Source: an uncultured Chthonomonadaceae bacterium (GTDB lineage Bacteria > Armatimonadota > Chthonomonadetes > Chthonomonadales > Chthonomonadaceae). From it: DNA of 64,000 bases. Under the pieces are notes generated by a model. The model was not told the origin of the DNA and made no database searches. It saw nothing but the letters and a program-made list of their open reading frames with translations. Shown here piece after piece: positions 1 through 64,000 of the stretch (the stretch's first letter is position 1; each line of letters begins with the position of its first letter). The stretch spans positions 64,001 to 128,000 of the forward strand of contig CAWFQB010000011.1 of NCBI GenBank assembly GCA_963817895.1, written 5' to 3'. The translations under genes were made by a program, and so were the position numbers.

Positions 1-4
1 GATT

Positions 5-634
5 GTGCAGGTTAATGAGGATACCTCGCTTAACCGCACTATTCTTAGCGGTCGTAACGCCCCGCTTGGTTTGTCCGTCAACCCCGTGACCGGGCATTTG
101 TTTGCCAGCATTCAGGGAACCGGCAACATTATTGATATTGACCTGGCAACAGGAACTCCGACCCTCGTAATACCCGGACTTAGTGGTGTTGATGGCATAA
201 CTGTCTCCGCCGATGGCACCGTTGTCTACGCGGCGGTGGCTGGGACCGGTCACCTGCAAGGTTATAATATCGCTACTCACGCTCTGGTTTTCGATGCCAG
301 CGTGCCGACCATAGACGGCACTGCCCTCGGCACAGGAGTGTTGGCGGGCAATATATTCGCAAATACCAATAATGGTAAACTGATTGAGATTAATTTGACA
401 ACCGGTGTCCAGACTACCATTGCGGATCATGGCTCACGCGGGGATTTTGTCGCTGTGGATCCAAACGGAACTCTGCTGGTAACGCAGACAGGTATTGTAC
501 AGCGCCTGACCGCCCCACAGGGCGGCGGTTTTGGCAATACGCCTGAACCCGGCGCAATCGCTCTGCTGTTGGCAGGCGGACTGGTCGGAGCGGGGGTGTT
601 CTTGCGCCGCCGAGGGGTAAACCGAGTGGCTTAG
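5..634 (+). CDS. PEP-CTERM sorting domain protein, beta-propeller-like (5' truncated by window edge)
   Basis: C-terminal TPEPG + hydrophobic helix + RRR; beta-rich repeats. Confidence 0.85.
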   Translation: MQVNEDTSLNRTILSGRNAPLGLSVNPVTGHLFASIQGTGNIIDIDLATGTPTLVIPGLSGVDGITVSADGTVVYAAVAGTGHLQGYNIATHALVFDASVPTIDGTALGTGVLAGNIFANTNNGKLIEINLTTGVQTTIADHGSRGDFVAVDPNGTLLVTQTGIVQRLTAPQGGGFGNTPEPGAIALLLAGGLVGAGVFLRRRGVNRVA

Positions 635-821
635 AGGATACGACTCCTTTCGAGAGCGTTGCGCCACGCCGGGAGTTTGTACCCTCAACCTCGGCCCTTC
701 TCCCTGTCTCAAATATTTTCGCGAAAATTTTGCAGAAATGGATTTTGGATACTTCTAAATTCGCCGTCCAACGTTAATATAACGTTGCTTGCCAAAACCA
801 AATAACGTCCCCCAATAACAA

Positions 822-968
822 GGGAGGGAGGTGCAAAAAGATGCCGGTTCACATCCGACAGCCTTAACCATCACAGAGGCCATGAACGTCTCTTCATAAA
901 AACTTGACACAACGAGACCGAGTGCTGGAAGCGCTGCATTGCCACTATTTCGACAACGTCTCTACATA
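822..968 (+). promoter_or_regulatory. Conserved leader element copy 1 (SD, uORF MPVHIRQP* at 841-867, hairpin core)
   Basis: Core 897-968 matches 43802-43873 at 63/72 nt; same SD/uORF layout in both copies. Confidence 0.6.
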
Positions 969-1102
969 TTCCCCTCCCCCTTCAGTCTTGACGCGCAGGC
1001 AGAGTACGCATACTTTCCGCTTCCGCCTGCGTAATACCTTTCAGAGAACACATTCGCAACGTGGAGGCAACATTCGTTTGCCGCCAAAGGAGTTTCGCTG
1101 AA

Positions 1103-2964
1103 ATGGCACATACGCCCCAGGAATGGAAAGACCTTGCCGCGCAATTGCGGTCCGACAGCATCCGCGCCACCACCACCGCCGGTTCCGGGCATCCCACATC
1201 AAGCATGTCCGCCGCCGATCTGATGGCCGTGCTGATGTCCGAGTACCTGCACTACGATTTTACCGACCCGCACAACCCGCGCAACGACCGCCTGATTTTC
1301 TCCAAAGGCCACGCCGCGCCCCTGCTGTATTCCATGTACAAGGCGGCGGGCGCGATTACCGATGAACAACTGCTCACCCTGCGCAAATTCGGCAGCCCGA
1401 TTGAGGGGCATCCGGTTCCCGAACCCAACGGTCTGCCATACGTGGATGTGGCGACGGGTTCATTGGGACAGGGATTGCCCGCCGGTATCGGCATGGCGTG
1501 GGCGGCGAAAAACCTGCTCAGTGTGCCGATGAAAGTTTGGGTGGTATTGGGCGACAGCGAAATGGCCGAGGGCAGCAATTATGAGGCGCTGGAACTGGGC
1601 GGTTATTACGGCCTGAACAACGTCGTCGCCATTCTGGACGACAACCGTTTGGGACAGCGCGGGCCAACTATGCTGCAATGGCATACGGAAATGTACAAGC
1701 AGCGGGCGGAAGCGTTCGGCTGGCATGCCATCGTGGTTGACGGGCATGACGTGGAAGCCATTGCCCAGGCGTTTGAGGAGGCCGAAGAGTCGTTCAAGCC
1801 CGTGTTCATCGTCGCCAAAACCAAAAAGGGCGCAGGGCGTGTCGTTCACGCAGGATGTGGAGGGCTATCACGGCAAGGCGATCCCGCAGGCGGATGAGGC
1901 GAAAGCCCTTGCCGAATTGGGCAACCCCAAAGGCGATATTCGCATACAGGTGAAGAAATACCGCGACGGCAACCCGACGAAACTGCCCGAACCCGCGCCG
2001 TTTCAGCCGCCGCAATACGAAAAGGGCGCGAAAGTGGCGACGCGGGAAGCGTATGGCGATGCGCTTGTCGCGCTGGGCGCGGCCAGGCCAGAACGTGACG
2101 GTCATGGACGGCGAAGTGAGCAATTCCACGTTTGCCGACAAGTTCAAAAAGGTGTACCCGGATCGGTTCTTGGAAGTATACATCGCCGAGCAGCAGCTTG
2201 TGAGCGCGGCAGTCGGGATGCAGGTGTTGGGCAAAATCCCGTTCGCGTCCACGTTCGCCGCGTTCTTTGCCCGCGCCTACGATCAGGTACGCATGGCGGC
2301 GATTTCCCGCGCCAACATCAATCTCGTCGGCTCCCATGCGGGCGTATCCATCGGCGAGGACGGGCCTTCGCAAATGGCGCTGGAAGACCTTGCGATTATG
2401 CGGGCCGTGCATGACAGCATCGTGGTTTATCCCTCCTGCGCCACGACAACGGTACATCTGGTCGCGCAAATGGCGACCCGCAAGGGCATCAACTACATGC
2501 GGACAACCCGCGAAAAATTGCCCGTGCTGTACGGCCCGGAAGAGAGTTTCCCGATCGGCGGCAGCAAAACCCTGAAATCGTCCGACAACGATGTGGCGGC
2601 GGTGATCGCGGCGGGCATCACGCTGCACGAAGCCTTAAAAGCCTACGACACGCTGCAAGCCGAGGGCATCGAACATCCGCGTGATTGACCTGTATTCCGT
2701 GAAACCGATTGACAAAGCGACGATTCAGAAAGCCGCGCAGGAGTGTGGCGGGCAATTGTTCGTGGTGGAAGACCACTGGCCGCGAGGGCGGATTGGGCGA
2801 CGCGGTTCTGGAAGTGTTCGACGGGCAATCCGCGTCAGCACCCGAACGTAACCCGCATCGCCGTGCGCGACATGCCCGGCAGCGGCAAGCCGGAAGAGTT
2901 AATTGAAGCGGCGGGCATCAGCGCCAAACACATCGTCGCCGCTGTCCAGGCCGTGAAGAAGTAG
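1103..2964 (+). CDS. tkt: Transketolase (several frameshifts)
   Basis: GSGHPTSSMS, SKGHA, TGSLGQG, GDSE, IAEQ, GEDGPSQM motifs spread over ORFs 1061, 1725, 2053, 2743. Confidence 0.92.
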
Positions 2965-3126
2965 CCGCAAATCAACGCGAATTCACGCGAATAATAGAGG
3001 ACAGAGCAAAGCCGTCGTGGAAGCAACTTCCTTGCTTCCACGACGACTTTCATGTCTGGCTGCGATATTCGAGTTGCTTTATCACGTACAAGCAGATAGA
3101 CTAATGACGCGCGCTTCCCGCAGACG

Positions 3127-3152
3127 TGAAACCAAACGGCTTCGCGTCCGTA
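3127..3152 (+). promoter_or_regulatory. ECF (SigW-like) promoter, copy 1
   Basis: TGAAAC-N16-CGTA. Confidence 0.6.
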
Positions 3153-3360
3153 GTGCATACGGAAGTTAAATCATTCTTTAGAAAGCAAGTGGAGGGCATT
3201 TCATGGCCTATACAGCGGAAGTAAGCCGCGAAACCCCAGCGCGTTTGTGTTTTTGATTGACCAGTCGAAGTCTATGGAGGAGCCGTTCGGGGGCGGGCAG
3301 GGCAAGCGCAAGGCCGACGGCGTATCGGACGCCATCAACCGCCTGCTGCAAAACCTTGTC
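3127..3360 (+). repeat. Direct repeat copy 1: promoter plus truncated, frameshifted 5' end of the vWA gene (ATG 3203)
   Basis: Near-identical to 4277-4511 with a few differences including a 1-nt deletion. Confidence 0.92.
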
Positions 3361-3368
3361 GTTTGTTG

Positions 3369-3785
3369 TTACTCGTGAGATGTTGTAATAGTCTGAGTGT
3401 CCCACCACAAACCCTGTTCGCGCATGTAAATCAGGATTTGCCTGAAAGCCTCCTCGTGAATTCTGCGTGTCTGAGCAGAATCAAGTCCCCGCATATCATA
3501 ACGCGCCCATTCGCTTACCGTTTTTATCCGCTCATAGAGCCTCGCGATTGGCTTCATCTGGTTAGCGACATATATTTCACGCTCCTGATGGTTCCTGGGC
3601 AGGTTCATGGGAGTCTTCGCGCAAGCATAAGCCTGCATTAGATGAACTGCTGAGTAGAACAGCGCCACTACTGCCCAACTTACATCTTCTGAGCCATTCA
3701 GAAAGCGTTCGTAGCGGCGGTAATTCGTGTAGGCTTCTGCGATGTGCTTTAGCGCTTCTTTATCCGTAGTTTTAGGGGCGGGCAT
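3369..3785 (-). CDS. HEPN-domain protein (putative toxin)
   Basis: Helical 138 aa; W..VALFYSAVH, NH, ARYD pattern typical of HEPN/UPF0332-like proteins; lower GC. Confidence 0.7.
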   Translation of the reverse strand: MPAPKTTDKEALKHIAEAYTNYRRYERFLNGSEDVSWAVVALFYSAVHLMQAYACAKTPMNLPRNHQEREIYVANQMKPIARLYERIKTVSEWARYDMRGLDSAQTRRIHEEAFRQILIYMREQGLWWDTQTITTSHE

Positions 3786-3794
3786 GTTCCGCTC

Positions 3795-4103
3795 CTATTG
3801 ACATTCAGAGTAGGGTTTTATCACAACATCCAACTTCCCCTGTGGATACTGTTGATGTGTGCAAATTTTCAGATCAAATACCTGATCCGCGATAACGCCA
3901 AACACGTCCGGTATGGCAACAACAATGATTTTTTCGTTCCATGTGTCGCCACCAGAAAGGCTGACTTGCGCCCCTTCTATCTCCCTGACTTGAAGGTAGA
4001 AACTGCGGTTTGCCAGTTCGGTCTGCGTGGCAAACTCGGACGCGGGGAGAACCGTAAACTCGGCTTCGTCTGGAATTCTCTGGCTGACATCTGCAACGGA
4101 CAT
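3795..4103 (-). CDS. Small acidic protein, putative antitoxin partner (degenerate MNT-like)
   Basis: SD GGAGAGG upstream; directly upstream of and co-oriented with the HEPN gene. Confidence 0.5.
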   Translation of the reverse strand: MSVADVSQRIPDEAEFTVLPASEFATQTELANRSFYLQVREIEGAQVSLSGGDTWNEKIIVVAIPDVFGVIADQVFDLKICTHQQYPQGKLDVVIKPYSECQ

Positions 4104-4276
4104 ATTTTTTACCTCTCCTGCACAGACACACATAGACATGTCATTATGCCATAACTTCAAAATTTTGTCACTAATTTATCGTAAGTTTCTGCTGTATAAG
4201 GCGTGAAAAGCGGCTGATAAAAGGCAGGCATCATAGTGGTATCTCGGAATAAGCGAATGCTTCAGCTTATGCCCCA

Positions 4277-4511
4277 TGAAACCAAACGGCTTCGCGTCCG
4301 TAGTGCATACGGAAGTTAAATCATCCTTTAGAAAGCAAGTGGAGGGCATTTCATGGCCTATACAGCGGAAGTAAGCCGCGCGAATCCCAGCGCGTTTGTG
4401 TTTTTGATTGACCAGTCGAAGTCTATGGAGGAGCCGTTCGGGGGCGGGCAGGGCAAGCGCAAGGCCGACGGCGTATCGGACGCCATCAACCGCCTGCTGC
4501 AAAACCTTGTC
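4277..4511 (+). repeat. Direct repeat copy 2 (ECF promoter 4277-4302 and intact vWA 5' end)
   Basis: Matches 3127-3360. Confidence 0.92.
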
Positions 4512-5186
4512 ATCAAGTGCGCCAAGGGCGAGGGCATCAACGACTATTATGTGATTGGCGTGATTGGGTATGGCGGCAAAGTGCAGCCCGCGTTCGGCGG
4601 GCCGCTGGCGGGCAAGTTCCTTGTGCCAATCAGCGAGGTCGCCAACAACCCGGCGCGGGTGGAAGAGCGCACGAAAAAAGTAGACGACGGCGCAGGCGGA
4701 TTGGTGGATCAGACCATCAAGTTCCCCGTGTGGCTGGAACCCGTGATGGACAACGGCACGCCGATGGGCGAAGCCTTCAAAATGGCGCACCAACTGCTGC
4801 AAACGTGGATCGCCAACCATCCCGATTCGTACCCGCCCATTGTCATCAACATCACGGACGGCGAGTACAACAACGACCCGACCAAAGAAGCGCAGGAACT
4901 AACCGCGCTAAGCACGTCCGATGGCGCGACGCTGCTGTTCAACTGCCATATTTCCGGTCATGCCAGCGCGCCGATAGTATTCCCCAACACGGACGCCGGA
5001 TTGCCGGACGATTGGGCGCGTAAACTGTTCGAGTTGTCGTCGCCCCTGCCGCAAAGCATGAGCGATTCGGCCATTGGCGAAGGGTTTCCGATTGGCGCGG
5101 ATGCGAAAGGATTCGCTTTCAACGCCGACCTGGTGGACCTGATCCGCTTTCTTGACATCGGTACAAGACCGAGCAATCTTCGCTGA
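4353..5186 (+). CDS. TerY-like von Willebrand factor A domain protein
   Basis: MIDAS DQSKS, GTPM, NITDGE. Confidence 0.88.
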   Translation: MAYTAEVSRANPSAFVFLIDQSKSMEEPFGGGQGKRKADGVSDAINRLLQNLVIKCAKGEGINDYYVIGVIGYGGKVQPAFGGPLAGKFLVPISEVANNPARVEERTKKVDDGAGGLVDQTIKFPVWLEPVMDNGTPMGEAFKMAHQLLQTWIANHPDSYPPIVINITDGEYNNDPTKEAQELTALSTSDGATLLFNCHISGHASAPIVFPNTDAGLPDDWARKLFELSSPLPQSMSDSAIGEGFPIGADAKGFAFNADLVDLIRFLDIGTRPSNLR

Positions 5187-5286
5187 CCGGGAACCCTGGT
5201 ACTTGTTCAATCGGTACTCCGATGCGCGTATCTCGGAAATCGCGCGGCAGAATACCCAATCGCGTACGCAAATTATAAAGGCTGGA

Positions 5287-6463
5287 ATGCAGACGAACGT
5301 AATCAGCGCGGATAACAACTCACAACAGCAAACCGTGACGCTCGAACCGGCTTCGATAGCGGCATTGGAACCGGAACCATTTTCTACGCCCCAACCGGAA
5401 CCTACGCCTGCGCCGGAACCAACAGCTATGCCGGAACCGGAGCCGACTGTCACGCCACAATCGCCGCGCATCGCGGGACTGGAGCCGCGCGCCTTCTGGA
5501 CGCCCAAGTCCGGCAATTCCGAAACGGATTATGAGGATGGATGGGCGACGGGCGCGGACTGTCTCGCCATCGCGGACGGCGCGACGGAAAGCTCGTTTGC
5601 CCGCGTGTGGGCGCAGGCGCTCACGGCAGGCTTTGTCGCGCAACCCGATGCCACATTTCCCCTGCATACGGAAAACCCGGAGCAGTGCCGCGCCCGTATT
5701 CAGGAGTGGACGCAGCCCCTGCAACAGGAGTGGCACAGCCGTATTCCCTGGAACACCCTGCCCTGGTTTGCCGAAGACAAAGCCCGCGCGGGCGCATTTG
5801 CCACATTGTTAGCGTTCAGCGCAAAGGATGAAGGCGGAAGGATGAAGGATGAAGGGAAGATACGAGATACGAGATACGAGATACGAGAAGGAGAGAATTC
5901 ATCCCTCATCCTTCATCCTTCATCCTTTCAAGTCTTCGCTATCGGCGACAGTTGCCTGTTTCAGATACGCGAGGGTCGGGTGAAGTTGGCGTTTCCGCTT
6001 ACAACACTCGTCGCAGTTCGACAGTACGCCGCCCCTGCTGTCGTCCAATCCCGGCCAACAACAAGCGTGTTTGGGACAACATCGTGATCGGGGAGGGGAC
6101 GTTTCAGGCGGGCGATATTCTGCTGTTCGCGACGGATGCGCTGGCGCGCTGGTTTCTGGTGGAAGTGGAAGCGGGAAATTTGCCCTGGCATGAGTTGTGC
6201 GGCATAAGCGATCAGGCGGAGTTTCAGACATTCGTAACTCGTTTGCGGCAAGCCCATGCCATGCGCAATGACGATGTAACGCTTGTCATTGTGGATGCTT
6301 CCCATTTGCCGCAAATGGCGGCGAGGCGCGTCCGCGTTTGCGAATGGACCGTTCCGGTGAAACGTCCGGTGAACGAGTGCGCAGGAAAACTCCGGCGGCA
6401 AGCAAGTGGGAAAACGCGCGCAGCGGATGGCGCAATCAGGCAAGTGAGGAGGCAGTATTATGA
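5287..6463 (+). CDS. PP2C-like phosphatase (frameshifted, end approximate, carries an in-frame repeat insert)
   Basis: YED, AIADGA, IGDSC, ATDAL, NDDVTL motifs. Confidence 0.8.
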
Positions 6464-7670
6464 ATTGGCCGCTTGCCTCCGATTATCAGGACGCGGTTCA
6501 GAACCCGTTGCAGTGCTTTCAAGACCCGCAGTTGAAGGCCGGACATGTGGTTTTGAACCGTATAGGACTGCCCCGCGTCGCGTCAGGCATGTTTGCCAGC
6601 GTGTACGAAATTCGCAATGGCGAACAGCGATGGGCCGTGCGCTGCTTTTTGCGTCCGAGCGCGGATCAGCGGGAACGCTACGCGCTGTTGAGCGGCTATC
6701 TGAGTCAGGTGCGTATGCCGGGGCTTGTCGAGTTCGCGTATGAAGCGCAGGGCATCCGGGTACGCGGGCAGTGGTATCCCATCGTTAAAATGGATTGGAT
6801 CGAGGGCGTCACCCTCCATACCTACATCAGCAAGCATGTGCAGGAACCGGATACGCTGCGCAAACTGGCGCGGCAATGGCGTATTCTGCTGGAACGCCTG
6901 CGGCAAAACCATATTGCCCATGCCGATTTGCAGCACGGCAACGTGCTTGTGACGCCATCCGGCGAACTGCGGCTTGTGGATTATGATGGCATGTTCGTTC
7001 CGGCCCTGCGCGGGCAGGCCAGCCATGAACTCGGCCATCCCAACTATCAGCATCCGCAGCGAACGGCGCAGAGTTACGACGAGAATCTGGACAATTTCGC
7101 CGCGCTTGGTGATTTATACCAGTCTGGTCGCGCTGATTTACAATCCTGACCTGTGGGCGGAATTTCATACGGGCGAAAACCTGATCTTCTCTGCGGCCGA
7201 CTTCAAAGCGCCTCAAAAATCCAAAGTGTTCGAGCAGTTGTACCGCAGCAGCGAACCGCTGGTACGCGCCCTGTCGCAGCAGTTGGCAAAAGCGTGTGAG
7301 GGCGTCATTCAGAACGTGCCCGATTTCGCGCAAGCCATTGCGAACCTGCCCGACCTGCCTGCGCCCAAACCCTGGTATGTCGCGGACGAGTCCGCCCGTT
7401 CACCCAAAATCCACGTCCTGCCGCGCCGAAAGCAACCCCGCCCGCATCGGGGACAACGCCGCATCCGCCTGCTCATCCGAACAATTCCCAACGCCGTCAA
7501 GCCGCCGGTATCAAACGCCGACGGTTCCGCCCGCGCCCGCGCATCCCCATTCGCAGCCCCGCGAAGACGAGGATGACTGGTGGAAGCGCAATCAGGAGAC
7601 GCTGGAAAAAACGCCGGCGGGCAAGGCGGTCGTGGGATTTTTGCAGCCGCTGAAGAAGATACTGGGATGA
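6460..7670 (+). CDS. Ser/Thr protein kinase-like protein of TerY-P triad (frameshifted)
   Basis: SGMFASVY, HADLQHGNVL, LVDYDGM, GHPNYQHP. Confidence 0.85.
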
Positions 7671-8088
7671 GGCCGCCGCGCCCGTTCCCGCGCCGCCAAC
7701 CAACGCGCCTGCGCGAACCGCTGCCTCGGTTCCTCTGGAGCGCGGCGTCCCTCGTTCCGTGTCCAAAAAACGCGCCGCCTCGCCCTGGGCGACGTGTACC
7801 AGTATTATGTGTCTGATGCTGTGCCTGAGCGTTTTGGGAATCAGCCTGTTGGCGCGGGCGGTTGTCCATACCATAGGGGAACTGTTTGGCGATGAGAAAC
7901 CATCGGCTTCCCGCCTGTAGCTAATACGGCAAAATCTAAAATCGTCGCAGGAACCTCTACGCCTGTCCACACTCCCCGTAGTTCCACGCGCTGATTTGTG
8001 CTACAATGACGTAATCCAAAATTTTATGGTTTGGATTACGTCAACTTCAAGTATGAACCCCCGGACCAAGACCATTAACCAGAAACTT

Positions 8089-10773
8089 ATGAAAAACAGA
8101 GTTGTTTTCCCGATTATTGCTGCCGCCGCGCTGATGCTGTCCCTGCGTGGCGGGCGAACACAGGAAGCCCTTCCGCATCCGGTTGCGGAGTGGAAGTTTG
8201 AAGAGGGAACCGGAACGTCGGCGAATGACGCTTCCGGGCAGTCCGCCAATGCGTTGATGTTGCGCGGCGGGGCGGATTGGACGACGGGCGGGGTGGGAAG
8301 CCATGCCCTGCGCTTTGGCGGGCGCGCGGGCAGTTTCGCGGAACTCGCGCGTCCCGTTGTGGATACCACGCGCAGTTTTACGGTTACGGCCTGCGTGAAA
8401 GTAAACCGTATCGGCGGCTACCAGACGTTCGTGAGCGAGGACGGGCAGCAAATCAGCGGATTTTTCCTGCAACTGCGCGACGATACAGGCGAATTCGCTC
8501 TTACAATGCCGCCCAATGATGGCACAAACGGGGATGCCGCTATTGCCGCTTCCGACATTGCGCCCATGCCGAATATGTGGTATCACCTCGCGGGCGTGTA
8601 CGACGCGAACGCGCATACCGCCGCGCTGTACGTGAACGGCGCGTTGCAGCAGAAGGTTCCCATTCAGAGGTCGTGGAAAGCGACCGGAAGCACGGTTATC
8701 GGCAGGGGAAAGTTCGGCGGCAATCCGGTAGATTGGGTGAACGGGGCGATTGACGAGGTGCGCCTGTACGACGCGCCCCTGTCGGCAAATGATGTGCGCT
8801 CGCTTGCCCGCATGGATTTGCCCAACGCCATGCAGCAGCCCGAAGCCAATACGGGTCCCGCCACGCTGAAAATCAACGCGGCGCAACCCGGTCCGCGCGT
8901 CAGTCCCATGCTGTACGGCCTGATGACCGAGGAGATCAACTATTCCTACGATGGCGGCTTGTACGGCGAACTGATTCGCAACCGCGTGTTCAAGGACAAC
9001 CCCGCCAGGCCCGTTCACTGGTCTGTGGTAACGAGTGGCAGCGCGGGGAATCGTCTGCAAGAGGGCAACCTTGCGGTCAGTGTCGCATCAGAAATCACGC
9101 TGGATACCACACAGCCGCTCACTCCCGCGCTTCCCACAAGTCTGAAACTGACGATTGTAAAACCATCGGCGAACGGCGCGACAAACGGGGGGCGCGTGGG
9201 CGTTGCCAATGATGGCTACTGGGGAATCCCTGTAAAGCCGAATACCCGCTATCGCGCCTCGTTTTATGCCCGCGCCGATCAGGATTTTACCGGGCCGATA
9301 ACGGCAAGCATCGAAAACGCGAACGGCACGGAGATGTACGCCCGCGCGCAAACCGGTAAAATCACGCCGGAGTGGAAGCAGTACACGCTCACGCTGACAA
9401 CGGGCAATGTCGCGCCCACCAAAGATACGCGGTTTGTGCTTGCCGCAACAAAATCCGGCACAGTCTGGTTCAATCTCGTATCGCTGTTTCCGCCCACGTA
9501 CAAAAATCGTCCCAACGGCAACCGTCCCGACCTGATGCAGCGACTGGCCGACATGAAGCCCTCGTTCCTGCGCCTGCCCGGTGGCAACTATCTGGAAGGC
9601 GACACGATTGCCACCCGCTTCGACTGGAAAAAGACGCTCGGACCCCTGACGCAGCGACCCGGCCACATGGGAACGTGGAGTTACCGCTCTTCGGACGGCA
9701 TGGGCTTGCAGGAGTTCCTACAGTGGTGCGAAGACCTGAAAATCGAGCCGTTGCTGGGCGTGTATGCGGGCTACTCCCTGCGCGGCGAACACGTCAACCC
9801 CGGCACTGACTTGCAGCCCTACGTTCAGGACGCGCTGGACGAGATCGATTACGTCACCGGGGATGCCGCAGCCACGAAATGGGGCGCGGAACGGGCCAAA
9901 AACGGACATCCCGCGCCGTTCCCACTGCACTATATCGAGATCGGCAACGAGGACAATTTCGACCGTTCCGGCAGTTACGACGGGCGGTTCGCGCAGTTCT
10001 ATGACGCCATCAAAGCCGCCTACCCGAAACTGCAATTGATCGCCACTACGCCCGTTCGCAGCCGCAAGCCCGACATTCTGGACGAACACTTTTATCGAAC
10101 GGCGCGATCAATGGAGCGAGACGCGCATCACTATGACCGTTATGACCGCAGCGGCCCGAAAATATTTGTCGGGGAGTGGGCGTCGCAGGACATAGACCAG
10201 CCCTGGGCGCGACCGGAAACCAAAGGCCCCACCCCGACGCTTAATTCCGCATTGGGTGACGCGGCGTGGATGACGGGCATGGAGCGCAACTCCGATCTGG
10301 TGATTCTGTCCGCGTATGCCCCACTTCTGGTCAATGTCAATCCGGGCGGCAGGCAGTGGGCTGTGAATCTCATCGGCTACGACGCCCTGACCAACTACGG
10401 TTCGCCCTCCTATTACGCGCAGGCCATGTTCGCCGCCAATCACGGCGACACGATTTTGCCTGCCACATTGACGGGAAACGCGCGACTAACCTACAGCGTG
10501 ACCCGCGACAGCAAAGCGGGCATGGTATATGTGAAAATGGTCAACACGTCCGCGCAATCGCAGGCTGTCCATGTCACGCTGGATGGCGTAGCCTCGGCAG
10601 CCGCGACGGGAACCGCGATTGTGCTGAAAGGCAGTGGCCCGCAGGACACGAATACGATTACGGAACCCACGAAAATCGTGCCTGTCACCACGTCGGCAAG
10701 CGGATTGGGAACCGATTTCACCTATACCTTCGCGCCCTACTCCGTAACCATTCTGAAGATGCAGGCGCGGTGA
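8089..10773 (+). CDS. Secreted alpha-L-arabinofuranosidase (GH51) with N-terminal LamG domain
   Basis: Signal peptide; LamG GAIDEVRLY; EEINYSYDGGLY, RLPGGNY, EIGNED, VGEWA, GMERNSD. Confidence 0.92.
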   Translation: MKNRVVFPIIAAAALMLSLRGGRTQEALPHPVAEWKFEEGTGTSANDASGQSANALMLRGGADWTTGGVGSHALRFGGRAGSFAELARPVVDTTRSFTVTACVKVNRIGGYQTFVSEDGQQISGFFLQLRDDTGEFALTMPPNDGTNGDAAIAASDIAPMPNMWYHLAGVYDANAHTAALYVNGALQQKVPIQRSWKATGSTVIGRGKFGGNPVDWVNGAIDEVRLYDAPLSANDVRSLARMDLPNAMQQPEANTGPATLKINAAQPGPRVSPMLYGLMTEEINYSYDGGLYGELIRNRVFKDNPARPVHWSVVTSGSAGNRLQEGNLAVSVASEITLDTTQPLTPALPTSLKLTIVKPSANGATNGGRVGVANDGYWGIPVKPNTRYRASFYARADQDFTGPITASIENANGTEMYARAQTGKITPEWKQYTLTLTTGNVAPTKDTRFVLAATKSGTVWFNLVSLFPPTYKNRPNGNRPDLMQRLADMKPSFLRLPGGNYLEGDTIATRFDWKKTLGPLTQRPGHMGTWSYRSSDGMGLQEFLQWCEDLKIEPLLGVYAGYSLRGEHVNPGTDLQPYVQDALDEIDYVTGDAAATKWGAERAKNGHPAPFPLHYIEIGNEDNFDRSGSYDGRFAQFYDAIKAAYPKLQLIATTPVRSRKPDILDEHFYRTARSMERDAHHYDRYDRSGPKIFVGEWASQDIDQPWARPETKGPTPTLNSALGDAAWMTGMERNSDLVILSAYAPLLVNVNPGGRQWAVNLIGYDALTNYGSPSYYAQAMFAANHGDTILPATLTGNARLTYSVTRDSKAGMVYVKMVNTSAQSQAVHVTLDGVASAAATGTAIVLKGSGPQDTNTITEPTKIVPVTTSASGLGTDFTYTFAPYSVTILKMQAR

Positions 10774-10778
10774 TTCTA

Positions 10779-10830
10779 CCTCACCCCCGGCCCCTCTCCT
10801 TGCCGCGCAACGCGCTAGGAGAGGGGAGAC
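10779..10830 (+). repeat. REP-like element CCCTCACCCC..CCCTCTCC..GGAGAGGG; further copies near 682, 12680, 25766, 27630(-), 32348, 32888(-), 58312, 61057
   Basis: Recurrent intergenic palindrome. Confidence 0.8.
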
Positions 10831-10935
10831 ATTTCCATACAGCATGGTGAACGTAGCGCATGTAAGATCAAGTTCAATATAGCCGCGAATAAACGCGAAT
10901 GAAGGCGAATGAATTTAACAAAGAGGAGCCATGTC

Positions 10936-11412
10936 ATGCGCTTACTTTACTGGAAGACTACAGGGTCGCTTGCCGCGTTATTCCTGTTTGCGAGTGTTTT
11001 TTTGCTGACGCTGACGGGATGTGGCGGCACCGGTTCCGATGTTGTCACGGATAACGGGCCGTTCGTCAGCAGTCCGGGCATTACCCGCGTGGGGACGCCT
11101 ACGGTTGGCGGGGGGCAAACATATCTGTTTCACACCGAAATTCTTTTCAATGACCCCGCCGACAGCGCGAACCCGCCCGCTGTGGATATTCTCAACCCCT
11201 CCGGGCAATCGCTCATCGGCGGCAAGCAGAAATTGCAGCAGGTTCTCACCGCGAACGGTCAGCCCAACTCCGACCCCAACGGCTGGACGTACCAGTTCAC
11301 GCTGGCGCAGACCATGATTGTGCCAGCCGTCAATGTTGCCATCACCGCGCAGGACACATCCGCCAGAAAGGGCAATACCCCGTTCACGGCTGCCAATTTG
11401 AAATTGCCATAG
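10936..11412 (+). CDS. Lipoprotein of unknown function
   Basis: Signal peptide with LTGC lipobox. Confidence 0.7.
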   Translation: MRLLYWKTTGSLAALFLFASVFLLTLTGCGGTGSDVVTDNGPFVSSPGITRVGTPTVGGGQTYLFHTEILFNDPADSANPPAVDILNPSGQSLIGGKQKLQQVLTANGQPNSDPNGWTYQFTLAQTMIVPAVNVAITAQDTSARKGNTPFTAANLKLP

Positions 11413-11549
11413 GAAAGGTGTTCAGGTGTTCAGGTGTTCAGGGCAATGCAAGAGTAATAAGTTTGCCTGGGCGCGTTAAGGCTACTAACCAAATACCCGA
11501 ACACCTGAATACCTGAATACCCTCCTCAAAGTTGAGGTACAATTATCAC

Positions 11550-12682
11550 ATGAACACAATGACGTTGCCCACGCAAATTGACGACCAAACCAATGCGGCT
11601 ATTCTGGCCGTATCGGAAGATCAGATACAGGGATTTTTGGCTGACCCGATAGGGGAAATCGCCGTTAGGGCGGAAGTGCCGGCAGTAACCGTTATCGAGC
11701 GCATACAGGCGATGCTGCGGGCGGGAACGATCCGGCGCGTCCGGCAAACACTGATGGCGACCAATCTGGCGCAGGGTTCGCTTGTCGCGTGGCAAATTCC
11801 TGCCGATAAACTGGACACCGCTTTCGATTTTATGTTTCAGCAGGACCCGTTTTCCGGGCATGTCGTCCTGCGCTCAACGGATGCCGCCACGCCGGGCAGC
11901 AATTACCGGCTCTGGACAACCCTGAAGGTTCCACAGCACTACTCGCTCACGAAACACGCCGATTTTCTGGCGGCGAAAGTGGGCGCGGAACACTACCGCC
12001 TGATGCCCGCCAAACGCCTGTTCGCGCTTGGCGTAGGGCATATCCGGCGGCAAGGGAACCCCGGTCGGCAGCATGTCGGACGAGCCGGCAGAAGTGCTGG
12101 ACACCAACATCGTCGAACTGAGCGAACTCGATTGGCAGGTATTGGTTGCGCTGAAACGGGAATTTGAGCCGGACGAAATTCGCCGCAACCTGTGGGACGC
12201 GCGGGCGGACGAAGCGGGCGTAAACATGCCTACGTTTCTGGCCGTCGCCCGTTCCCTTTCCGAGCGGCGCGTGATCGGGCGCTTTTCCACGTTTCTGGAA
12301 CACGTCAAGCCGTCTACTGAAGGCAAGCGGGTCACGCGCTACAACGCCCTGTTCCACTGGGCTGTGCCACCGGGACGCGAAATAGAAACCGGGCGGCAGA
12401 TCGGGCGATTTCGAGATTATGACGCATGCGTACTGGCGCGAAGGCGGGGCCGAGTTCCGCAACGTCAATATTATGGGCGTGGCGCACGGCTTGGATAAAT
12501 CCCTGCTGCTGGAACACAAAGCCTCGATGGACGCGCACCTGCAAAACGTGGGGATTCCCGTTTCCTATACTAATGTGTTCTGGGGCGGCAGAAGCGAAAT
12601 CAAGCCCTCTGAAATCGCGCCTCAGGCGTACCGCCAATTCTGCGAACAAATGGGCTTTGATCCCAACACCATGCGCGAATAG
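11550..12682 (+). CDS. Lrp/AsnC-fold protein, AhbA/AhbB (siroheme decarboxylase)-like two-repeat fusion (frameshifted)
   Basis: Two HTH + RAM-like halves; GTIRRV, GHVVLR, THAYWR. Confidence 0.6.
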
Positions 12683-12767
12683 CCCTCACCCCCTGCCCCT
12701 CTCCAAAAAGCCTGGGAGAGGGGAGATATGAAAAACGGCTTTGTTGTTACTATGCGAGAGTAAACTC

Positions 12768-13337
12768 ATGGCGAACAACTGGAAGAAAACCGAGCATAAA
12801 CTGGCGGCCAATCATGGCTGGAAGGCCGCGCCGGGGAACAAAATCTGCGTTCTGGACCGGGGCGACCTGCAATTCGAGTACCCGCAACACTGGCATGTGG
12901 AACCGGACAAAGACAACAGCGCGATTAAAGTGACCGACAAGCCGCCGCCCAACGACGACTGCGTGTTGCGCGTGTCCATTTTGCGCTTTCCGCCTCTCAA
13001 AGCGGGGCATCCCTCCGTGCCGCTGCTGCTGCAAAACGCGATGGTTCATGCCGGACACTATCTGGACGCCGAGGACATACAGCGCGTTCCCCGCGAAGAC
13101 ATCGAAATCTACTGGGGCGAATACCGCGACATTGATAAAAAGCACAATCGGGAGGCCGTATGGCGCATGGCGTTTGCTAACAGCAAAGGACTGAAACGCA
13201 CCCTCTACGGGTTCATGACCTTCGGCTTCTGGCCCGAAGACGCGGAAAAAGCCAACCGCTTCTGGGATCACCTGCTCATAACCCTGATTATGGATCGCCC
13301 CGTTGCGGACCCGATACGGGGACCGATACTGCACTAA
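12768..13337 (+). CDS. Hypothetical protein
   Basis: Clean ORF with genome-typical codon usage. Confidence 0.7.
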   Translation: MANNWKKTEHKLAANHGWKAAPGNKICVLDRGDLQFEYPQHWHVEPDKDNSAIKVTDKPPPNDDCVLRVSILRFPPLKAGHPSVPLLLQNAMVHAGHYLDAEDIQRVPREDIEIYWGEYRDIDKKHNREAVWRMAFANSKGLKRTLYGFMTFGFWPEDAEKANRFWDHLLITLIMDRPVADPIRGPILH

Positions 13338-13427
13338 AGTTGATAGTTGATAGATGATAGGCTTCTGACTTGCAGAAGTCTACGTATTCCGCGCTGGCTA
13401 TCAACTATCAACTATCAACTATCAACT

Positions 13428-14732
13428 ATGCTAGACTTCACCCAGGTATTTACCCAGATACAAACGTTCGCCAACGAGCGGGCGGACGCATTGCCACGTC
13501 TGGAAGCCGCCTTGCGGGAAGCGCGGCGGCGTTTGGACGCTTCCGGGCCGACGTGGGAGGACACGCGAAGTAAAATCAGCGCGTCCAAAACCTCGTGGCT
13601 GGTCGCGTCCTGGCACGAGCCGCCCGATGCCGCTTACGCGCCGCTGCCCGCCCCTTCGCCCTGCACCGTGTTTGCCGCCGACGGTTCGCAGATCGTTTCC
13701 GACCGCCACGACATTGCGCTCTGCTACCTCCTCAACATCGGACTGATTGCCCTGCGCTACGGCACGGGCGAACGCGCCACGCTCACAAGCCGCCCCTATC
13801 TCGCCCTGCCCAAAGACGACCTGCTGGATGAATTTCAGGGCGAACAGGCCGCCATTGTTCCCAAACGCCTTGCCATCCGCCGCCTGCTGGCCGAAGTGGA
13901 GGGGCTTGTGGAGTTGATGGAAGAAAAGGAGAAGAGGAGAAAAGGAGAAGAGGAGATACGAGATACGAGATACGAGATACGAGAAGGAGAGGCAGCCCTA
14001 TCAACTATCAACTATCAACTAACAACTGCCTCATCCCTCATCCCTCATCCCTCATCCCTTGCGCTTTTTGACGGCAGCCTCATTTTATGGCCGCTGGAAA
14101 CGGAGCAGGAGGCGTTTCGTATGGAATCCGTTCTGGCGTTTGAGAAGTTGCTGGAGCAGGCGCGCAAGTCGCGGGTTCCCATTGCCGGGTACATCAGCGC
14201 GCCGCAGAGCCGGGACGTAGTGAACGCCCTGCGCGTGTTCCAATGTCCGCACGAATTATCGAACTGTGACCGCTATTGCCCGCAGCACAGCAAGCCCCGC
14301 CCGGAATACGTCGCGCCCCCCTGCGCGGGAACCGAAACCGTCCGCGATGCCGATCTATTCGAGCGTCTGCTTGAACCCGGCGAGCGTTCCGCTATTTTTG
14401 GGTCGCGTTCGCAAATCCTCAACACCTACGCGCCTCACCATCGTATTCGATTTTTTTATTTGCATACCGGGCGGGAAGTGGCCCGCGTCGAAATACCCGC
14501 ATGGGTGGCGGACGATCCCGAACTGCTGAACTTGACTCACTCCCTGTGCTGGGATCAGGCGCGGAAGGGTGATGGCTATCCCGTCGCTCTTGCTGAAGCG
14601 CACGAACAGGCCATCGTGCGGGGCGCGGAAAAAGCCGCGTTTTTCCAGATGATGCAGCGCGCCTTTGTCGCCACCGGCCAACCGGTCAGCACCACGCAAA
14701 AAGCCCTTTCCAAACGCGCCCGTCGCATTTAG
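13428..14732 (+). CDS. nurA: NurA-domain nuclease with in-frame repeat insert
   Basis: AADGSQ, FDGSL, GYP..L.EAHEQA motifs. Confidence 0.85.
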   Translation: MLDFTQVFTQIQTFANERADALPRLEAALREARRRLDASGPTWEDTRSKISASKTSWLVASWHEPPDAAYAPLPAPSPCTVFAADGSQIVSDRHDIALCYLLNIGLIALRYGTGERATLTSRPYLALPKDDLLDEFQGEQAAIVPKRLAIRRLLAEVEGLVELMEEKEKRRKGEEEIRDTRYEIREGEAALSTINYQLTTASSLIPHPSSLALFDGSLILWPLETEQEAFRMESVLAFEKLLEQARKSRVPIAGYISAPQSRDVVNALRVFQCPHELSNCDRYCPQHSKPRPEYVAPPCAGTETVRDADLFERLLEPGERSAIFGSRSQILNTYAPHHRIRFFYLHTGREVARVEIPAWVADDPELLNLTHSLCWDQARKGDGYPVALAEAHEQAIVRGAEKAAFFQMMQRAFVATGQPVSTTQKALSKRARRI

Positions 14733-14835
14733 TCGGAGAAGAGCAAACTACTTCCTCATATTACACCGAACTGTTTGCCGCTTTGCCTCCTACCTGATGA
14801 GTGAGGAACCAGCTAACTCCTGGAGGTACCCTTCG

Positions 14836-16308
14836 ATGAAAGAAGCAGGAAAGCCAAAAAGCTGGCACGCGCTGATCCCGATTCAGGCCAGCCTCGACCA
14901 CCGGGGCGGGTTTGGTCCAGATGTTGCGGCGCTGTTTCCACCGGCGGGAACATTTGAGGCGTTCGGTGGGCGGGAGGCTGTTGCCAAACTCGTTGATAAG
15001 CTCTACGACCGTATCGAAACCGACATCGTTCTACGCCCCGCGTTCAGCCGCGACCTGACGAAGGAGCGCGAGAGGGTGAAACTCTTCTTCGAAGCGTGGT
15101 TGGGTGGGGCGCAAACATACTTCGATTCGGGGTGGCCTCTGGGCCTGATGGCGGCGCACGGTTCCATTTCAATCAGTCGCGGTATGGCGGGCCGATGGGT
15201 ACGGCACTTCCTTGCCTCTTGCGCCGAGGCAGGCACCAATTCAACCGTCGTCACTCGCATCAAACCACTCATTTCTCGCCTTGCGATGGGGCTTGTAAAC
15301 CGGGTGGATGAGCCTGTATCCGGGGAGCGCCTCCGCTGTGGGGCCTACAGCGCCGATCCTCGATTCCTGCATTGCGTTCAACGGGACAATGCAGAGGGCA
15401 TTGTAGAACTGGCTGCCGCTCATCCACAGGTGATTCCGGGGCAGGGGCCGAGGCTCTTACTGGCGGCGGCCGTTCGCGGCAAGATCGGGGCTGCGGAGGC
15501 GCTTCTGAGTCAGGGAGTTGATGTGAACGGGGTCGCGATGCTGCAAGGAAGCGAGGCAAGCGCCTGCGGCCTCCCCATGTTACGGATTGCCCCGCTCTGT
15601 GGAGCGCTCGCCAGACGCCGAGAAGGGGTCGTGAAACTTCTTGTTGCGCATGGCGCTCAATACGACATTTTTACTGCCGCGTTCGTTGGCGATCTGAAGG
15701 GCGTGAAAGAACTGCTGGACCTGGCTCCCGAACTCTCGGACGCCGACGATCCCGCGTGTGATGTCGCCCACATCACCCCATTGACACATGCAGTATTTGC
15801 CGAACAGATGGAGGTCGCGCAACTGCTGTTGCAGCGGGGAGCGACCGTTGGCGTGAACAGCGTTCGACTGGTTCGGGCTGCGGCAAACCGGGGCAACGAA
15901 GCGTTGACCGATCTTCTGCTTGAACATGGAGCCGATCCCGCATCCATCGGCGCGGGAACCTGGGTTTTGTATCCGGCCCTCGCGACAAAACTGCTCGCCC
16001 GTGGCGCGAATGTTAATCAGGAGCCGGGCAGATGGGTCGGCCTGTGCTGCACCGGCAATAGCGGCCACAAAGAGAACGCCGCGCTTGCGCGGGCGCTGCT
16101 CCGTTGCGGGGCTGACGTATCCGTTCGGTATCGGGGCGATACAGCCCTGCATTGCGCCGCGAAAGCCGGATTCGCCCATGTCATAGAGGCATTGATTGAG
16201 TACGGCGCGGACATCCATGCGCTCAACGCTCAGGGGCAGACGCCGTTTGACGCGCTCCAGGCTGCGGGCAGGAGCAGCGATATACGGTTTCAATCCTTAG
16301 CCGGTTAA
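14836..16308 (+). CDS. Truncated hemoglobin-ankyrin repeat fusion protein
   Basis: FEAFGGREAVAKLVDKLYDRI, WLGG..Y, LMAAH; ankyrin TPL..A and TALHCAAKAG. Confidence 0.8.
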   Translation: MKEAGKPKSWHALIPIQASLDHRGGFGPDVAALFPPAGTFEAFGGREAVAKLVDKLYDRIETDIVLRPAFSRDLTKERERVKLFFEAWLGGAQTYFDSGWPLGLMAAHGSISISRGMAGRWVRHFLASCAEAGTNSTVVTRIKPLISRLAMGLVNRVDEPVSGERLRCGAYSADPRFLHCVQRDNAEGIVELAAAHPQVIPGQGPRLLLAAAVRGKIGAAEALLSQGVDVNGVAMLQGSEASACGLPMLRIAPLCGALARRREGVVKLLVAHGAQYDIFTAAFVGDLKGVKELLDLAPELSDADDPACDVAHITPLTHAVFAEQMEVAQLLLQRGATVGVNSVRLVRAAANRGNEALTDLLLEHGADPASIGAGTWVLYPALATKLLARGANVNQEPGRWVGLCCTGNSGHKENAALARALLRCGADVSVRYRGDTALHCAAKAGFAHVIEALIEYGADIHALNAQGQTPFDALQAAGRSSDIRFQSLAG

Positions 16309-16439
16309 AATGATTTGCGCCATTGTTGGCAGGGAGCAGGACGTTTTCTTGTTGGTGGCGAATAAAGCGGCATCCGCTGCAATTTTCATCTATGCTTCTG
16401 CCGAATGGACGGCGGAAGCAATCCCAGGAGAACGATGTC

Positions 16440-17366
16440 ATGACGTTTGAACACGATTTGCTGCTGTCTCGTCGCGCGCTGCTGCGCAATGGACTGCTGA
16501 CAACTCTGAGTCTGCCGCTTCTGGCGCAGGCATTTTCCGCCGAAGCCCAGGATGCGGCGCAAACCAATGCCACTCCCCGTCGCGGCGGTCCCTATGCGCC
16601 CTTCCGCGTGGGCATCCAATCCTACTCGCTGCGCCACTTCAAGACCGAGGAGATGCTTGCCAAGACGCAGGAATTGGGACTGCGCAATCTGGAAGCGTAC
16701 CCCTCGCATTTCCCCCTGACCGACGATCCCAAAGTTCTGGCCGGTTATCAAGACCAACTCAAAGCGCACAACGTTCGGCTCGTCGCGTATGGCGTGGTAG
16801 ACTTTAACGGCAATGAGGCGGACGCGCGCAAGAAGTTCGAGTTTGCCAAAGCGATGGGCGTACAGGTTCTCTCCGCGCACCCCAGCCCCGACGCCTTTCC
16901 CGTTCTGGACAAGCTGACCGAAGAGTACAAAATAAACATCGGCATCCACAATCACGGGCCGGGAGATGATCTGTACGATACGGAAGAGAAACTGCAAAAG
17001 GCGGTCATGGGACACAGCGAACGCATCGGCTCCTGCAACGACACAGGCCACTACCTGCGCAGCGGCGTCAACCCGATTCAGGTCGCCAGAGATATGGGAC
17101 CGCGCCTGCACGATATTCATCTCAAGAACGTGAAAATCGGCGCGAACAACGCCAAAGAGTTCACGGAAATCGGCGCAACCGGTGGCCTGATGGACACGCT
17201 GGCCCTGATGCGCGTTCTGGTAGACATCAAATATAGAGGCCCTGTCATGCTGGAATATGAGGAACACGAAGACAACCCCATGCCGCAAATCAAAGAGTGC
17301 CTGGACGCCACGCAACGCTACGCCAAAACCATCCGCGACGTGGGCATCCCGTCTAACGCGAAGTGA
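16440..17366 (+). CDS. Tat-exported sugar phosphate isomerase/epimerase (TIM barrel)
   Basis: SRRALL signal; GIQSYSLR, HNHG, DTGH, HLK, LEYE. Confidence 0.85.
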   Translation: MTFEHDLLLSRRALLRNGLLTTLSLPLLAQAFSAEAQDAAQTNATPRRGGPYAPFRVGIQSYSLRHFKTEEMLAKTQELGLRNLEAYPSHFPLTDDPKVLAGYQDQLKAHNVRLVAYGVVDFNGNEADARKKFEFAKAMGVQVLSAHPSPDAFPVLDKLTEEYKINIGIHNHGPGDDLYDTEEKLQKAVMGHSERIGSCNDTGHYLRSGVNPIQVARDMGPRLHDIHLKNVKIGANNAKEFTEIGATGGLMDTLALMRVLVDIKYRGPVMLEYEEHEDNPMPQIKECLDATQRYAKTIRDVGIPSNAK

Positions 17367-17373
17367 TTCATCC

Positions 17374-17584
17374 TCACCACAGAGACAGAGACACAGAGGT
17401 TTCACAGAGGGAAAGAAAAAGAGGGGAAATAGACAGGATTAACAGGATTTTCAGGATTAAACAGGATTACACAAGGCGAGAACACGCTTGCGGTCACTCC
17501 CTCTTATATCTTGTTTCTGGTATCTTCTCTTCTCATTCTCGTATTTCTCTGTGAAGCCTCTGTGTCTCTGTGTCTCTGTGGTGA
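17374..17584. repeat. Long inverted repeat built from ACACAGAG units enclosing CAGGATTAA tandem repeats
   Basis: 17374-17409 is complementary to 17547-17584. Confidence 0.85.
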
Positions 17585-17604
17585 ACTCTTCTGGAGATTG
17601 ACCT

Positions 17605-18870
17605 ATGACTTCCGGGGTGCGAATTGTGGATGTGGAGCGCATTGTCGTGGACGTGCCGTTTACGCCGCGCTGTCAGGAGTGGAACGCGCGGGAAGTGTGG
17701 CAATGGCGCATCAGCGAAGTGGTCCGGGTGACGACGGACGCGCCGGATATAGTGGGCTATGGTGAAACCATTCTGCACTATACGTGGGGGCGCGTGTCGG
17801 ATGAGGCGATAGCGAAAGTGAAGGGGCGCAATCCCGCCGAGTTTTTAGGGGATGACAGTCTGGGCGCGGGGCTGCAAATGGCGCTGTACGATGTGGTCGG
17901 CAAGGCGATGGGCGTACCCGCGTATCGGTTGTTGGGGTTGCCGCGCGTCCGCGAATGGTGTCCCATCAGTTGGTGGAACATTGACATGCCGCCCGAAGCG
18001 TTCGCGGCTGAAGCGCAGGACGCGCTTGCCGTCGGTTACACGTCGTACAAAATCAAGGCGCGGCCCTGGTGGGATGTTTACGAACAGGCAGACGCCATCA
18101 GCAGGGTGACGCCGCCCCATTTCCGGCTCGATCTGGATTGGAACAACATGCTGCTCAACGCGGGCAACGCCGCGCCCGTGCTGACCGAATTGGACAAGGA
18201 AGAGCGGATCGCCATCTACGAGTCGCCGATTATGCAGCGCGACGTGGAGGGGCATCGGCAACTGCGGCAAAAGACCACGCGCCCGATTGCCCTGCATTTT
18301 GGCGAACCGCCGTTTCCGGTCGCCATTCGGGATGAGGTTTGCGACGGGTTTGTTGTGGGCGGAGGCGTGGCGAGTATTCTGCGGCAGGGAACGCTTTCCG
18401 CCGCGTTTGAAAAACCGTTCTGGCTGCAAATGGTGGGTACGGGCCTGACAACTGCTATGTCAATCCATTTGGGCGCAGTCCTGCCGTTCGCGCAGTGGCC
18501 GAGCGTGAACTGCCTGAACAACTACGCCGACGACCTGCTGACCACGCCCTTAGAAATCAAAGGCGGTTATGCCCGCGTGCCGGAATTACCCGGATTGGGC
18601 ATTGAAGTGGATGAAGAAGCCTTAACACGCTATCGCATGGAGCCGCCGTTCGAGTTTCCCAAACCGCGCCTGTTGCTGTCGGTGGTGTGGCCGGGCGGGC
18701 GCGTCGTCCATTTTGCCAGCCTGCGCCAGTGCTGGGACGATTGTTGGGTGGGCAACAACCCCGTTCAGGAGCGCGGCGTCACGATGGAAGTCCACGCCGA
18801 CGACGGCACGAAAGAGTGGACAGACCTGTACAATCGCGTTCTGATAAACCCGGTGCGCGACCAACGCTGA
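17605..18870 (+). CDS. Mandelate racemase/muconate lactonizing (enolase superfamily) enzyme
   Basis: GYGE, MALYD..GK, KIK, D.N, ESP, PGLGIEVDE. Confidence 0.85.
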   Translation: MTSGVRIVDVERIVVDVPFTPRCQEWNAREVWQWRISEVVRVTTDAPDIVGYGETILHYTWGRVSDEAIAKVKGRNPAEFLGDDSLGAGLQMALYDVVGKAMGVPAYRLLGLPRVREWCPISWWNIDMPPEAFAAEAQDALAVGYTSYKIKARPWWDVYEQADAISRVTPPHFRLDLDWNNMLLNAGNAAPVLTELDKEERIAIYESPIMQRDVEGHRQLRQKTTRPIALHFGEPPFPVAIRDEVCDGFVVGGGVASILRQGTLSAAFEKPFWLQMVGTGLTTAMSIHLGAVLPFAQWPSVNCLNNYADDLLTTPLEIKGGYARVPELPGLGIEVDEEALTRYRMEPPFEFPKPRLLLSVVWPGGRVVHFASLRQCWDDCWVGNNPVQERGVTMEVHADDGTKEWTDLYNRVLINPVRDQR

Positions 18871-18908
18871 CCTGAAACATGTACCGCCGAAAAAGCGTAA
18901 TTTCAATC

Positions 18909-19100
18909 ATGGACAAGATAGTTACAATTTCGCGTTCCTTCAAAGAAGCTGAAGATAACGACAAGGCATATTACCAAAGCCTAACTCCTGTGCAACGCCT
19001 TGCTATCTTGCTTGAACTGAACCGCCGATGGACGCTTGACAACCATGCTGACCCTTCCCGCAGACTTGAAAGAGTTTATCGAATTGTTAAACTCAAATAG
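18909..19100 (+). CDS. Small protein paired with nucleotidyltransferase (antitoxin-like)
   Basis: YYQSLTPVQRL pattern; overlaps the next gene; lower GC. Confidence 0.6.
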   Translation: MDKIVTISRSFKEAEDNDKAYYQSLTPVQRLAILLELNRRWTLDNHADPSRRLERVYRIVKLK

Positions 19101-19488
19101 CGTTCGCTACCTTATCGTTGGTGGCTACGCCGTTGCTTTCCACGGTCATCCGCGTTTTACGGGTGACATAGACTTCTTCGTAGACCTGTCGGCGGAAAAT
19201 GCCACTCAAATTGAAAAGACACTGACGGCTTTTGGATTTGGCGCTCTTGGCCTTACAGCAAAAGATTTTCTCCAGCCCGATACCATTGTTCAACTTGGCT
19301 ACCCTCCCAACCGCATTGATCTGATTACCAGCGTGAGTGGCGTTACCTTTGCCGAAGCATGGAAAGAACGCGTATCTATAGAAGTTGATGACGTGACTGT
19401 TTCCGTAATTGGTAAAGCGGCCTTGATTATCAACAAACGCGCTTCAGGCAGACCAAAAGATATTGCCGATGTAGACGCGCTTGCTTAA
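19045..19488 (+). CDS. Nucleotidyltransferase family protein (DUF6036-like)
   Basis: VGGYAVAFHG.PRFTGDID, K.ASGRPKD..D. Confidence 0.85.
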   Translation: MLTLPADLKEFIELLNSNSVRYLIVGGYAVAFHGHPRFTGDIDFFVDLSAENATQIEKTLTAFGFGALGLTAKDFLQPDTIVQLGYPPNRIDLITSVSGVTFAEAWKERVSIEVDDVTVSVIGKAALIINKRASGRPKDIADVDALA

Positions 19489-19554
19489 CAAAAAGCAAAT
19501 CAACCGTCCGCTTGTATATACAGAAAAACGTTCTGTTAGCGCACAGGCAACTTT

Positions 19555-20010
19555 ATGCAAATAGATGAAAAACTTATCTCTGCTTTGAACCCGATAGTCA
19601 CACCGATTCAAGTGCGGTATAACGATACGGACGCGATGGGGCATATCAACAACGCGGTGTACCATACCTATCTGGAGTGTTGCCGGATCAGTTTTATGGC
19701 CGCGCTGAATCTGCCCCAACGCGAGGACGACAAACGCCCGCCGATTATCATGGCGCGGACAGAGATTGATTTTCTCAAACCCGGCTTTGTGGACGACGCT
19801 ATTGTAGTATCCGGCTGGCTGGCGTCGGTGGGCAACAAGAGTTTTACCATGCGTTTCAACATAGATGCCGGCAACCGGGTTCTGGCGCGGGCGGTGGGGG
19901 TGCAGGTCTGGTACGATTATGTGGCGGATAGCAGCGTACCCATTCCTGATGATGTCCGTACTCTCTTTGACCGGCTACTGCAAGCCGGTCAGGACAAAAA
20001 GGCCGAGTAA
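19555..20010 (+). CDS. Acyl-CoA thioesterase (4HBT family)
   Basis: DTDAMGHINNAVY..YLE. Confidence 0.9.
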   Translation: MQIDEKLISALNPIVTPIQVRYNDTDAMGHINNAVYHTYLECCRISFMAALNLPQREDDKRPPIIMARTEIDFLKPGFVDDAIVVSGWLASVGNKSFTMRFNIDAGNRVLARAVGVQVWYDYVADSSVPIPDDVRTLFDRLLQAGQDKKAE

Positions 20011-20091
20011 CCGTACTATTTTGATAGTCTTTATTTGCGTTTATTCGCGTTCATTCGCGGCTAACCTTTCTTTTTCTTGAGGAACCAAACC

Positions 20092-21030
20092 ATGCCTGAC
20101 GATGTTGCGGATGAAGAGATTACGCTTGTGGCAGGCGATTTGCGCCTGAAGGTTTCGCCGTATGGCGCGTCGCTGCGCGGGCTGTGGCGCGAGTCGGAGG
20201 ATGGGCAAAAGCACGACATTATTACGGGCTATACGGACGCGAAGGGCAAAGTGGGCGGGCAGGGCGACGTTCTGGTTCCGTTTCCGGGGCGCGTTCGCGA
20301 CGGGCGTTATACCTTCGACGGCAACACCTACGAAATGGCCCGCAACGACAAGGACGGCCCCAACGCCATTCACGGCTTTCTGCGACTCGTGGCGTGGGAA
20401 ACCCCGTCGCGAACTGAAAACTGGGTTCGTTTCGCCGTCTCGCTTGATCCCGCCGCGCATCCCGGCTATCCCTTCGGATTGCGGGCAACCGTTTTGTACA
20501 TGCTGGACCAGAACCGCTTTTCCTGCCGGTACACGATAGAGAATACGGGGCAACAGGCCGCGCCCGTTGCAATCGGATTTCATCCGTACTTTACGGTCGG
20601 CTCGGAATCCATCAACGCGGATACGCTGCATTTGCCGTTCGCGTCTACGCTGGAAATGGCGAACCTGTTGCCGACAGGACAGATTTTGCCCGTAGAGGGG
20701 ACGCTGTTCGACTTTCGGCAGGCCCATTCGATTGGCGACACAGTTTTCAACACCTGTTTTCTCAACCCCGTTCGGGATGCGGACGGTCTATTGCGCATCC
20801 GCCTTGCCGATGCAAATGAGGAACGCGCGCTGACCGTGTGGATGGATGATACCTTCAACTATGTCGTGCTGTATTCCGGCGATCCCCTTCCCGAACCGCA
20901 CCGTCGCCGCTCGCTCGCCATTGAACCCATGACCTGCGCGTCCGACGCTTTCAATCATCCTGAATGGGGATTGACGCGCCTGAAACCCGGACAGACGTTC
21001 GCGGGTTCGTGGGGCGTCAATGTAAGCTAA
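20092..21030 (+). CDS. Aldose 1-epimerase family protein
   Basis: PFPGRVRDG, NAIHG, GFHPYF, IEPMT. Confidence 0.9.
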   Translation: MPDDVADEEITLVAGDLRLKVSPYGASLRGLWRESEDGQKHDIITGYTDAKGKVGGQGDVLVPFPGRVRDGRYTFDGNTYEMARNDKDGPNAIHGFLRLVAWETPSRTENWVRFAVSLDPAAHPGYPFGLRATVLYMLDQNRFSCRYTIENTGQQAAPVAIGFHPYFTVGSESINADTLHLPFASTLEMANLLPTGQILPVEGTLFDFRQAHSIGDTVFNTCFLNPVRDADGLLRIRLADANEERALTVWMDDTFNYVVLYSGDPLPEPHRRRSLAIEPMTCASDAFNHPEWGLTRLKPGQTFAGSWGVNVS

Positions 21031-21092
21031 GGCTTAAAAGATTTTGTCTTCGGGAAACGAAGCGTCCCACACGCCTGTGAGGAACTTTCGAC

Positions 21093-21668
21093 ATGCGATT
21101 GCACACGCCACGATTGCTGCTGCGCGAATTCGAGGCTGAAGATTGGGAGGCCGTTCAGGAGTATGCAGGCGATCCCACAGCCGTGTCTTTTCGGCTTTTT
21201 GGCCCCTGTACCGATGAAGAAACGCGGACACTGATTCAGGCGCTCACGCGGCAAGTTCACCCGTTTCCGCGAACGCTCTATGACCTGGCAATCGTTCGGA
21301 CAGCCGATAATCGGCTGATAGGCGGTTGCGATATTGGCTTGCTGGCGGACAATTCTTCTGAGGCGGCTATGGGCTATGGGCTGAACCGCGCCTATTGGGG
21401 ACAGGGCTACATGACGGAGGCGGCAGCCGCATTACTGGCGTTCGGATTCGCGGAATGGAACATCGAACGATTCCGCGCGGATGTGGAACCCGACAATATA
21501 GCCTCGGCGCGGGTGCTTGAAAAAGTTGGAATGTGCCGTGTGGGACAGGGGCAGCAATGGATAAAAGGAGAGCAGCGCGTGGTGTGGCATTACGCCATAA
21601 CGGCAGAAGAGTGTGAAAGGGAACAGGAGATGTCATGCCGCGCGATTTCGACAAACGCTTCTTTGTAA
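21093..21668 (+). CDS. GNAT acetyltransferase (RimJ/RimL-like)
   Basis: TPRLLLR, YWGQGYMTEA, NIASARVLEKVGM. Confidence 0.9.
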   Translation: MRLHTPRLLLREFEAEDWEAVQEYAGDPTAVSFRLFGPCTDEETRTLIQALTRQVHPFPRTLYDLAIVRTADNRLIGGCDIGLLADNSSEAAMGYGLNRAYWGQGYMTEAAAALLAFGFAEWNIERFRADVEPDNIASARVLEKVGMCRVGQGQQWIKGEQRVVWHYAITAEECEREQEMSCRAISTNASL

Positions 21669-21685
21669 ACAGCAGCTTCCTGATA

Positions 21686-22129
21686 ATGAAACTGCGCCGT
21701 GTCCATATCGTTACAGCAATAGCGCTGATGCTGTTCGCGCTTGCGCCGATGAATGTCTGGGCAGGCCTGGATGATTATCATGTGGTCACAAAACTGACGG
21801 GCAAAGTGGAAACGCGTTCGTTTACGCGCCGCAGAGGACGGGTTTCCTACGGCGCGTGGCAGAGAGTCCGCATGGGAGAAACAATCGCGCCGGACTGCGA
21901 AGTGCGCGTTGGGAACAACGCAAGCGTCTGGCTGCAAAAGGGCGATCAGCGAGACGAACCTGCAAAAACGCCTGTAGACGTGAAAATCCTGTACTATGTC
22001 TTGACAACGAATTCCGTTGTTCGCTTAAATCAACAGGGAGTAAACGGGCGTCCGCTAGTGCAGGCGTTGCGCGGGCGCGTTACGACGACAACGGTACGCG
22101 GGCGGATGCCTGCGCCTCTACATCAGTAA
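21686..22129 (+). CDS. Secreted hypothetical protein
   Basis: Signal peptide ending VWA; operonic position. Confidence 0.6.
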   Translation: MKLRRVHIVTAIALMLFALAPMNVWAGLDDYHVVTKLTGKVETRSFTRRRGRVSYGAWQRVRMGETIAPDCEVRVGNNASVWLQKGDQRDEPAKTPVDVKILYYVLTTNSVVRLNQQGVNGRPLVQALRGRVTTTTVRGRMPAPLHQ

Positions 22130-22136
22130 TATAAAC

Positions 22137-23087
22137 ATGCTGCAAATCCCATTTTTCCGCGAAATAGAAACCGCGCAAACCATTCTCTTAGCCGGATGTG
22201 GCGGCGGGTACGACATTTATTGCGGCCTGCCCCTGTACTTCGGGCTGCGCGATATGGGCAAAACGGTACACCTCGCCAATCTGTCATTCTCTTCTATTCA
22301 CGCTTCCAACGGGCGCAAACTGCCGGGCGGCATGGTGGAAGTGGACAGCAGTACAAAGGGCGAGATGCGCTACTTTCCCGAAATGTATCTGGCGCAGTGG
22401 CTTGCGAGTGAGGGCATAAATGTGCCTGTCTACTGCCTGGGGCGCGAGGGCGTGAAACCGGTCACGGCTTCGTATCAGTGGCTTGTGGAGAACCTTGAGA
22501 TAGACACGATTTTGCTTATAGACGGCGGCACGGACAGCCTGATGCGCGGCGACGAGATCGGGTTGGGGACGCCGGAAGAGGATGCGGTCAGTATCGCGGC
22601 GGTTCATCAGATGGACGTAGATAACAAGTGGTTGGTATGCCTCGGTTTCGGCGTGGATACGTTTCATGGCGTGTGCCACGCGCAGTTTCTCGAAGCGGTT
22701 GCCGACCTGACCCACGCGGGCGGCTTTCTCGGCGCGTGGACATTGACGCCGGACATGCCGGAAACGCAACAGTACGCCGCAGCCTGCGCGTATACCCACA
22801 AGCGCATGTTCAACAATCCGAGCATCGTATCATCTTCCATTTTGTCCGCCGTCGAGGGACGCTTCGGCGATTATCACGCCACAACCCGCACCGGGGGCAG
22901 CGAGCTGTTCATCAATCCGCTGATGACGCTGTACTGGGCGTTTCAACTCGATGCGGTTGCCGAACGGAACCTGTACCTGAACGAACTGCGCGACACGGAA
23001 ACCTACTACTATGTTGTAGAGGCGATTCACACGTTCCGCGCCCGCAATTTAGAGAAAATCAAGGATTGGCAGAATTTGCCGATGTAA
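22137..23087 (+). CDS. DUF1152 family protein
   Basis: AGCGGGYD, DGGTDSLMRGDE.GLGTPEED. Confidence 0.85.
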   Translation: MLQIPFFREIETAQTILLAGCGGGYDIYCGLPLYFGLRDMGKTVHLANLSFSSIHASNGRKLPGGMVEVDSSTKGEMRYFPEMYLAQWLASEGINVPVYCLGREGVKPVTASYQWLVENLEIDTILLIDGGTDSLMRGDEIGLGTPEEDAVSIAAVHQMDVDNKWLVCLGFGVDTFHGVCHAQFLEAVADLTHAGGFLGAWTLTPDMPETQQYAAACAYTHKRMFNNPSIVSSSILSAVEGRFGDYHATTRTGGSELFINPLMTLYWAFQLDAVAERNLYLNELRDTETYYYVVEAIHTFRARNLEKIKDWQNLPM

Positions 23088-23096
23088 AGGAGTCTT

Positions 23097-23876
23097 ATGC
23101 TGTACGCAGAGCGCATCTGGACGCAGATACCGGAACAAACGCAGAAGGTTGTCGTGCTGACGCTCGGTTCGCTGGAGCAGCATGGACACCATTTGCCCAT
23201 GCTGACGGATACCATGATCGGGGCGGAAATCGCGCGGCGGGCGGAAGCGGAATTGGGCGAGGACGCGCTGTTTCTGCCGCCGTTGTGGGTGGGCGCGTCG
23301 GATCACCACAGGAAGTTTCCGGGTACGGTCAGCATCAGCAACGAGGTTTACATTCGTGTTCTGGCGGACATGCTGGATAGCCTCATCGGGGCCGGATTTC
23401 GGCGTATCTTCCTGCTGAACGCGCACGGCGGCAACATCACGCCGGGGCGCATGGCGATTTACGACGCGCAGTTGCGGAACCGGGACAAGCCGGAATTGTG
23501 GATTGCCTTCAGCAGTTGGTGGACAATTGCGGCTCGTCAGATTGCGGACATTCCCACACTGGAACAGAAAATCGTCACTCACGCCTGCGAGTTGGAATCC
23601 AGCATGATACTGCGCCTGCGCCCGGAACTGGTAAAAATGGAAGTGGCGCGGGGCGCGGCGATTCCGTTTGAATCGGCGTTTTATGTGCCGGATTTTCATG
23701 CCGAAAGCCGCGTGGATGTGCCGCGCGGCTTTGATCAACTGAGCGAAACAGGGGCGTTCGGGCATCCCGAAATATCCACGCCGGACAAGGGCGAAAGCCT
23801 GTTTGCGGCTGCCACGCAAGAGGTCGTTTCCTTTGTGCGCGAGTTTGCAGGCTGGCAGGCTTTCGCCCCGTATTAA
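23097..23876 (+). CDS. Creatininase family amidohydrolase
   Basis: GSLEQHGHHLP..TD, NAHGGN, HACELE. Confidence 0.9.
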   Translation: MLYAERIWTQIPEQTQKVVVLTLGSLEQHGHHLPMLTDTMIGAEIARRAEAELGEDALFLPPLWVGASDHHRKFPGTVSISNEVYIRVLADMLDSLIGAGFRRIFLLNAHGGNITPGRMAIYDAQLRNRDKPELWIAFSSWWTIAARQIADIPTLEQKIVTHACELESSMILRLRPELVKMEVARGAAIPFESAFYVPDFHAESRVDVPRGFDQLSETGAFGHPEISTPDKGESLFAAATQEVVSFVREFAGWQAFAPY

Positions 23877-23883
23877 CAGCACT

Positions 23884-24552
23884 CTACTTGCGGGCGCGGC
23901 GCTTCAGGAACAGGCTTCCTGAGACGGCGATGCCGCCCATCAGGGCGAACGCGCCGGGTTCGGGAACATTCGTCACCAGTCCCTGAAATCTTTCGCCATT
24001 GGCATTGGAGGGACTGAGCCAGCGGACATTGGAAACCGGGTCTGTGCCGACATTGAGCAGGTAGGCGTTGTAAGCGGCAAGTTCGCCCGCCGTCGTGTTG
24101 CCGCCGGCAACCAGCGCGGTGTTCGGGCCGTAAATCGTGTGCCAGATAGCCCCCTGTAAACCGCCCTGCTGATCGTCGGTCAGGGCTGTGGCCGCGTAAT
24201 GGTCAATCAGATAGGCAACCTGTCCCGCATTGTTGACGGGCGCGCCGTAAATTGTGCCATCGGTCGTAACTCCCGTCGGCGTATAGGGGTTGGGTACGGT
24301 TACATTATGATCCAAATCAACGCAGTAGACGAAGGGGAGCGCCACATTGTCCAGCGTGGAAGGGGTGATGTTGCCGCCGCCCTCATCCTGCGTGGTAACG
24401 CCGCCATCGCGGGTTAAATTGATGTGTACAAAATGTCCGCCCAGAGTTAGCGTTTGTGCCTGCGTCACGGTAGGCAGGGCAAGGCCGCACAGCATCAGGC
24501 CGAAAGCGGAGCAGACAGGGGACAGGAGCGATTTGTAAGATAATTTTTTCAA
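23884..24552 (-). CDS. PEP-CTERM sorting domain protein
   Basis: Signal peptide; YCVDL, QGAIW; C-terminal VPEPG + TM + KRRARK. Confidence 0.88.
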   Translation of the reverse strand: MKKLSYKSLLSPVCSAFGLMLCGLALPTVTQAQTLTLGGHFVHINLTRDGGVTTQDEGGGNITPSTLDNVALPFVYCVDLDHNVTVPNPYTPTGVTTDGTIYGAPVNNAGQVAYLIDHYAATALTDDQQGGLQGAIWHTIYGPNTALVAGGNTTAGELAAYNAYLLNVGTDPVSNVRWLSPSNANGERFQGLVTNVPEPGAFALMGGIAVSGSLFLKRRARK

Positions 24553-24771
24553 GGCTGGGTTCCTTCTGGTTTGTCAACCCACTAATCTATTCGTTGATTA
24601 TTGGATTGGTGAAAAGTGAATGCTTTCGGAAAACGCTCGAAGCGTCACAAACACGAAAGCAAAATTCGCGTACACTGTCTACTGTTGCAATCTTCGTGCC
24701 AACCGCGCCGTAAGATTTACGTGATTGCAAGGAAAACCGTATGTTTGCGACCTGTGAGGAATATGCGATCT

Positions 24772-25098
24772 ATGTCAGTAGAAGATGTGATTTACGACTG
24801 TGAGGATGCTGAAACGAAAGAGGAATTCCCGCCCGCGCTTGGACACTATCGCAATGCGCGCGTTACTATTCACTACAACAGTGGGGTCAGCGATACCGGC
24901 GTTCTGACGTATTTGGATCGCAGTTGGGCGGAATTGCTGAAAGACAACGGGGAGCGCCTGCTGATACCTTTGCAGGCGATACGTATACTGAAACTGGTGA
25001 AAGCGGCGGAAACATCGGGTGACGCGAACATGCTGCTGCGCGCCGCGGAAGCGCGTCCGTTACCGGATACAACAACAAAACAGATTGGACCCAAGTGA
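24772..25098 (+). CDS. Small protein, possible Sm/Hfq-like fold with LLR tail
   Basis: VTIHYNSG...GVL...D....L.....LLIP..AI pattern. Confidence 0.5.
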   Translation: MSVEDVIYDCEDAETKEEFPPALGHYRNARVTIHYNSGVSDTGVLTYLDRSWAELLKDNGERLLIPLQAIRILKLVKAAETSGDANMLLRAAEARPLPDTTTKQIGPK

Positions 25099-25745
25099 AC
25101 CGACCAGGAAACCAGAATACAAGCGGCAGCCGCGCCGGTAAAAAGCGCAACATCGGCCACAAGCGCGACGAAAAAGGCCGTACCGTTTACAAACGGCCCC
25201 GCCCTTCGGCCCGGGCGGCGACACGCCAGAAAAACGCCGATAAGGGCGGCTTCAACATTATTGAGCGCCCACTGCCGGGAACATCCGCCAATACGGGCGT
25301 GTTTCGCGTTTTGATTGCCGTGCATCGGCCCCGGTTTCGCGGGCGTTCCGAACGGGCGGCGGCATTGGAGGGTTGGGAAGTGACCGCGCTGCTCAACAAG
25401 CAGGACCCAGTTGGAATATGTTCCAAAGCGCCGCGCCCGCCCGACCTGCTGATTCTCTCCGAGGATTTTGGACGGCAGAAAGACCTTGCGATTTTCCGGG
25501 CCGTGCAAAAGTATCGCGAACAGGGATTGGTGATTGTGGGATTGGTGGACGATTGCGAAACCGCGCCGGAAGGCTTTCCCGAATCCGTCCCGACAGAACT
25601 GTGTGACGTTTGTCTTACGCCTCCCTACAAAACCGCCGATATTCGCGCTCTTTTGGAGGAGTTGTACGAGGAGTTGCGCGGCGAACCCGCTCCCCCGCCG
25701 CTTGCAAAAGGCGCAGTGGAAGCGGAAGAGGATGAGGACATTTAG
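25095..25745 (+). CDS. Hypothetical protein: basic N-terminus plus receiver-like domain
   Basis: RVLIAV, PDLLILSE, CLTPPY pattern; acidic tail. Confidence 0.55.
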   Translation: MNRPGNQNTSGSRAGKKRNIGHKRDEKGRTVYKRPRPSARAATRQKNADKGGFNIIERPLPGTSANTGVFRVLIAVHRPRFRGRSERAAALEGWEVTALLNKQDPVGICSKAPRPPDLLILSEDFGRQKDLAIFRAVQKYREQGLVIVGLVDDCETAPEGFPESVPTELCDVCLTPPYKTADIRALLEELYEELRGEPAPPPLAKGAVEAEEDEDI

Positions 25746-25886
25746 TTTTTCGCTACTCTGAAACTAGCCCTCAACCGGGCGTCCACCCGCAGGGAAGAAC
25801 ACGGCTCCTTCTCCCAAAAATCCTGGGAGAAGGGAAGGCGCTTATTCTTATGCCCGATGGCGAATGAAGTTTGTAGGGCTATCCTC

Positions 25887-25915
25887 TTGTTAAGGGCGCA
25901 AGACTGTGTTATACT
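25887..25915 (+). promoter_or_regulatory. sigma70-type promoter of the amber-tRNA operon
   Basis: TTGTTA-N17-TATACT with extended TG. Confidence 0.65.
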
Positions 25916-25982
25916 GTGATTATAGAACAGTGGCTCTCGCGTAGCGCCGCGTGTTCATCAATCTGAAGAGAGTAAACTTAAC

Positions 25983-26063
25983 ATGTATTAGGGCATCATT
26001 CGCATAATCAGGATCAGGCAAGCGGCGGCTTTTTGTCATTGGGCAAAAAGGCGGCGCTTTTTT
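25983..26063 (+). promoter_or_regulatory. Leader 1: ATG TAT TAG then GIIRIIRIRQ on read-through, running into a terminator-like hairpin (attenuator)
   Basis: Purine-rich GAAGAGAG upstream; TAG at 25989-25991; Ile/Arg codon run. Confidence 0.55.
26020..26063 (+). terminator. Imperfect intrinsic terminator upstream of first operon gene
   Basis: GCGGCGGCTTTTTG / CAAAAAGGCGGCGC stem (two G-G mismatches) followed by a T run. Confidence 0.55.
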
Positions 26064-26112
26064 GCGTTTTTTAGCCCCAACATTCTATATATCAACGGAA
26101 AAAGAGAAGACA

Positions 26113-26451
26113 ATGAGCAAACAGAAATCATCGGGTGAGCCGGTGGTCACCGGCAAAGCGGCCTATATCGCGCGGCTGCGGGCGGGCGAAACCGTCAGTT
26201 TCCGCGAGGGCGGCAACAGCATGACGCCCCGCATTAAATCGCGGCAGAAGTGTACATACAAGCCTGTGATGGCGGCTGAAGACGTGAAGGTAGGCGACGC
26301 CGTATTCTGCAAAGTGGGCGGCAACTACTTCACGCACCTGATTACCGCCCTGCGCGGCGACCAGTACCAGATCAGCAACAATCACGGCCACGTCAACGGC
26401 TGGATTACGCTCAACAGCATCTACGGCAAAGTAGTTGCGATTGAGGATTAG
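26113..26451 (+). CDS. S24/S26-like peptidase domain protein (soluble, Ser-His type)
   Basis: GNSMTP, VGDAVFCKV, FTHLI, NGW.....IYGKV. Confidence 0.72.
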   Translation: MSKQKSSGEPVVTGKAAYIARLRAGETVSFREGGNSMTPRIKSRQKCTYKPVMAAEDVKVGDAVFCKVGGNYFTHLITALRGDQYQISNNHGHVNGWITLNSIYGKVVAIED

Positions 26452-26527
26452 GAGGGTGTTCGGTGTTCGGTATTGGGAAGGGGTGGAACAAAGTAAAATC
26501 GTGTGCTATCAGTAAGTTTGAGATTAC

Positions 26528-26599
26528 GCCCGTGTCGCCATCTGGTGAAGGCAGCCGCCTCTAAAGCGGCCAAGATGGGTTCGATCCCCATCACGGGCA
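26528..26599 (+). tRNA. tRNA with CUA anticodon (amber suppressor; amino-acid identity unclear; CCA not encoded)
   Basis: Acceptor GCCCGTG/CACGGGC + A73; D arm GCC/GGC with GG; anticodon arm GCCGC-CTCTAAA-GCGGC; 4-nt variable loop; T arm ATGGG-TTCGATC-CCCAT. Confidence 0.9.
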
Positions 26600-26640
26600 T
26601 AGTGACGTATCCGAACACCGAACACCGAACACCAAACATC

Positions 26641-26751
26641 GAAAGGAGTTGTCGCCATGTTGTAGCCGCGCTCGCCGCCGTTTGCCTGAAAAGACAGAGA
26701 ACGATGCAAGAAATCTTTGCAGAAAACCTTCTACTTTTTACTTTTCAGGAG
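26641..26751 (+). promoter_or_regulatory. Leader 2: SD AAAGGAG, uORF 26657-26689 M-L-amber-P-R-S-P-P-F-A-stop, stem occluding the next SD
   Basis: CCTGAAAAG (26685-26693) pairs with CTTTTCAGG (26741-26749), overlapping AGGAG. Confidence 0.7.
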
Positions 26752-26762
26752 AACGAACACAA

Positions 26763-27155
26763 ATGAAGACATTGAACAGAACCATGACCGCGCGGTTTTT
26801 CCGCAGCGCGGAAGATTATGACCGTTTGATTGCGCTCTGGAGCGGCGGGATGCGGGACAGGGCAACGCGCCGCCAACTGACTGCCGCGCACCATCTGCTG
26901 TACCTGATTCTGCGTGGCCGCAACTGGCACTCGGCCTTTACACCGGTCACAAACGCCTGTAAACTGGAAAATGGGGGAGTATACAATTGGGGCGCGCGTC
27001 GCGCCGTCCATGCGCTCCATTATGGCAATGCAGAGGATTTGCTGGCTCCGTTTCGGGATATGCTTGCTCCTTCTGCGTTGGTTCTGGCGCGCGAACTGGT
27101 TCCGGCAGACAGTTGGAACGAGGCATTGCAAGGAGGCGAACCCTACCATGCCTGA
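26763..27155 (+). CDS. Hypothetical protein coupled to the Pth2-like gene
   Basis: SD AGGAG; HHLLYLILRGR motif; overlaps next start. Confidence 0.7.
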   Translation: MKTLNRTMTARFFRSAEDYDRLIALWSGGMRDRATRRQLTAAHHLLYLILRGRNWHSAFTPVTNACKLENGGVYNWGARRAVHALHYGNAEDLLAPFRDMLAPSALVLARELVPADSWNEALQGGEPYHA

Positions 27156-27507
27156 ACTGCCGAACGCGCAGCCGAGCGGGCATGTGTATGTGTTCGTCCG
27201 CAGGGATTTGCCGATTGCCGACCAGATGGTACAGGCGGCGCATGTTTGTCTGGAAGCGGGCCAAAGGTTCTGCGTCCCCTGCCATTGCCCGCTTGTGTTG
27301 CTTCAGGTGGCGGATGAACCGGCCTTGCATCGCGCCTTGCAGCATTGCCGCCGATACGACATTGCGACGCACACGTTTACAGAACCGGACGCGACGGAGG
27401 AGTTTCCGCAAACGCCGATGGGCTTGACCGCCGCCTGTACGCCGCCCTTAAATACGGCGCAGCGCAGGCGTATGCGTCCTTTCACGTTATGGCAGCCTCC
27501 GTCGTAA
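27148..27507 (+). CDS. Peptidyl-tRNA hydrolase 2-like protein (phage-type)
   Basis: YVFVRRDL....QMVQAAH, LVLLQV.DE..L, F.EPD, GLTA.C..P, terminal LW; SD AGGAGG. Confidence 0.8.
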   Translation: MPELPNAQPSGHVYVFVRRDLPIADQMVQAAHVCLEAGQRFCVPCHCPLVLLQVADEPALHRALQHCRRYDIATHTFTEPDATEEFPQTPMGLTAACTPPLNTAQRRRMRPFTLWQPPS

Positions 27508-27689
27508 TTGCCATTCGCGTGTATTCGCGTGTATTCGCGGCTAAGTTCATTCCCCTAAACCCCTGTTGAAATTTCAACAGGGGTTTGGCTTGTCAATGGC
27601 GAAATAACCCCACAGGATGAAAACAGACTGCCTCTTTTCCTAAAAGCTGGAGAAGGGGTGGGGTTGAGGGCTATTCAAAGGAGAAAACA

Positions 27690-28715
27690 GTGGCAAAGAA
27701 ATATCGGGTGGGCGTGGCCTGCATGTCGCATGACCATGTGTGGGGCGAACTGGCGAACTGGCAGCGATTGGACAACGTGGAACTGGTGGCGGGCGGGGAC
27801 GACGAGCCGCATCTGCTGGAACAACTAAAGCAAAATCACGGCGTCACGCGGCTGTACAACAGTTTTCAGGAGATGCTCGACAACGAAGAACTCGACATCG
27901 TGCAGGCGGCGGGCGGCAACAACGAGGGCGCGGCCATTGTGGAAGCGTGCGCGGCAAAGGGGCTGCACGTCATCAGCGAAAAGCCGATGGCGGCGACTTT
28001 GGAACAGGCAGACCGAATGTTGAACGCGGCCCAAAAAGCCGGAACTCTGCTGCTCATCAACTGGCCCAACGCCTGGCATGCCGGATGGCAGGAACTCGCA
28101 CGCCGCGCTCTTGCGGGTGACATCGGCGCGATACGCTACACGCGCTACCGCAGCGCGCACAACGGCCCGGTCGCCATCGGCTGCGCCCCAAGTTTTGTGC
28201 GCGATCTGACCACGCCCGAAATCAACGGCGCGGGCGCGTTAATGGATTATTGCTGCTACGGGGCGGATTTAGCCGCCCTTCTGCTCGGCTCGCCGCAATC
28301 CGTAACGGGGATGCGGGGCGTATTCGGCGATGAACCCGCGTATGCCGCTTCCGATGACAATGCGCTGATTATGGCGAAGTACGCCCATGCGTTCGGGGTG
28401 TGTGAGGCAAGCTGGACGCAGACCGTCGGTTACGCGGGAACCAACCCGGTCGTGTACGGCAGTGAGGGTTCGCTCGGCCTCCATCACGGCAAAGCGCTGA
28501 TACAACGCCCCGGCAGGAATGAGGAGATCGTAACGCCGCCCGAAACGCAGTACCCGCACCGCAGCGCGCCCGAATACCTGCTGTACTGTCTGGAAAACAA
28601 TCTGCCCGTCGAGGGCTTCTGTTCGCCGATTGTCAGCCGCATGGCGCAGGAGATACTGGAAGCGGGCTTGCGGGCGGCAAACACCGGACAAACGCAGACC
28701 TTGCCGCTCACATAA
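27690..28715 (+). CDS. Gfo/Idh/MocA oxidoreductase
   Basis: HVISEKPMA, GAGALMDYCCY. Confidence 0.88.
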   Translation: MAKKYRVGVACMSHDHVWGELANWQRLDNVELVAGGDDEPHLLEQLKQNHGVTRLYNSFQEMLDNEELDIVQAAGGNNEGAAIVEACAAKGLHVISEKPMAATLEQADRMLNAAQKAGTLLLINWPNAWHAGWQELARRALAGDIGAIRYTRYRSAHNGPVAIGCAPSFVRDLTTPEINGAGALMDYCCYGADLAALLLGSPQSVTGMRGVFGDEPAYAASDDNALIMAKYAHAFGVCEASWTQTVGYAGTNPVVYGSEGSLGLHHGKALIQRPGRNEEIVTPPETQYPHRSAPEYLLYCLENNLPVEGFCSPIVSRMAQEILEAGLRAANTGQTQTLPLT

Positions 28716-28856
28716 TCAGAGGAAATTTAGCCGCGAATGAACGCGAATACACGCGAATGAGAATACGAAGCGTTCAAAGAGATCGAATTTGTGGCGTATC
28801 ATCATTCGCGTTCATTCGCGTTCATTCGCGGCTATTTACAATATTTCGAGGCTGAT

Positions 28857-30582
28857 GTGAAGATACCGACAACGATGATGCGCTGGAATTTGTATGGCGC
28901 GGGGTTTGATGCGCTGGGGCGGGAGGGCAGGCCGGAAGAGGTTCCGGTTCCTGAGTTTGGCGCGAATGAACTGCTGGCGCGCCCGGACGCCTGCGGATTG
29001 TGCTTTTCAGATACCAAAGTGATCGCGCTGGGCGGCAATCATCCCCGGCTTGTCGGGCGCGATATGAGCGTAAATCCGGTCACGTTGGGGCATGAAGTGG
29101 TGGTTACAATCGTGGGCGTGGGCGCGAATTTGCAGGACAAGTACCGGACTGGCGAACGGTATGTGATTCAGCCCGATGTGTTTTACGGCGGGAAGGGCAT
29201 TACGTATGGCTACGCGATTGCGGGCGGGCTGTCGGAATACAGCGTGATCCCCGAAGCCATTTTGAACGGGGATGAGGGCTGTTATCTGTTGCCGGTTCGC
29301 GCCAATACCGGGTTAGTGGAGGCCGCGCTGACGGAACCCTGGGCGTGTGTGGTTGCCGCGTACAATCAGTCACACCGCCACAGCATCAAGGATGACGGCA
29401 TTCTGCTGGTTGTTCTGGAAACGGCGCAGGATGGCCGCGTGGTTCACGATTTCATTCACAATCGCGCGGCTCCTGCCCGTGTGGTTGTGGTCTGCGCCGA
29501 GCCGCTGCATGGCGAGGTCTGGCAGGCGAATATCACCACGCAGGCAGGCGCTCCCGCCGATTATGCCGCGTTGAAACAGCGGCACACGGGCGGCAGGGGG
29601 TTTGATGACATACTGGTTGTAGGAAACACCACGCCCGAAACCATTGAGCAAGCCGCTGCTGTTCTGGCGGATCACGGCATCCTGAACATCGCGCGCGAAA
29701 CGCCTGTTCCGCGCAACTTGGCTCTGGACATCGGGCGCATCCACTACAACTGGCATCACTATATCGGCATAAATTTGTGGCATCCCCGCAGTGTGGGGCG
29801 CATGGATAGACTAACCGATACGTACCACGAACCGCGAACGGCGAAACTGCTGCCGGACGGCGTCTGCTGGTTTGTGGGCGCGGGCGGGCCGATGGGACAG
29901 ATGCACGTTCAGCGGGCGTTGCAGCATCCCACTCCACCCAAACGGATTGTGGCAACGGATGTGGACGCTGCGCGATTGCAAAGCGTGGTGGATCGGTTCG
30001 GCGGATTGGCGGCGGAACGGGGACTGGAATTGTTCGCGCTCAATCCGAATACGATGGATGCGGAGGCTTTTGATTCCGAGTTGCGCCGATTGTCGGAAAT
30101 GGGCGAACGGCAGGGCTATGATGATATTGTATCTATGGTTCCGTTTGCCGCGCCCACTGCCCACGCCGCGCAATTCCTGGCGGACGGCGGCTGGCTGAAC
30201 ATTTTCGCGGGCGTGGCGCGGGGTACGCTTGCCGAGATTGATATAAACCGGATTATTCGTGACGGCTGCCGGATTGTGGGCAGCACGGGTTCCTCGCTGG
30301 CCGACATGCGCGAAACCCTGAACCGCATGGAACAGGGCGAACTGGCGACAAGTGATTCACTGGCGGCGATTGGCGGTATGGAAGCGGCAAAGGAGGGGTT
30401 GCAGGCCGTAAAGGAAGGCCGCTTTGCCGGGAAAACCCTGATTTTCCCGCAAATCCGCAACCTGCCCCTGACACCCCTTCCCGATCTCAAAAACACGCTT
30501 CCAACCGTTCACGCCAAACTGAGAGACGGGCAATTCTGGACAAACGAAGCCGAAATCGGAACTGATGCGCTTAAAATCCTGA
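28857..30582 (+). CDS. Zn-binding dehydrogenase (sorbose-1-phosphate reductase-like, duplicated domain); true stop probably shifted by an indel
   Basis: CGLCFSD.K, GHE, EPWACV, GAGGPMG. Confidence 0.8.
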
Positions 30583-30596
30583 ACACTCTTAAAAGC

Positions 30597-31469
30597 ATGA
30601 CAGACACCACCACAACCGATCTGGAAAACCTGCTGAACGCGCTGGACAGCAAGGACGAGCAAACGCGAGCCGATGCCATGCGGCAGGTGCGGGCGTTGCC
30701 GCCGGATGCGTTGCTTATCTTATCTCAGTTGGAAGTGAAGCACTTTAAGCATTATCATCGTTCACTGCGCGACAGGACTGTGATGATGCAATGTGGGTCT
30801 ACAGGTCTAATTGCGTGTGTTTGTTATTTGACGAGTGGAAAACAGTATCTGTTTATGTTGGTGATGAATCTGATTGCATGGGCCTTTATTTTTCCGCGCG
30901 TAATAATACATACGAGTGGAGGCTTTCAGCCGTCACGAGCAAGGCGCAGTTTGGCTGCCGTGTTGGAAGCGGCAGAGGATGTATCTTTCATACCTGTCGC
31001 CCTCACGCTGTTGCAGGACAGAACAGCGGACATTTTGCCTGCCATTACCGACTTGCTGAAACGGCTGTTGCCGCGAATACATGCAGGCGATGCGCAGGAA
31101 TGGACGCCGCAACAGTATCAGATGTTGCTAAAGTTACTGCCGACAAGGCCACAGAAGGATATTGAATTGGCATTGTGCGTGTTGAAAGCGCTGGAACAGA
31201 TTGGGGACGCGAGGGCTATTCCCGCTGTTACCGCGCTGGCAAATGCGCCCACTGATGTAGGGGTCATACGCCTACGGGCAGCCGCGCAGGAGTGTTTGCT
31301 CTACTTGCAGCAACGAGAAGCGGAACAGGCGCAGGCGCAAATGCTGCTGCGGCCCGCGCATCCCCATGCCTCCGGCGAAACCCTGCTGCGTCCCACTGTC
31401 CAGGTCACATCGGCAACGCCCGAAGAGCAACTGTTGCGCCCTCAACAAACGTCCGCGACAGATAGTTAA
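30597..31469 (+). CDS. Membrane-anchored HEAT-repeat protein with triple LLRP tail
   Basis: Two hydrophobic segments; LKALEQIGDARAIPAV; LLRP x3. Confidence 0.7.
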   Translation: MTDTTTTDLENLLNALDSKDEQTRADAMRQVRALPPDALLILSQLEVKHFKHYHRSLRDRTVMMQCGSTGLIACVCYLTSGKQYLFMLVMNLIAWAFIFPRVIIHTSGGFQPSRARRSLAAVLEAAEDVSFIPVALTLLQDRTADILPAITDLLKRLLPRIHAGDAQEWTPQQYQMLLKLLPTRPQKDIELALCVLKALEQIGDARAIPAVTALANAPTDVGVIRLRAAAQECLLYLQQREAEQAQAQMLLRPAHPHASGETLLRPTVQVTSATPEEQLLRPQQTSATDS

Positions 31470-31565
31470 TCCGGTTGATTTTAGCCTTCTGCGGGGAACT
31501 TTGCCAACGCCTGCCAGTAAAAAGGGTGTTTGACACAAACATTGTACGGAAAGGCAGGAATCAGC

Positions 31566-32350
31566 ATGGGACTTCTGGAAGGTAAAGTAGCCTTTATTAC
31601 GGGCGGGGCGAGCGGGATTGGCAAGGGGACTGCGTTGCGGTTCGCGCAAGAGGGCGCGGCCATCGGCATCGCGGACATGCTGCCCGAAGAGGGCGAAAAG
31701 GCGCAGGCGGAAATCGAGGCGAGCGGCGGGAAAGCCCTGTTTATTCAGTGCGACGTGTCCCAACCCGAAGCGGTGCAAGAACGCGATTGAAGCGACCGTA
31801 AAGCAGTTCGGGAAACTGGACATTGTGTTCGCGAACGCGGGCATCAACGGCGTGTGGACGCCCATTGACGAACTGGAACCTGAAGACTGGGACAAGACCA
31901 TTGACATCAATCTCAAAGGCACGTATCTCACCTTTGCACTTTGCCGTTCCACATCTGAAGCAGGCGGGCGGCGGCAGTATCCTGATTACCAGCAGCGTGA
32001 ACGGCAACCGCGTGTTCACTTCGGCGGGCGCGACCGCGTACAGCACCAGCAAAGCCGGTCAGGTGGCGATGATGAAAATGGCCGCTGTGGAATTGGGGCG
32101 CTACAATATCCGTGTCAATGCCGTGTGTCCGGGCGCGATTCACACCAACATTGACCAGCGCACCGAAAAACGCGATACGGAGAAAATTGACCCGAAAGTG
32201 GAATACGGGGACGGCAACCCTGCGCTGCATCAGGGACAGGGCGAACCCATAGACGTTGCGGATACGTGCCTGTACCTTGCCAGCGACCTGTCGCGCCATG
32301 TGTCGGGCGTAGAGATTTACGTAGACGGCGCGGCTTCGCTGTTGAAATAG
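31566..32350 (+). CDS. SDR family oxidoreductase (frameshifted)
   Basis: TGGASGIG, ANAG, YSTSK, VNAVCPG. Confidence 0.9.
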
Positions 32351-32446
32351 CCCTCACCCCCGGCCCCTCTCCCGAAACAGCTTGGGAGAGGGGAGACTGA
32401 TTTTTACAAGATGAGGCTGAACAGGTAGAAGCAGATAAAGCACAAT

Positions 32447-32882
32447 ATGCGCGTTGAACAGATTGAATACAACTCGGAAGCGTACCGCGAAGCCTTGCGG
32501 TTGCGCTTCCGTATCCTGCGCGAACCGCTTGGCCTGACGTATTCGGCGGAGCAGCTTGCCGCCGACGCCCGCGACACGCATATTGTTGCGAGGGACGGGG
32601 ATAAAATCGTCGGCAATCTCATCTTGACTTCTGTTGAACCGGGCGTTATGCAGATGCGGCAGGTGGCGGTGGATACCGATTACCAGGGGCAGGGCGTGGG
32701 CCGCGCTCTCGTAAACTTTGCCGAAACAACAGCAGGGCAACAGGGCGCGAGTCCTGATGCTGCATGGCCGCGTGGCCGTACAGCCGTTTTACGAGCGGTT
32801 AGGCTACGCGGCCTGCGGCGAACCCTTTGAAGAGGTCACATTGCCGCACATCGAAATGCGCAAATTTCTCGAAGCAGAGTAG
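32447..32882 (+). CDS. GNAT acetyltransferase (frameshifted)
   Basis: LRFRILREPLG, MRQVAV..YQGQGVG; FYERLGY in the shifted frame. Confidence 0.85.
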
Positions 32883-32933
32883 TGGTTCCCCTCTCCCATG
32901 CTTTTTTGGGAGAGGGGTTAGGGGTGAGGGCTA

Positions 32934-35637
32934 TTATTGACCGGACGGGCCGTACACGCTCCAGTCCAATATGCGGCACTGCATACTGGTGTAGCGGGTG
33001 AAGTCGGGGCCGACCATGAACATCCATTTGCCGTCCAAATGCCAGCCATCGTTAAGTTTCGTAACCAGCAGGCGGACGTGTTGGGTTTTGGTGGGCGCGA
33101 AGGTGAGCAGGTCAATCCAGCCTGCCCAATCTTTCCGTTGCGCGATTGTGCGCCATTGGCTGCCGTCGTTGGAAACTTGCAGGGCGAAGTCGCGGGGCGT
33201 GCCGCCATCTACGGCGGGAAGCGGCGTTATCACTTGCGCGTGATCGAGAACAGTTGGTTTGGGCAGATCAATTTGCAGCCAGACCGGGGTTTGTTCCGAC
33301 GTGCCCACCGTTTGCGCTTCCCAATAGGTGCGGGACGGCAGGCCGGGAACATCATCGCGCCGCTGCCATAACCCGTCAACGGCAAGCGCGGCGGGGTGCG
33401 GTTTGGTTTCCGAGGACGCGGATGCGATTGCGCCCGGTTTCGCGGCGTAGTTGCTGCCCCACGAGGCGTTCAGCAGGCGCATTGCCGCGCCAGGCGCAAC
33501 CGTGAGATAAACAGGGCTGCCGTCAACAGGAAGCGTATGCCGCCGTCCGCTTATTTTCAGCGCGACGGGATTGCCCATGAAATCAACCGCCCGCCGAACT
33601 TCGCCCTCAAACGCCAACTCATACGGAAAATCAAGCGTCCATAGGGCGACAACATCGCCCTCCGCCGAAGTTTTGCCCTCAAAGCGCAGAATCTGAATTC
33701 CGTTCTGCGGCGGCGCGGGATTGGTTACTTTGCGGCTTCCAATTTGCGCGTTCATCACGCGGAGAGCGACAGCTGCCGGTTCGGGCGTCCCCAGATTGCC
33801 GCCCCGAAAGCCGCCCTCCATCAGATACCAGGGTTCAAAGCCGTTGTGTACCGGATAAAAATAGTAGTGGTGTTCGTTGGCGATGCCTGCCGCGAAACCG
33901 TTGAGGTACTGCCGGACGACGTAGCGGGCCTGTTCCTGCCTGCCGGAGTGCGACCACGTATAACCCTGCTCGGTCTGCCACAGCGGACGCCCGTCCGCCA
34001 ACCGCTTCAGTTCCTGAAGGTAACTCGGATTGCCGAACAGTTCCCACGCCTCGCCCGGTCCCATGTACGTGTGCGTGGAAACGCCGTCCAGATACTTCAG
34101 CGCATCCAGTTCCACAATCTTTTTCAGGAACGCGATAGAATTGGGGACGCTGACGCAGGCGGGGCCGAGAATGGTACAGGTCGGGTCGGCGCGCTTCGCC
34201 CCCTTCGCGAACGGAACGAGGGCTTTGGTCGACATAATCCTGCGGCGAGTAGCGGAAGTTCGGTTCGTTTTCCACTTCCCATACTCTGCAACGATCTTTG
34301 CAATGCGTCACCATGTCGAACGCGACCTGCTCGTAATCCGCGTCCGTACACCATTGCGGGCGCTCGTTAGCCTGAAAAAACCACGACACGCCGTACTTTT
34401 TCGCCTCTCCACTCGCGCGATCTACAACCTCATCCAGCGATTTCCAGTTGGCCTTGCCCTTTTCAGGGAAATACTCGCGCATGACGTGGCTTTCCCGTAT
34501 ACGCTTTCATGCCGAGCAAACCCGCGTAGCCGTAATCCGTAGGCGCGTGTTCGGGCAGGGCGTTGGACGCGAAACCGGGCGCGGCATCCACAAGCGCGAA
34601 CCGCGTTTTGAATTCCGAAGGCGCAACCGCAGGGCTAATTTTGGCGACGGGAGCAAGGGCAAATACGACGCTGAACCAGCCTTTTCCCTTGATCTGAGCG
34701 CGGGGCAGTTCAATGGAAACCGAAACCGGCTTGCCTGCGCTCCGGTTTGGCGGGCATTGCAGGCGCGGCAATGGAAATCGCGCCGCGTTCCGGCAGGCCG
34801 GTCATACACATCCCGAACGCTCCAGCGCGACTTTGCCAATGTGAGCATAGTTTCAATCGTTCCTGCGTGGCCGGGGTAAACTGAAGATCGAAACGGACAG
34901 GCTGCGCGGTTTCAAAGAAATTGGCAAGCGTCGCGCCATAAGGCAAAAAGGCGGGCGCGGCCTGCAAGGGCTGACCGGAAGCTTTCTCAATATCGAAATG
35001 CAGCCGCATCGGTTTCTTGTTTTCGAGCAGGTTGCGGTGATAGGTATAATCCCGAAACGCGCCCATTTCGTCCAGATTGAACGGCGCGCCCCAGCCGTCG
35101 TGCCAGAACAGCGCCAGCCCGCCGTTTTGCAGATACAGGCGCGTCCGCTGCGCCCGCGTCATGCCGACAACGGGAGTCGCTTGTATCTCGCCATGTTCGC
35201 GGTACTGAATGGCTTCCGCTGCCTGTGGCCTATTGTCCTGCAAGTTCTCAACCGCCACGACATTCGGGCTTGTCGTCAAAGTCCACGATTGAAAACCGCC
35301 CAGCGCTGCGTAAGCGTAACCGTCACATGTTCCGGCTCGAATTTGTAATCAATCCGCCCTTCGCCCTTATCGCTTTTGAGCGTATAATGCGCTTCAGTGT
35401 GGATTGCCGCCGCTGCCTTCGTCCTTTTTCGTCAGCGTCCATATAATCCCGGGGCAGAATTCCAGCGGCTTTTGAAGAAGTTTCCATGCCGCCGATTTGC
35501 AGCGACGCCAAATTGCCGAGCGCGTCCACAACAGCGGTATAATGCGGCTGCGTAACCGTTCTTTGCGCGTCATGCCGACTTGCGTCAGTCCTGCCGCTCA
35601 TTCCGATTGCCAGCAACAGCCATGTGAAGGTTCTCAT
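32934..35637 (-). CDS. Large secreted glycoside hydrolase-like protein with C-terminal F5/8 type C domain (multiple frameshifts)
   Basis: Signal peptide; WEVENEPN and WQTEQG clan-A-like motifs; WLQIDL, VSNDGSQW. Confidence 0.7.
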
Positions 35638-35774
35638 GCGCTTGCTCCTTTTGAGATTGTCTTGAACCATGATCAGGCATAATTTAGATGATTACCATGA
35701 TTGAGGAACGCGCGTTTCTCATTGCTAATCATTCCAATCATGTAAAATCCCGGTTCAGACAAAAAACGAAACCT

Positions 35775-36682
35775 ATGCAAATCTACCAGTGTGTACCCAA
35801 TTTCAGCGAAGGGCGGCGCGGCGAAGTGGTGGAGGCGATAGCCGACTGCCATACGCGCCGTACCCGGCGCGATCCTGGCCGACTACTCCGCCGATGCCGA
35901 TCACAACCGCTGCGTGATGAGCATTTTGGGCGACGCGGACGCTATCCATAATGCCGCTCTCGCAGCGGCGCGGGTCGCTGTGGAACGCATTGACCTGCGA
36001 ACGCATCAGGGCGTTCATCCCCGCGTCGGCGCGGTAGACGTGCTGCCGGTTGTTCCCATACGCGACACCACGTTAGCGGAAGCCGCCGCGCTTGCCGAAA
36101 CCATCGGGCAAAATTTATGCCGTGAACTGAATCTGCCGGTCTATTTTTATGAGGCGAACGCCCGCCCAAATCGCTCCTCGGCCCTGCCCGAACTGCGGCG
36201 CGGCGGCTTTGAAGCCTTTGCTCGCGCTCCCTTAACCGGACAGCGCGCGCCCGATTGCGGCCCCGAATTCGCGCATCCCACAGCAGGCGTTGCGGTCGTC
36301 GGCGCGCGTAACCCACTGGTCGCCTACAACATCAACCTGAATACGCCCGATGTCGCCATTGCGCGGCAAATCGCCCGCCAGATCCGGCAGCAGCGCGACC
36401 ATCTGCCCGAACTCAACGGCGTTCGCGCCCTCGGACTGTTCCTTGCCCGCCAGAACCGCGCGCAGGTATCTCTCAATCTCACCCGCCCCGCCCAAACCCC
36501 ACTTCCCGCCGTCTTCCATTATGTGCAGGAACAGGCCGCGCAACGAGCCGTCACCGAATCTGGAAAGCGAAATCATCGGCCTGATCCCCCGCGCCTCCCT
36601 CGCCAACCTGCCCCCCGCCGCCATCCACTGGCACACCTATCAACCCACGCAAATCCTCGAATACTGGCTTCAGAAGAACTAA
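35775..36682 (+). CDS. ftcD: Glutamate formimidoyltransferase (frameshifted)
   Basis: CVPNFSEGR, D.DHNR, HQGVHPRVGAVDV.P, HPTAG, LVAYNINL. Confidence 0.9.
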
Positions 36683-36882
36683 CCACCCGCGCTAGACACA
36701 GAGGCACAGAGGAAGCAATGGAGAAGAGGAGGACAGGAGAATGAACCGCAAGGAAGCAAAGGAAGAAAAGCAAAGGTAATCCGCGAGAATGAGAGGAACC
36801 GGTAATCGTTTGTTATCTAATTTGCTTTTCTTTGCGCTCTTTGCTTCTTTCACTCTCCTTTTCTTCCTGTGTTCGCCGTGGT

Positions 36883-37917
36883 TTAGTTCCTATCTTCTGG
36901 TGGGAAGGCTTTGGCGTAGATTTTGGTCAGCAGGTCTACGGCGGGGCGGGCTTCGCGGCCATCCACGCGGGGCGGGCGGTGTTCGCGGACGGCTGCGTAG
37001 AAATCGCGTATTTGCGCTTCGTGGCCGGCAAGCCCGATGGCGAAGGGATCGGAACCGCCGCCCGTGTGCAGGCTTTCGGCGGCAAGCGTGGCGGTCAGAT
37101 CCTGCCCGTCCAGTCCGAAACGGACAACGCGGGCGTCTTCGAGGGCGGCGGAACCGTGTGTGCCATAAATTTCCAGCCGCGTGGCGAGGTCGGGCAGGCA
37201 GCAGGTCGTCGCTTCAATCGTGCCGCGCGCCCCACTCGCAAAGCGGACAACGGCAAACGCGAGGTCTTCCGCCGCGATGTTGTGGCCGGCGGTTTCCAGA
37301 TGCGCGAATTCCACTTCGGCAACCGGGCCGGCCAGCCATACCATCTGATCCAGCGAATGGATGCCCTGATTGGCAAGCGCGCCGCCGTCCAGTTCCCAGG
37401 TTCCGCGCCAGTCATCCTTGTCGTAATAGACCTGCGAACGCCACCATTTTACGGACATGCTGCACGATAGAATACGCCCCATGCGCCCCTCGGCAATCGC
37501 CTGCTGCACAATCTGCGCGTCCCGGCTCATGCGCCGCTGAAAAATGCAGCCCAAACGAACGTCATTCCGGTCACAGGCCGCGATAAGCCGGTCTACTTTT
37601 TCCAGATTAATGTCGAGGGGTTTTTCGCACAGGACATGGATGCCGCGTTGCGCCGCTTCGATGCCCTGCGAACCGTGCAGGCCGGAGGGCGAGCAGATGT
37701 GGACCACATCGGGCCGCGCTTCCTCCAGAAAACGGAGGTAGTCCAGCCAGAAGGCAACCTGATGCGCCGCGCCCATGCGCCGGGCGCGTTCGGGCCGATG
37801 ATCGCACACGCCGACCAGCGCCACATCGGGAATGTTGTCAATGATGTTGAGATGCTCATTGCCCATGCCGCCGCACCCGACCAATCCCACGCGCAACGCT
37901 GTAACCGCCACTCTCAT
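36883..37917 (-). CDS. Gfo/Idh/MocA oxidoreductase
   Basis: VGCGGMG, HVLCEKP, GGALANQGIHSLD. Confidence 0.9.
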   Translation of the reverse strand: MRVAVTALRVGLVGCGGMGNEHLNIIDNIPDVALVGVCDHRPERARRMGAAHQVAFWLDYLRFLEEARPDVVHICSPSGLHGSQGIEAAQRGIHVLCEKPLDINLEKVDRLIAACDRNDVRLGCIFQRRMSRDAQIVQQAIAEGRMGRILSCSMSVKWWRSQVYYDKDDWRGTWELDGGALANQGIHSLDQMVWLAGPVAEVEFAHLETAGHNIAAEDLAFAVVRFASGARGTIEATTCCLPDLATRLEIYGTHGSAALEDARVVRFGLDGQDLTATLAAESLHTGGGSDPFAIGLAGHEAQIRDFYAAVREHRPPRVDGREARPAVDLLTKIYAKAFPPEDRN

Positions 37918-38177
37918 GCTCCGTTTCAAACAACGATGAATGATGCGGTGACCCAGAATTTCTGTCATGCCGTCATCATTCGACACCGCCGCGCCTTTTT
38001 CCTGCCTGCGCGTAATCGCAAAGAAACTGCCATATTTTGTGAATTAGAGTGACAAACAGGCTTGACAGGGCGCGTTCGTCCCTGTATACTGACATATCGG
38101 TTTCAAAATATCGAGAATGGGCGACGATAAAATCGCGCTATGAATCGGCTGTGAATTGAAAGAGGAGTTTGGAAACA

Positions 38178-38558
38178 ATGGCGAAGCGCATCTATGTGGG
38201 TGGTCTGCCCTACTCGGCAACCGAGGAAGACCTGGAGAACCTGTTTTCGGCATCGGGAGCCGTCAAGGAAGTCTCCGTTATCACCGACCGCTACACGGGA
38301 CAGGCCAAAGGCTTTGGTTTTGTGGAAATGGACAACGACGCCGAGGCGGAAGCGGCTATTGCGGCCCTCAACGGCACGCTAATGGGCGGCAGAACGCTGA
38401 CCGTCAACGAGGCCAAGCCGCGTGAAGATCGCCCGCGAGGCGGCGGCGGCGGTGGTGGTTACGGCGGCAGTGGCGGCGGCTATGGCGGCGGCGGCGGTGG
38501 TGGTCGCAGCGGCGGCGGTGGCTATGGCGGCGGCGGTGGCGGACGTGACCGCTACTAA
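38178..38558 (+). CDS. RRM RNA-binding protein with Gly-rich tail
   Basis: IYVGGL (RNP2), KGFGFVEM (RNP1). Confidence 0.95.
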   Translation: MAKRIYVGGLPYSATEEDLENLFSASGAVKEVSVITDRYTGQAKGFGFVEMDNDAEAEAAIAALNGTLMGGRTLTVNEAKPREDRPRGGGGGGGYGGSGGGYGGGGGGGRSGGGGYGGGGGGRDRY

Positions 38559-38688
38559 TTCCACACTTCTCAACATAAATATTCGCGCAAGGCCGCGCTG
38601 TCATCGGACTTTGCGGCCTTTACAACAGGGATGAAGGATAAAGGGTGATTTGTTCATCCTTCATCCTTCATCCTTCATCCTTTCTCTT

Positions 38689-39706
38689 ATGTCTAACCAT
38701 TCCGACCCCTCCGCGATAATGCGGCTTGCCACCGGTTACTGGAATTCCGCCACGTTGCTGGCCGCCAATGAACTCAACCTGTTTGGCGCGTTGGGAGATG
38801 CGGAAGTGACCGCGCGCGCAGGTTGCCGACCAGTTGCAGACGCCGTTGCGCTCCACGGAAATGCTGCTGAATGCCTGCGCGGGTCTGGAACTTACTGCGT
38901 AAAGCAGGAGACAAGAATGGCGCGGGACGTATGCCAACACGCCCGCTGCCGCCGCGTTCCTTGTGCCGGGTCGTCCCGGCTATTTAGGAGATGCGATTCG
39001 TTGGGGGGCGGGGCAGTACGAGGCGTGGGGCAAACTGGAACAGGCCATTCGCGCCGATGCGCCCGCCGTGCCGCCCGCCGATCATCTCGGCAGTGACCCG
39101 GAGCAGACTCGCCGCTTCGTGTTGGGGATGCACAACCGCGCGCTTGGCGTGGCGCGGGGCGTACTGCACTTTCTGGATTTCGCGGATACGACAAACCTGC
39201 TGGACGTGGGCGGCGGGCCGGGAACGTATGCCATGCTGCTGGCGCAAAAGTATCCCGCATTACAGGCCACCGTGCTGGATTTACCGGGCGTGACGCAGAT
39301 CGCGGAGGAACTAATCGCGCAGGCCGGACTTGGCGACCGCGTTCAAACCCTTGCCGGAAGCGCGATAGATACGGAATGGGGCGTTGCAGAGTACGACGGC
39401 ATTCTATTTTCCGGAGTCCTGCACCAGATGAACGGGGAAACCATTCAAAAACTGTTTGAGAAAGCGTATACGGCGTTACAACCCGGCGGCAAATTGGTCG
39501 TCAGCGACATCATGCTGGACGCGACAAAAACGCAGCCCGTTTTCGCCACGCTGTTTTCGCTGCAAATGCTGCTGACAAGCGAACAGGGCGCGGTATTCTC
39601 GGCTACAGAGTGTATAGACTGGCTGGAAAAGGCCGGGTTCACGTCCGCACAGGCGCAAACCCTGCCGCCGCCGTTGCCGTATGTGGTGGTTACGGGGAGG
39701 AAGTAG
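38689..39706 (+). CDS. SAM-dependent O-methyltransferase (frameshifted)
   Basis: Dimerisation N-terminus; LLDVGGGPG, VLDLP, L.PGG. Confidence 0.88.
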
Positions 39707-39812
39707 GTTTCAGGTTTCAGGTGTCAGGTTTTAGGTATACGCGCTCTTCACGTTCAATATGAGTAGAGTAAGCAAGAAGCATTTACCTGAAACCTGACAC
39801 CTGAAACCTGTG

Positions 39813-40316
39813 CTATACGGCTGCCGTCGTATTCGCCAGCGCGGCTTTCGCCGTCAGGGTGATGAGCGGGAACACTTTGTCCGCTGCATCCTGCTCTTCG
39901 GCCTGAATCTGCTTTGCCAGTTGCGCGGTCTGCGTGTCGCCGATGGCTTCGGCGTAGGAGTACAGGGACTCGTACATGCCGATTTCCAGATGCTCCGTCG
40001 CGTAGGCTTTAATCAAGTCCTGCGTGGTCTTGTCTTTTTCGTCATGGAAGGGGTGTTGCGCCACATTGGCGACCTTGCCCAGTACCGTGTTCAGGAAGCC
40101 TTTGCCATCGGACGCGCCCGAACCGAGCGCAATCAGCCGTTGTTCCAGACGCTGCGCCTGGCTTTCGGTCACAGCCAGATGCTCCTGAAAAACCGCCTGA
40201 ACCTGCACGTTATCAACCTCGGCGATAAAAGTTTTAAGTGTGCCCACAATGCCGACTTCGGAAGCGTGGGCGTCCTGAATGTATCGAATCAAACGATCCT
40301 GGGGTGTTTCCGCCAT
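39813..40316 (-). CDS. Ferritin-like DUF892 (YciE/YciF) protein
   Basis: DAHASE, HL..T..Q..RL, EHLEIGMY, EE. Confidence 0.85.
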   Translation of the reverse strand: MAETPQDRLIRYIQDAHASEVGIVGTLKTFIAEVDNVQVQAVFQEHLAVTESQAQRLEQRLIALGSGASDGKGFLNTVLGKVANVAQHPFHDEKDKTTQDLIKAYATEHLEIGMYESLYSYAEAIGDTQTAQLAKQIQAEEQDAADKVFPLITLTAKAALANTTAAV

Positions 40317-40443
40317 TGGAAGTATCTCCTTCTTGGGTTTGGTGTTTGATCAGCGCGTCATATTGCCGCGCGCTGATAAAATTGTTGGCACAGGTAAGGA
40401 CGGGACGCTTAAAACGGTTGTTCCCTGAAAACCGCATGGATTT

Positions 40444-40563
40444 GCCAGGGGTTGAAAACCCCTGTCTGGACAGGGCAAGCGTCTTGCAGACGCAACAATC
40501 AACACAAGAATTTGCGTCTGCAAGACGCTTGCCCTTTCCTGCCGGGCATTTTCAATGTCCGGC
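40444..40563. repeat. Composite palindromic REP/BIME-like element
   Basis: Perfect 24-bp inverted repeat 40472-40495 / 40512-40535 flanked by two smaller hairpins. Confidence 0.8.
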
Positions 40564-40759
40564 CTGCTATTTCACAGCAAGCGTTTTCAATACACGGCAA
40601 CACAGGTCAGCGGGAGGCAACAATGACGGACATTCTGGAAAAGCCGGTTCTGTGGGAAGCGCGAACCCCGCCCCGACGAACTGGAAACGCTGCAATCCCT
40701 GCTACCCCAACCCTGATTACTGCGGTGTTCAGGTAATTCGGCGACAGCCTGCACGAACG

Positions 40760-43318
40760 CTACGCGGCGTCTTGCTCCATGAGAATTTGCAGCGTTTCCC
40801 ACAATTCCGGCATCTCTTCCAACACCGCGCCGAGCGCATCCTGCCGCTCCTGCCAAATCAACAACATCACAAAATTGCCCAAAACCGTGACGGTACTTGG
40901 ATGGCGCGGCCCCAAACCACGCAGCATGATGCCAACTGCCTGTGTGTACAGCGGTTCGGCTTCCTCATAGCTCCCTTGCAACTCGTACAACTCCGCCAGA
41001 TTATTGAGGCTGCCTGCAATGTCAGGATGGCCTTGCGGCAACGCTGTGCGCCGTATCTCCAACGCCTGCATGTACAGCGGTTCGGCTTCCTCGTAGCGGC
41101 CTTGCGACCGGTACAACCCCGCCAGATTGTTGAGACCGGTTGCGATGCTTGGATGGCCGTCCGGCAGAGCGTTGCGCCGTATCTCCAGCGCCTGCGTGTA
41201 CAGCGGTTCGGCTTCCTCGTAGCGGCCTTGCGATTCGTACAACGCCGCTAGATTGTTGAGGTGAGTGGCGTAGCCCGGATGGTTCTCTCCTAACGTCAGA
41301 CGATCAATCTCCAACGCCTGCATGTACAGCGGTTCGGCTTCCTTATAGCGGCCTTGCGACTGGTACAACCCCGCCAGATTGTTGAGGCTGCCTGCAATGG
41401 TAGGATGGCCGGCCGGCAACGCTTTGCGCCGTATCGCCAACGCCTGAACAAACAGCGGTTCGGCTTCGGTCCATAGCGCCTGACGGTCTACAAAATGCGC
41501 CAGCCAGTCGGCAATAGCGCCGCAGGCGTCGGCGTCTTCAAGTTCCGCCGCGACATCCGCCGCCGACATCGCCTGCCGCCACGCGGTTTCCAGCCGCGCC
41601 CGCTTTACAGCATCTTCCCGGTTTCCTAAACCGCTGTTTTCCTGCGCGACCTGTTGGTAGTACGCGATGAAATGCTTCCGTACCGATTCATCCCTATCCT
41701 CTGCGTTCAGGCGCTTGCGGGCGTAGGCGCGCGTGGGGCGCAGCAGGGAATACGCGCTTTTGCCCTCCTTGCCGCTCCGCACAACCAGCGCCGCCTGCTG
41801 CAATCGTGTGAGGTGCGCCCGTTTCACCGTTGGGAAACACACGCTGATCTCTTCTGAGGGGCAATGGTCGGCAAACAGGCTGAGACGGAGAAGGGCAGCC
41901 TGCGCTTCCGCATCCAGCAGACGCCACGACCAGTTGTAGCACTTTTCCAGCGCATGATGCCGCCAACTCGGATCGCTGCCGTACCGTCCCTCCGGCATTT
42001 CGGTCATTTCGCCCATTGGCTCATCGCTCAATTCCCGCGCGATTTCCGCAAGTTCCAGATCGCCAACATGCGCCGCCGCCAGTTCGAGTGCAAGGGGAAT
42101 CCGCGCGGTTTCATGCAGGATTTGCGCGATGGCCTGCTCCTCCAACGCGGTCGGTTGCCGGTCGAAGTTTGCCGTTTTTTCGCGTATGCGGGTCAGCAGC
42201 AAATCGCGGGCTTCCCCCGGCTGCAATCCGTCCACATCCTGTACAATTTCCAGTGGCGTCAATCCCACGTCATTACGCCCCGTCACGAGCAGATGCAGGC
42301 CGGGACAGCCTTCCAGTAATTGCGCGATCAGCCGCGCCGACGCTTCGCCCTTCACGGTTTCGTAATTGTCCAGCAGCAGCAGCATATTGCCGTCCGCAGG
42401 CAGGCGCTCCGGCAGGGTTTCATGGGTAATCGGCGCGTCCGGGCTGCTTTTCAGGCCGAACGCTTTTGCCACGCTCCCGACCAGATACTCCCTGCGGGCC
42501 TCGTCCGAAACCAGCGCGTCATCGGAAATGCCGTCCAGTCGCGCCAGATACAAACGCCCCTCGAACAAACCCGCCGCGTTCAAACAGCACTGCATCGCAA
42601 GGCGCGTTTTGCCCATGCCGCCGAACCCGTGCAGCGTGACCAGCCGATACGCGCTTTTGTTGCCCGTTCGCAGCGCGAAAATGCCGGACACTCTGTTTTC
42701 CAGTTCCGGGCGCACAACATAGTGGTTTGTTTCTCGAAACCAGCCGGGCATGAACTGCGCTCCCGGTTCCCTGCTTGTCCAGCCCTCGTACAGCAGTTCA
42801 TAAAACTTCTGCGGCTCCTGCCAGTTCTTGACCCGCCGGTTCGGCCAGCATTGCCACTCCCACTGTTTGCGGTCCGAAACGCGGTGCGTCTCATCCGAAG
42901 CGATAATCTGCCCGCCGTCCACATTGGTCATCAGACGCGCCGTATAGATAATGTCTTCGGCCATCTGATACAGGCCGTGTTCGTCCGGCATTACCTGTTC
43001 GCGGGCGGTATGGACGACGATACGAACGGCCACCTTGCGCACATTCTCCGCCGGATCGTCCGCCCGCAGTTTCGGCAGCGACTTTTGGATGGCGACGGCG
43101 CACGTCAGCGCGTCATTGACGTTTTCAAAAACCACAACCGCATCATCGCCGCGCGGCGTTCCGCTGAGTTCGCCCCCATGCAGCCCGAACAGCCGGTTCA
43201 ATTCGGCATACAGGGGCGCATGCAGCCGTTCCAGATAGTCTTTGCGCGACAGGCTGCGGGCAATTTTGGTCGAACCCTCAATATCCAGCATCAGAAACGT
43301 GGGGTACGGGGTCGGCAC
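40760..43318 (-). CDS. Class III nucleotide cyclase-like + STAND/NB-ARC ATPase + TPR protein
   Basis: LDIEGST/GDD; GFGGMGKT, LLLLDNYE, IPLALELAA; 42-aa TPR repeats. Confidence 0.88.
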   Translation of the reverse strand: MPTPYPTFLMLDIEGSTKIARSLSRKDYLERLHAPLYAELNRLFGLHGGELSGTPRGDDAVVVFENVNDALTCAVAIQKSLPKLRADDPAENVRKVAVRIVVHTAREQVMPDEHGLYQMAEDIIYTARLMTNVDGGQIIASDETHRVSDRKQWEWQCWPNRRVKNWQEPQKFYELLYEGWTSREPGAQFMPGWFRETNHYVVRPELENRVSGIFALRTGNKSAYRLVTLHGFGGMGKTRLAMQCCLNAAGLFEGRLYLARLDGISDDALVSDEARREYLVGSVAKAFGLKSSPDAPITHETLPERLPADGNMLLLLDNYETVKGEASARLIAQLLEGCPGLHLLVTGRNDVGLTPLEIVQDVDGLQPGEARDLLLTRIREKTANFDRQPTALEEQAIAQILHETARIPLALELAAAHVGDLELAEIARELSDEPMGEMTEMPEGRYGSDPSWRHHALEKCYNWSWRLLDAEAQAALLRLSLFADHCPSEEISVCFPTVKRAHLTRLQQAALVVRSGKEGKSAYSLLRPTRAYARKRLNAEDRDESVRKHFIAYYQQVAQENSGLGNREDAVKRARLETAWRQAMSAADVAAELEDADACGAIADWLAHFVDRQALWTEAEPLFVQALAIRRKALPAGHPTIAGSLNNLAGLYQSQGRYKEAEPLYMQALEIDRLTLGENHPGYATHLNNLAALYESQGRYEEAEPLYTQALEIRRNALPDGHPSIATGLNNLAGLYRSQGRYEEAEPLYMQALEIRRTALPQGHPDIAGSLNNLAELYELQGSYEEAEPLYTQAVGIMLRGLGPRHPSTVTVLGNFVMLLIWQERQDALGAVLEEMPELWETLQILMEQDAA

Positions 43319-43603
43319 GGAACGGCTCCCTTCGGCTTCACAATCTCGCGGCAATAACGCTTGCTATACTATACCCTTTTCATATTACCGGAACAGAAAA
43401 CCCGCGTTACAAGTTCCTCTTCTTTCGATATACGCGCTGTTCCTGCCTGTTGCCGCAGAGCAATCGCCTCTAAAATGCTCAACACCTATCCCGGCGTCGC
43501 GCGGTTCGTCACGATGTTGCGCCTGCGCCCTTCTCCGGGTTGCCCGGGCCAGAAAGGATGCCAAAAAAGTAGAAAAAAATCTACATGAATAGCAGAAACA
43601 AAC

Positions 43604-43630
43604 GAACCTTTCCTGTATCCACGTCGTCTA
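43604..43630 (+). promoter_or_regulatory. ECF-type promoter
   Basis: GAACC-N16-CGTCTA. Confidence 0.45.
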
Positions 43631-43725
43631 AATGCAACACACCTCTACATAATGACGTGTGCTAAATAGCCAGGTGGCGGGACGTTGAAGTTCGTAGTGC
43701 CTGTAAACTATCAACTATCAAACCC

Positions 43726-43873
43726 GGAAGGGAGGCGCTGAAAGATGCCTGGACACTCTCCCCGTTCGCCGTAACTACTCGGAGGTCACGACGCCTCTAC
43801 TTAAAAACTTGACATAACGAGACATCGGGCTGGAAGCGCTGCATTGCCAATATTTCGACGCTGTCTCTACATA
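43726..43873 (+). promoter_or_regulatory. Conserved leader element copy 2 (SD, uORF MPGHSPRSP* at 43745-43774, hairpin core)
   Basis: Homologous to 822-968. Confidence 0.6.
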
Positions 43874-44053
43874 CTCTTTTTCTTTTTCGTTTAGATGTGC
43901 CGATCCTGCTTGTTGCCGCCGACAGGTTGCAGCCCTTCGCGCAGTGTGCTATACTGCCCCATGTTTTGGAAAATTATCAGTCCGATATTCGCGTTCATTC
44001 GCGTTTATTCGCGGCTGTTTTCACAATCCCAATTTTCAGGTGAGGTAAGCATC

Positions 44054-45243
44054 ATGGAACCAACGCAGGAGACGATCGCGAACAGGATTTGGAACAGAAA
44101 TTCGTGGAGTTGTATGGCAGCGCGCCGGAATTTATCGTTCGCGCGCCGGGGCGCGTCAATCTCATCGGCGAACACACCGATTACAACGACGGCTTTGTGT
44201 TTCCCGCCGCCATCGAGCGCGACGTGATGATTGCGGGTTCGCGGCGCGCGGACAAACAGATACGCGCCCACGCCCTGAACTTTCACCAGACCTCCACGTT
44301 CAGCCTGCCCGACGTGCAGCCGACGGGAGAAGCCCGCGAACGCTGGAGCAACTATCTGCGCGCGATGGCGTGGGTGATGCAGCGCGAGGGCATGGAACTG
44401 CCCGGACTGAACGCCGTGATTGTCGGCAATGTGCCGCTCGGCGCCGGGTTATCCTCGTCCGCCGCCATGCTGGTCGCGTGCGGGCTGGCGCTGGCGACGG
44501 CAAGCGACACGCCCGTAGACCCCGTTCGGCTGGCAATCCTGGCGCGCAAGGGCGAAAACGATTTCATCGGGGCCAAAGTGGGCATCATGGATCAGTTCAT
44601 CTCGTCGCTCGGGCAGAAAGACCATGCCCTCCTGATTGACACGCGCGAACTGACGTATGAGGCCGTGCCCCTGCCGACTTCGGGCGTCAGCATCGTGATC
44701 GCGGACACCAACAAGAAACGCCCGGAGGGCAATCTGACGACGTGGTACAACGAGCGCGTGGAGCAGTGCGCCGAGGCCGTGCGGTTGTTCCAAAAGTACC
44801 TGCCGAATGTGAAAGCGTTGCGCGACGTGAGCGTGGCGGAATTCGAGAGTCACGCGGCAGAACTGCCGGAACTGCCGCGCAAGCGGGCGCAGCACGTCGT
44901 CACGGAAGATGCGCGTGTTCTGGAAAGCGTGGCCGCGCTGAAATCGGGTGACATTATCCGGTTCGGCAAACTGATGAATCAGTCGCACGAGAGCCTGCGC
45001 GACGATTATGAGGTGAGCTGCAAGGAACTGGATGCGCTGGTGGAGGCGGCGCGGAGCGTCGAGGGCGTGTATGGTTCGCGCATGACGGGCGCGGGTTTCG
45101 GTGGCTGCACGGTCAGCCTGGTGGCGGATGAGGCGCTGGAAGCCTTTCGCCGCGACGTTCCCCCCCGCTACAAAGCCGCAACCGGACTGGACACCACCAT
45201 CTACGTCACCACCGCTGCGCAGGGCGCGCAGCGGCTGGCGTAA
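44054..45243 (+). CDS. galK: Galactokinase (frameshift near N-terminus)
   Basis: APGRVNLIGEHTDYN, GAGLSSSAA, GIMDQ, GSRMTGAGFGG. Confidence 0.95.
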
Positions 45244-45597
45244 CAGACAAAGTATTGACAAAATAGTTTCCCTTCTTACCCTTCGCCGCATATATGCGCG
45301 AAGGGTAAGTTTTTGAGATGATTCTGCCGATACTCTATAATGGGAGGGTCTGCAAACGCGGTTTTTCGCGCGTTTCGCGCCTCTCCATGCGGCAGAGATG
45401 TCTTCAATCTGTTTCGTCCTACCTTTCCCTTTGTGGCTTTCCCTGCGTGGGCTTCTCTGCTGCAATTCATGAGAAGACGGCAATGAACATCAGGAATACA
45501 GGGATTGCAGGCGCGCCTGTCGGGATTGGGTGAAAGAGCGTGTCAACTCAATTTCAGGAGTGGATACGCGATACGATGATTTCCGGCGGGGCGCAGA

Positions 45598-47351
45598 ATG
45601 ACTGGAGCAGACCATGAACGGTCTTGCCGATGGTCGGGAACAGGAAGAACCCGGGGAAGCGGTGGGGACATTCCTCGATCACGCGCATTTGTCCGGCTGA
45701 TTTTCAATGGCGTGGCGCATGTTCGCACGTCGCTGGCGTCAGGCGGAAAGTTCGCTGCCGCTCGCTGCTGGATCGGGGCCGGGTCTTTTGTCGTCGCCGT
45801 ATTGCTGGTGAACGGGCTTGCAGCCCCTGCTGCACGAGTCGAAACGCCCTCTGCTTTTAATCAGCGCGGTCATGGTCAGCGCTATCATGGGCGGGATGCG
45901 CGCCGGCCTGTTCACCACAGGCCTTATTCGGCTTTCCTCGGCCTTACATTCTGATTATACCGCGTCCCTGCCGGAGGCTCTATCTCCGGGCTGCTCCAAA
46001 CTGGGCTTTTTACCGGTCTTCGCGATTATCGTCTGCGCTCTCAGCGACAGCCTGTATCTGGCGCGGCAACAGGCCGAAGACTGCGCAACATCAGGCCGAA
46101 AGTCTGGCGCGGCGCGCGTCAATTTCTGGCGCGGGCAAGCGCCCTGCTGGACAGTTCGCATGATCCCGTCACCCTCGCTTTACAGGTGACGCGGGCCATT
46201 GTTCCCGCCTTTGCCGAGGGCGCGATTGTGGATTTGCTGGACGCGCGGCAAACGCTGCGGCGGGTCGCGGCCATGCACCAGAATCCCGAAAAGGAAGCCC
46301 TGCCTGCACGACCTGAATTTCCGGTTTCCTCTGGATGCGCAGGCCAATCACCCCATTGCCAATGCCCTGCGTACCGGGCAGGCGGAACTTATCGAACAGG
46401 TTGATGAGACGTTGCTGACGGCCATCAACCCGGACGCCGATTATCTCGATCTGGCGCGGCGATTCGGAACCCGCTCCCTGCTGTGCGTCCCGCTTATCGC
46501 CCGCAATCGAACGTTCGGAACGCTGACGCTGATTTCCACTTCCGAGGAGCGGCGTTATACCCCGACCGATCTCGTGGTGGCGAAAGATTTAGCGTTGCGC
46601 ATGGCGCTTGCGCTGGACAATCTGCGGTTGTATCAGGAGGCGCAGCAGGAAATCCGCGAACGCGCCCGCATGGAACAGCAGATTCGCGAGTACAGCCTGC
46701 ATCTGGAAGAGCAGCGCCTGCAATTGGAAGAGGCCAATATTCGCCTGTCCCTACAGGTCAGCAAGGATGGCCTGACCGGGCTGAACAACCACATGGCCTT
46801 TCAGGAAACGCTTGCAAAAGAGGTTCAGCGAGCCACGCGATACGGGTCGCCCCTGTCGCTCCTGCTGCTGGACGTGGACAAATTCAAGCAGTACAACGAT
46901 ACCTACGGGCATCCCGCAGGCGATCAGGTGCTGAAAAAAGTGGCCGAACGCGCTGCAAACCGGGGCGCGGGACACCGATTTCGTGGCGCGGTACGGCGGG
47001 GAAGAGTTCGCCGTTATCCTGCCGAACACAGGCCGGTTTGAGGCATTAGAAGCGGCGGAGCGCCTGCGCGGGGCAATTGAGGCGATGCGCGGATTGGAAC
47101 GGAAAGTTACTGCCAGTTTCGGTGTTGCTACACAGAGCGACGGCTTGGCCGCCGCGCCGGAACTGATTGCCGGGGCGGATAAGGCGCTGTATGCGTCCAA
47201 ACACGCGGGGCGTAACCGCGTCACCCATGCCGAACTGCTGTTGGCGATACAAGGCGGCGCGGAAGCGGCAGACGAAGCGGTCGTGTCCGTTCACAACATC
47301 GTCAGCCACGATATTGTCAGTCACAATGTTATCAGTTCCGAGCGGAGTTGA
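45598..47351 (+). CDS. Membrane sensor + GAF + GGDEF diguanylate cyclase (frameshifted, start uncertain)
   Basis: TM segments; GAF; DGLTGL.N, DVDKFK.YND.YGH, RYGGEEF. Confidence 0.85.
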
Positions 47352-48227
47352 GGGGGCAGGGCAGGGGTTCCACCGGACTGCGAGCAGACAAAACTCGCCA
47401 GTCGGCTGGCGTTGTCGTGCAGCCGGTCAAGATCAACGCCATGCAGCAATCCCCACACAAGCGCGGCGGTGAAGGCGTCCCCGGCCCCGACCGTATCCAC
47501 AACCGTCGCGGGATAGCCGGAATGTAGTGAACGCCTGAACTTCGCGACCAGAATGCTTCCGCCCTCCCCCCGCGTCAGCGCGACCATGCGCAGATTGAAG
47601 CGGGCGATCAGCGCGGCCATAACCTCATTTTCGCCTCCCCGCAGCGTGAGCATTTCGGCAACAATGGGCAATTCCTCGTGGTTGAGTTTCAGAACGTCGC
47701 ACAGTTCAAGGGAAGACTTCAATTGTGGCCCGGTCATAAAACAACTGGCGCAGATTGATGTCGAAGACGCGCAGGCAATCGCGCCGTGTCGCTTTAAGAA
47801 AAGCGTGGATGGAGGCCCGCGTGGTGGGCGCGCGCTGCGCCAGTGTCCCGAAACAGACGGCATCCGCCTGCCCCGCCAATTCGCGCAGGCGGGCATCGAA
47901 CGGCAGATAATCCCACGCGACATTGGGTTGAATCGTGTAATCCGGCTGGCCTTTGTCGTTTTTACGGACAGTCACGGTTCCTGTCGCATGGCGTAGGTCG
48001 CGCCGCAAAAAGTCCGTTTCCAATCCTTTTGAATTTAACTGCGTTTCGATCTCAAGCCCGTCCGCATCCTTGCCGATGCAACTGACTACCACGCCCCGCG
48101 CTCCCAATTGCCCGCTTTGAAACGCGAAATTGGCGGGCGCGCCACCGAGGTATTTTTCCTCCGGCCCGATTACATCCCACAAAATCTCTCCGATGCCGAC
48201 TATCACCGGCGCGTTTGGCGTACTCAT
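47321..48227 (-). CDS. PfkB family carbohydrate kinase (fructokinase-like, frameshifted)
   Basis: GEILWD, GGAPANFA, FDINLR, DTVGAGDAF. Confidence 0.9.
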
Positions 48228-48568
48228 ACTCCGAACTGCGCCCTTCTCCATAACCTGATTCATGTTCTGCGCGCCCTTCTGCTTACAATTTCGACTGTTC
48301 CGTCGCAAACCTGACCATTATAGCGAACAATGGCGTTTGTGGCAATAGCAAATTTGATGGAGAACACAATGTTTTGCAACATGGGCGCGGGGAGTGTATC
48401 ATAAAAGGAGGAATCCATTCAAAATGAATGGAATTCTCCTTGCAGAAACTTTTGTTTGCGAGAAGCGTGTTCCTATAAAGGCATTTGAGCCTGCTTACCC
48501 GCAATGCGCTATCAATTCACTCCGGCGGGAAATCCAGACGGTTCCCGCTTACATCAAAGGACAGCAAC

Positions 48569-49997
48569 ATGAGTCAGCAACAGAGCCGTCGCGATTTTAT
48601 CCGCGCGGCAGCGCTTACGGGCGCGGGCGTGTGGATGGCCGACAAATCGTGGGCCGTTTCCTCCCCGCAGCATCGCATCATCGGCGCCAATGACCGCATC
48701 AAATTCGCCTGCATCGGCGTGGGCGGCAAGGGCGAAAGCGACAGCCACGACGCGGCGCGTTTTGGCGACATCATCGCCATCTGCGACGTGGACGACAACA
48801 CGCTCAACTCCTGCGCCAACCGCAAGATGGATAGGCAGTACGGAAACGCCGTTTGCGAATGCCAAAAAGTACAACGATTATCGCAAGCTGTTCGAGGAGA
48901 TGGGCAAGGACATTGACGCCGTAACGGTGACAACGCCGGATCACCACCATGTTCACGCGGCTTCCATGGCGATCATGCGCGACATTCACTGCTTCTGCCA
49001 GAAGCCGCTCACGCACAGCATCTATGAGGCGCGGTATCTGGGCGATCTGGCCCGCAAGCACAAAGTCGCCACGCAGATGGGCAATCAGGGTACAGCGGAC
49101 AACTCCATGCGCGCCAACGCCTACAAAGTGCGGGCGGGCGCGTTGGGAACCGTTACGGAAGTCCACGTCTGGACCAATCGCCCCATCTGGCCGCAGGGCG
49201 TTTCCCGTCCCGCTCCCGAACCCGTGCCGTCCAACCTGCACTGGGATTTGTGGCTTGGCCCCGCTCCCGACCGTCCCTTCGTCGCGGGCAACGGCGGCAA
49301 GGCGGGCTATCATTCGTTCGCGTGGCGTGGATGGTGGGACTTCGGCACGGGCGCGCTGGGCGATATGGCCTGCCATACCGTGAACCTGCCCTACATGGCG
49401 CTCGACCTGCGCTGGCCGACCAGCGTGGAAGCAACCTCGTCGGGAACCAACAAAGACAGCTATCCCAACTCATCGAAAATCGTGTTCCAGTTCCCGGCAG
49501 TCAAAACGGCGAAATACTCCCGGCCCGCGCTCACGATGTACTGGTACGACGGCCACAACCTGCCGCCGGCAGAAAAGGTTTCGGGCAGCCCGTTCCCCGC
49601 AGCAGACCTGATCGAAGACAACAAACTTTCCGACAGCGGTTCGCTGATTATTGGCGACAAGGGCAAACTGTACACGCCGGGCGACTACGGCGGCAGGGGC
49701 AAAATCGTTGCGGGCGTCACTGTGGAAGCGCCGTTCCCGAAATCCCCCGGCCACTTTGAGGAGTTCGTCAACGCCATTCGCACGAACAACTCCGAACCGG
49801 CTATGTCCAACTTCCCCGACTACTCCGGGCCGCTGACGGAAACCATCCTGCTCGGCAATCTGGCGGTATGGGCGGCAGGCACGACCGGCGAAAAAGGCCG
49901 CATTGACTGGGACGCCAAAAAACTCCACGCCAAAAACGCGTCCTCGGACATCAACGACATCATCCGGCCCCACTACCGCTCCGGCTACTCCATCTAG
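48569..49997 (+). CDS. Tat-exported Gfo/Idh/MocA oxidoreductase (frameshifted)
   Basis: SRRDFI; IGVGGKG; TPDHHH, CQKPL, GALGDMACH. Confidence 0.9.
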
Positions 49998-50232
49998 GAG
50001 AGTGGTTAGTTGATAGTTAATAGATGGTAGTAAGGCGTTCCTGCCTTCCCATCATCTATTAACTATCAACCCTTTCTGCCCTGCCTGCTCCTCTTCCTCT
50101 AATCGCCTGTTGATAAGTTTCCATCCAGAATGGCTGAAATCCTGAAGGTTTTCATTAACCTTCAGGATACTTGTCAAGTTTGGCTTTTCTTGCTACAATG
50201 CTCTATGCTGGATTATACGAAGGATAACGGCG

Positions 50233-51753
50233 ATGTGGATGATGGCAGGGGCGCTGTTAGTTGGGATAGCGGCGATTGTGGGCGGCTTTTTGCTGCGGGA
50301 GTTCGGGAGAATCTGGGTTCCGCTGTCGCTCGCTATCAACGCGCAGGCGCGGGGACGCCATGATGCCGCCTGTCGCCTGTACCGGATCGTGATTGCCAAA
50401 CCTACGCGGCTGAGTGAAGTGGCGAAGCGCGACGCCCGGTTCCGGCTGTCGTGGCTGCTCATGGAAAACGGGGAGTATGCTGAAGCCGTCGAACTGCTGC
50501 AAACCAACCTCAAAGCGCGTTGCGCGCCCACCGTTGAATCCAACGCGCGGCAGCGATTGGCGGAAGCGTTGGAGGGCGCGGGGCAGATGGAGGCGGCGGA
50601 GGCAGAACGAACGCGGGCCGGCGCGCTGCTGGACGCGACCCCCAACACGGCGGGCAAACTGCTGTCTGAAGCGGACATGCTGAGTAAGCAGCAGAAATTT
50701 ACGGAAGCGTATGCCGCTTACGAGCGCGGGCTTGTTCTGGTTCCGTCCGCCAATACCGCCCTTCGCGCCCGCGTCATGGCGCAACTGGCCCTGTCCGCCT
50801 TCAATTGCGGGCAGCCGCAGCAGGCCATACAGTGGGGCGAGCAGGCGGTTGCCCTGAAACCCGGCCTGACGATTCTGCTGACGGCGCACAGCGCGGCAGG
50901 ATTGGGCTACAATGCGCTGGGCCAACTGGAACAGGCGGAAACCCACCAGACGCGGGCGCTGGAAATCGCTACCAACGCGGGCAATCAGGATTCCGCCGCC
51001 CGGTTTACGGTGCAGGTGGCGGAAACCCGGCGGCGTATGGGCCGACTGGTCGAGGCCATGCAGATGTGCGAACAGGCGGCGGGCATGAGCATCCGGCAGC
51101 GGCGCAGCGTGTACGCCGTGCAGTACGAAATCCTGAGCAACTGGGGCCGTTTTGACGAGGCCGCGCAGGTTCTGGAACAGGCGCAGCGGGCGCAGCAGTT
51201 TCCCACCCCCTCCATGCAAAAGCGGATGCAGGCCGTATACGTGTGTGAAACCGCCATGCTGTTCGGGGAGCGCGGCCTGCCGGAGCAGGGCTGGCCTATG
51301 CTGGCGGAGGGATTGGAGGGACTGCGCAACGACACCAAAACCGCTACGCGCTTTCGCGCGGGCGGCGTCTGGCTGCTGGCCCTGCTGAATCGGCGCGACG
51401 AAGTGTTCGCGCAGGCGGCAGACGTGGAAGCGGGTATGGGCGATTTCGCGCAGGACCCGGCCACGCGGCGCATTCTAATCGGCAATCTCGGGCGGGCGTT
51501 TCACGTTCTGGCGGAGTACGAGCGCAGTCTGGACTGCTGGCGGCAGTACCTTGCCCTGTCGCCCGATCCTGTGTTGCAGCCCCGGGGTTACTATTATGCA
51601 GGCAGTTGCCTGTATCATCTTGGCGACACGAACGAGGCAAAAGCCATGCTGGAAAAAGCCCTCGCGTTCGGCATAGACACGGTGGACGCTAATCGCGCCC
51701 GCCGCCTGCTTCTGGAACTGAACACGCGACAGCAAGTCATTCCTTCCTCCTGA
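50233..51753 (+). CDS. Membrane-anchored TPR protein
   Basis: N-terminal TM; helical TPR-like repeats. Confidence 0.75.
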   Translation: MWMMAGALLVGIAAIVGGFLLREFGRIWVPLSLAINAQARGRHDAACRLYRIVIAKPTRLSEVAKRDARFRLSWLLMENGEYAEAVELLQTNLKARCAPTVESNARQRLAEALEGAGQMEAAEAERTRAGALLDATPNTAGKLLSEADMLSKQQKFTEAYAAYERGLVLVPSANTALRARVMAQLALSAFNCGQPQQAIQWGEQAVALKPGLTILLTAHSAAGLGYNALGQLEQAETHQTRALEIATNAGNQDSAARFTVQVAETRRRMGRLVEAMQMCEQAAGMSIRQRRSVYAVQYEILSNWGRFDEAAQVLEQAQRAQQFPTPSMQKRMQAVYVCETAMLFGERGLPEQGWPMLAEGLEGLRNDTKTATRFRAGGVWLLALLNRRDEVFAQAADVEAGMGDFAQDPATRRILIGNLGRAFHVLAEYERSLDCWRQYLALSPDPVLQPRGYYYAGSCLYHLGDTNEAKAMLEKALAFGIDTVDANRARRLLLELNTRQQVIPSS

Positions 51754-51886
51754 TGAGCCTGTTCCTCTCTCCAATCCACCCAAAAGACCGTCGCCTCGTC
51801 GTTCAATAACGCCTGAATCGTTTCTTCAAGGGTGACTGAATCGCGTTTTTGATAAGATTACTGTTCATATTCCCGCCTGCCCGCTT

Positions 51887-52414
51887 TTAAATTTCATTTT
51901 CGCGCCGACGCGCCATGATCAAATCAAGGCTGGTTTCCGCTCCCGATTCTACTTCAAATGCGCGTATGCCAATCGCTTCAAAGCCATAGCGCCGATAAAA
52001 TCTTTGCGCGCCGTGATTGTGTTCCCAAACATCCAGAGTGATAATCGCCGCGCTGTTCATTTGTGGATGACGCAGAACCGCTTCCATCAACGCGCTGCCA
52101 CAGCCCTGATTCTGAAAGTCCGCGCCCACATAAAGCCTGCGCAATTCCTTCTCCTGATGGAGCGTGGAACCGGGAGGAGAGTCGCCAAATTGCGCATACC
52201 CGACAAGTCGCTTGTCCATTTCAGCCACGAGAACCACGTCTTCAGCCAGTATCCGGGCGAAATTTGCCGGGGCAAGATTGCGCTGCAAATGCGCCGCTAA
52301 ATCCGCCGCGCTGAAGGTATGCCCAAAAGCAACGGAGTAGGTCTTTATCGCCAATTCCGACAGTGGCGCAATGTCGCTCGTTACAGCGGGTCTAATTATC
52401 AGCATCGAGTTCAT
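51887..52414 (-). CDS. GNAT acetyltransferase (PaiA-like)
   Basis: ELRRLYV, QNQGCG, VWEHN..AQRFY..YGF. Confidence 0.88.
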   Translation of the reverse strand: MNSMLIIRPAVTSDIAPLSELAIKTYSVAFGHTFSAADLAAHLQRNLAPANFARILAEDVVLVAEMDKRLVGYAQFGDSPPGSTLHQEKELRRLYVGADFQNQGCGSALMEAVLRHPQMNSAAIITLDVWEHNHGAQRFYRRYGFEAIGIRAFEVESGAETSLDLIMARRRENEI

Positions 52415-52441
52415 AGAGTTTTATTGGATTTTATTGATCAG

Positions 52442-53107
52442 TTAAGAATCTTTTCTTCGACGCAACATGGCGGGCAGGTAAAATTTAATTCCACTCCGCT
52501 CGTAGTCCCGATACGGACGGTCATAGCGGGCGCGAAGGCGCGTTTCTTCATGGAACGAGCCGAAATAGAAATACAGGGTTGCCACCGCGCTGAAGGACGC
52601 CCATCGAACCGTCATGCGCGGCTGAAGCCATAAAATCGCCAGCGCGAGAAAATTCAGTGGATGGCGGCTGACCCCGAACCAGCCCCGAACCCGCATTTCG
52701 CCCCGCTCATCCCGCGCCGGTCCCTGCCCTTCAGGTTCCGGCGCGATTTCTTTTGCGCCGCGCGTCCACGCCCACAGATTGGAAAGCCCGGTAAACTGCA
52801 AGATGCCAATCTGATGAATCGTATGCAGTTGCGCGACCAGACTGTAAGCCTGTCCCACCCACATCAGACGGGCCGCCTGTCCCCGAATTTCGTACAGGGT
52901 TCTGTTGGGCTGTTTGCGACTGTACGCGATCAGCGCCAGCAGGGTCACGGCGGACTGCCCCGTATAAAACGCGCGGTACAATCCGTTGCGATTTCGCTCC
53001 CCAACCCGATTTTGTACCGCGTTTTTTACCTTCGTACTGGCAAACAGCGAATGAACCAGCCCGAACGCCAGCGTTGCCCCCGCAATCTTCACAACCGTGC
53101 GCAACAT
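52442..53107 (-). CDS. NnrU/isoprenylcysteine methyltransferase-like membrane protein
   Basis: FGLVHSL, SRHPL, EE.RL...Y..Y. Confidence 0.75.
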   Translation of the reverse strand: MLRTVVKIAGATLAFGLVHSLFASTKVKNAVQNRVGERNRNGLYRAFYTGQSAVTLLALIAYSRKQPNRTLYEIRGQAARLMWVGQAYSLVAQLHTIHQIGILQFTGLSNLWAWTRGAKEIAPEPEGQGPARDERGEMRVRGWFGVSRHPLNFLALAILWLQPRMTVRWASFSAVATLYFYFGSFHEETRLRARYDRPYRDYERSGIKFYLPAMLRRRKDS

Positions 53108-53415
53108 TCTTGTTTCCTCACTTAACCTTTTCCTGCCCCCTTTGTGGCAATGGCAGGCAAAAGACGCGCCGGGCTGCCGCCTTGTTCTGGCAAAGCGTTG
53201 TATGCTAAAACCATATCGTTTTCAATGTTTGGAAGGAATATAACATCTTCGCAGGGAATAAGCAGATAGTCACAATTAAATAATGCTTTGTCTTGAACCA
53301 TGATTTTCATGATTTATTGGATCACCATGATCCGGCGCACTCAACATGGTAATCCTTTAATCACATAAATCATGGTTCAAGACAAGAAGATTCCGGCTGT
53401 GTAAAGGATAGAAAC

Positions 53416-56158
53416 GTGTCGGGAATGGTAACGCTAATTCTAATGGGGACACTGGCTCTGTTGCCGCTGCTGGCAGTGGGGCAGTCGGCTGCGCCTGCGA
53501 GTGACCCCACCACCTTGCAATGGCCTCCCGTAACGCGGCAAACCAAGCCCTGGACGCGCTGGTGGTGGTTGGGCAGCGCGGTTGACAGGCCGAATTTAAC
53601 CCGTTTGCTGGAAACATATCATCAGGCCGGATTGGGCGGCGTGGAGATTACGCCCATTTATGGCGTCACGGGGCAGGAGCCGCGAACTCTCGTACCTGTC
53701 GCCCGCCTGGCTGGACGCGCTTAAACATACCCTTGCGGAAGCGCAACGGCTGGATATGGGCGTGGACATGCCTACGGGAACTGGCTGGCCGTTCGGCGGG
53801 CCGCAGGTGAAGACGGATGACGCGCTGGATAAGCTGGCGCTGCTGACCGAACACCTGGCCGGGGGCGCTGTCTCAGCCCTGCGTGTCGGAACCGCGCATC
53901 CGCAGGCATTGCGCGCCATTTCCACAACGGGACAATCTCTGTCGCTGCTGGACAAACTGGACGCAGGGGGCAAATTGAACTGGCAGGCTCCGGCTGGAAA
54001 CGATTGGACGCTTGTTTTTGTTGGCGTCCGGGGTTCGGGAATGAGGGTGAAGCGGGCGGCTCCGGGCGGCGCGGGGCTGTGCATTGACCCGTTTTCAGCT
54101 GCCTCCCTGACACACTATCTGGCGGGATTTGAAACCGCGCTTGCGTCCCTGCCCAAAGGCGCGCTGCGCTGCCACTTTCACGACTCGTTCGAGTATCAAT
54201 CCAACTGGACGCCCGAACTTGTGGACGAGTTTGCGAAACGGCGAGGTTATGACCTGCGCGATCATCTGCTCGCCTTTGCCGGATTGGATACGCCTGATGC
54301 CAATGCCCGCGTCCGAACGGATTACCGCGAAACCGTTTCCAATCTGCTGCTGCAAAATTTCACCCGAACGTGGTCGGACTGGGCGCATCGGCAGGGGAGT
54401 TTGAGCCGCAATCAGGCGCACGGCTCCCCCGGCAACCTGCTCGACCTGTACGGCGCGGTAGACATCCCCGAAACCGAAGTGTTCCGCAGCAAAGGCGACA
54501 TTCGCGTGAGCAAATTCGCCAGTTCCGCCGCGCACGTCATGGGCAAGCCCCTGACTTCCTCGGAAAGCTGCACCTGGCAGAGCGAGCATTTCACGGAAAC
54601 GCTGGCCGATTCCAAACACATTCTCGACCGCCTGCTCGTGGCAGGGATTAACCACATTTTCTATCATGGTACTGCGTACTCGCCCGCAGACGCGGCCTGG
54701 CCCGGATGGCTGTTTTACGCTTCCACGCATTTCGAGCCGAACAACCCGACGTGGCATGACTTCCCCGCGCTCAACGCCTACGTTACGCGCTGCCAGTCCG
54801 TTCTGCAATCCGGCAAGCCGGATAACGATGTATTGCTGTACTGGCCGCTGCACGATTTATGGCAAAAACATCCGCAAACGTTCGGCCTGACGATTGAGGG
54901 CAAATGGCTGGAGGGGGAACCCGTTGGCGACACGGCGCAGCAGTTATGGGATCGGGGCTACGCTTACGATTACATTTCGGATCGGCAGTTGGAACAGGCG
55001 AAGGCGGAGGGTGGCGCGATACGCCTGCCCGGTGGAACGTACAAAACCGTTCTCGCGCCGCCCTGCAAGTTCATGCCCCTGCCGACACTGAAAGCGCTAA
55101 TCATGCTGGCGCAAAATGGCGCGACCATTGTATTCCAGAATCGGTTGCCGCAGGATGTGCCGGGGTTGGGCGATCTGGAAGGGCGGCGAACTGAGTTTCA
55201 CCATTTGCTGAACGCGCTTCATTTTGAGCAGGCGGACGCGAACGGCAACCGGGAGGCTGTTTGCGGCAAAGGCCGTGTAATCACTGGCCCGGATGCGTTT
55301 GCCCTGCTGGAACGCGCCCACATTCGCCGCGAACCCCTTGCGGATCATGCCGGACTGTTGTTTACGCGGCGTTCTTACGCGCGGGGACACCACTATTTTG
55401 TGGTAAATCAGGGGGACAAACCGCTGGATGGATGGGTGGCGCTTGCCGCTCCCGCCCGCTCCGTCGTCCTGATGAACCCCATGACCGGTCAAACGGGAAC
55501 GGCAAAACTGCGGCAGGGCGCGAACGGGCAAATGGAAGCGTATCTGCAATTGCCGCCCGGCGCGTCCCTGATACTCCGAACGCTTACGTCTTCCACAGAC
55601 GCGGGAAAGGCATGGCCGTACCTGCAATCAGCGGGCGAACCGGTCACGCCGACAGGCAAATGGCAGGTGCAATTTCTGGCAGGCGGGCCGAACCTTCCCG
55701 CGCCCTTTACTACAACGACGCTCGGTTCCTGGACGGCAAACGGCGACCCGGAAACGCGGCGGTTCGCGGGAACAGCGCGTTACACGTTCGTATTTGACGC
55801 GCCCCCAACAACCCGAACGCATACGAGCGGCGCGTGGACGCTGGATTTAGGGGATGTACGCGAGTCGGCTGCGGTTCGCCTGAACGGGCAGGAACTCGGA
55901 ACCCTGTTCGCGCCGCCCTTTCAAATGGCTCTCCCCGCGCTGAAGCCGACGGGAAATTTGCTGGAAATGAGCGTGACCAATGTAGCCGCGAACCGCATCC
56001 GCGATCTGGACCGGCGCAAAGTGGCGTGGAAGATTTTCCACGAAATCAACTTCGTCAACATCAATTACAAACCGTTCGACGCTTCCGACTGGCCCATTCG
56101 CCCGTCCGGTCTGCTCGGCCCCGTCCGCCTGCTGCCGATGCAGGTTCTGAACCCCTGA
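53416..56158 (+). CDS. Secreted alpha-L-rhamnosidase (GH106) (frameshifted)
   Basis: KPWTRWWW.G, GGVEI, GTGWPFGG, FHDSFE, QAHGSP, DIPETE, SGLLGPV. Confidence 0.88.
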
Positions 56159-56223
56159 CGCTGCCGCGCTTCCGCAACAACAGATGAAAACGCTCTGGAA
56201 GAACTCAGAAAAGGAATCAGGAT

Positions 56224-58314
56224 ATGACAGCCTACACCCGCGCTACCGTTCCCCCGTTACAGGCAACTGCCGCGCCGCCCGTTACCCAATCCGGGTTGAG
56301 CGCGGAGGAGTGGTTCACGATGGGGCCGGACCAGCAGGACATTCGCCGCAGCCGCCCCTATTTTCTCGTGCCGCTGTTCGAGGACGCGCCTGTCAAGCCC
56401 GGAAAGACGCCACAAATGAAAACCGGTGGCAACGAGTATCAGGATACCCGGCAGGAGGTTCAGGCGCGTATTCGCGCGTTTCTGCTGAAGCAGCGGGAAA
56501 AGCCTGCCGGAGTGGGGCAGGGGCCGGTCACGGATGTATATGTCATCAGTCACGGCTGGCACCGCAACTTTTACGCGGGCATTGCCGCCTATGATCGCCT
56601 GTCCTCCCGGCTCGCGCTGCTGGTGGGCGACGGGCGTATTTCCCTGCTCCCCAACATGCCGTTCAATCCCCTGTTTATCACGCTGCACTGGCACTCCGAC
56701 CCCGGCGACGACGATTGGATGGATAAATCCGGGCGGCGGCACAAGGCCAGCTTCATGGCAGACGCCGCCGGCCTGTTTATGCTGGAATTGGAAAAGGCGA
56801 AGGAGTATTCCACCAAAAGACAATCGCCGCCCGCCACTTACCTGGGGTACAGGCCGGACAGTCTGGATATGGTTCACGACTTCGAGCAGATATTTGAGTA
56901 TTTCTCCGAACTCTCCGCCCCGGACCGCTCCCATACGTGGGATGCCAACCTCACTCAGAACCCGGCGCGATTGAAGCAGATGGCGGAGGATTTGTACGCG
57001 ATTCTGGCCTATTACACGCTCAAAGAGGACTGCTTCGCCCGTCCCGAAGATAAAGTGGTTGTGGCCTGGCGGTGTTATCACGAAGCCGAGTGCAGGGGCG
57101 TTCAGGTGGACGCGGAAAAGCCCGACAACGCCCCGGCCCGGTTCTTGTCGGGCAGCCAGTCCGTCGTTGCCATGGCCCGTTTTGCCACGCTGATACTGGG
57201 ACTGCCCGCCATACTGCTGGTTCTGTCCAAACCCGTCGTGCCATACCTGTTGCATCACTGGCTGGCAACTGTAATAGCGCTGCTGCTGCTGGCTGGTTTG
57301 TCCGCGCTGCTGCTGGAAGAGAACGCGAAGCGGCGGGAAGCGTGGAAGCTGGAACACGCCCGCGAAAAGCCCGAATCCGGCCTGCCCCTGATGCGTGTGG
57401 GCGCGTATCTTGTGCTGCAACTGGTGTGCATTGTGCCAGCGCTCGCGCGCTGCCTGCTGACATACCTGGTTAGCGCGCTTGCGGGCAAACCGCTGGCCTA
57501 CTTGTACGATGAGCGCAGCGTCAATGAAACCATTCCCCCGGAAGTGCGGCTGGCGCGGTATCCGGTACGCATATTAAAGCAGGCTATAGGGCCGGACAGC
57601 GGCGTCATGCCGCTCGCCGACGCGCTGGATTCGCAAATCGCGTTCTGGGAAATGCAGCGCAAGGGCGCGTGGACGGGGGATCAGGCGGGCGAATTTCTGA
57701 AAGAGGTGATTGAGGCCAACCCGGAGACTTTCGCGCCCGCCGCCGAAAAGTCCGCGCCCCGCCTGCATTTGATGGGACACAGTTTCGGCGGATTAGTGGT
57801 CGCGAACATGGCGCGCAAACTGCACACGCTCAAATTGAGCGAACGTATCAATTCGCTGTGCATGTTGGAGGGCGCGATTGCCAGCGGATGGTTGAGCGAC
57901 GAACCCGATATGGTAAAGCAGATTACGCTTGGGAACCGGGGCGTGATTACCTCGATTTTCTCCCGCTACGACACGGCGAATGGCTACATCTATCCCCTTG
58001 TCAATCAGGCGCGGCAGGCGTTGGGAAGCGTGGGGATGTGCGCCGTTTCCTTTGACAGGAATACGCCGCCCATGATTCCCGAATGGCGCAACGGCTTCGC
58101 GTCGCTTGTCTCGCCGCCCGATTTGCAGGTGACGGCTCCCTGTATGCTGAACATAGACGCCAGCCGCCTGGTCTATTACGGCGCTCCGGCGATGGGCGGC
58201 GGGCATGGCGATATTTTCAAAGATGACGTATTGCATCTGCTGTGGGCCGTCACGCACATTCCCGCCCGCCTGCAAGCCGCCGCCCAACAGAACAAAGCGG
58301 CAGAAAGCACGTAG
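56224..58314 (+). CDS. Alpha/beta hydrolase-fold protein with internal TM segments
   Basis: ISHGW, GHSFG nucleophile elbow, C-terminal GHGDI. Confidence 0.7.
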   Translation: MTAYTRATVPPLQATAAPPVTQSGLSAEEWFTMGPDQQDIRRSRPYFLVPLFEDAPVKPGKTPQMKTGGNEYQDTRQEVQARIRAFLLKQREKPAGVGQGPVTDVYVISHGWHRNFYAGIAAYDRLSSRLALLVGDGRISLLPNMPFNPLFITLHWHSDPGDDDWMDKSGRRHKASFMADAAGLFMLELEKAKEYSTKRQSPPATYLGYRPDSLDMVHDFEQIFEYFSELSAPDRSHTWDANLTQNPARLKQMAEDLYAILAYYTLKEDCFARPEDKVVVAWRCYHEAECRGVQVDAEKPDNAPARFLSGSQSVVAMARFATLILGLPAILLVLSKPVVPYLLHHWLATVIALLLLAGLSALLLEENAKRREAWKLEHAREKPESGLPLMRVGAYLVLQLVCIVPALARCLLTYLVSALAGKPLAYLYDERSVNETIPPEVRLARYPVRILKQAIGPDSGVMPLADALDSQIAFWEMQRKGAWTGDQAGEFLKEVIEANPETFAPAAEKSAPRLHLMGHSFGGLVVANMARKLHTLKLSERINSLCMLEGAIASGWLSDEPDMVKQITLGNRGVITSIFSRYDTANGYIYPLVNQARQALGSVGMCAVSFDRNTPPMIPEWRNGFASLVSPPDLQVTAPCMLNIDASRLVYYGAPAMGGGHGDIFKDDVLHLLWAVTHIPARLQAAAQQNKAAEST

Positions 58315-58527
58315 CCCTCAACCGGGCGTCCACCTGTGGACACGGCCCCTTCTCCCATAAAACGCATTTCAACAGCGAAAAGAAACCCGTGTTACGTTTC
58401 AGCGGCGCGAACGTGTATAGCAGGACAAGTCTACGGAAAAGTCGGCAATATGCAGGTGGGAGAACATATCCGGCTGTGGTTCCGTCTGACTGACAGGCCA
58501 AAAGTCATACCCGCAAAGGAACGATAT

Positions 58528-61021
58528 ATGAATTCACTACCGAAAACGAAGACCCTGCGACCCTACAGAACACAATGCGGCAAAACTGGATGGGCGCTGT
58601 TCGCCGGAATGGGAGCCGCGCTGTGCGGTTTGGCCGCGAACGCGCAGGACGCCGACCGGACAGATCGCATCGGCAATCGCCCGCGCATCCGGGCGGGGGC
58701 GGATAACGCCGTCTACGTGTCCCGCATCCCCGGCATCCACGCCGACGCCAGTTTTACCACGCATCGGGGTACGGATGACCGCGCGCTGATACAGGCCGTG
58801 ATGGACTCCGTCGCTGACCGGGAGGGCGGATCGGAGATCATCTTCGACAAACCCGTCGCCATTCGGGGCGGGCTGAAGTACCACAGCAATACCCGGCTGC
58901 GCGGCACAAACGGTGGCGGAATCCTGCTGCTGCCCAACAGCGGCAGCGTCAACAACTTCGCGCTGCGCAACGACGACCCACCCACCATCGAATACGACGG
59001 GGGCGGCAACCCGTCCTACACGCCCGCGTATCCCACGCATGACGTGACCATTGAAGATTTGACCATTGACGGCAACCGGGCCAGAAACTCGGCGGGCAGC
59101 ACCGATCCGCGCCAGCCGCAGGGACAACTGGAAATCAGCCCGAAGAGTTTGAACATGTTCGGATTGTGCGCGTATGGCGTGGAAAACCTGACCATGCGCA
59201 ATGTCACCGTGCATGACAGCCCCAGCTATGCGTTTCATCTGGCGACCGTGCGCCATGTCGTGATGGACGGATGCCGGGCGGAAGTGGGCGGCACGGCTGC
59301 CAATCCGACCCTCATTTACAATTCCAATCAGGACGGTCTGCACGTCAATGGCCCCGCCTCCGACCTGCGCGTGACCGGGTTCAGCGGCACAACCGGCGAC
59401 GATCTGATTGCCCTCAACGCCAACGATGGACATCAATCGGGAAACGGGCCGCGCCACATGTATCCTGTCTGGAACAACTGCGTGTGGCACGGGGACATTA
59501 CGGATTGCGTTTTCGACCGCACCCGAATGGAAAATGGGCTGTTCGGTTTCCGCCTGCTGACGATTACGGACGTGATTGATCGTATCCAGATTCTCCATAC
59601 GCAGGGCGGCACGTTCCAGAACGCGCTGCAAATAGATATTTTTCCCGGCATCGGCCCGCAGACCGGCAGGGTGGGAACCGTGCTTGTGGACGGATGGGTA
59701 TCTCAACGCGCCCGTGTGGGACAGGAACCGGCTCAACGGCGGCGTGGGCAGCGGCGGGGTCAACCCTCCCGCGATCTCGGAAACGCCCAACGATAGCATT
59801 GACCTTTCCAACAGCATGTTTCGATTGGGCGGCAAAATAGATTCGCTCACGCTGCGTAACATTCGGCGCGGAACGAAAGCCCCGTCCCGGCCCCTGGTCT
59901 ACGTCACGGATCGCTTTCAGCAGACCGACATCGGCCAGTTGACCATTGACGGCCTGACCATCGCGGAACCCCGGAACGACGAAATCGCGGAAGCGCAGAT
60001 ATTTGTCGCCGCGCCTGCGGCGGGACACACGACTGCTATCGGCACGCTGCGCGTCGCCAATGTCACCTGGCAGCGCGCGAACGGGCAGCCCGCCAACGCG
60101 CAGCAATCGCGGGGACGGCTGATACAAATCAATGGCGGCAATATAGATCAGGTGCAATTGCAGAACATCACAGGGGGCAACATCGCGCATATTGTGGACA
60201 TCAACGGAACCCGCCAGACTCGCGTAAACACCATTCGCGCGTCCGGCGTCCGCATGGATAATGCCCGCGCTTCGGATGAGGCGTTCGTGTCAGCAGGCCC
60301 GGTTGTCAGCCGCGCGGACTTTACCAACGTCACCACATCGGGGCGGCTTGTCAACAACCGCAGCCGCTTCCCGAACGCGCAGGGCAATGAGGGCGGTTCC
60401 AATTCGGTTCGCAACAATCCCGACCGCAACAACCCTGACCGCGCCAACAACGGCGACCGGACGGCAACGTCCCTTGTGGAGAACTTCGTCGGCAAGGCCA
60501 ACAGCAGTCTGGCGGACACCACGCCCGAACAGCATGGCGGTGTGGGACAGGCGGCATGGACAGGGATTAACGGGAATGATTGGCGATTTACGGGGAGCGG
60601 GGCGGTACGGGCGCGGACGGCGACGGCGGGCGCATTGTACAGCCTTGCCAACGCAGGCTCGAACGTGACCCTCCGCGCCACCTTCAAAACCGGCGATACC
60701 AGTGGCGCGCAAATCGTGCTGCGTTCCAATGACGCCCTGACAGGGTATATTGCCGTCAATCTCGACCCGAACGGCGTCAAGATGTACGACCTGGGCGCGT
60801 CCGGGGATGCCCTGCCCAACGAGGGTCCCGGCGTTGCGGCGAACATGGCGCACAGCGTGGTAATCACCCTGCGCGGCAACAACATCACGGTTACGGTAGA
60901 CGACGAGCCGCCCATCACCAATAAACTGAGCAGCCGCAACGCGAACAATCCGCGCTTCGGCATCCGCAACTACGGCGGCGCGGGCGTGGAATTCAGCGCG
61001 TTTTCCATCAGCAGCCGGTGA
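58528..61021 (+). CDS. Secreted right-handed beta-helix (pectin lyase-like) protein (frameshifted near 59700)
   Basis: GTDD...IQA, TIDGN, NQDGLH, TGDDLIAL. Confidence 0.75.
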
Positions 61022-61170
61022 GGAAACTCACTTAGGTGGAGGATACTTTTCACCTCGCCCTGACCCCTCTCCCTGTCGCGCAACGCGCCGGGAGGGGTTT
61101 TTTCAGTCTTGCAGAAGCAGCCTGTGAGGAGAGTATTAAGCAAATTAGGCCACAAGTACGATAGAGAAAC

Positions 61171-61199
61171 TTGACTCCACCATGCCCATCTAGGATAAT
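61171..61199 (+). promoter_or_regulatory. sigma70-type promoter, probably the original hflX promoter
   Basis: TTGACT-N17-GATAAT. Confidence 0.5.
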
Positions 61200-61204
61200 A
61201 AAGT

Positions 61205-62466
61205 GTAAGCAACCCCATTGCTAAAACGCAGGGGCTTTGTATCTGGTTCTATGTAAGAGCCGATACTATAGGGCGGCTTACTGTTTCGCCCCGTGCTTTC
61301 AAGTTGAGCGCGGCATTGTAGTCCGCGTTCAACTGGAAGCCACACTGTTGACAGTGGAAGGTAGATTGACCTGGACGATTGGCGCGTTCGCAGTGTCCAC
61401 AGGAGGAACAGGTTTGCGAAGAGTACGCGGCTTCTACAATCAGCAGGGGAACGCCTGCCCGTTTGGCTTTGTACTCCACGAACCTTCTCAACTGCTGAAA
61501 CACCCAGTTGCCCAACAGCCAACGCATCTGCTTCGTATAAGCCGAGGCTCGCTGCCGAATTCCTGTGAGGTCTTCAAGCGCGAGTGCCTTTGCAGAGCGG
61601 AGAGCCGATTGAACCAGTTGTTTGCTGAGGTTGTGGTTGACCCAGGTGGTAAAGCGAGATTGCCTGCGCTTTGCTTTGGACAGGTGACGCTTGGCGGAGG
61701 GAGAACCACAACTTTGTAGTCCACGCCGCAGTTCTCTCATGCGGATACGGACTTGCTTGACCGGTTCCCCGGAATAAGCCTGTCCGTCGCTGTCTACCGC
61801 AAGTTGGGTGATGCCGAAGTCCACGCCAATCACGCCATTCGTAGCGATAGCAGGCGGTTCTTCAACATTGCAGGTTGCCAGCAGGTAGAACGAGCCATTG
61901 CTGTATACAAGGTCGCTCTCTCCCTGCCGGGTTTTCAGAAGTTCGCGTTGCGCTTCGCCACAGGAGAACGGAAGGGTGATACGGCCTTGCATTGTCCAGA
62001 TAGAGACAGCGCGCCGTTCCACATACCAGCGCAGGATACGGTCATCATACGCGATAGAGCCATGCGGCTTAAAGGTACGCTGCGTTTTCCTGTCCAGTTT
62101 GTACGCATCCGCCACTTTGCTGATGCACCTGACCACCACCTGCGCCGTCAAGGGGAACTGCGCCCGGAGGTCGTTGTACTGCGCTTTGTGCAGCGCGTAT
62201 TGACCGAACACCTGCGCCTGCCATGCCCATGCGCTCAGAGCGTTACACGCTTCGTTGGCGCGTTCTAAGGTCGCCAGCAACGCTAAAGCGTGTTCGGGAG
62301 TAGTATCAAGTTTCACTTGCGCAATCAGTTTCATGCAGGTAGCATAACACATTTCCTGTAATCGTGTTAAATATAGAGAAGAGTGGACTAAACAGAAAGG
62401 ACAGGGGACACGCCTGCGTCGGGCAGGGAAAGCATTCCTCCCATGCGTCAACGAGGGGTTTCCTAA
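61205..62466 (-). mobile_element. IS200/IS605 family element with TnpB only (IS1341-like); left end approximate
   Basis: Subterminal hairpins at both ends; right end ..GGGGTTGCTTAC; no tnpA. Confidence 0.85.
61249..62334 (-). CDS. tnpB: RNA-guided endonuclease TnpB
   Basis: RuvC D/E/D (GVDFG, ALEDL, NADYNAA); Zn finger CSSC/CQQC. Confidence 0.93.
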   Translation of the reverse strand: MKLIAQVKLDTTPEHALALLATLERANEACNALSAWAWQAQVFGQYALHKAQYNDLRAQFPLTAQVVVRCISKVADAYKLDRKTQRTFKPHGSIAYDDRILRWYVERRAVSIWTMQGRITLPFSCGEAQRELLKTRQGESDLVYSNGSFYLLATCNVEEPPAIATNGVIGVDFGITQLAVDSDGQAYSGEPVKQVRIRMRELRRGLQSCGSPSAKRHLSKAKRRQSRFTTWVNHNLSKQLVQSALRSAKALALEDLTGIRQRASAYTKQMRWLLGNWVFQQLRRFVEYKAKRAGVPLLIVEAAYSSQTCSSCGHCERANRPGQSTFHCQQCGFQLNADYNAALNLKARGETVSRPIVSALT

Positions 62467-62477
62467 TTTGATTTTAG

Positions 62478-63748
62478 ATGACAAAAACATCATTGATTGA
62501 ACTTACGGATGTGGAGCGCGCCATTCTGGTTTCTGTGGAACCGGACACGGAATTGCGCCCCTATGCTATAGAAGAATTGACCGCGCTGACCGAAACGGCG
62601 GGGGCGAATTGTCGTCGGCGAGTTTTACCAGAAGCGCGACCGCCCGGACGCCGCCTACTTCATCGGGTCGGGCAAAACGCAGGAGCTGTTCGCGGGCGTT
62701 CAGGATACGGGCGCGAATCTGGTCATTGTGGACAGCGAACTGTCGCCCGTGCAGGCGCGCAACCTGGAAGAGGCCGTGAAAGTGCGCGTGATTGACCGGA
62801 CGCAGCTGATTCTCGACATCTTCGCGCAGCGCGCCCACACGCGGGAAGGTAAATTGCAGGTCACGCTCGCGCAACTGACCTATCTGCTGCCGCGCCTGGG
62901 CAACCTGTACACCAAGTTCGAGCGGCAGCAGGGCGGTATCGGCGTTCGCGGCGGGCAGGGTGAAACCAAACTGGAAACCGACCGCCGCAAAGTGCGCGAC
63001 ACCATCAGCGATCTGGAAGCGCAGCTGGCCGAAGTCCGCAGCACGCGCACCCAGCAGCGGCTGCACCGCAAGCGCCTGCCGTTTCCCACCGCCGCCCTCG
63101 TCGGCTATACCAGCGCGGGCAAGTCCACCCTGCTCAACACGCTTTCGGGCGCGAAGTTCTTGCCGACCCGAAACTGTTCGCCACGCTCGACCCGACCACG
63201 CGCCGCGTGGTTCTGCCCGACGGCTGGGCCATGCTGCTGACCGATACGGTAGGCTTCATTCGCAATCTGCCCACCCATCTTGTCGCCGCCTTCCGCGCCA
63301 CGCTGGAAGAGACCATTGAGGCGGACTTCCTGATTCACGTCGTGGATGCCAGCCATCCGCATCGCGACGTGCAGATGCAGGCCGTGCAGGAAGTGCTGGA
63401 AGAGTTGGGCGCGGGCGACAAGCCGATGATCACGGTGTTCAACAAGGCCGATCTGGTGAAGGATCAGTACGAGCCTGCGCGAACTGGTCGCCAACACGGA
63501 AAACGCGGTCTACATCTCGGCCAAAACGGCCGAGGGCATGCCGCAGCTGATGGACCGCGTCGTGGAAACGCTGGAAAGCCTGCTGGTACCCGTAACTCTG
63601 CGCGTTCCCTACGACCGCAGCGACATGGTGGCGCAGTGCTACGAGTATGGGCGCGTCCTGCAAAGCCGAATACAGAGAAGACGGCATCCACGTCGATGCC
63701 CGCGTCACGCACTATCTGGCCGGCCGCGTCTATCCCTACTGCGTGTGA
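62478..63748 (+). CDS. hflX: GTPase HflX (frameshifted)
   Basis: [52 protein letters not shown]. Confidence 0.93.
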
Positions 63749-64000
63749 GGAAATACTTTACTACCCGCTGCGCTGGAAGTACAGAGACGCAGAGGAGAAG
63801 AACCGTGTTTTCGCGCTTCCTGGCAGGCGTTGTCCCCTGTTGCCATATATACGCAGCAAGAGCGTGTGTCAAGCGCAAGAAACGCCGTTCGTGAGTAAGG
63901 ATAGATATTTAGAAAATTTTTATTTTTGCAGGACAAACAGGGATTGTGGGCGAACAGGGTTGCGGTGTACAGTCTCGCGGCGCGCGGGCAGAACCGCGCA

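Follow-up and report, generated by a model that had tools for sequence, protein, structure and literature searches.

Autoregulation of prfB, which encodes RF2, depends on an internal stop codon and a frameshift, so that RF2 is synthesized only if the early stop codon fails to end translation. The locus described here, in a genome in which the programmed prfB frameshift site is itself visible, appears to follow the same principle, with the difference that in-frame amber read-through takes the place of the +1 frameshift, the product has a Pth2 fold and a cognate suppressor tRNA is encoded alongside. Pth2 is a peptidyl-tRNA hydrolase of archaea and eukaryotes. Peptidyl-tRNA inside the 70S ribosome is out of reach for free Pth2 unless it drops off or a helper intervenes. 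The protein of this locus and its homologues share the fold (TM ~0.7) and the R-x-D and Q-x-x-H motifs of Pth2, and differ from it in the absence of Gly-Lys, in E-P-D for D-A-G and, for many of the homologues, in an early in-frame amber codon and a C-terminal RGPP. The anticodon CUA is the feature in common with tRNA-Pyl of the pylTSBCD system. Pyl-type tRNAs have a 6-bp anticodon stem and neither GG nor TTC, whereas the tRNA considered here folds as a canonical cloverleaf with no adjoining pyl genes, and its ARAGORN label of Pyl reflects nothing but the anticodon.

Arrest leaders of the RAPP type (ApdA, ApdP, SecM and CruR; PMC12992588, PMC10951233) place an RxPP motif beside a helix that hides a start site, as does the leader of this locus. 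In the accessible portions of these papers, RAPP and RGPP cause arrest and RDPP and RSPP do so partly (PMC12992588), and stalling at RxPP is conditional on the residues that precede it (PMC10951233); neither “stop codon” nor “readthrough” appears in the accessible text of the former. Unlike these leaders, those of the cassette described here have their motif behind a stop codon, run to about 8-13 codons as far as the motif and contain no signal or membrane segment, so their input would be read-through rather than pulling force.

Suppressor tRNAs with the anticodon CUA occur in jumbo phages that use the standard code, such as XacN1 and RsoM2USA, and in TAG-recoded phages. Like the tRNA of this locus, they are canonical cloverleaves that are presumably charged by a host synthetase, and XacN1 and RsoM2USA also carry the Pth2-like gene, in an amber-gated form. 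According to the available part of one study, 90 of the 162 UAG suppressors from phages showed activity in E. coli extract, where 28 of 29 phage tRNAs with the anticodon CUA incorporated a residue assigned as Gln, to which Lys is nearly isobaric (PMC12636597). As far as the accessible text of the phage papers goes, these tRNAs are presented without a target or partner; for XacN1, two CUA suppressors and no C-terminal read-through targets were reported (PMC5852040). In contrast, the present locus belongs to a bacterium in which TAG still serves as a stop codon and RF1 is retained, and its tRNA is tied to gated genes. Pth2 has been noted in jumbo phages in the available part of another report (PMC7824862). 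A more distant parallel is the tRNA-like terminator proposed for LUCA, a model of the past that, in its accessible portion, places a glutamine-like group on a tRNA (PMC6514570). There, as in one reading of our locus, a tRNA recognizes the stop codon and another moiety releases the chain, which here would putatively be the Pth2-fold protein.

Here, we analyze a 64-kb stretch of DNA from an uncultured Chthonomonadaceae bacterium (the window). An earlier note had recognized in it a genuine amber tRNA with neither a Pyl-type structure nor a Gln-type acceptor stem, and these points stand. The note's suggestion that the tRNA competes uncharged with RF1 is not favored, and it overlooked the surroundings: judging from the sequence, the tRNA belongs to a cassette with amber gates that spans roughly 25983-27507. 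We consider it very likely that the tRNA, a leader, a gene that we call ORF130 and a Pth2-fold gene constitute a conserved cassette and that its gating is real. Searches of the open-access literature, within its accessible text, returned no published account that links a suppressor tRNA to an amber-gated Pth2-like gene (supplements could list some of the genes or tRNAs) and none in which an arrest motif follows a stop codon. The read-through-gated cassette is apparently undescribed so far.

Results

A canonical tRNA with an amber anticodon

The single tRNA of the window lies at 26528-26599 (+), with the anticodon CUA at 26561-26563 (CTA at tRNA position 34 in ARAGORN). The complete cloverleaf described in the earlier note is agreed on by ARAGORN, Rfam and folding. 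The tRNA matches Rfam RF00005 over the whole model at positions 1-71 with 53.8 bits (gathering score 29; E 8.7e-9), and the strand folds into a cloverleaf at -34 kcal/mol (z -3.48), with one equally good shuffle in 200. G1-C72, A73, the D-loop GG, TTC, the 5-bp anticodon stem and the short, 4-nt variable loop are all present as the note had stated. CCA is not encoded, and neither G3-U70 nor a long arm is found; U14 stands in place of the usual A14, and C15/G48 in place of the usual 15-48 pair. The 5-bp stem, GG and TTC bear out the note's rejection of tRNA-Pyl, as does the best match to PylRS in this genome (81% complete), which reaches 27.9 bits against a cut-off of 178.

A DNA-level search with the tRNA returned its own copy only (one of 41 genomes, none of the 40 relatives), and a pattern specific to its body had no matches elsewhere. 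Since the body is not conserved, we sought homologues through ORF130. Among the 76 distinct CUA tRNAs of the cassette loci obtained in this way, 69 have the loop CUCUAAA, 75 keep G1-C72 and 74 have a purine at position 73 (A in 66, G in eight); U8 and A14 are frequently missing. The anticodon is therefore not an assembly error, because syntenic tRNAs with different bodies share the same loop, and the homologues carry CUA rather than a sense anticodon, so the amber assignment made in the note stands. Some copies may be inactive, given the many bodies without U8 and A14 and the short anticodon loop at locus L003. At that locus (1973-2041, -) and at L045, the tRNA is one base short in the anticodon arm, and ARAGORN reads a two-base anticodon at this place; it is either a decayed copy or an alternative fold. 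Phage-type loci L016 (2756-2844), L017 (2434-2601) and L093 have at least two CUA tRNAs each, one of which has a long extra arm and is mis-called Phe(AAA) by ARAGORN. In the window, the tRNA is bracketed by short inverted repeats of heptamers (26456-26475 and 26611-26640). Similar repeats occur upstream of prfB, and contigs of other sequencing runs join across them, so they are likely an interspersed genome repeat.

The amino acid carried by the tRNA is harder to predict. Both well-formed tRNA-Gln genes of the host have U1-A72 and G73, which agrees with the note's view of the acceptor stem as non-Gln; its description of the isotype as ambiguous is likewise upheld, as body-similarity hits are scattered and the best identity is 0.69, to tRNA-Leu(CAA). 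Both host tRNA-Lys genes match the CUA tRNA in G1-C72, A73, U35 and a short variable arm, but G1-C72 with A73 is also present in 15 other short-arm tRNAs of the host. Lys is our best guess, a tentative one based on these sequence features. Another amino acid, or none, seems doubtful; Tyr or Leu would be somewhat unlikely; and Gln would be unlikely overall, with a higher chance in hosts that have GlnRS. GlnRS was not found in this genome or in genome G001, and it exceeded the cut-off in two of the five genomes tested (four cassette hosts and G001). A Gln-inserting amber suppressor is disfavored for this host in view of G1-C72, A73 and the GlnRS result. The residue at the gate position of ungated Pth2-like genes is not conserved and therefore gives no hint as to which amino acid is inserted. 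As a single observation, the window's Pth2-like gene has CAG ten codons before its conserved Arg.

The host terminates at TAG

In this genome, 619 of 2419 long ORFs terminate with TAG, and RF1 (prfA) exceeds the cut-off here and in 29 of 31 cassette hosts. We therefore rejected a TAG-recoded (code 15) organism, in which TAG would no longer be in use as a stop and RF1 would be lost. Besides the CUA tRNA, the genome has a normal tRNA set. Three features of this set are an array of 16 tRNAs that includes a short-arm tRNA-Leu(CAG) and tRNA-Ile(TAT) (contig C4, 227906-230044), three tRNAs with a common unusual D loop (C3, 373423-373740) and a tRNA-Sec (C1, 245013-245110).

Loss of RF1 was also considered as the reason for the tRNA and discarded. 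Both prfA (C4, 318310-319405) and prfB (C3, 682860-683970) have one unexpected frameshift, in the latter case beyond the programmed one, although rpoB is intact. These frameshifts are probably assembly indels because their rate fits that of the assembly as a whole: 13 of 52 orthologues identified from a genome of the same genus are frame-shifted, with 17 breaks in 21,007 amino acids. Matches to a Shine-Dalgarno sequence with Met-X-stop before a long frame show no excess of TAG in this genome (28 raw matches, compared to 33 for TAA and 37 for TGA).

The cassette is conserved across phyla and rare

An ORF130 motif pattern picked out 35 loci in genomes, 5 in viruses and 96 in metagenomes, mostly from Chloroflexota. 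In total, 154 loci were collected, 149 of them with an ORF130 match; removal of 16 duplicates and of 29 loci with less than 250 nt upstream left 104. In 91 of the 104, the 1.8 kb before ORF130 contain a tRNA whose anticodon reads a stop codon, usually 95-220 nt away (35 of 36 genome, 50 of 61 metagenome and 6 of 7 viral loci). Downstream, a Pth2-like gene follows in 73 of the 79 loci with room for it. Close kin aside, no further neighbor recurs around the cassette. The loci are related by descent, so these counts overstate their independence.

Within the phylum of our bacterium, ORF130 is found in four and the Pth2-like gene in three of 401 genomes; in the phylum of genome G411, the Pth2-like gene is found in one of 401, namely G411 itself. 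The nearest named relatives are Armatimonadota: cassette loci L045, L046 and L051 belong to Chthonomonadaceae, Armatimonas and Abditibacteriaceae and are duplicates of loci in genomes from the order or phylum of our bacterium. Loci L055 and L084 carry relatives of ORF130 with no tRNA, leader or Pth2-like gene detected nearby. Just after the cassette, window positions 27503-27550 have very high contig depth and loose ends in all four sequencing runs; this segment is a multicopy palindromic repeat. Among the contigs listed from these runs, those of relatives span the cassette piecewise.

A leader with an amber codon before an arrest motif

A short leader with its own Shine-Dalgarno sequence precedes ORF130 at 26657-26689 (+). 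It encodes Met-Leu-amber (amber codon at 26663-26665) and, on read-through, continues as P-R-S-P-P-F-A to a TGA. The RSPP codons (26669-26680, +) form an RxPP arrest motif. Directly 3' of them is an anti-Shine-Dalgarno arm (26680-26693, +), 13 of whose 14 positions pair with the Shine-Dalgarno arm of ORF130 (26741-26754, +). The latter is predicted to be sequestered unless a ribosome covers the anti-Shine-Dalgarno arm: its predicted unpaired probability is 0.35 in the free RNA, 0.50 with a ribosome at the amber codon and 0.76 with a ribosome at RSPP. No other site in the genome combines a Shine-Dalgarno sequence, Met-X(1-3)-stop and RxPP.

The same design recurs in the homologous loci. A strict Met-X-stop-RxPP leader is present in 75 of 104. 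In these 75, the stop codon and the anticodon agree as CUA with TAG in 70 and as UCA with TGA in three (which represent two lineages); two have TAG with no tRNA detected, and there is no mismatch. The other 29 loci comprise 19 with a variant leader that has a start and a TAG, several of these with two TAGs before RGPP, and 10 with no Met-X-TAG at all. Among the 86 leaders called, RAPP (34), RDPP (14), RSPP (9) and RGPP (4) recur, a spectrum that equals that of known arrest sequences in the accessible parts of PMC12992588 and PMC10951233. In 72 of the 75 strict loci, the sequence that pairs best with the start region of ORF130 lies at the stall site, directly 3' of the motif. Cognate helices are more stable than swapped pairs (-16.9 vs -12.2 kcal/mol), and both arms show changes. 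The predicted unpaired probability of the start site has a median of 0.27 in the 75 loci with a ribosome at the amber codon and 0.50 with one at the stall site. Access increases by more than 0.1 in 57 loci and decreases in none, part of which follows from blocking any sequence closer to the start. The leader is thus predicted by folding to work as RAPP-type leaders do, with RxPP upstream of a regulated gene and a start-hiding helix that is opened by the stalled ribosome, and amber read-through is predicted to switch on ORF130 and the Pth2-like protein.

In the window, a further gate may act on transcription. A candidate sigma-70-like promoter (25887-25915, +), one of two such sites in the region compared to 1.4 expected by chance and singled out by its position, is followed by a mini-ORF that encodes Met-Tyr-amber (25983-25991, +). 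Read-through of this amber codon leads the ribosome into an intrinsic-terminator-like hairpin with a U tract (26018-26073, +). Constrained folding of the window and of loci L003 and L004 predicts an intact hairpin with a ribosome at the amber codon and a weakened one with a ribosome past codon 9-11. This arrangement is shared by the three loci and was not seen among the Chloroflexota loci displayed. In these three Armatimonadota-type loci, read-through would switch on transcription, and the cassette is therefore predicted to be inducible by failing termination. Between the hairpin and the tRNA is an accessory 112-aa ORF (26113-26451, +), with no Pfam match and with homologues in three of the 104 loci; its product may resemble S24/S26 peptidase-like proteins. 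At locus L115, its homologue lies between the tRNA and the leader and has an in-frame TAG at codon 9.

ORF130 and a Pth2-like protein

ORF130 (26763-27155, +) encodes an all-helical protein of 130 aa (model pLDDT 94.4) with 528 representative homologues at E<=0.001. It belongs to no Pfam family. No Foldseek match was found at E<=0.001, and the best Z among 48,161 chains was 3.1, which neither names nor excludes a fold. A methyltransferase lead (Atlas scores 0.85-0.87, up to 135 shared features) was dropped because the model is all-helical. ORF130 has no match in the phage collection in which the Pth2-like gene has 37 records, and a single-sequence search of viral contigs yielded no related loci.

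The Pth2-fold gene (27148-27507, +) overlaps the stop codon of ORF130. Its product has a Foldseek probability of 1.0 and TM values of 0.63-0.76 to human Bit1, AF2095, MJ0051 and others. It matches a Pth2 profile at E 0.0013 and stays below the gathering score of Pfam PF01981 (13.5 vs 23 bits). The Gly-Lys of solved Pth2 enzymes is replaced by a two-residue gap and Asp, Ala or Glu. Since this Lys, which we take to be the catalytic residue, is missing together with the Gly, hydrolase activity is not assured, and the protein would at best act like Pth2.

Most copies of the gene are themselves gated. An in-frame TAG lies 7-14 codons before a conserved Arg in 63 of 79 ORF130 loci, in 45 of them at exactly 11; the other 16, which include the window, have no such codon. 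A C-terminal RxPP motif (RGPP or RAPP), absent from the window copy, is carried by 32 of 72 complete Pth2-like proteins (loci L019-L118), which would therefore stall their own ribosome. In a few other Pth2-like genes, an RxPP motif lies just behind the TAA stop.

Eleven of the 37 phage records were analyzed. Nine of these phages (ME3, CBB, XacN1, Arash, RsoM2USA, LR756511, BF, CM1 and pT24), several of which are kin, have an early Met-X(1-2)-TAG in frame with the Pth2-like gene. All nine have a tRNA with a CUA loop, as judged in eight by annotation, ARAGORN or an overlapping Rfam tRNA and in CBB by pattern only. The Pth2-like genes of RaK2 and Hallingskeid, which are possibly kin to each other, have no early stop, and these phages have no match resembling a CUA tRNA. 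The gene has been mis-annotated or missed because of its early amber codon: the records of Arash, CBB, RsoM2USA and BF (loci L159, L157, L160 and L163) either truncate it or leave it unannotated. In Arash, the CUA tRNA (L159, 3301-3375) is annotated as Phe, which is an error. In XacN1, the amber-gated gene (ORF364), a read-through target at the 5' end, exists besides a separately annotated Pth (ORF295). In XacN1 (L158, 1464-2303) and CM1 (L165), the gated domain is fused behind an HD-motif domain, which may resemble the HD domain of CCA-adding enzymes.

Discussion

We propose, with a probability of roughly 0.45 for the mechanism as stated, that the locus is a self-limiting amber-decoding cassette. 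A host synthetase, most likely LysRS, would charge the tRNA, which would then read UAG in competition with RF1, as the gates suggest. A ribosome that passes the leader amber codon would stall at RxPP, cover the anti-Shine-Dalgarno arm and free the start of ORF130, and translation of the Pth2-like gene would follow by coupling; in most loci, a second amber codon in the first codons of this gene would also have to be read through, and in the three Armatimonadota-type loci, including the window, read-through would turn on transcription as well. When a gene is expressed only after stop read-through and this control persists across phyla and phages, the simplest view is that its product reduces read-through, as is the case for prfB, and the Pth2 fold makes the acyl end of the tRNA the likely target. 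In the most speculative step, the Pth2-fold protein, aided by ORF130 in the branch to which the window belongs, would attack the ester at the acceptor end of the CUA tRNA and release a peptide or amino acid, after which read-through would fall. The net effect would be to clear UAG of ribosomes in times of RF1 shortage and to cap harmful read-through.

One interpretation of this activity is a split release factor: the tRNA would take over the nascent chain at UAG (or at UGA, for the UCA variants), and the Pth2-fold protein and ORF130 would free the chain. This would amount to RF1-independent termination with one extra C-terminal residue, switched on when protein release factors fail. We regard it as a real possibility, on balance doubtful. 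A comparably doubtful, and if anything less probable, interpretation is that the suppressor tRNA is a stable RNA poison, causing read-through at about a quarter of all stops, and that the amber-gated proteins are an antidote that destroys, binds or uncharges it. Such a unit could persist by addiction or as an abortive defense against phages or, in a variant, the capped tRNA could serve phages as a decoy for tRNA-cutting defenses; on this reading, in any of its forms, termination would gain nothing. The cassette is small and self-contained, is rare and patchy in the phyla surveyed, lacks conserved neighbors and, by eye, has a promoter-like sequence directly before the tRNA in many loci, and the lost Pth2 lysine could mean binding or a different substrate. 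However, transcription of the tRNA is itself predicted to need read-through in three loci, which is disfavored for an addiction module, and lytic jumbo phages keep the tRNA and the Pth2-like gene as a pair across long distances. Between backup termination and antidote, the transcription gate leans toward the former and the patchy spread and missing lysine toward the latter.

Alternatively, the loop might set the level of amber suppression for particular amber-interrupted genes, with the Pth2-like protein merely recycling peptidyl-tRNA(CUA) that drops off at the mini-ORFs. The accessory gene with an in-frame TAG at L115 would fit this, as would the presence of suppressor tRNAs in standard-code phages (accessible text of PMC5852040 and PMC8504454) and their activity in E. 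coli extract. We nevertheless consider it unlikely: amber-interrupted reading frames show no excess in this genome, the XacN1 authors reported no C-terminal targets, and the only recurrent amber-gated genes that we found are the cassette's own. Still less probable is the proposal, made in the earlier note, that the tRNA sits uncharged in the A site at UAG, where it would rival RF1 or signal stress while the gates sense near-cognate leak only. The absence of a clear isotype origin, the degenerate tertiary core and the failure to find GlnRS or PylRS in this genome speak for it. Against it, G1-C72 and the purine at position 73 are conserved as synthetase determinants would be, and with leak as their only input, the double gates of leader and in-frame TAG, the former sometimes with a pair of TAGs, would yield hardly any product; the leader and the Pth2-like gene can be translated only if UAG receives a residue and elongation continues. 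An isolated mutant tRNA or an assembly error with no link to its neighbors, to which the frequent indels and the lack of a DNA-level match in relatives might point, is contradicted by synteny, by stop/anticodon covariation and by co-occurrence in phages, and we give it practically no weight.

Suppressor tRNAs of bacteria and standard-code phages have been listed without a purpose, and the self-limiting cassette proposed here would supply a partner and a control logic for them. All of its parts are small, and it might find use in genetic-code expansion as a means of capping or tuning amber suppression. If the proteins disarm the tRNA, the cassette would be a new kind of RNA toxin-antidote loop. 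If they release peptides, it would be a new route of termination, and a split release factor would be a living example of tRNA-mediated termination in bacteria and jumbo phages. On either reading, the combination of a stop codon, an arrest motif and a hidden start site would constitute a natural sensor of read-through.

Follow-up and report, generated by a model that had tools for sequence, protein, structure and literature searches.

The 64-kb stretch of DNA analysed here (the window) carries a cassette which, judging from sequence comparison and RNA modelling, is likely to be a read-through switch gated by a suppressor tRNA in a bacterium that uses the standard genetic code. A tRNA with a CUA anticodon is followed by a short upstream open reading frame (uORF) that is interrupted by an amber codon and encodes, beyond it, the motif R-x-P-P. 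The RNA behind the motif forms a stem over the Shine-Dalgarno sequence (SD) of the next gene, which we call hyp. The tRNA, the gate, the motif, the geometry of the stem and the match between gate codon and anticodon are established by comparison and folding. The parts of the cassette are, in window coordinates:

25887-25915, + strand: candidate sigma-70-like promoter with an extended -10 (consensus match 9/12)
25983-26138, + strand: first amber-gated leader, Met-Tyr-amber (TAG at 25989-25991), whose read-through frame spans the terminator hairpin
26018-26072, + strand: terminator-like hairpin with a U tract (folding z = -3.15), likely an attenuator of the transcript bearing the tRNA
26113-26451, + strand: small S24/S26-peptidase-like ORF, an accessory passenger (weak TIGR02227 match)
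26528-26599, + strand: tRNA with a CUA anticodon, predicted amber suppressor (ARAGORN; RF00005, 53.8 bits)
26642-26648, + strand: SD of the uORF (from the sequence)
26657-26689, + strand: uORF, Met-Leu-amber-Pro-Arg-Ser-Pro-Pro-Phe-Ala-opal (from sequence and conservation), with its ATG at 26657, the amber gate at 26663-26665, RSPP at 26669-26680 and TGA at 26687-26689
26680-26693, + strand: 5' arm of the anti-SD stem, beginning where the second Pro codon ends (from folding)
26705-26721, + strand: inner hairpin (from folding)
26741-26755, + strand: 3' arm, containing the SD of hyp at 26747-26751 (from folding)
26763-27155, + strand: hyp, a 130-residue helical protein of no assigned family, predicted to be controlled by the stem
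27148-27507, + strand: Pth2-fold protein (Foldseek matches to Pth2 structures)

In the off state RF1 would terminate the uORF at codon 3, the anti-SD arm would never be reached and the stem would hide the SD, leaving both hyp and the coupled Pth2-fold gene silent. In the on state the CUA tRNA of the cassette would outcompete termination at the amber codon, and the ribosome would proceed to RSPP, pause there with the second Pro in the A site, cover the 5' arm and so free the SD. Charging of the tRNA, the read-through, the pause and an antitermination step further upstream are what we infer from this arrangement. The start of the Pth2-fold gene overlaps the stop of hyp by 8 nt, so that in the window this gene is probably gated by translational coupling.

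The suppressor tRNA and the genetic code of its host

The tRNA at 26528-26599 is the only tRNA in the window, its 3' end lying 57 nt before the uORF, and it fits RF00005 end to end. Amongst 22 suppressor tRNAs from related loci 95.9% of the stem cells are paired and a compensatory change is seen in 19 of the 21 pairs, both far in excess of shuffled and slid controls. On this sequence evidence the suppressor tRNAs of the cassette are maintained as tRNAs, with their stems under structural selection. Many suppressor tRNAs (those of L012, L013, L016, L017, L019, L021 and L022) seem by eye to have A8/G14 and not U8/A14, which could make them weak suppressors. In the window, short tandem heptamer repeats in inverted orientation flank the tRNA at 26458-26472 and 26611-26638; these could pair and enclose the tRNA in the precursor RNA. 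Additional genes are seen in this region in two phage loci: L011:1937-2723 has a tandem pair of CUA tRNAs and, behind them, a pair of tRNA-Lys genes, and in L010:1220-2209 a gene for PspA/IM30 separates the tRNA from the cassette.

ARAGORN labels the tRNA of the window 'Pyl', a label resting on the anticodon alone. The anticodon stem of tRNA-Pyl has six pairs; that of the tRNA here has five, within a standard cloverleaf. A pyrrolysine system was rejected, the best match to PylS (TIGR02367) scoring 27.9 bits against a cut-off of 178; as the genome is 81% complete, PylS was graded as not found. We also rejected an amber-recoded code (code 15), since TAG ends 832 of the 3155 long ORFs of the genome (26%) and RF1 is present. 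The genome also encodes RF2 and Pth1. The frame of the RF2 gene (L044, G000:C3:681443-685018) looks shifted soon after the GGQ motif, through an assembly error or in reality. The same genome has an array of 16 tRNAs (G000:C4:227906-230044) separate from the housekeeping set. Likewise outside that set are two small clusters (C3:373423-373740 and C1:603042-603212) whose tRNAs have unusual D loops.

The gated leaders and the stem over the SD of hyp

An earlier note on this DNA had described the SD, ATG, TAG, R-S-P-P codons and TGA of the uORF, and all are present in the sequence. It had further proposed that the end of the uORF pairs perfectly over the downstream SD around an inner hairpin, and this was confirmed: the 9-nt arms at 26685-26693 and 26741-26749 are exact complements, and the stem reaches 26680 and 26755, covering the SD of hyp, which starts at 26763. 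The stretch 26680-26770 folds with z = -3.18 and was matched in stability by 1 of 200 shuffles, while the folding of the longer stretch 26641-26770 is unremarkable (z = -0.63). Genome-wide there are 628 sites at which an SD and an ATG are followed shortly by TAG. R.?PP stands behind the stop in six of them, and R[AGSP]PP is found only at the uORF at 26657.

Opening the SD of hyp is calculated to cost 12.2 kcal/mol without a ribosome, compared with 3.7 +/- 1.9 kcal/mol in shuffles of the spacer, 1 of 300 of which was as high. With a 28-nt ribosome footprint held unpaired in the model, the cost is 10.9 kcal/mol when the amber codon is in the A site and 2.3 kcal/mol when the second Pro is. The sequence of events suggested in the earlier note, in which read-through leads to a pause at RSPP and to release of the SD, is thus supported by folding as well as by the comparison of loci given below. 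The note had named no source for the read-through and had omitted the tRNA; the adjoining tRNA with the matching anticodon would supply one. The TGA at codon 11 sits within the 5' arm in the window, and termination at it could therefore be enough to open the stem even if the ribosome never stalled.

According to a selection cited in PMC10951233, minimal RxPP can stall ribosomes. Passages of PMC12992588 describe RSPP as only partly permissive in the arrest peptides tested there, and a RAPP-like motif alone as insufficient in ApdA and ApdP. For the uORF, whose chain has four residues ahead of the Arg, a stall at RSPP is a predicted pause.

Relatives of hyp number 528 at E <= 0.001. From relatives, GTDB, metagenomes and viral contigs we gathered 42 hyp loci, 30 of them distinct, the other 12 (L002, L004-L007, L009, L018, L023, L030, L034, L035 and L037) being dropped as duplicates or near-duplicates. 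To fit the leader pattern, a locus had to show, 40-130 nt before hyp, a start codon with TAG or TGA soon after it and then [RK]x?PP in the same frame. Such a stop-gated leader, with the anti-SD arm right behind the prolines, is found in 28 of the 30 loci, which are related to one another and the first 24 of which shaped the pattern; the motif picked out in the earlier note is thus a conserved one. As background, the pattern occurs at 13 of 2084 other gene starts of the host genome. All six Chloroflexota loci fetched after the pattern had been formed fit it, with RAPP or RGPP and a CUA tRNA.

The motif reads RAPP in 10 of the 28 loci, RGPP in 8, RSPP in 5, RPP in 3, and RPPP and KSPP in one each; RAPP, RGPP or RSPP is thus found in 23, the pattern also admitting RPP and KSPP. 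In the relatives it is the peptide motif that is preserved, its codons varying synonymously. In 22 of the 28 loci the gate stands at codon 3, and it comes at codon 12 at the latest. Five leaders (L010, L015, L025, L036 and L038) have two ambers in series, as would be expected of a threshold switch. The sequences of the arms vary between loci while their pairing is kept, and in 27 of the 28 loci the modelled cost of opening the SD is lower with the ribosome at the motif than at the stop, the exception being L024, where the stem model is unchanged. The mean cost falls from 11.6 kcal/mol, with the A site five codons before the second Pro, to 4.5 kcal/mol at the second Pro and is flat after that.

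The two loci without the leader, L032 and L033, hold the most distant homologues of hyp and have the gene and a CUA tRNA with no gate. In both a canonical PTH2 gene lies directly upstream of hyp and the CUA tRNA downstream, so that the trio is reordered. L027 and L028 have the gate and no tRNA in the sequence covered. The named hosts are Chloroflexia, Chthonomonadaceae, Abditibacteriaceae and Armatimonas, and the cassette is also found on large viral contigs; the bacterial copies, which lie among host genes, span at least three phyla.

Upstream of the tRNA, the Met-Tyr-amber leader probably antiterminates the transcript bearing the tRNA. In the model the hairpin at 26018-26072 persists when a ribosome occupies the amber codon at 25989-25991, and the frame opened by read-through runs across it. 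If this gate is real, read-through would lead to more transcription of the tRNA itself, a positive feedback. A similar layout, with a Met-x-amber start before a hairpin, was seen by eye and non-systematically in L003 and L014, making three loci in total, and many other loci appear, again by eye, to have a promoter directly before the tRNA. The S24/S26-like ORF that lies between the hairpin and the tRNA matches TIGR02227 with E 0.0036, below the cut-off. The cassette includes it in the window, in L003 and in L026, and the ninth codon of the L026 copy is an in-frame TAG. It was rejected as a core part, as a CUA tRNA is found at 0 of 29 other loci of the ORF in the phylum, and no Met-short-TAG leader was seen at the ORF in the 16 of those 29 loci that were inspected.

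The encoded proteins and the covariation of gate codon and anticodon

The earlier note had referred to the two downstream genes as a Pth gene pair. This holds for one, which encodes the Pth2-fold protein; the other, hyp, falls into no family of Pfam or NCBIfam, and its PHROG matches are weak. The structure model of hyp has a pLDDT of 94, with no PDB match by Foldseek and a best VIA Z of 3.5. Atlas matches to methyltransferases were under 0.9 and this assignment was not adopted. A single weak BFVD match is to a protein of Yersinia phage fHe-Yen9-04 (E 0.11, TM 0.51). No homologue of hyp is found within 2.5 kb of the Pth2-fold gene of that phage, nor does hyp have a tblastn match in GenBank phages.

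The Pth2-fold protein matches human Bit1/Pth2 (1q7s) in Foldseek with an E of 4.7e-6 and a TM of about 0.7, and archaeal Pth2 was also matched; PF01981 scores 13.5 bits, below its cut-off of 23. The catalytic residues of Pth2 are Lys, Asp and Thr. In the protein here invariant Gln26 and Glu79 stand at the Lys and Asp positions, as placed by a weak alignment (E 0.0062), and these replacements make its hydrolase activity uncertain. By modelled fold the product of 27148-27507 is Pth2-like and, with some uncertainty, a putative hydrolase at most (background on Pth is given in parts of PMC11202043). Downstream of the gene there are three 10-nt tandem repeats at about 27513-27542 and, after them, a near-perfect hairpin at 27552-27595 which is probably the terminator of the operon.

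A tRNA with a suppressor anticodon is found on the same strand in 28 of the 30 hyp loci, counted at a relaxed ARAGORN threshold and with the anticodon of L014 read by eye. In all 26 gated hyp loci that have a tRNA the gate matches the anticodon, TAG being paired with CUA in 24 and TGA with UCA in 2 (L008 and L029). Where the Pth2-fold gene is present (25 hyp loci), it has an in-frame TAG of its own near the N-terminus in 16, as counted by reading the output; the gene in the window has none.

Viral Pth2-fold loci extend this comparison. Clustering at 90% identity reduced 62 such loci to 49 clusters, with 13 dropped. Met-short-TAG gates are present in 31 of the 49, of which 24 have a CUA tRNA in the locus and 7 have none; three have Met-short-TGA gates, all with a UCA tRNA in the locus; two show a TAG but no clear ATG, and the remaining 13 were counted as having no gate. 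In the 49 clusters there is no mismatch between gate and anticodon and no TAA gate. In a tree of the 62 Pth2-fold cores, built from few columns, the five opal rows need four changes, which are forced by well-supported branches. On this tree the TGA/UCA combination arose four times independently. No other evidence that the tRNA reads the gate is as strong as this repeated joint change of codon and anticodon.

Of the four cultured phages examined, fHe-Yen9-04, RsoM2USA and Arash have an early amber and RaK2 has none; a CUA tRNA is found only in Arash, in the stretch fetched. Further amber-gated RxPP leaders occur in the phage loci L119, L123 and L128, two of them downstream of the Pth2-fold gene and before other genes. 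Phage locus L100 has an ochre (UUA) tRNA besides.

Possible purpose of the switch and its relation to known systems

UAG is read only by RF1 and UGA only by RF2. The trigger of the switch is probably a shortage of release factor, and we suggest, tentatively, that the cassette is an alarm-and-rescue kit for release-factor failure. Loss or trapping of RF1 or RF2 would raise read-through, more suppressor would then move ribosomes past the stop concerned, and the Pth2-fold protein would clear the peptidyl-tRNA left by failed termination. We favour this purpose because the gate codons are specific to RF1 or RF2, because the feedback and the double stops would suit a threshold, and because failed termination leaves peptidyl-tRNA. 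We found no agent known to inactivate RF1 in these hosts. It is conceivable, and we put this a little more guardedly still, that the cassette belongs to a widespread and so far undescribed type of operon shared by standard-code bacteria and large phages. A nonsense-suppressor tRNA devoted to the task would sense the failure of release factors, early stops placed in leaders and genes would gauge tRNA against release factor, and positive feedback together with double stops would turn the arrangement into a switch. Its outputs, a new subfamily of Pth2-fold proteins and a helical protein lacking a clear structural match, would rescue termination. If so, agents able to inactivate RF1 or RF2, be they toxins, defence systems or antibiotics, would have to be common, and 'orphan' suppressor tRNAs would be explained.

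Four other explanations were weighed against this purpose. The switch might instead be a delay timer from large phages, with the gate reporting the level of mature, charged suppressor, the bacteria carrying a passenger and the status of the release factors being irrelevant. The Atlas clusters nearest to the Pth2-fold protein are 73-89% viral, in keeping with the 62 viral loci, and the cassette is patchy in bacteria, with 3 carriers among 101 relatives, 4 among 401 genomes from the phylum and 8 among 401 from the class around G415. Suppressor tRNAs have moreover been proposed as code switches in recoded phages, in passages of bioRxiv 10.1101/2021.08.26.457843. We nevertheless think a timer unlikely. 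Bacterial copies over at least three phyla keep the tRNA, the gate, the motif and compensated stems, which does not look like decay, and the phage loci show no general recoding, since TAG ends 28 of their 146 long ORFs.

Rather less probable is that the cassette is a negative-feedback homeostat or addiction module, in which the suppressor tRNA is harmful and excess read-through is neutralised by hyp or by the Pth2-fold protein, acting as a deacylase. It would account for the Pth2-fold gene being the most constant partner of the tRNA, for the direct gating of that gene in the 16 hyp loci and in at least 34 of the 49 phage clusters, and for the protein having invariant residues of its own, unlike Pth2. 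In three loci, however, read-through would antiterminate the transcript of the tRNA itself, giving positive and not negative feedback, and L016 and L039 hold hyp and the tRNA without a Pth2-fold match.

That positive loop, together with the double ambers, would suit a bistable switch, as expected if hyp or the Pth2-fold protein inhibited RF1 and slight read-through then locked the cell into amber suppression. This we consider very unlikely. A host-wide amber regulon was not found in this genome, whose only other candidates are two that look repeat-derived, against a background of 45 TGA and 13 TAA matches. Such a switch would have few targets, and 26% of long ORFs end in TAG. The alternative offered in the earlier note, a minigene of the lambda bar type that reports Pth status through drop-off of peptidyl-tRNA without any read-through, has in its favour the gate at codon 3 in 22 of 28 loci and the Pth2-fold gene downstream, but can hardly be right, since it explains neither the motif conserved behind the stop with synonymous changes, where a toxic minigene should have no conserved coding, nor the stem that begins just past the prolines, the gates as late as codon 12 and the four switches of stop and anticodon.

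The cassette has a known relative for each of its parts. Lambda bar minigenes, the erm and cat attenuators and coupling attenuators of the pyrBI type all have a tiny leader ORF in which the position of the ribosome sets the RNA structure; we know of none that takes a suppressor tRNA as its input. There is a close likeness to the RAPP/RGPP arrest peptides (ApdA, ApdP, ApcA, SecM and Bordetella CruR), in which a paused ribosome at R-x-P-P of a uORF activates the next gene, as described in parts of PMC10951233, PMC12992588 and PMC9426467. Here, too, a uORF has a conserved R-x-P-P (28 of 30 loci, by the relaxed pattern) and a ribosome at the pause site would rearrange the RNA ahead of the next gene (27 of 28 loci, as modelled). 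According to the same passages, arrest is the default state of those peptides and is relieved when an N-terminal domain senses a signal, export or copper. The leaders here, by contrast, are about 7-30 codons long, are interrupted by a stop and have neither a shared N-terminal sequence nor a sensor domain, and their motif can be reached only through suppression of the stop.

The programmed frameshift of prfB, by which RF2 regulates itself, is also similar, in that an early in-frame stop reports the level of a release factor (described in part of PMC12421855). It differs in that ribosomes get past the stop by shifting frame (+1) and in that the gene product is RF2 itself, whereas here a cis-encoded tRNA is used and the stop is mostly TAG; a section heading of that paper states that TAG was not found as the premature stop. 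In the code-change modules of recoded phages (a suppressor tRNA, a synthetase and a release factor) the suppressor activates genes that bear stops, according to passages of bioRxiv 10.1101/2021.08.26.457843 and PMC13037316. The cassette differs from these in having no synthetase or release factor, in its standard-code setting and in having one early stop per gene or leader. A synthetic feed-forward loop tightens expression with an amber codon and a co-regulated suppressor tRNA; it is engineered, and the opening of its abstract mentions neither an arrest motif nor an SD-occluding stem (PMC7969014).

No description of a leader gated by a suppressor tRNA was found in the literature searched, which lay mostly outside subscription journals and supplements; the lists of RAPP/RGPP small proteins accompanying PMC12992588 could bear on novelty. 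The parts thus have known relatives in RxPP attenuation, suppressor tRNAs and prfB, and we regard the whole as new, since in that literature we found no system in which a cis-encoded suppressor tRNA regulates leaders and genes in a standard-code host. Suppressor tRNAs of standard-code organisms are usually seen as mutants, are mislabelled as tRNA-Pyl or are left unexplained; those described here look like the input of a switch. That codon and anticodon changed together four times offers a direct and cheap test of the role of orphan suppressor tRNAs, and points to pressure on both RF1 and RF2.

The comparison also exposes a family of gated genes missed by annotation pipelines, and amongst the 28 GenBank phage matches many are without a gene call at the site. 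In Salmonella phage Arash (L142, OQ632216) the only gene call for the amber-gated Pth2-fold gene begins at an internal start, and the tRNA with the CUA anticodon at L142:3798-3872 is labelled tRNA-Phe in GenBank.
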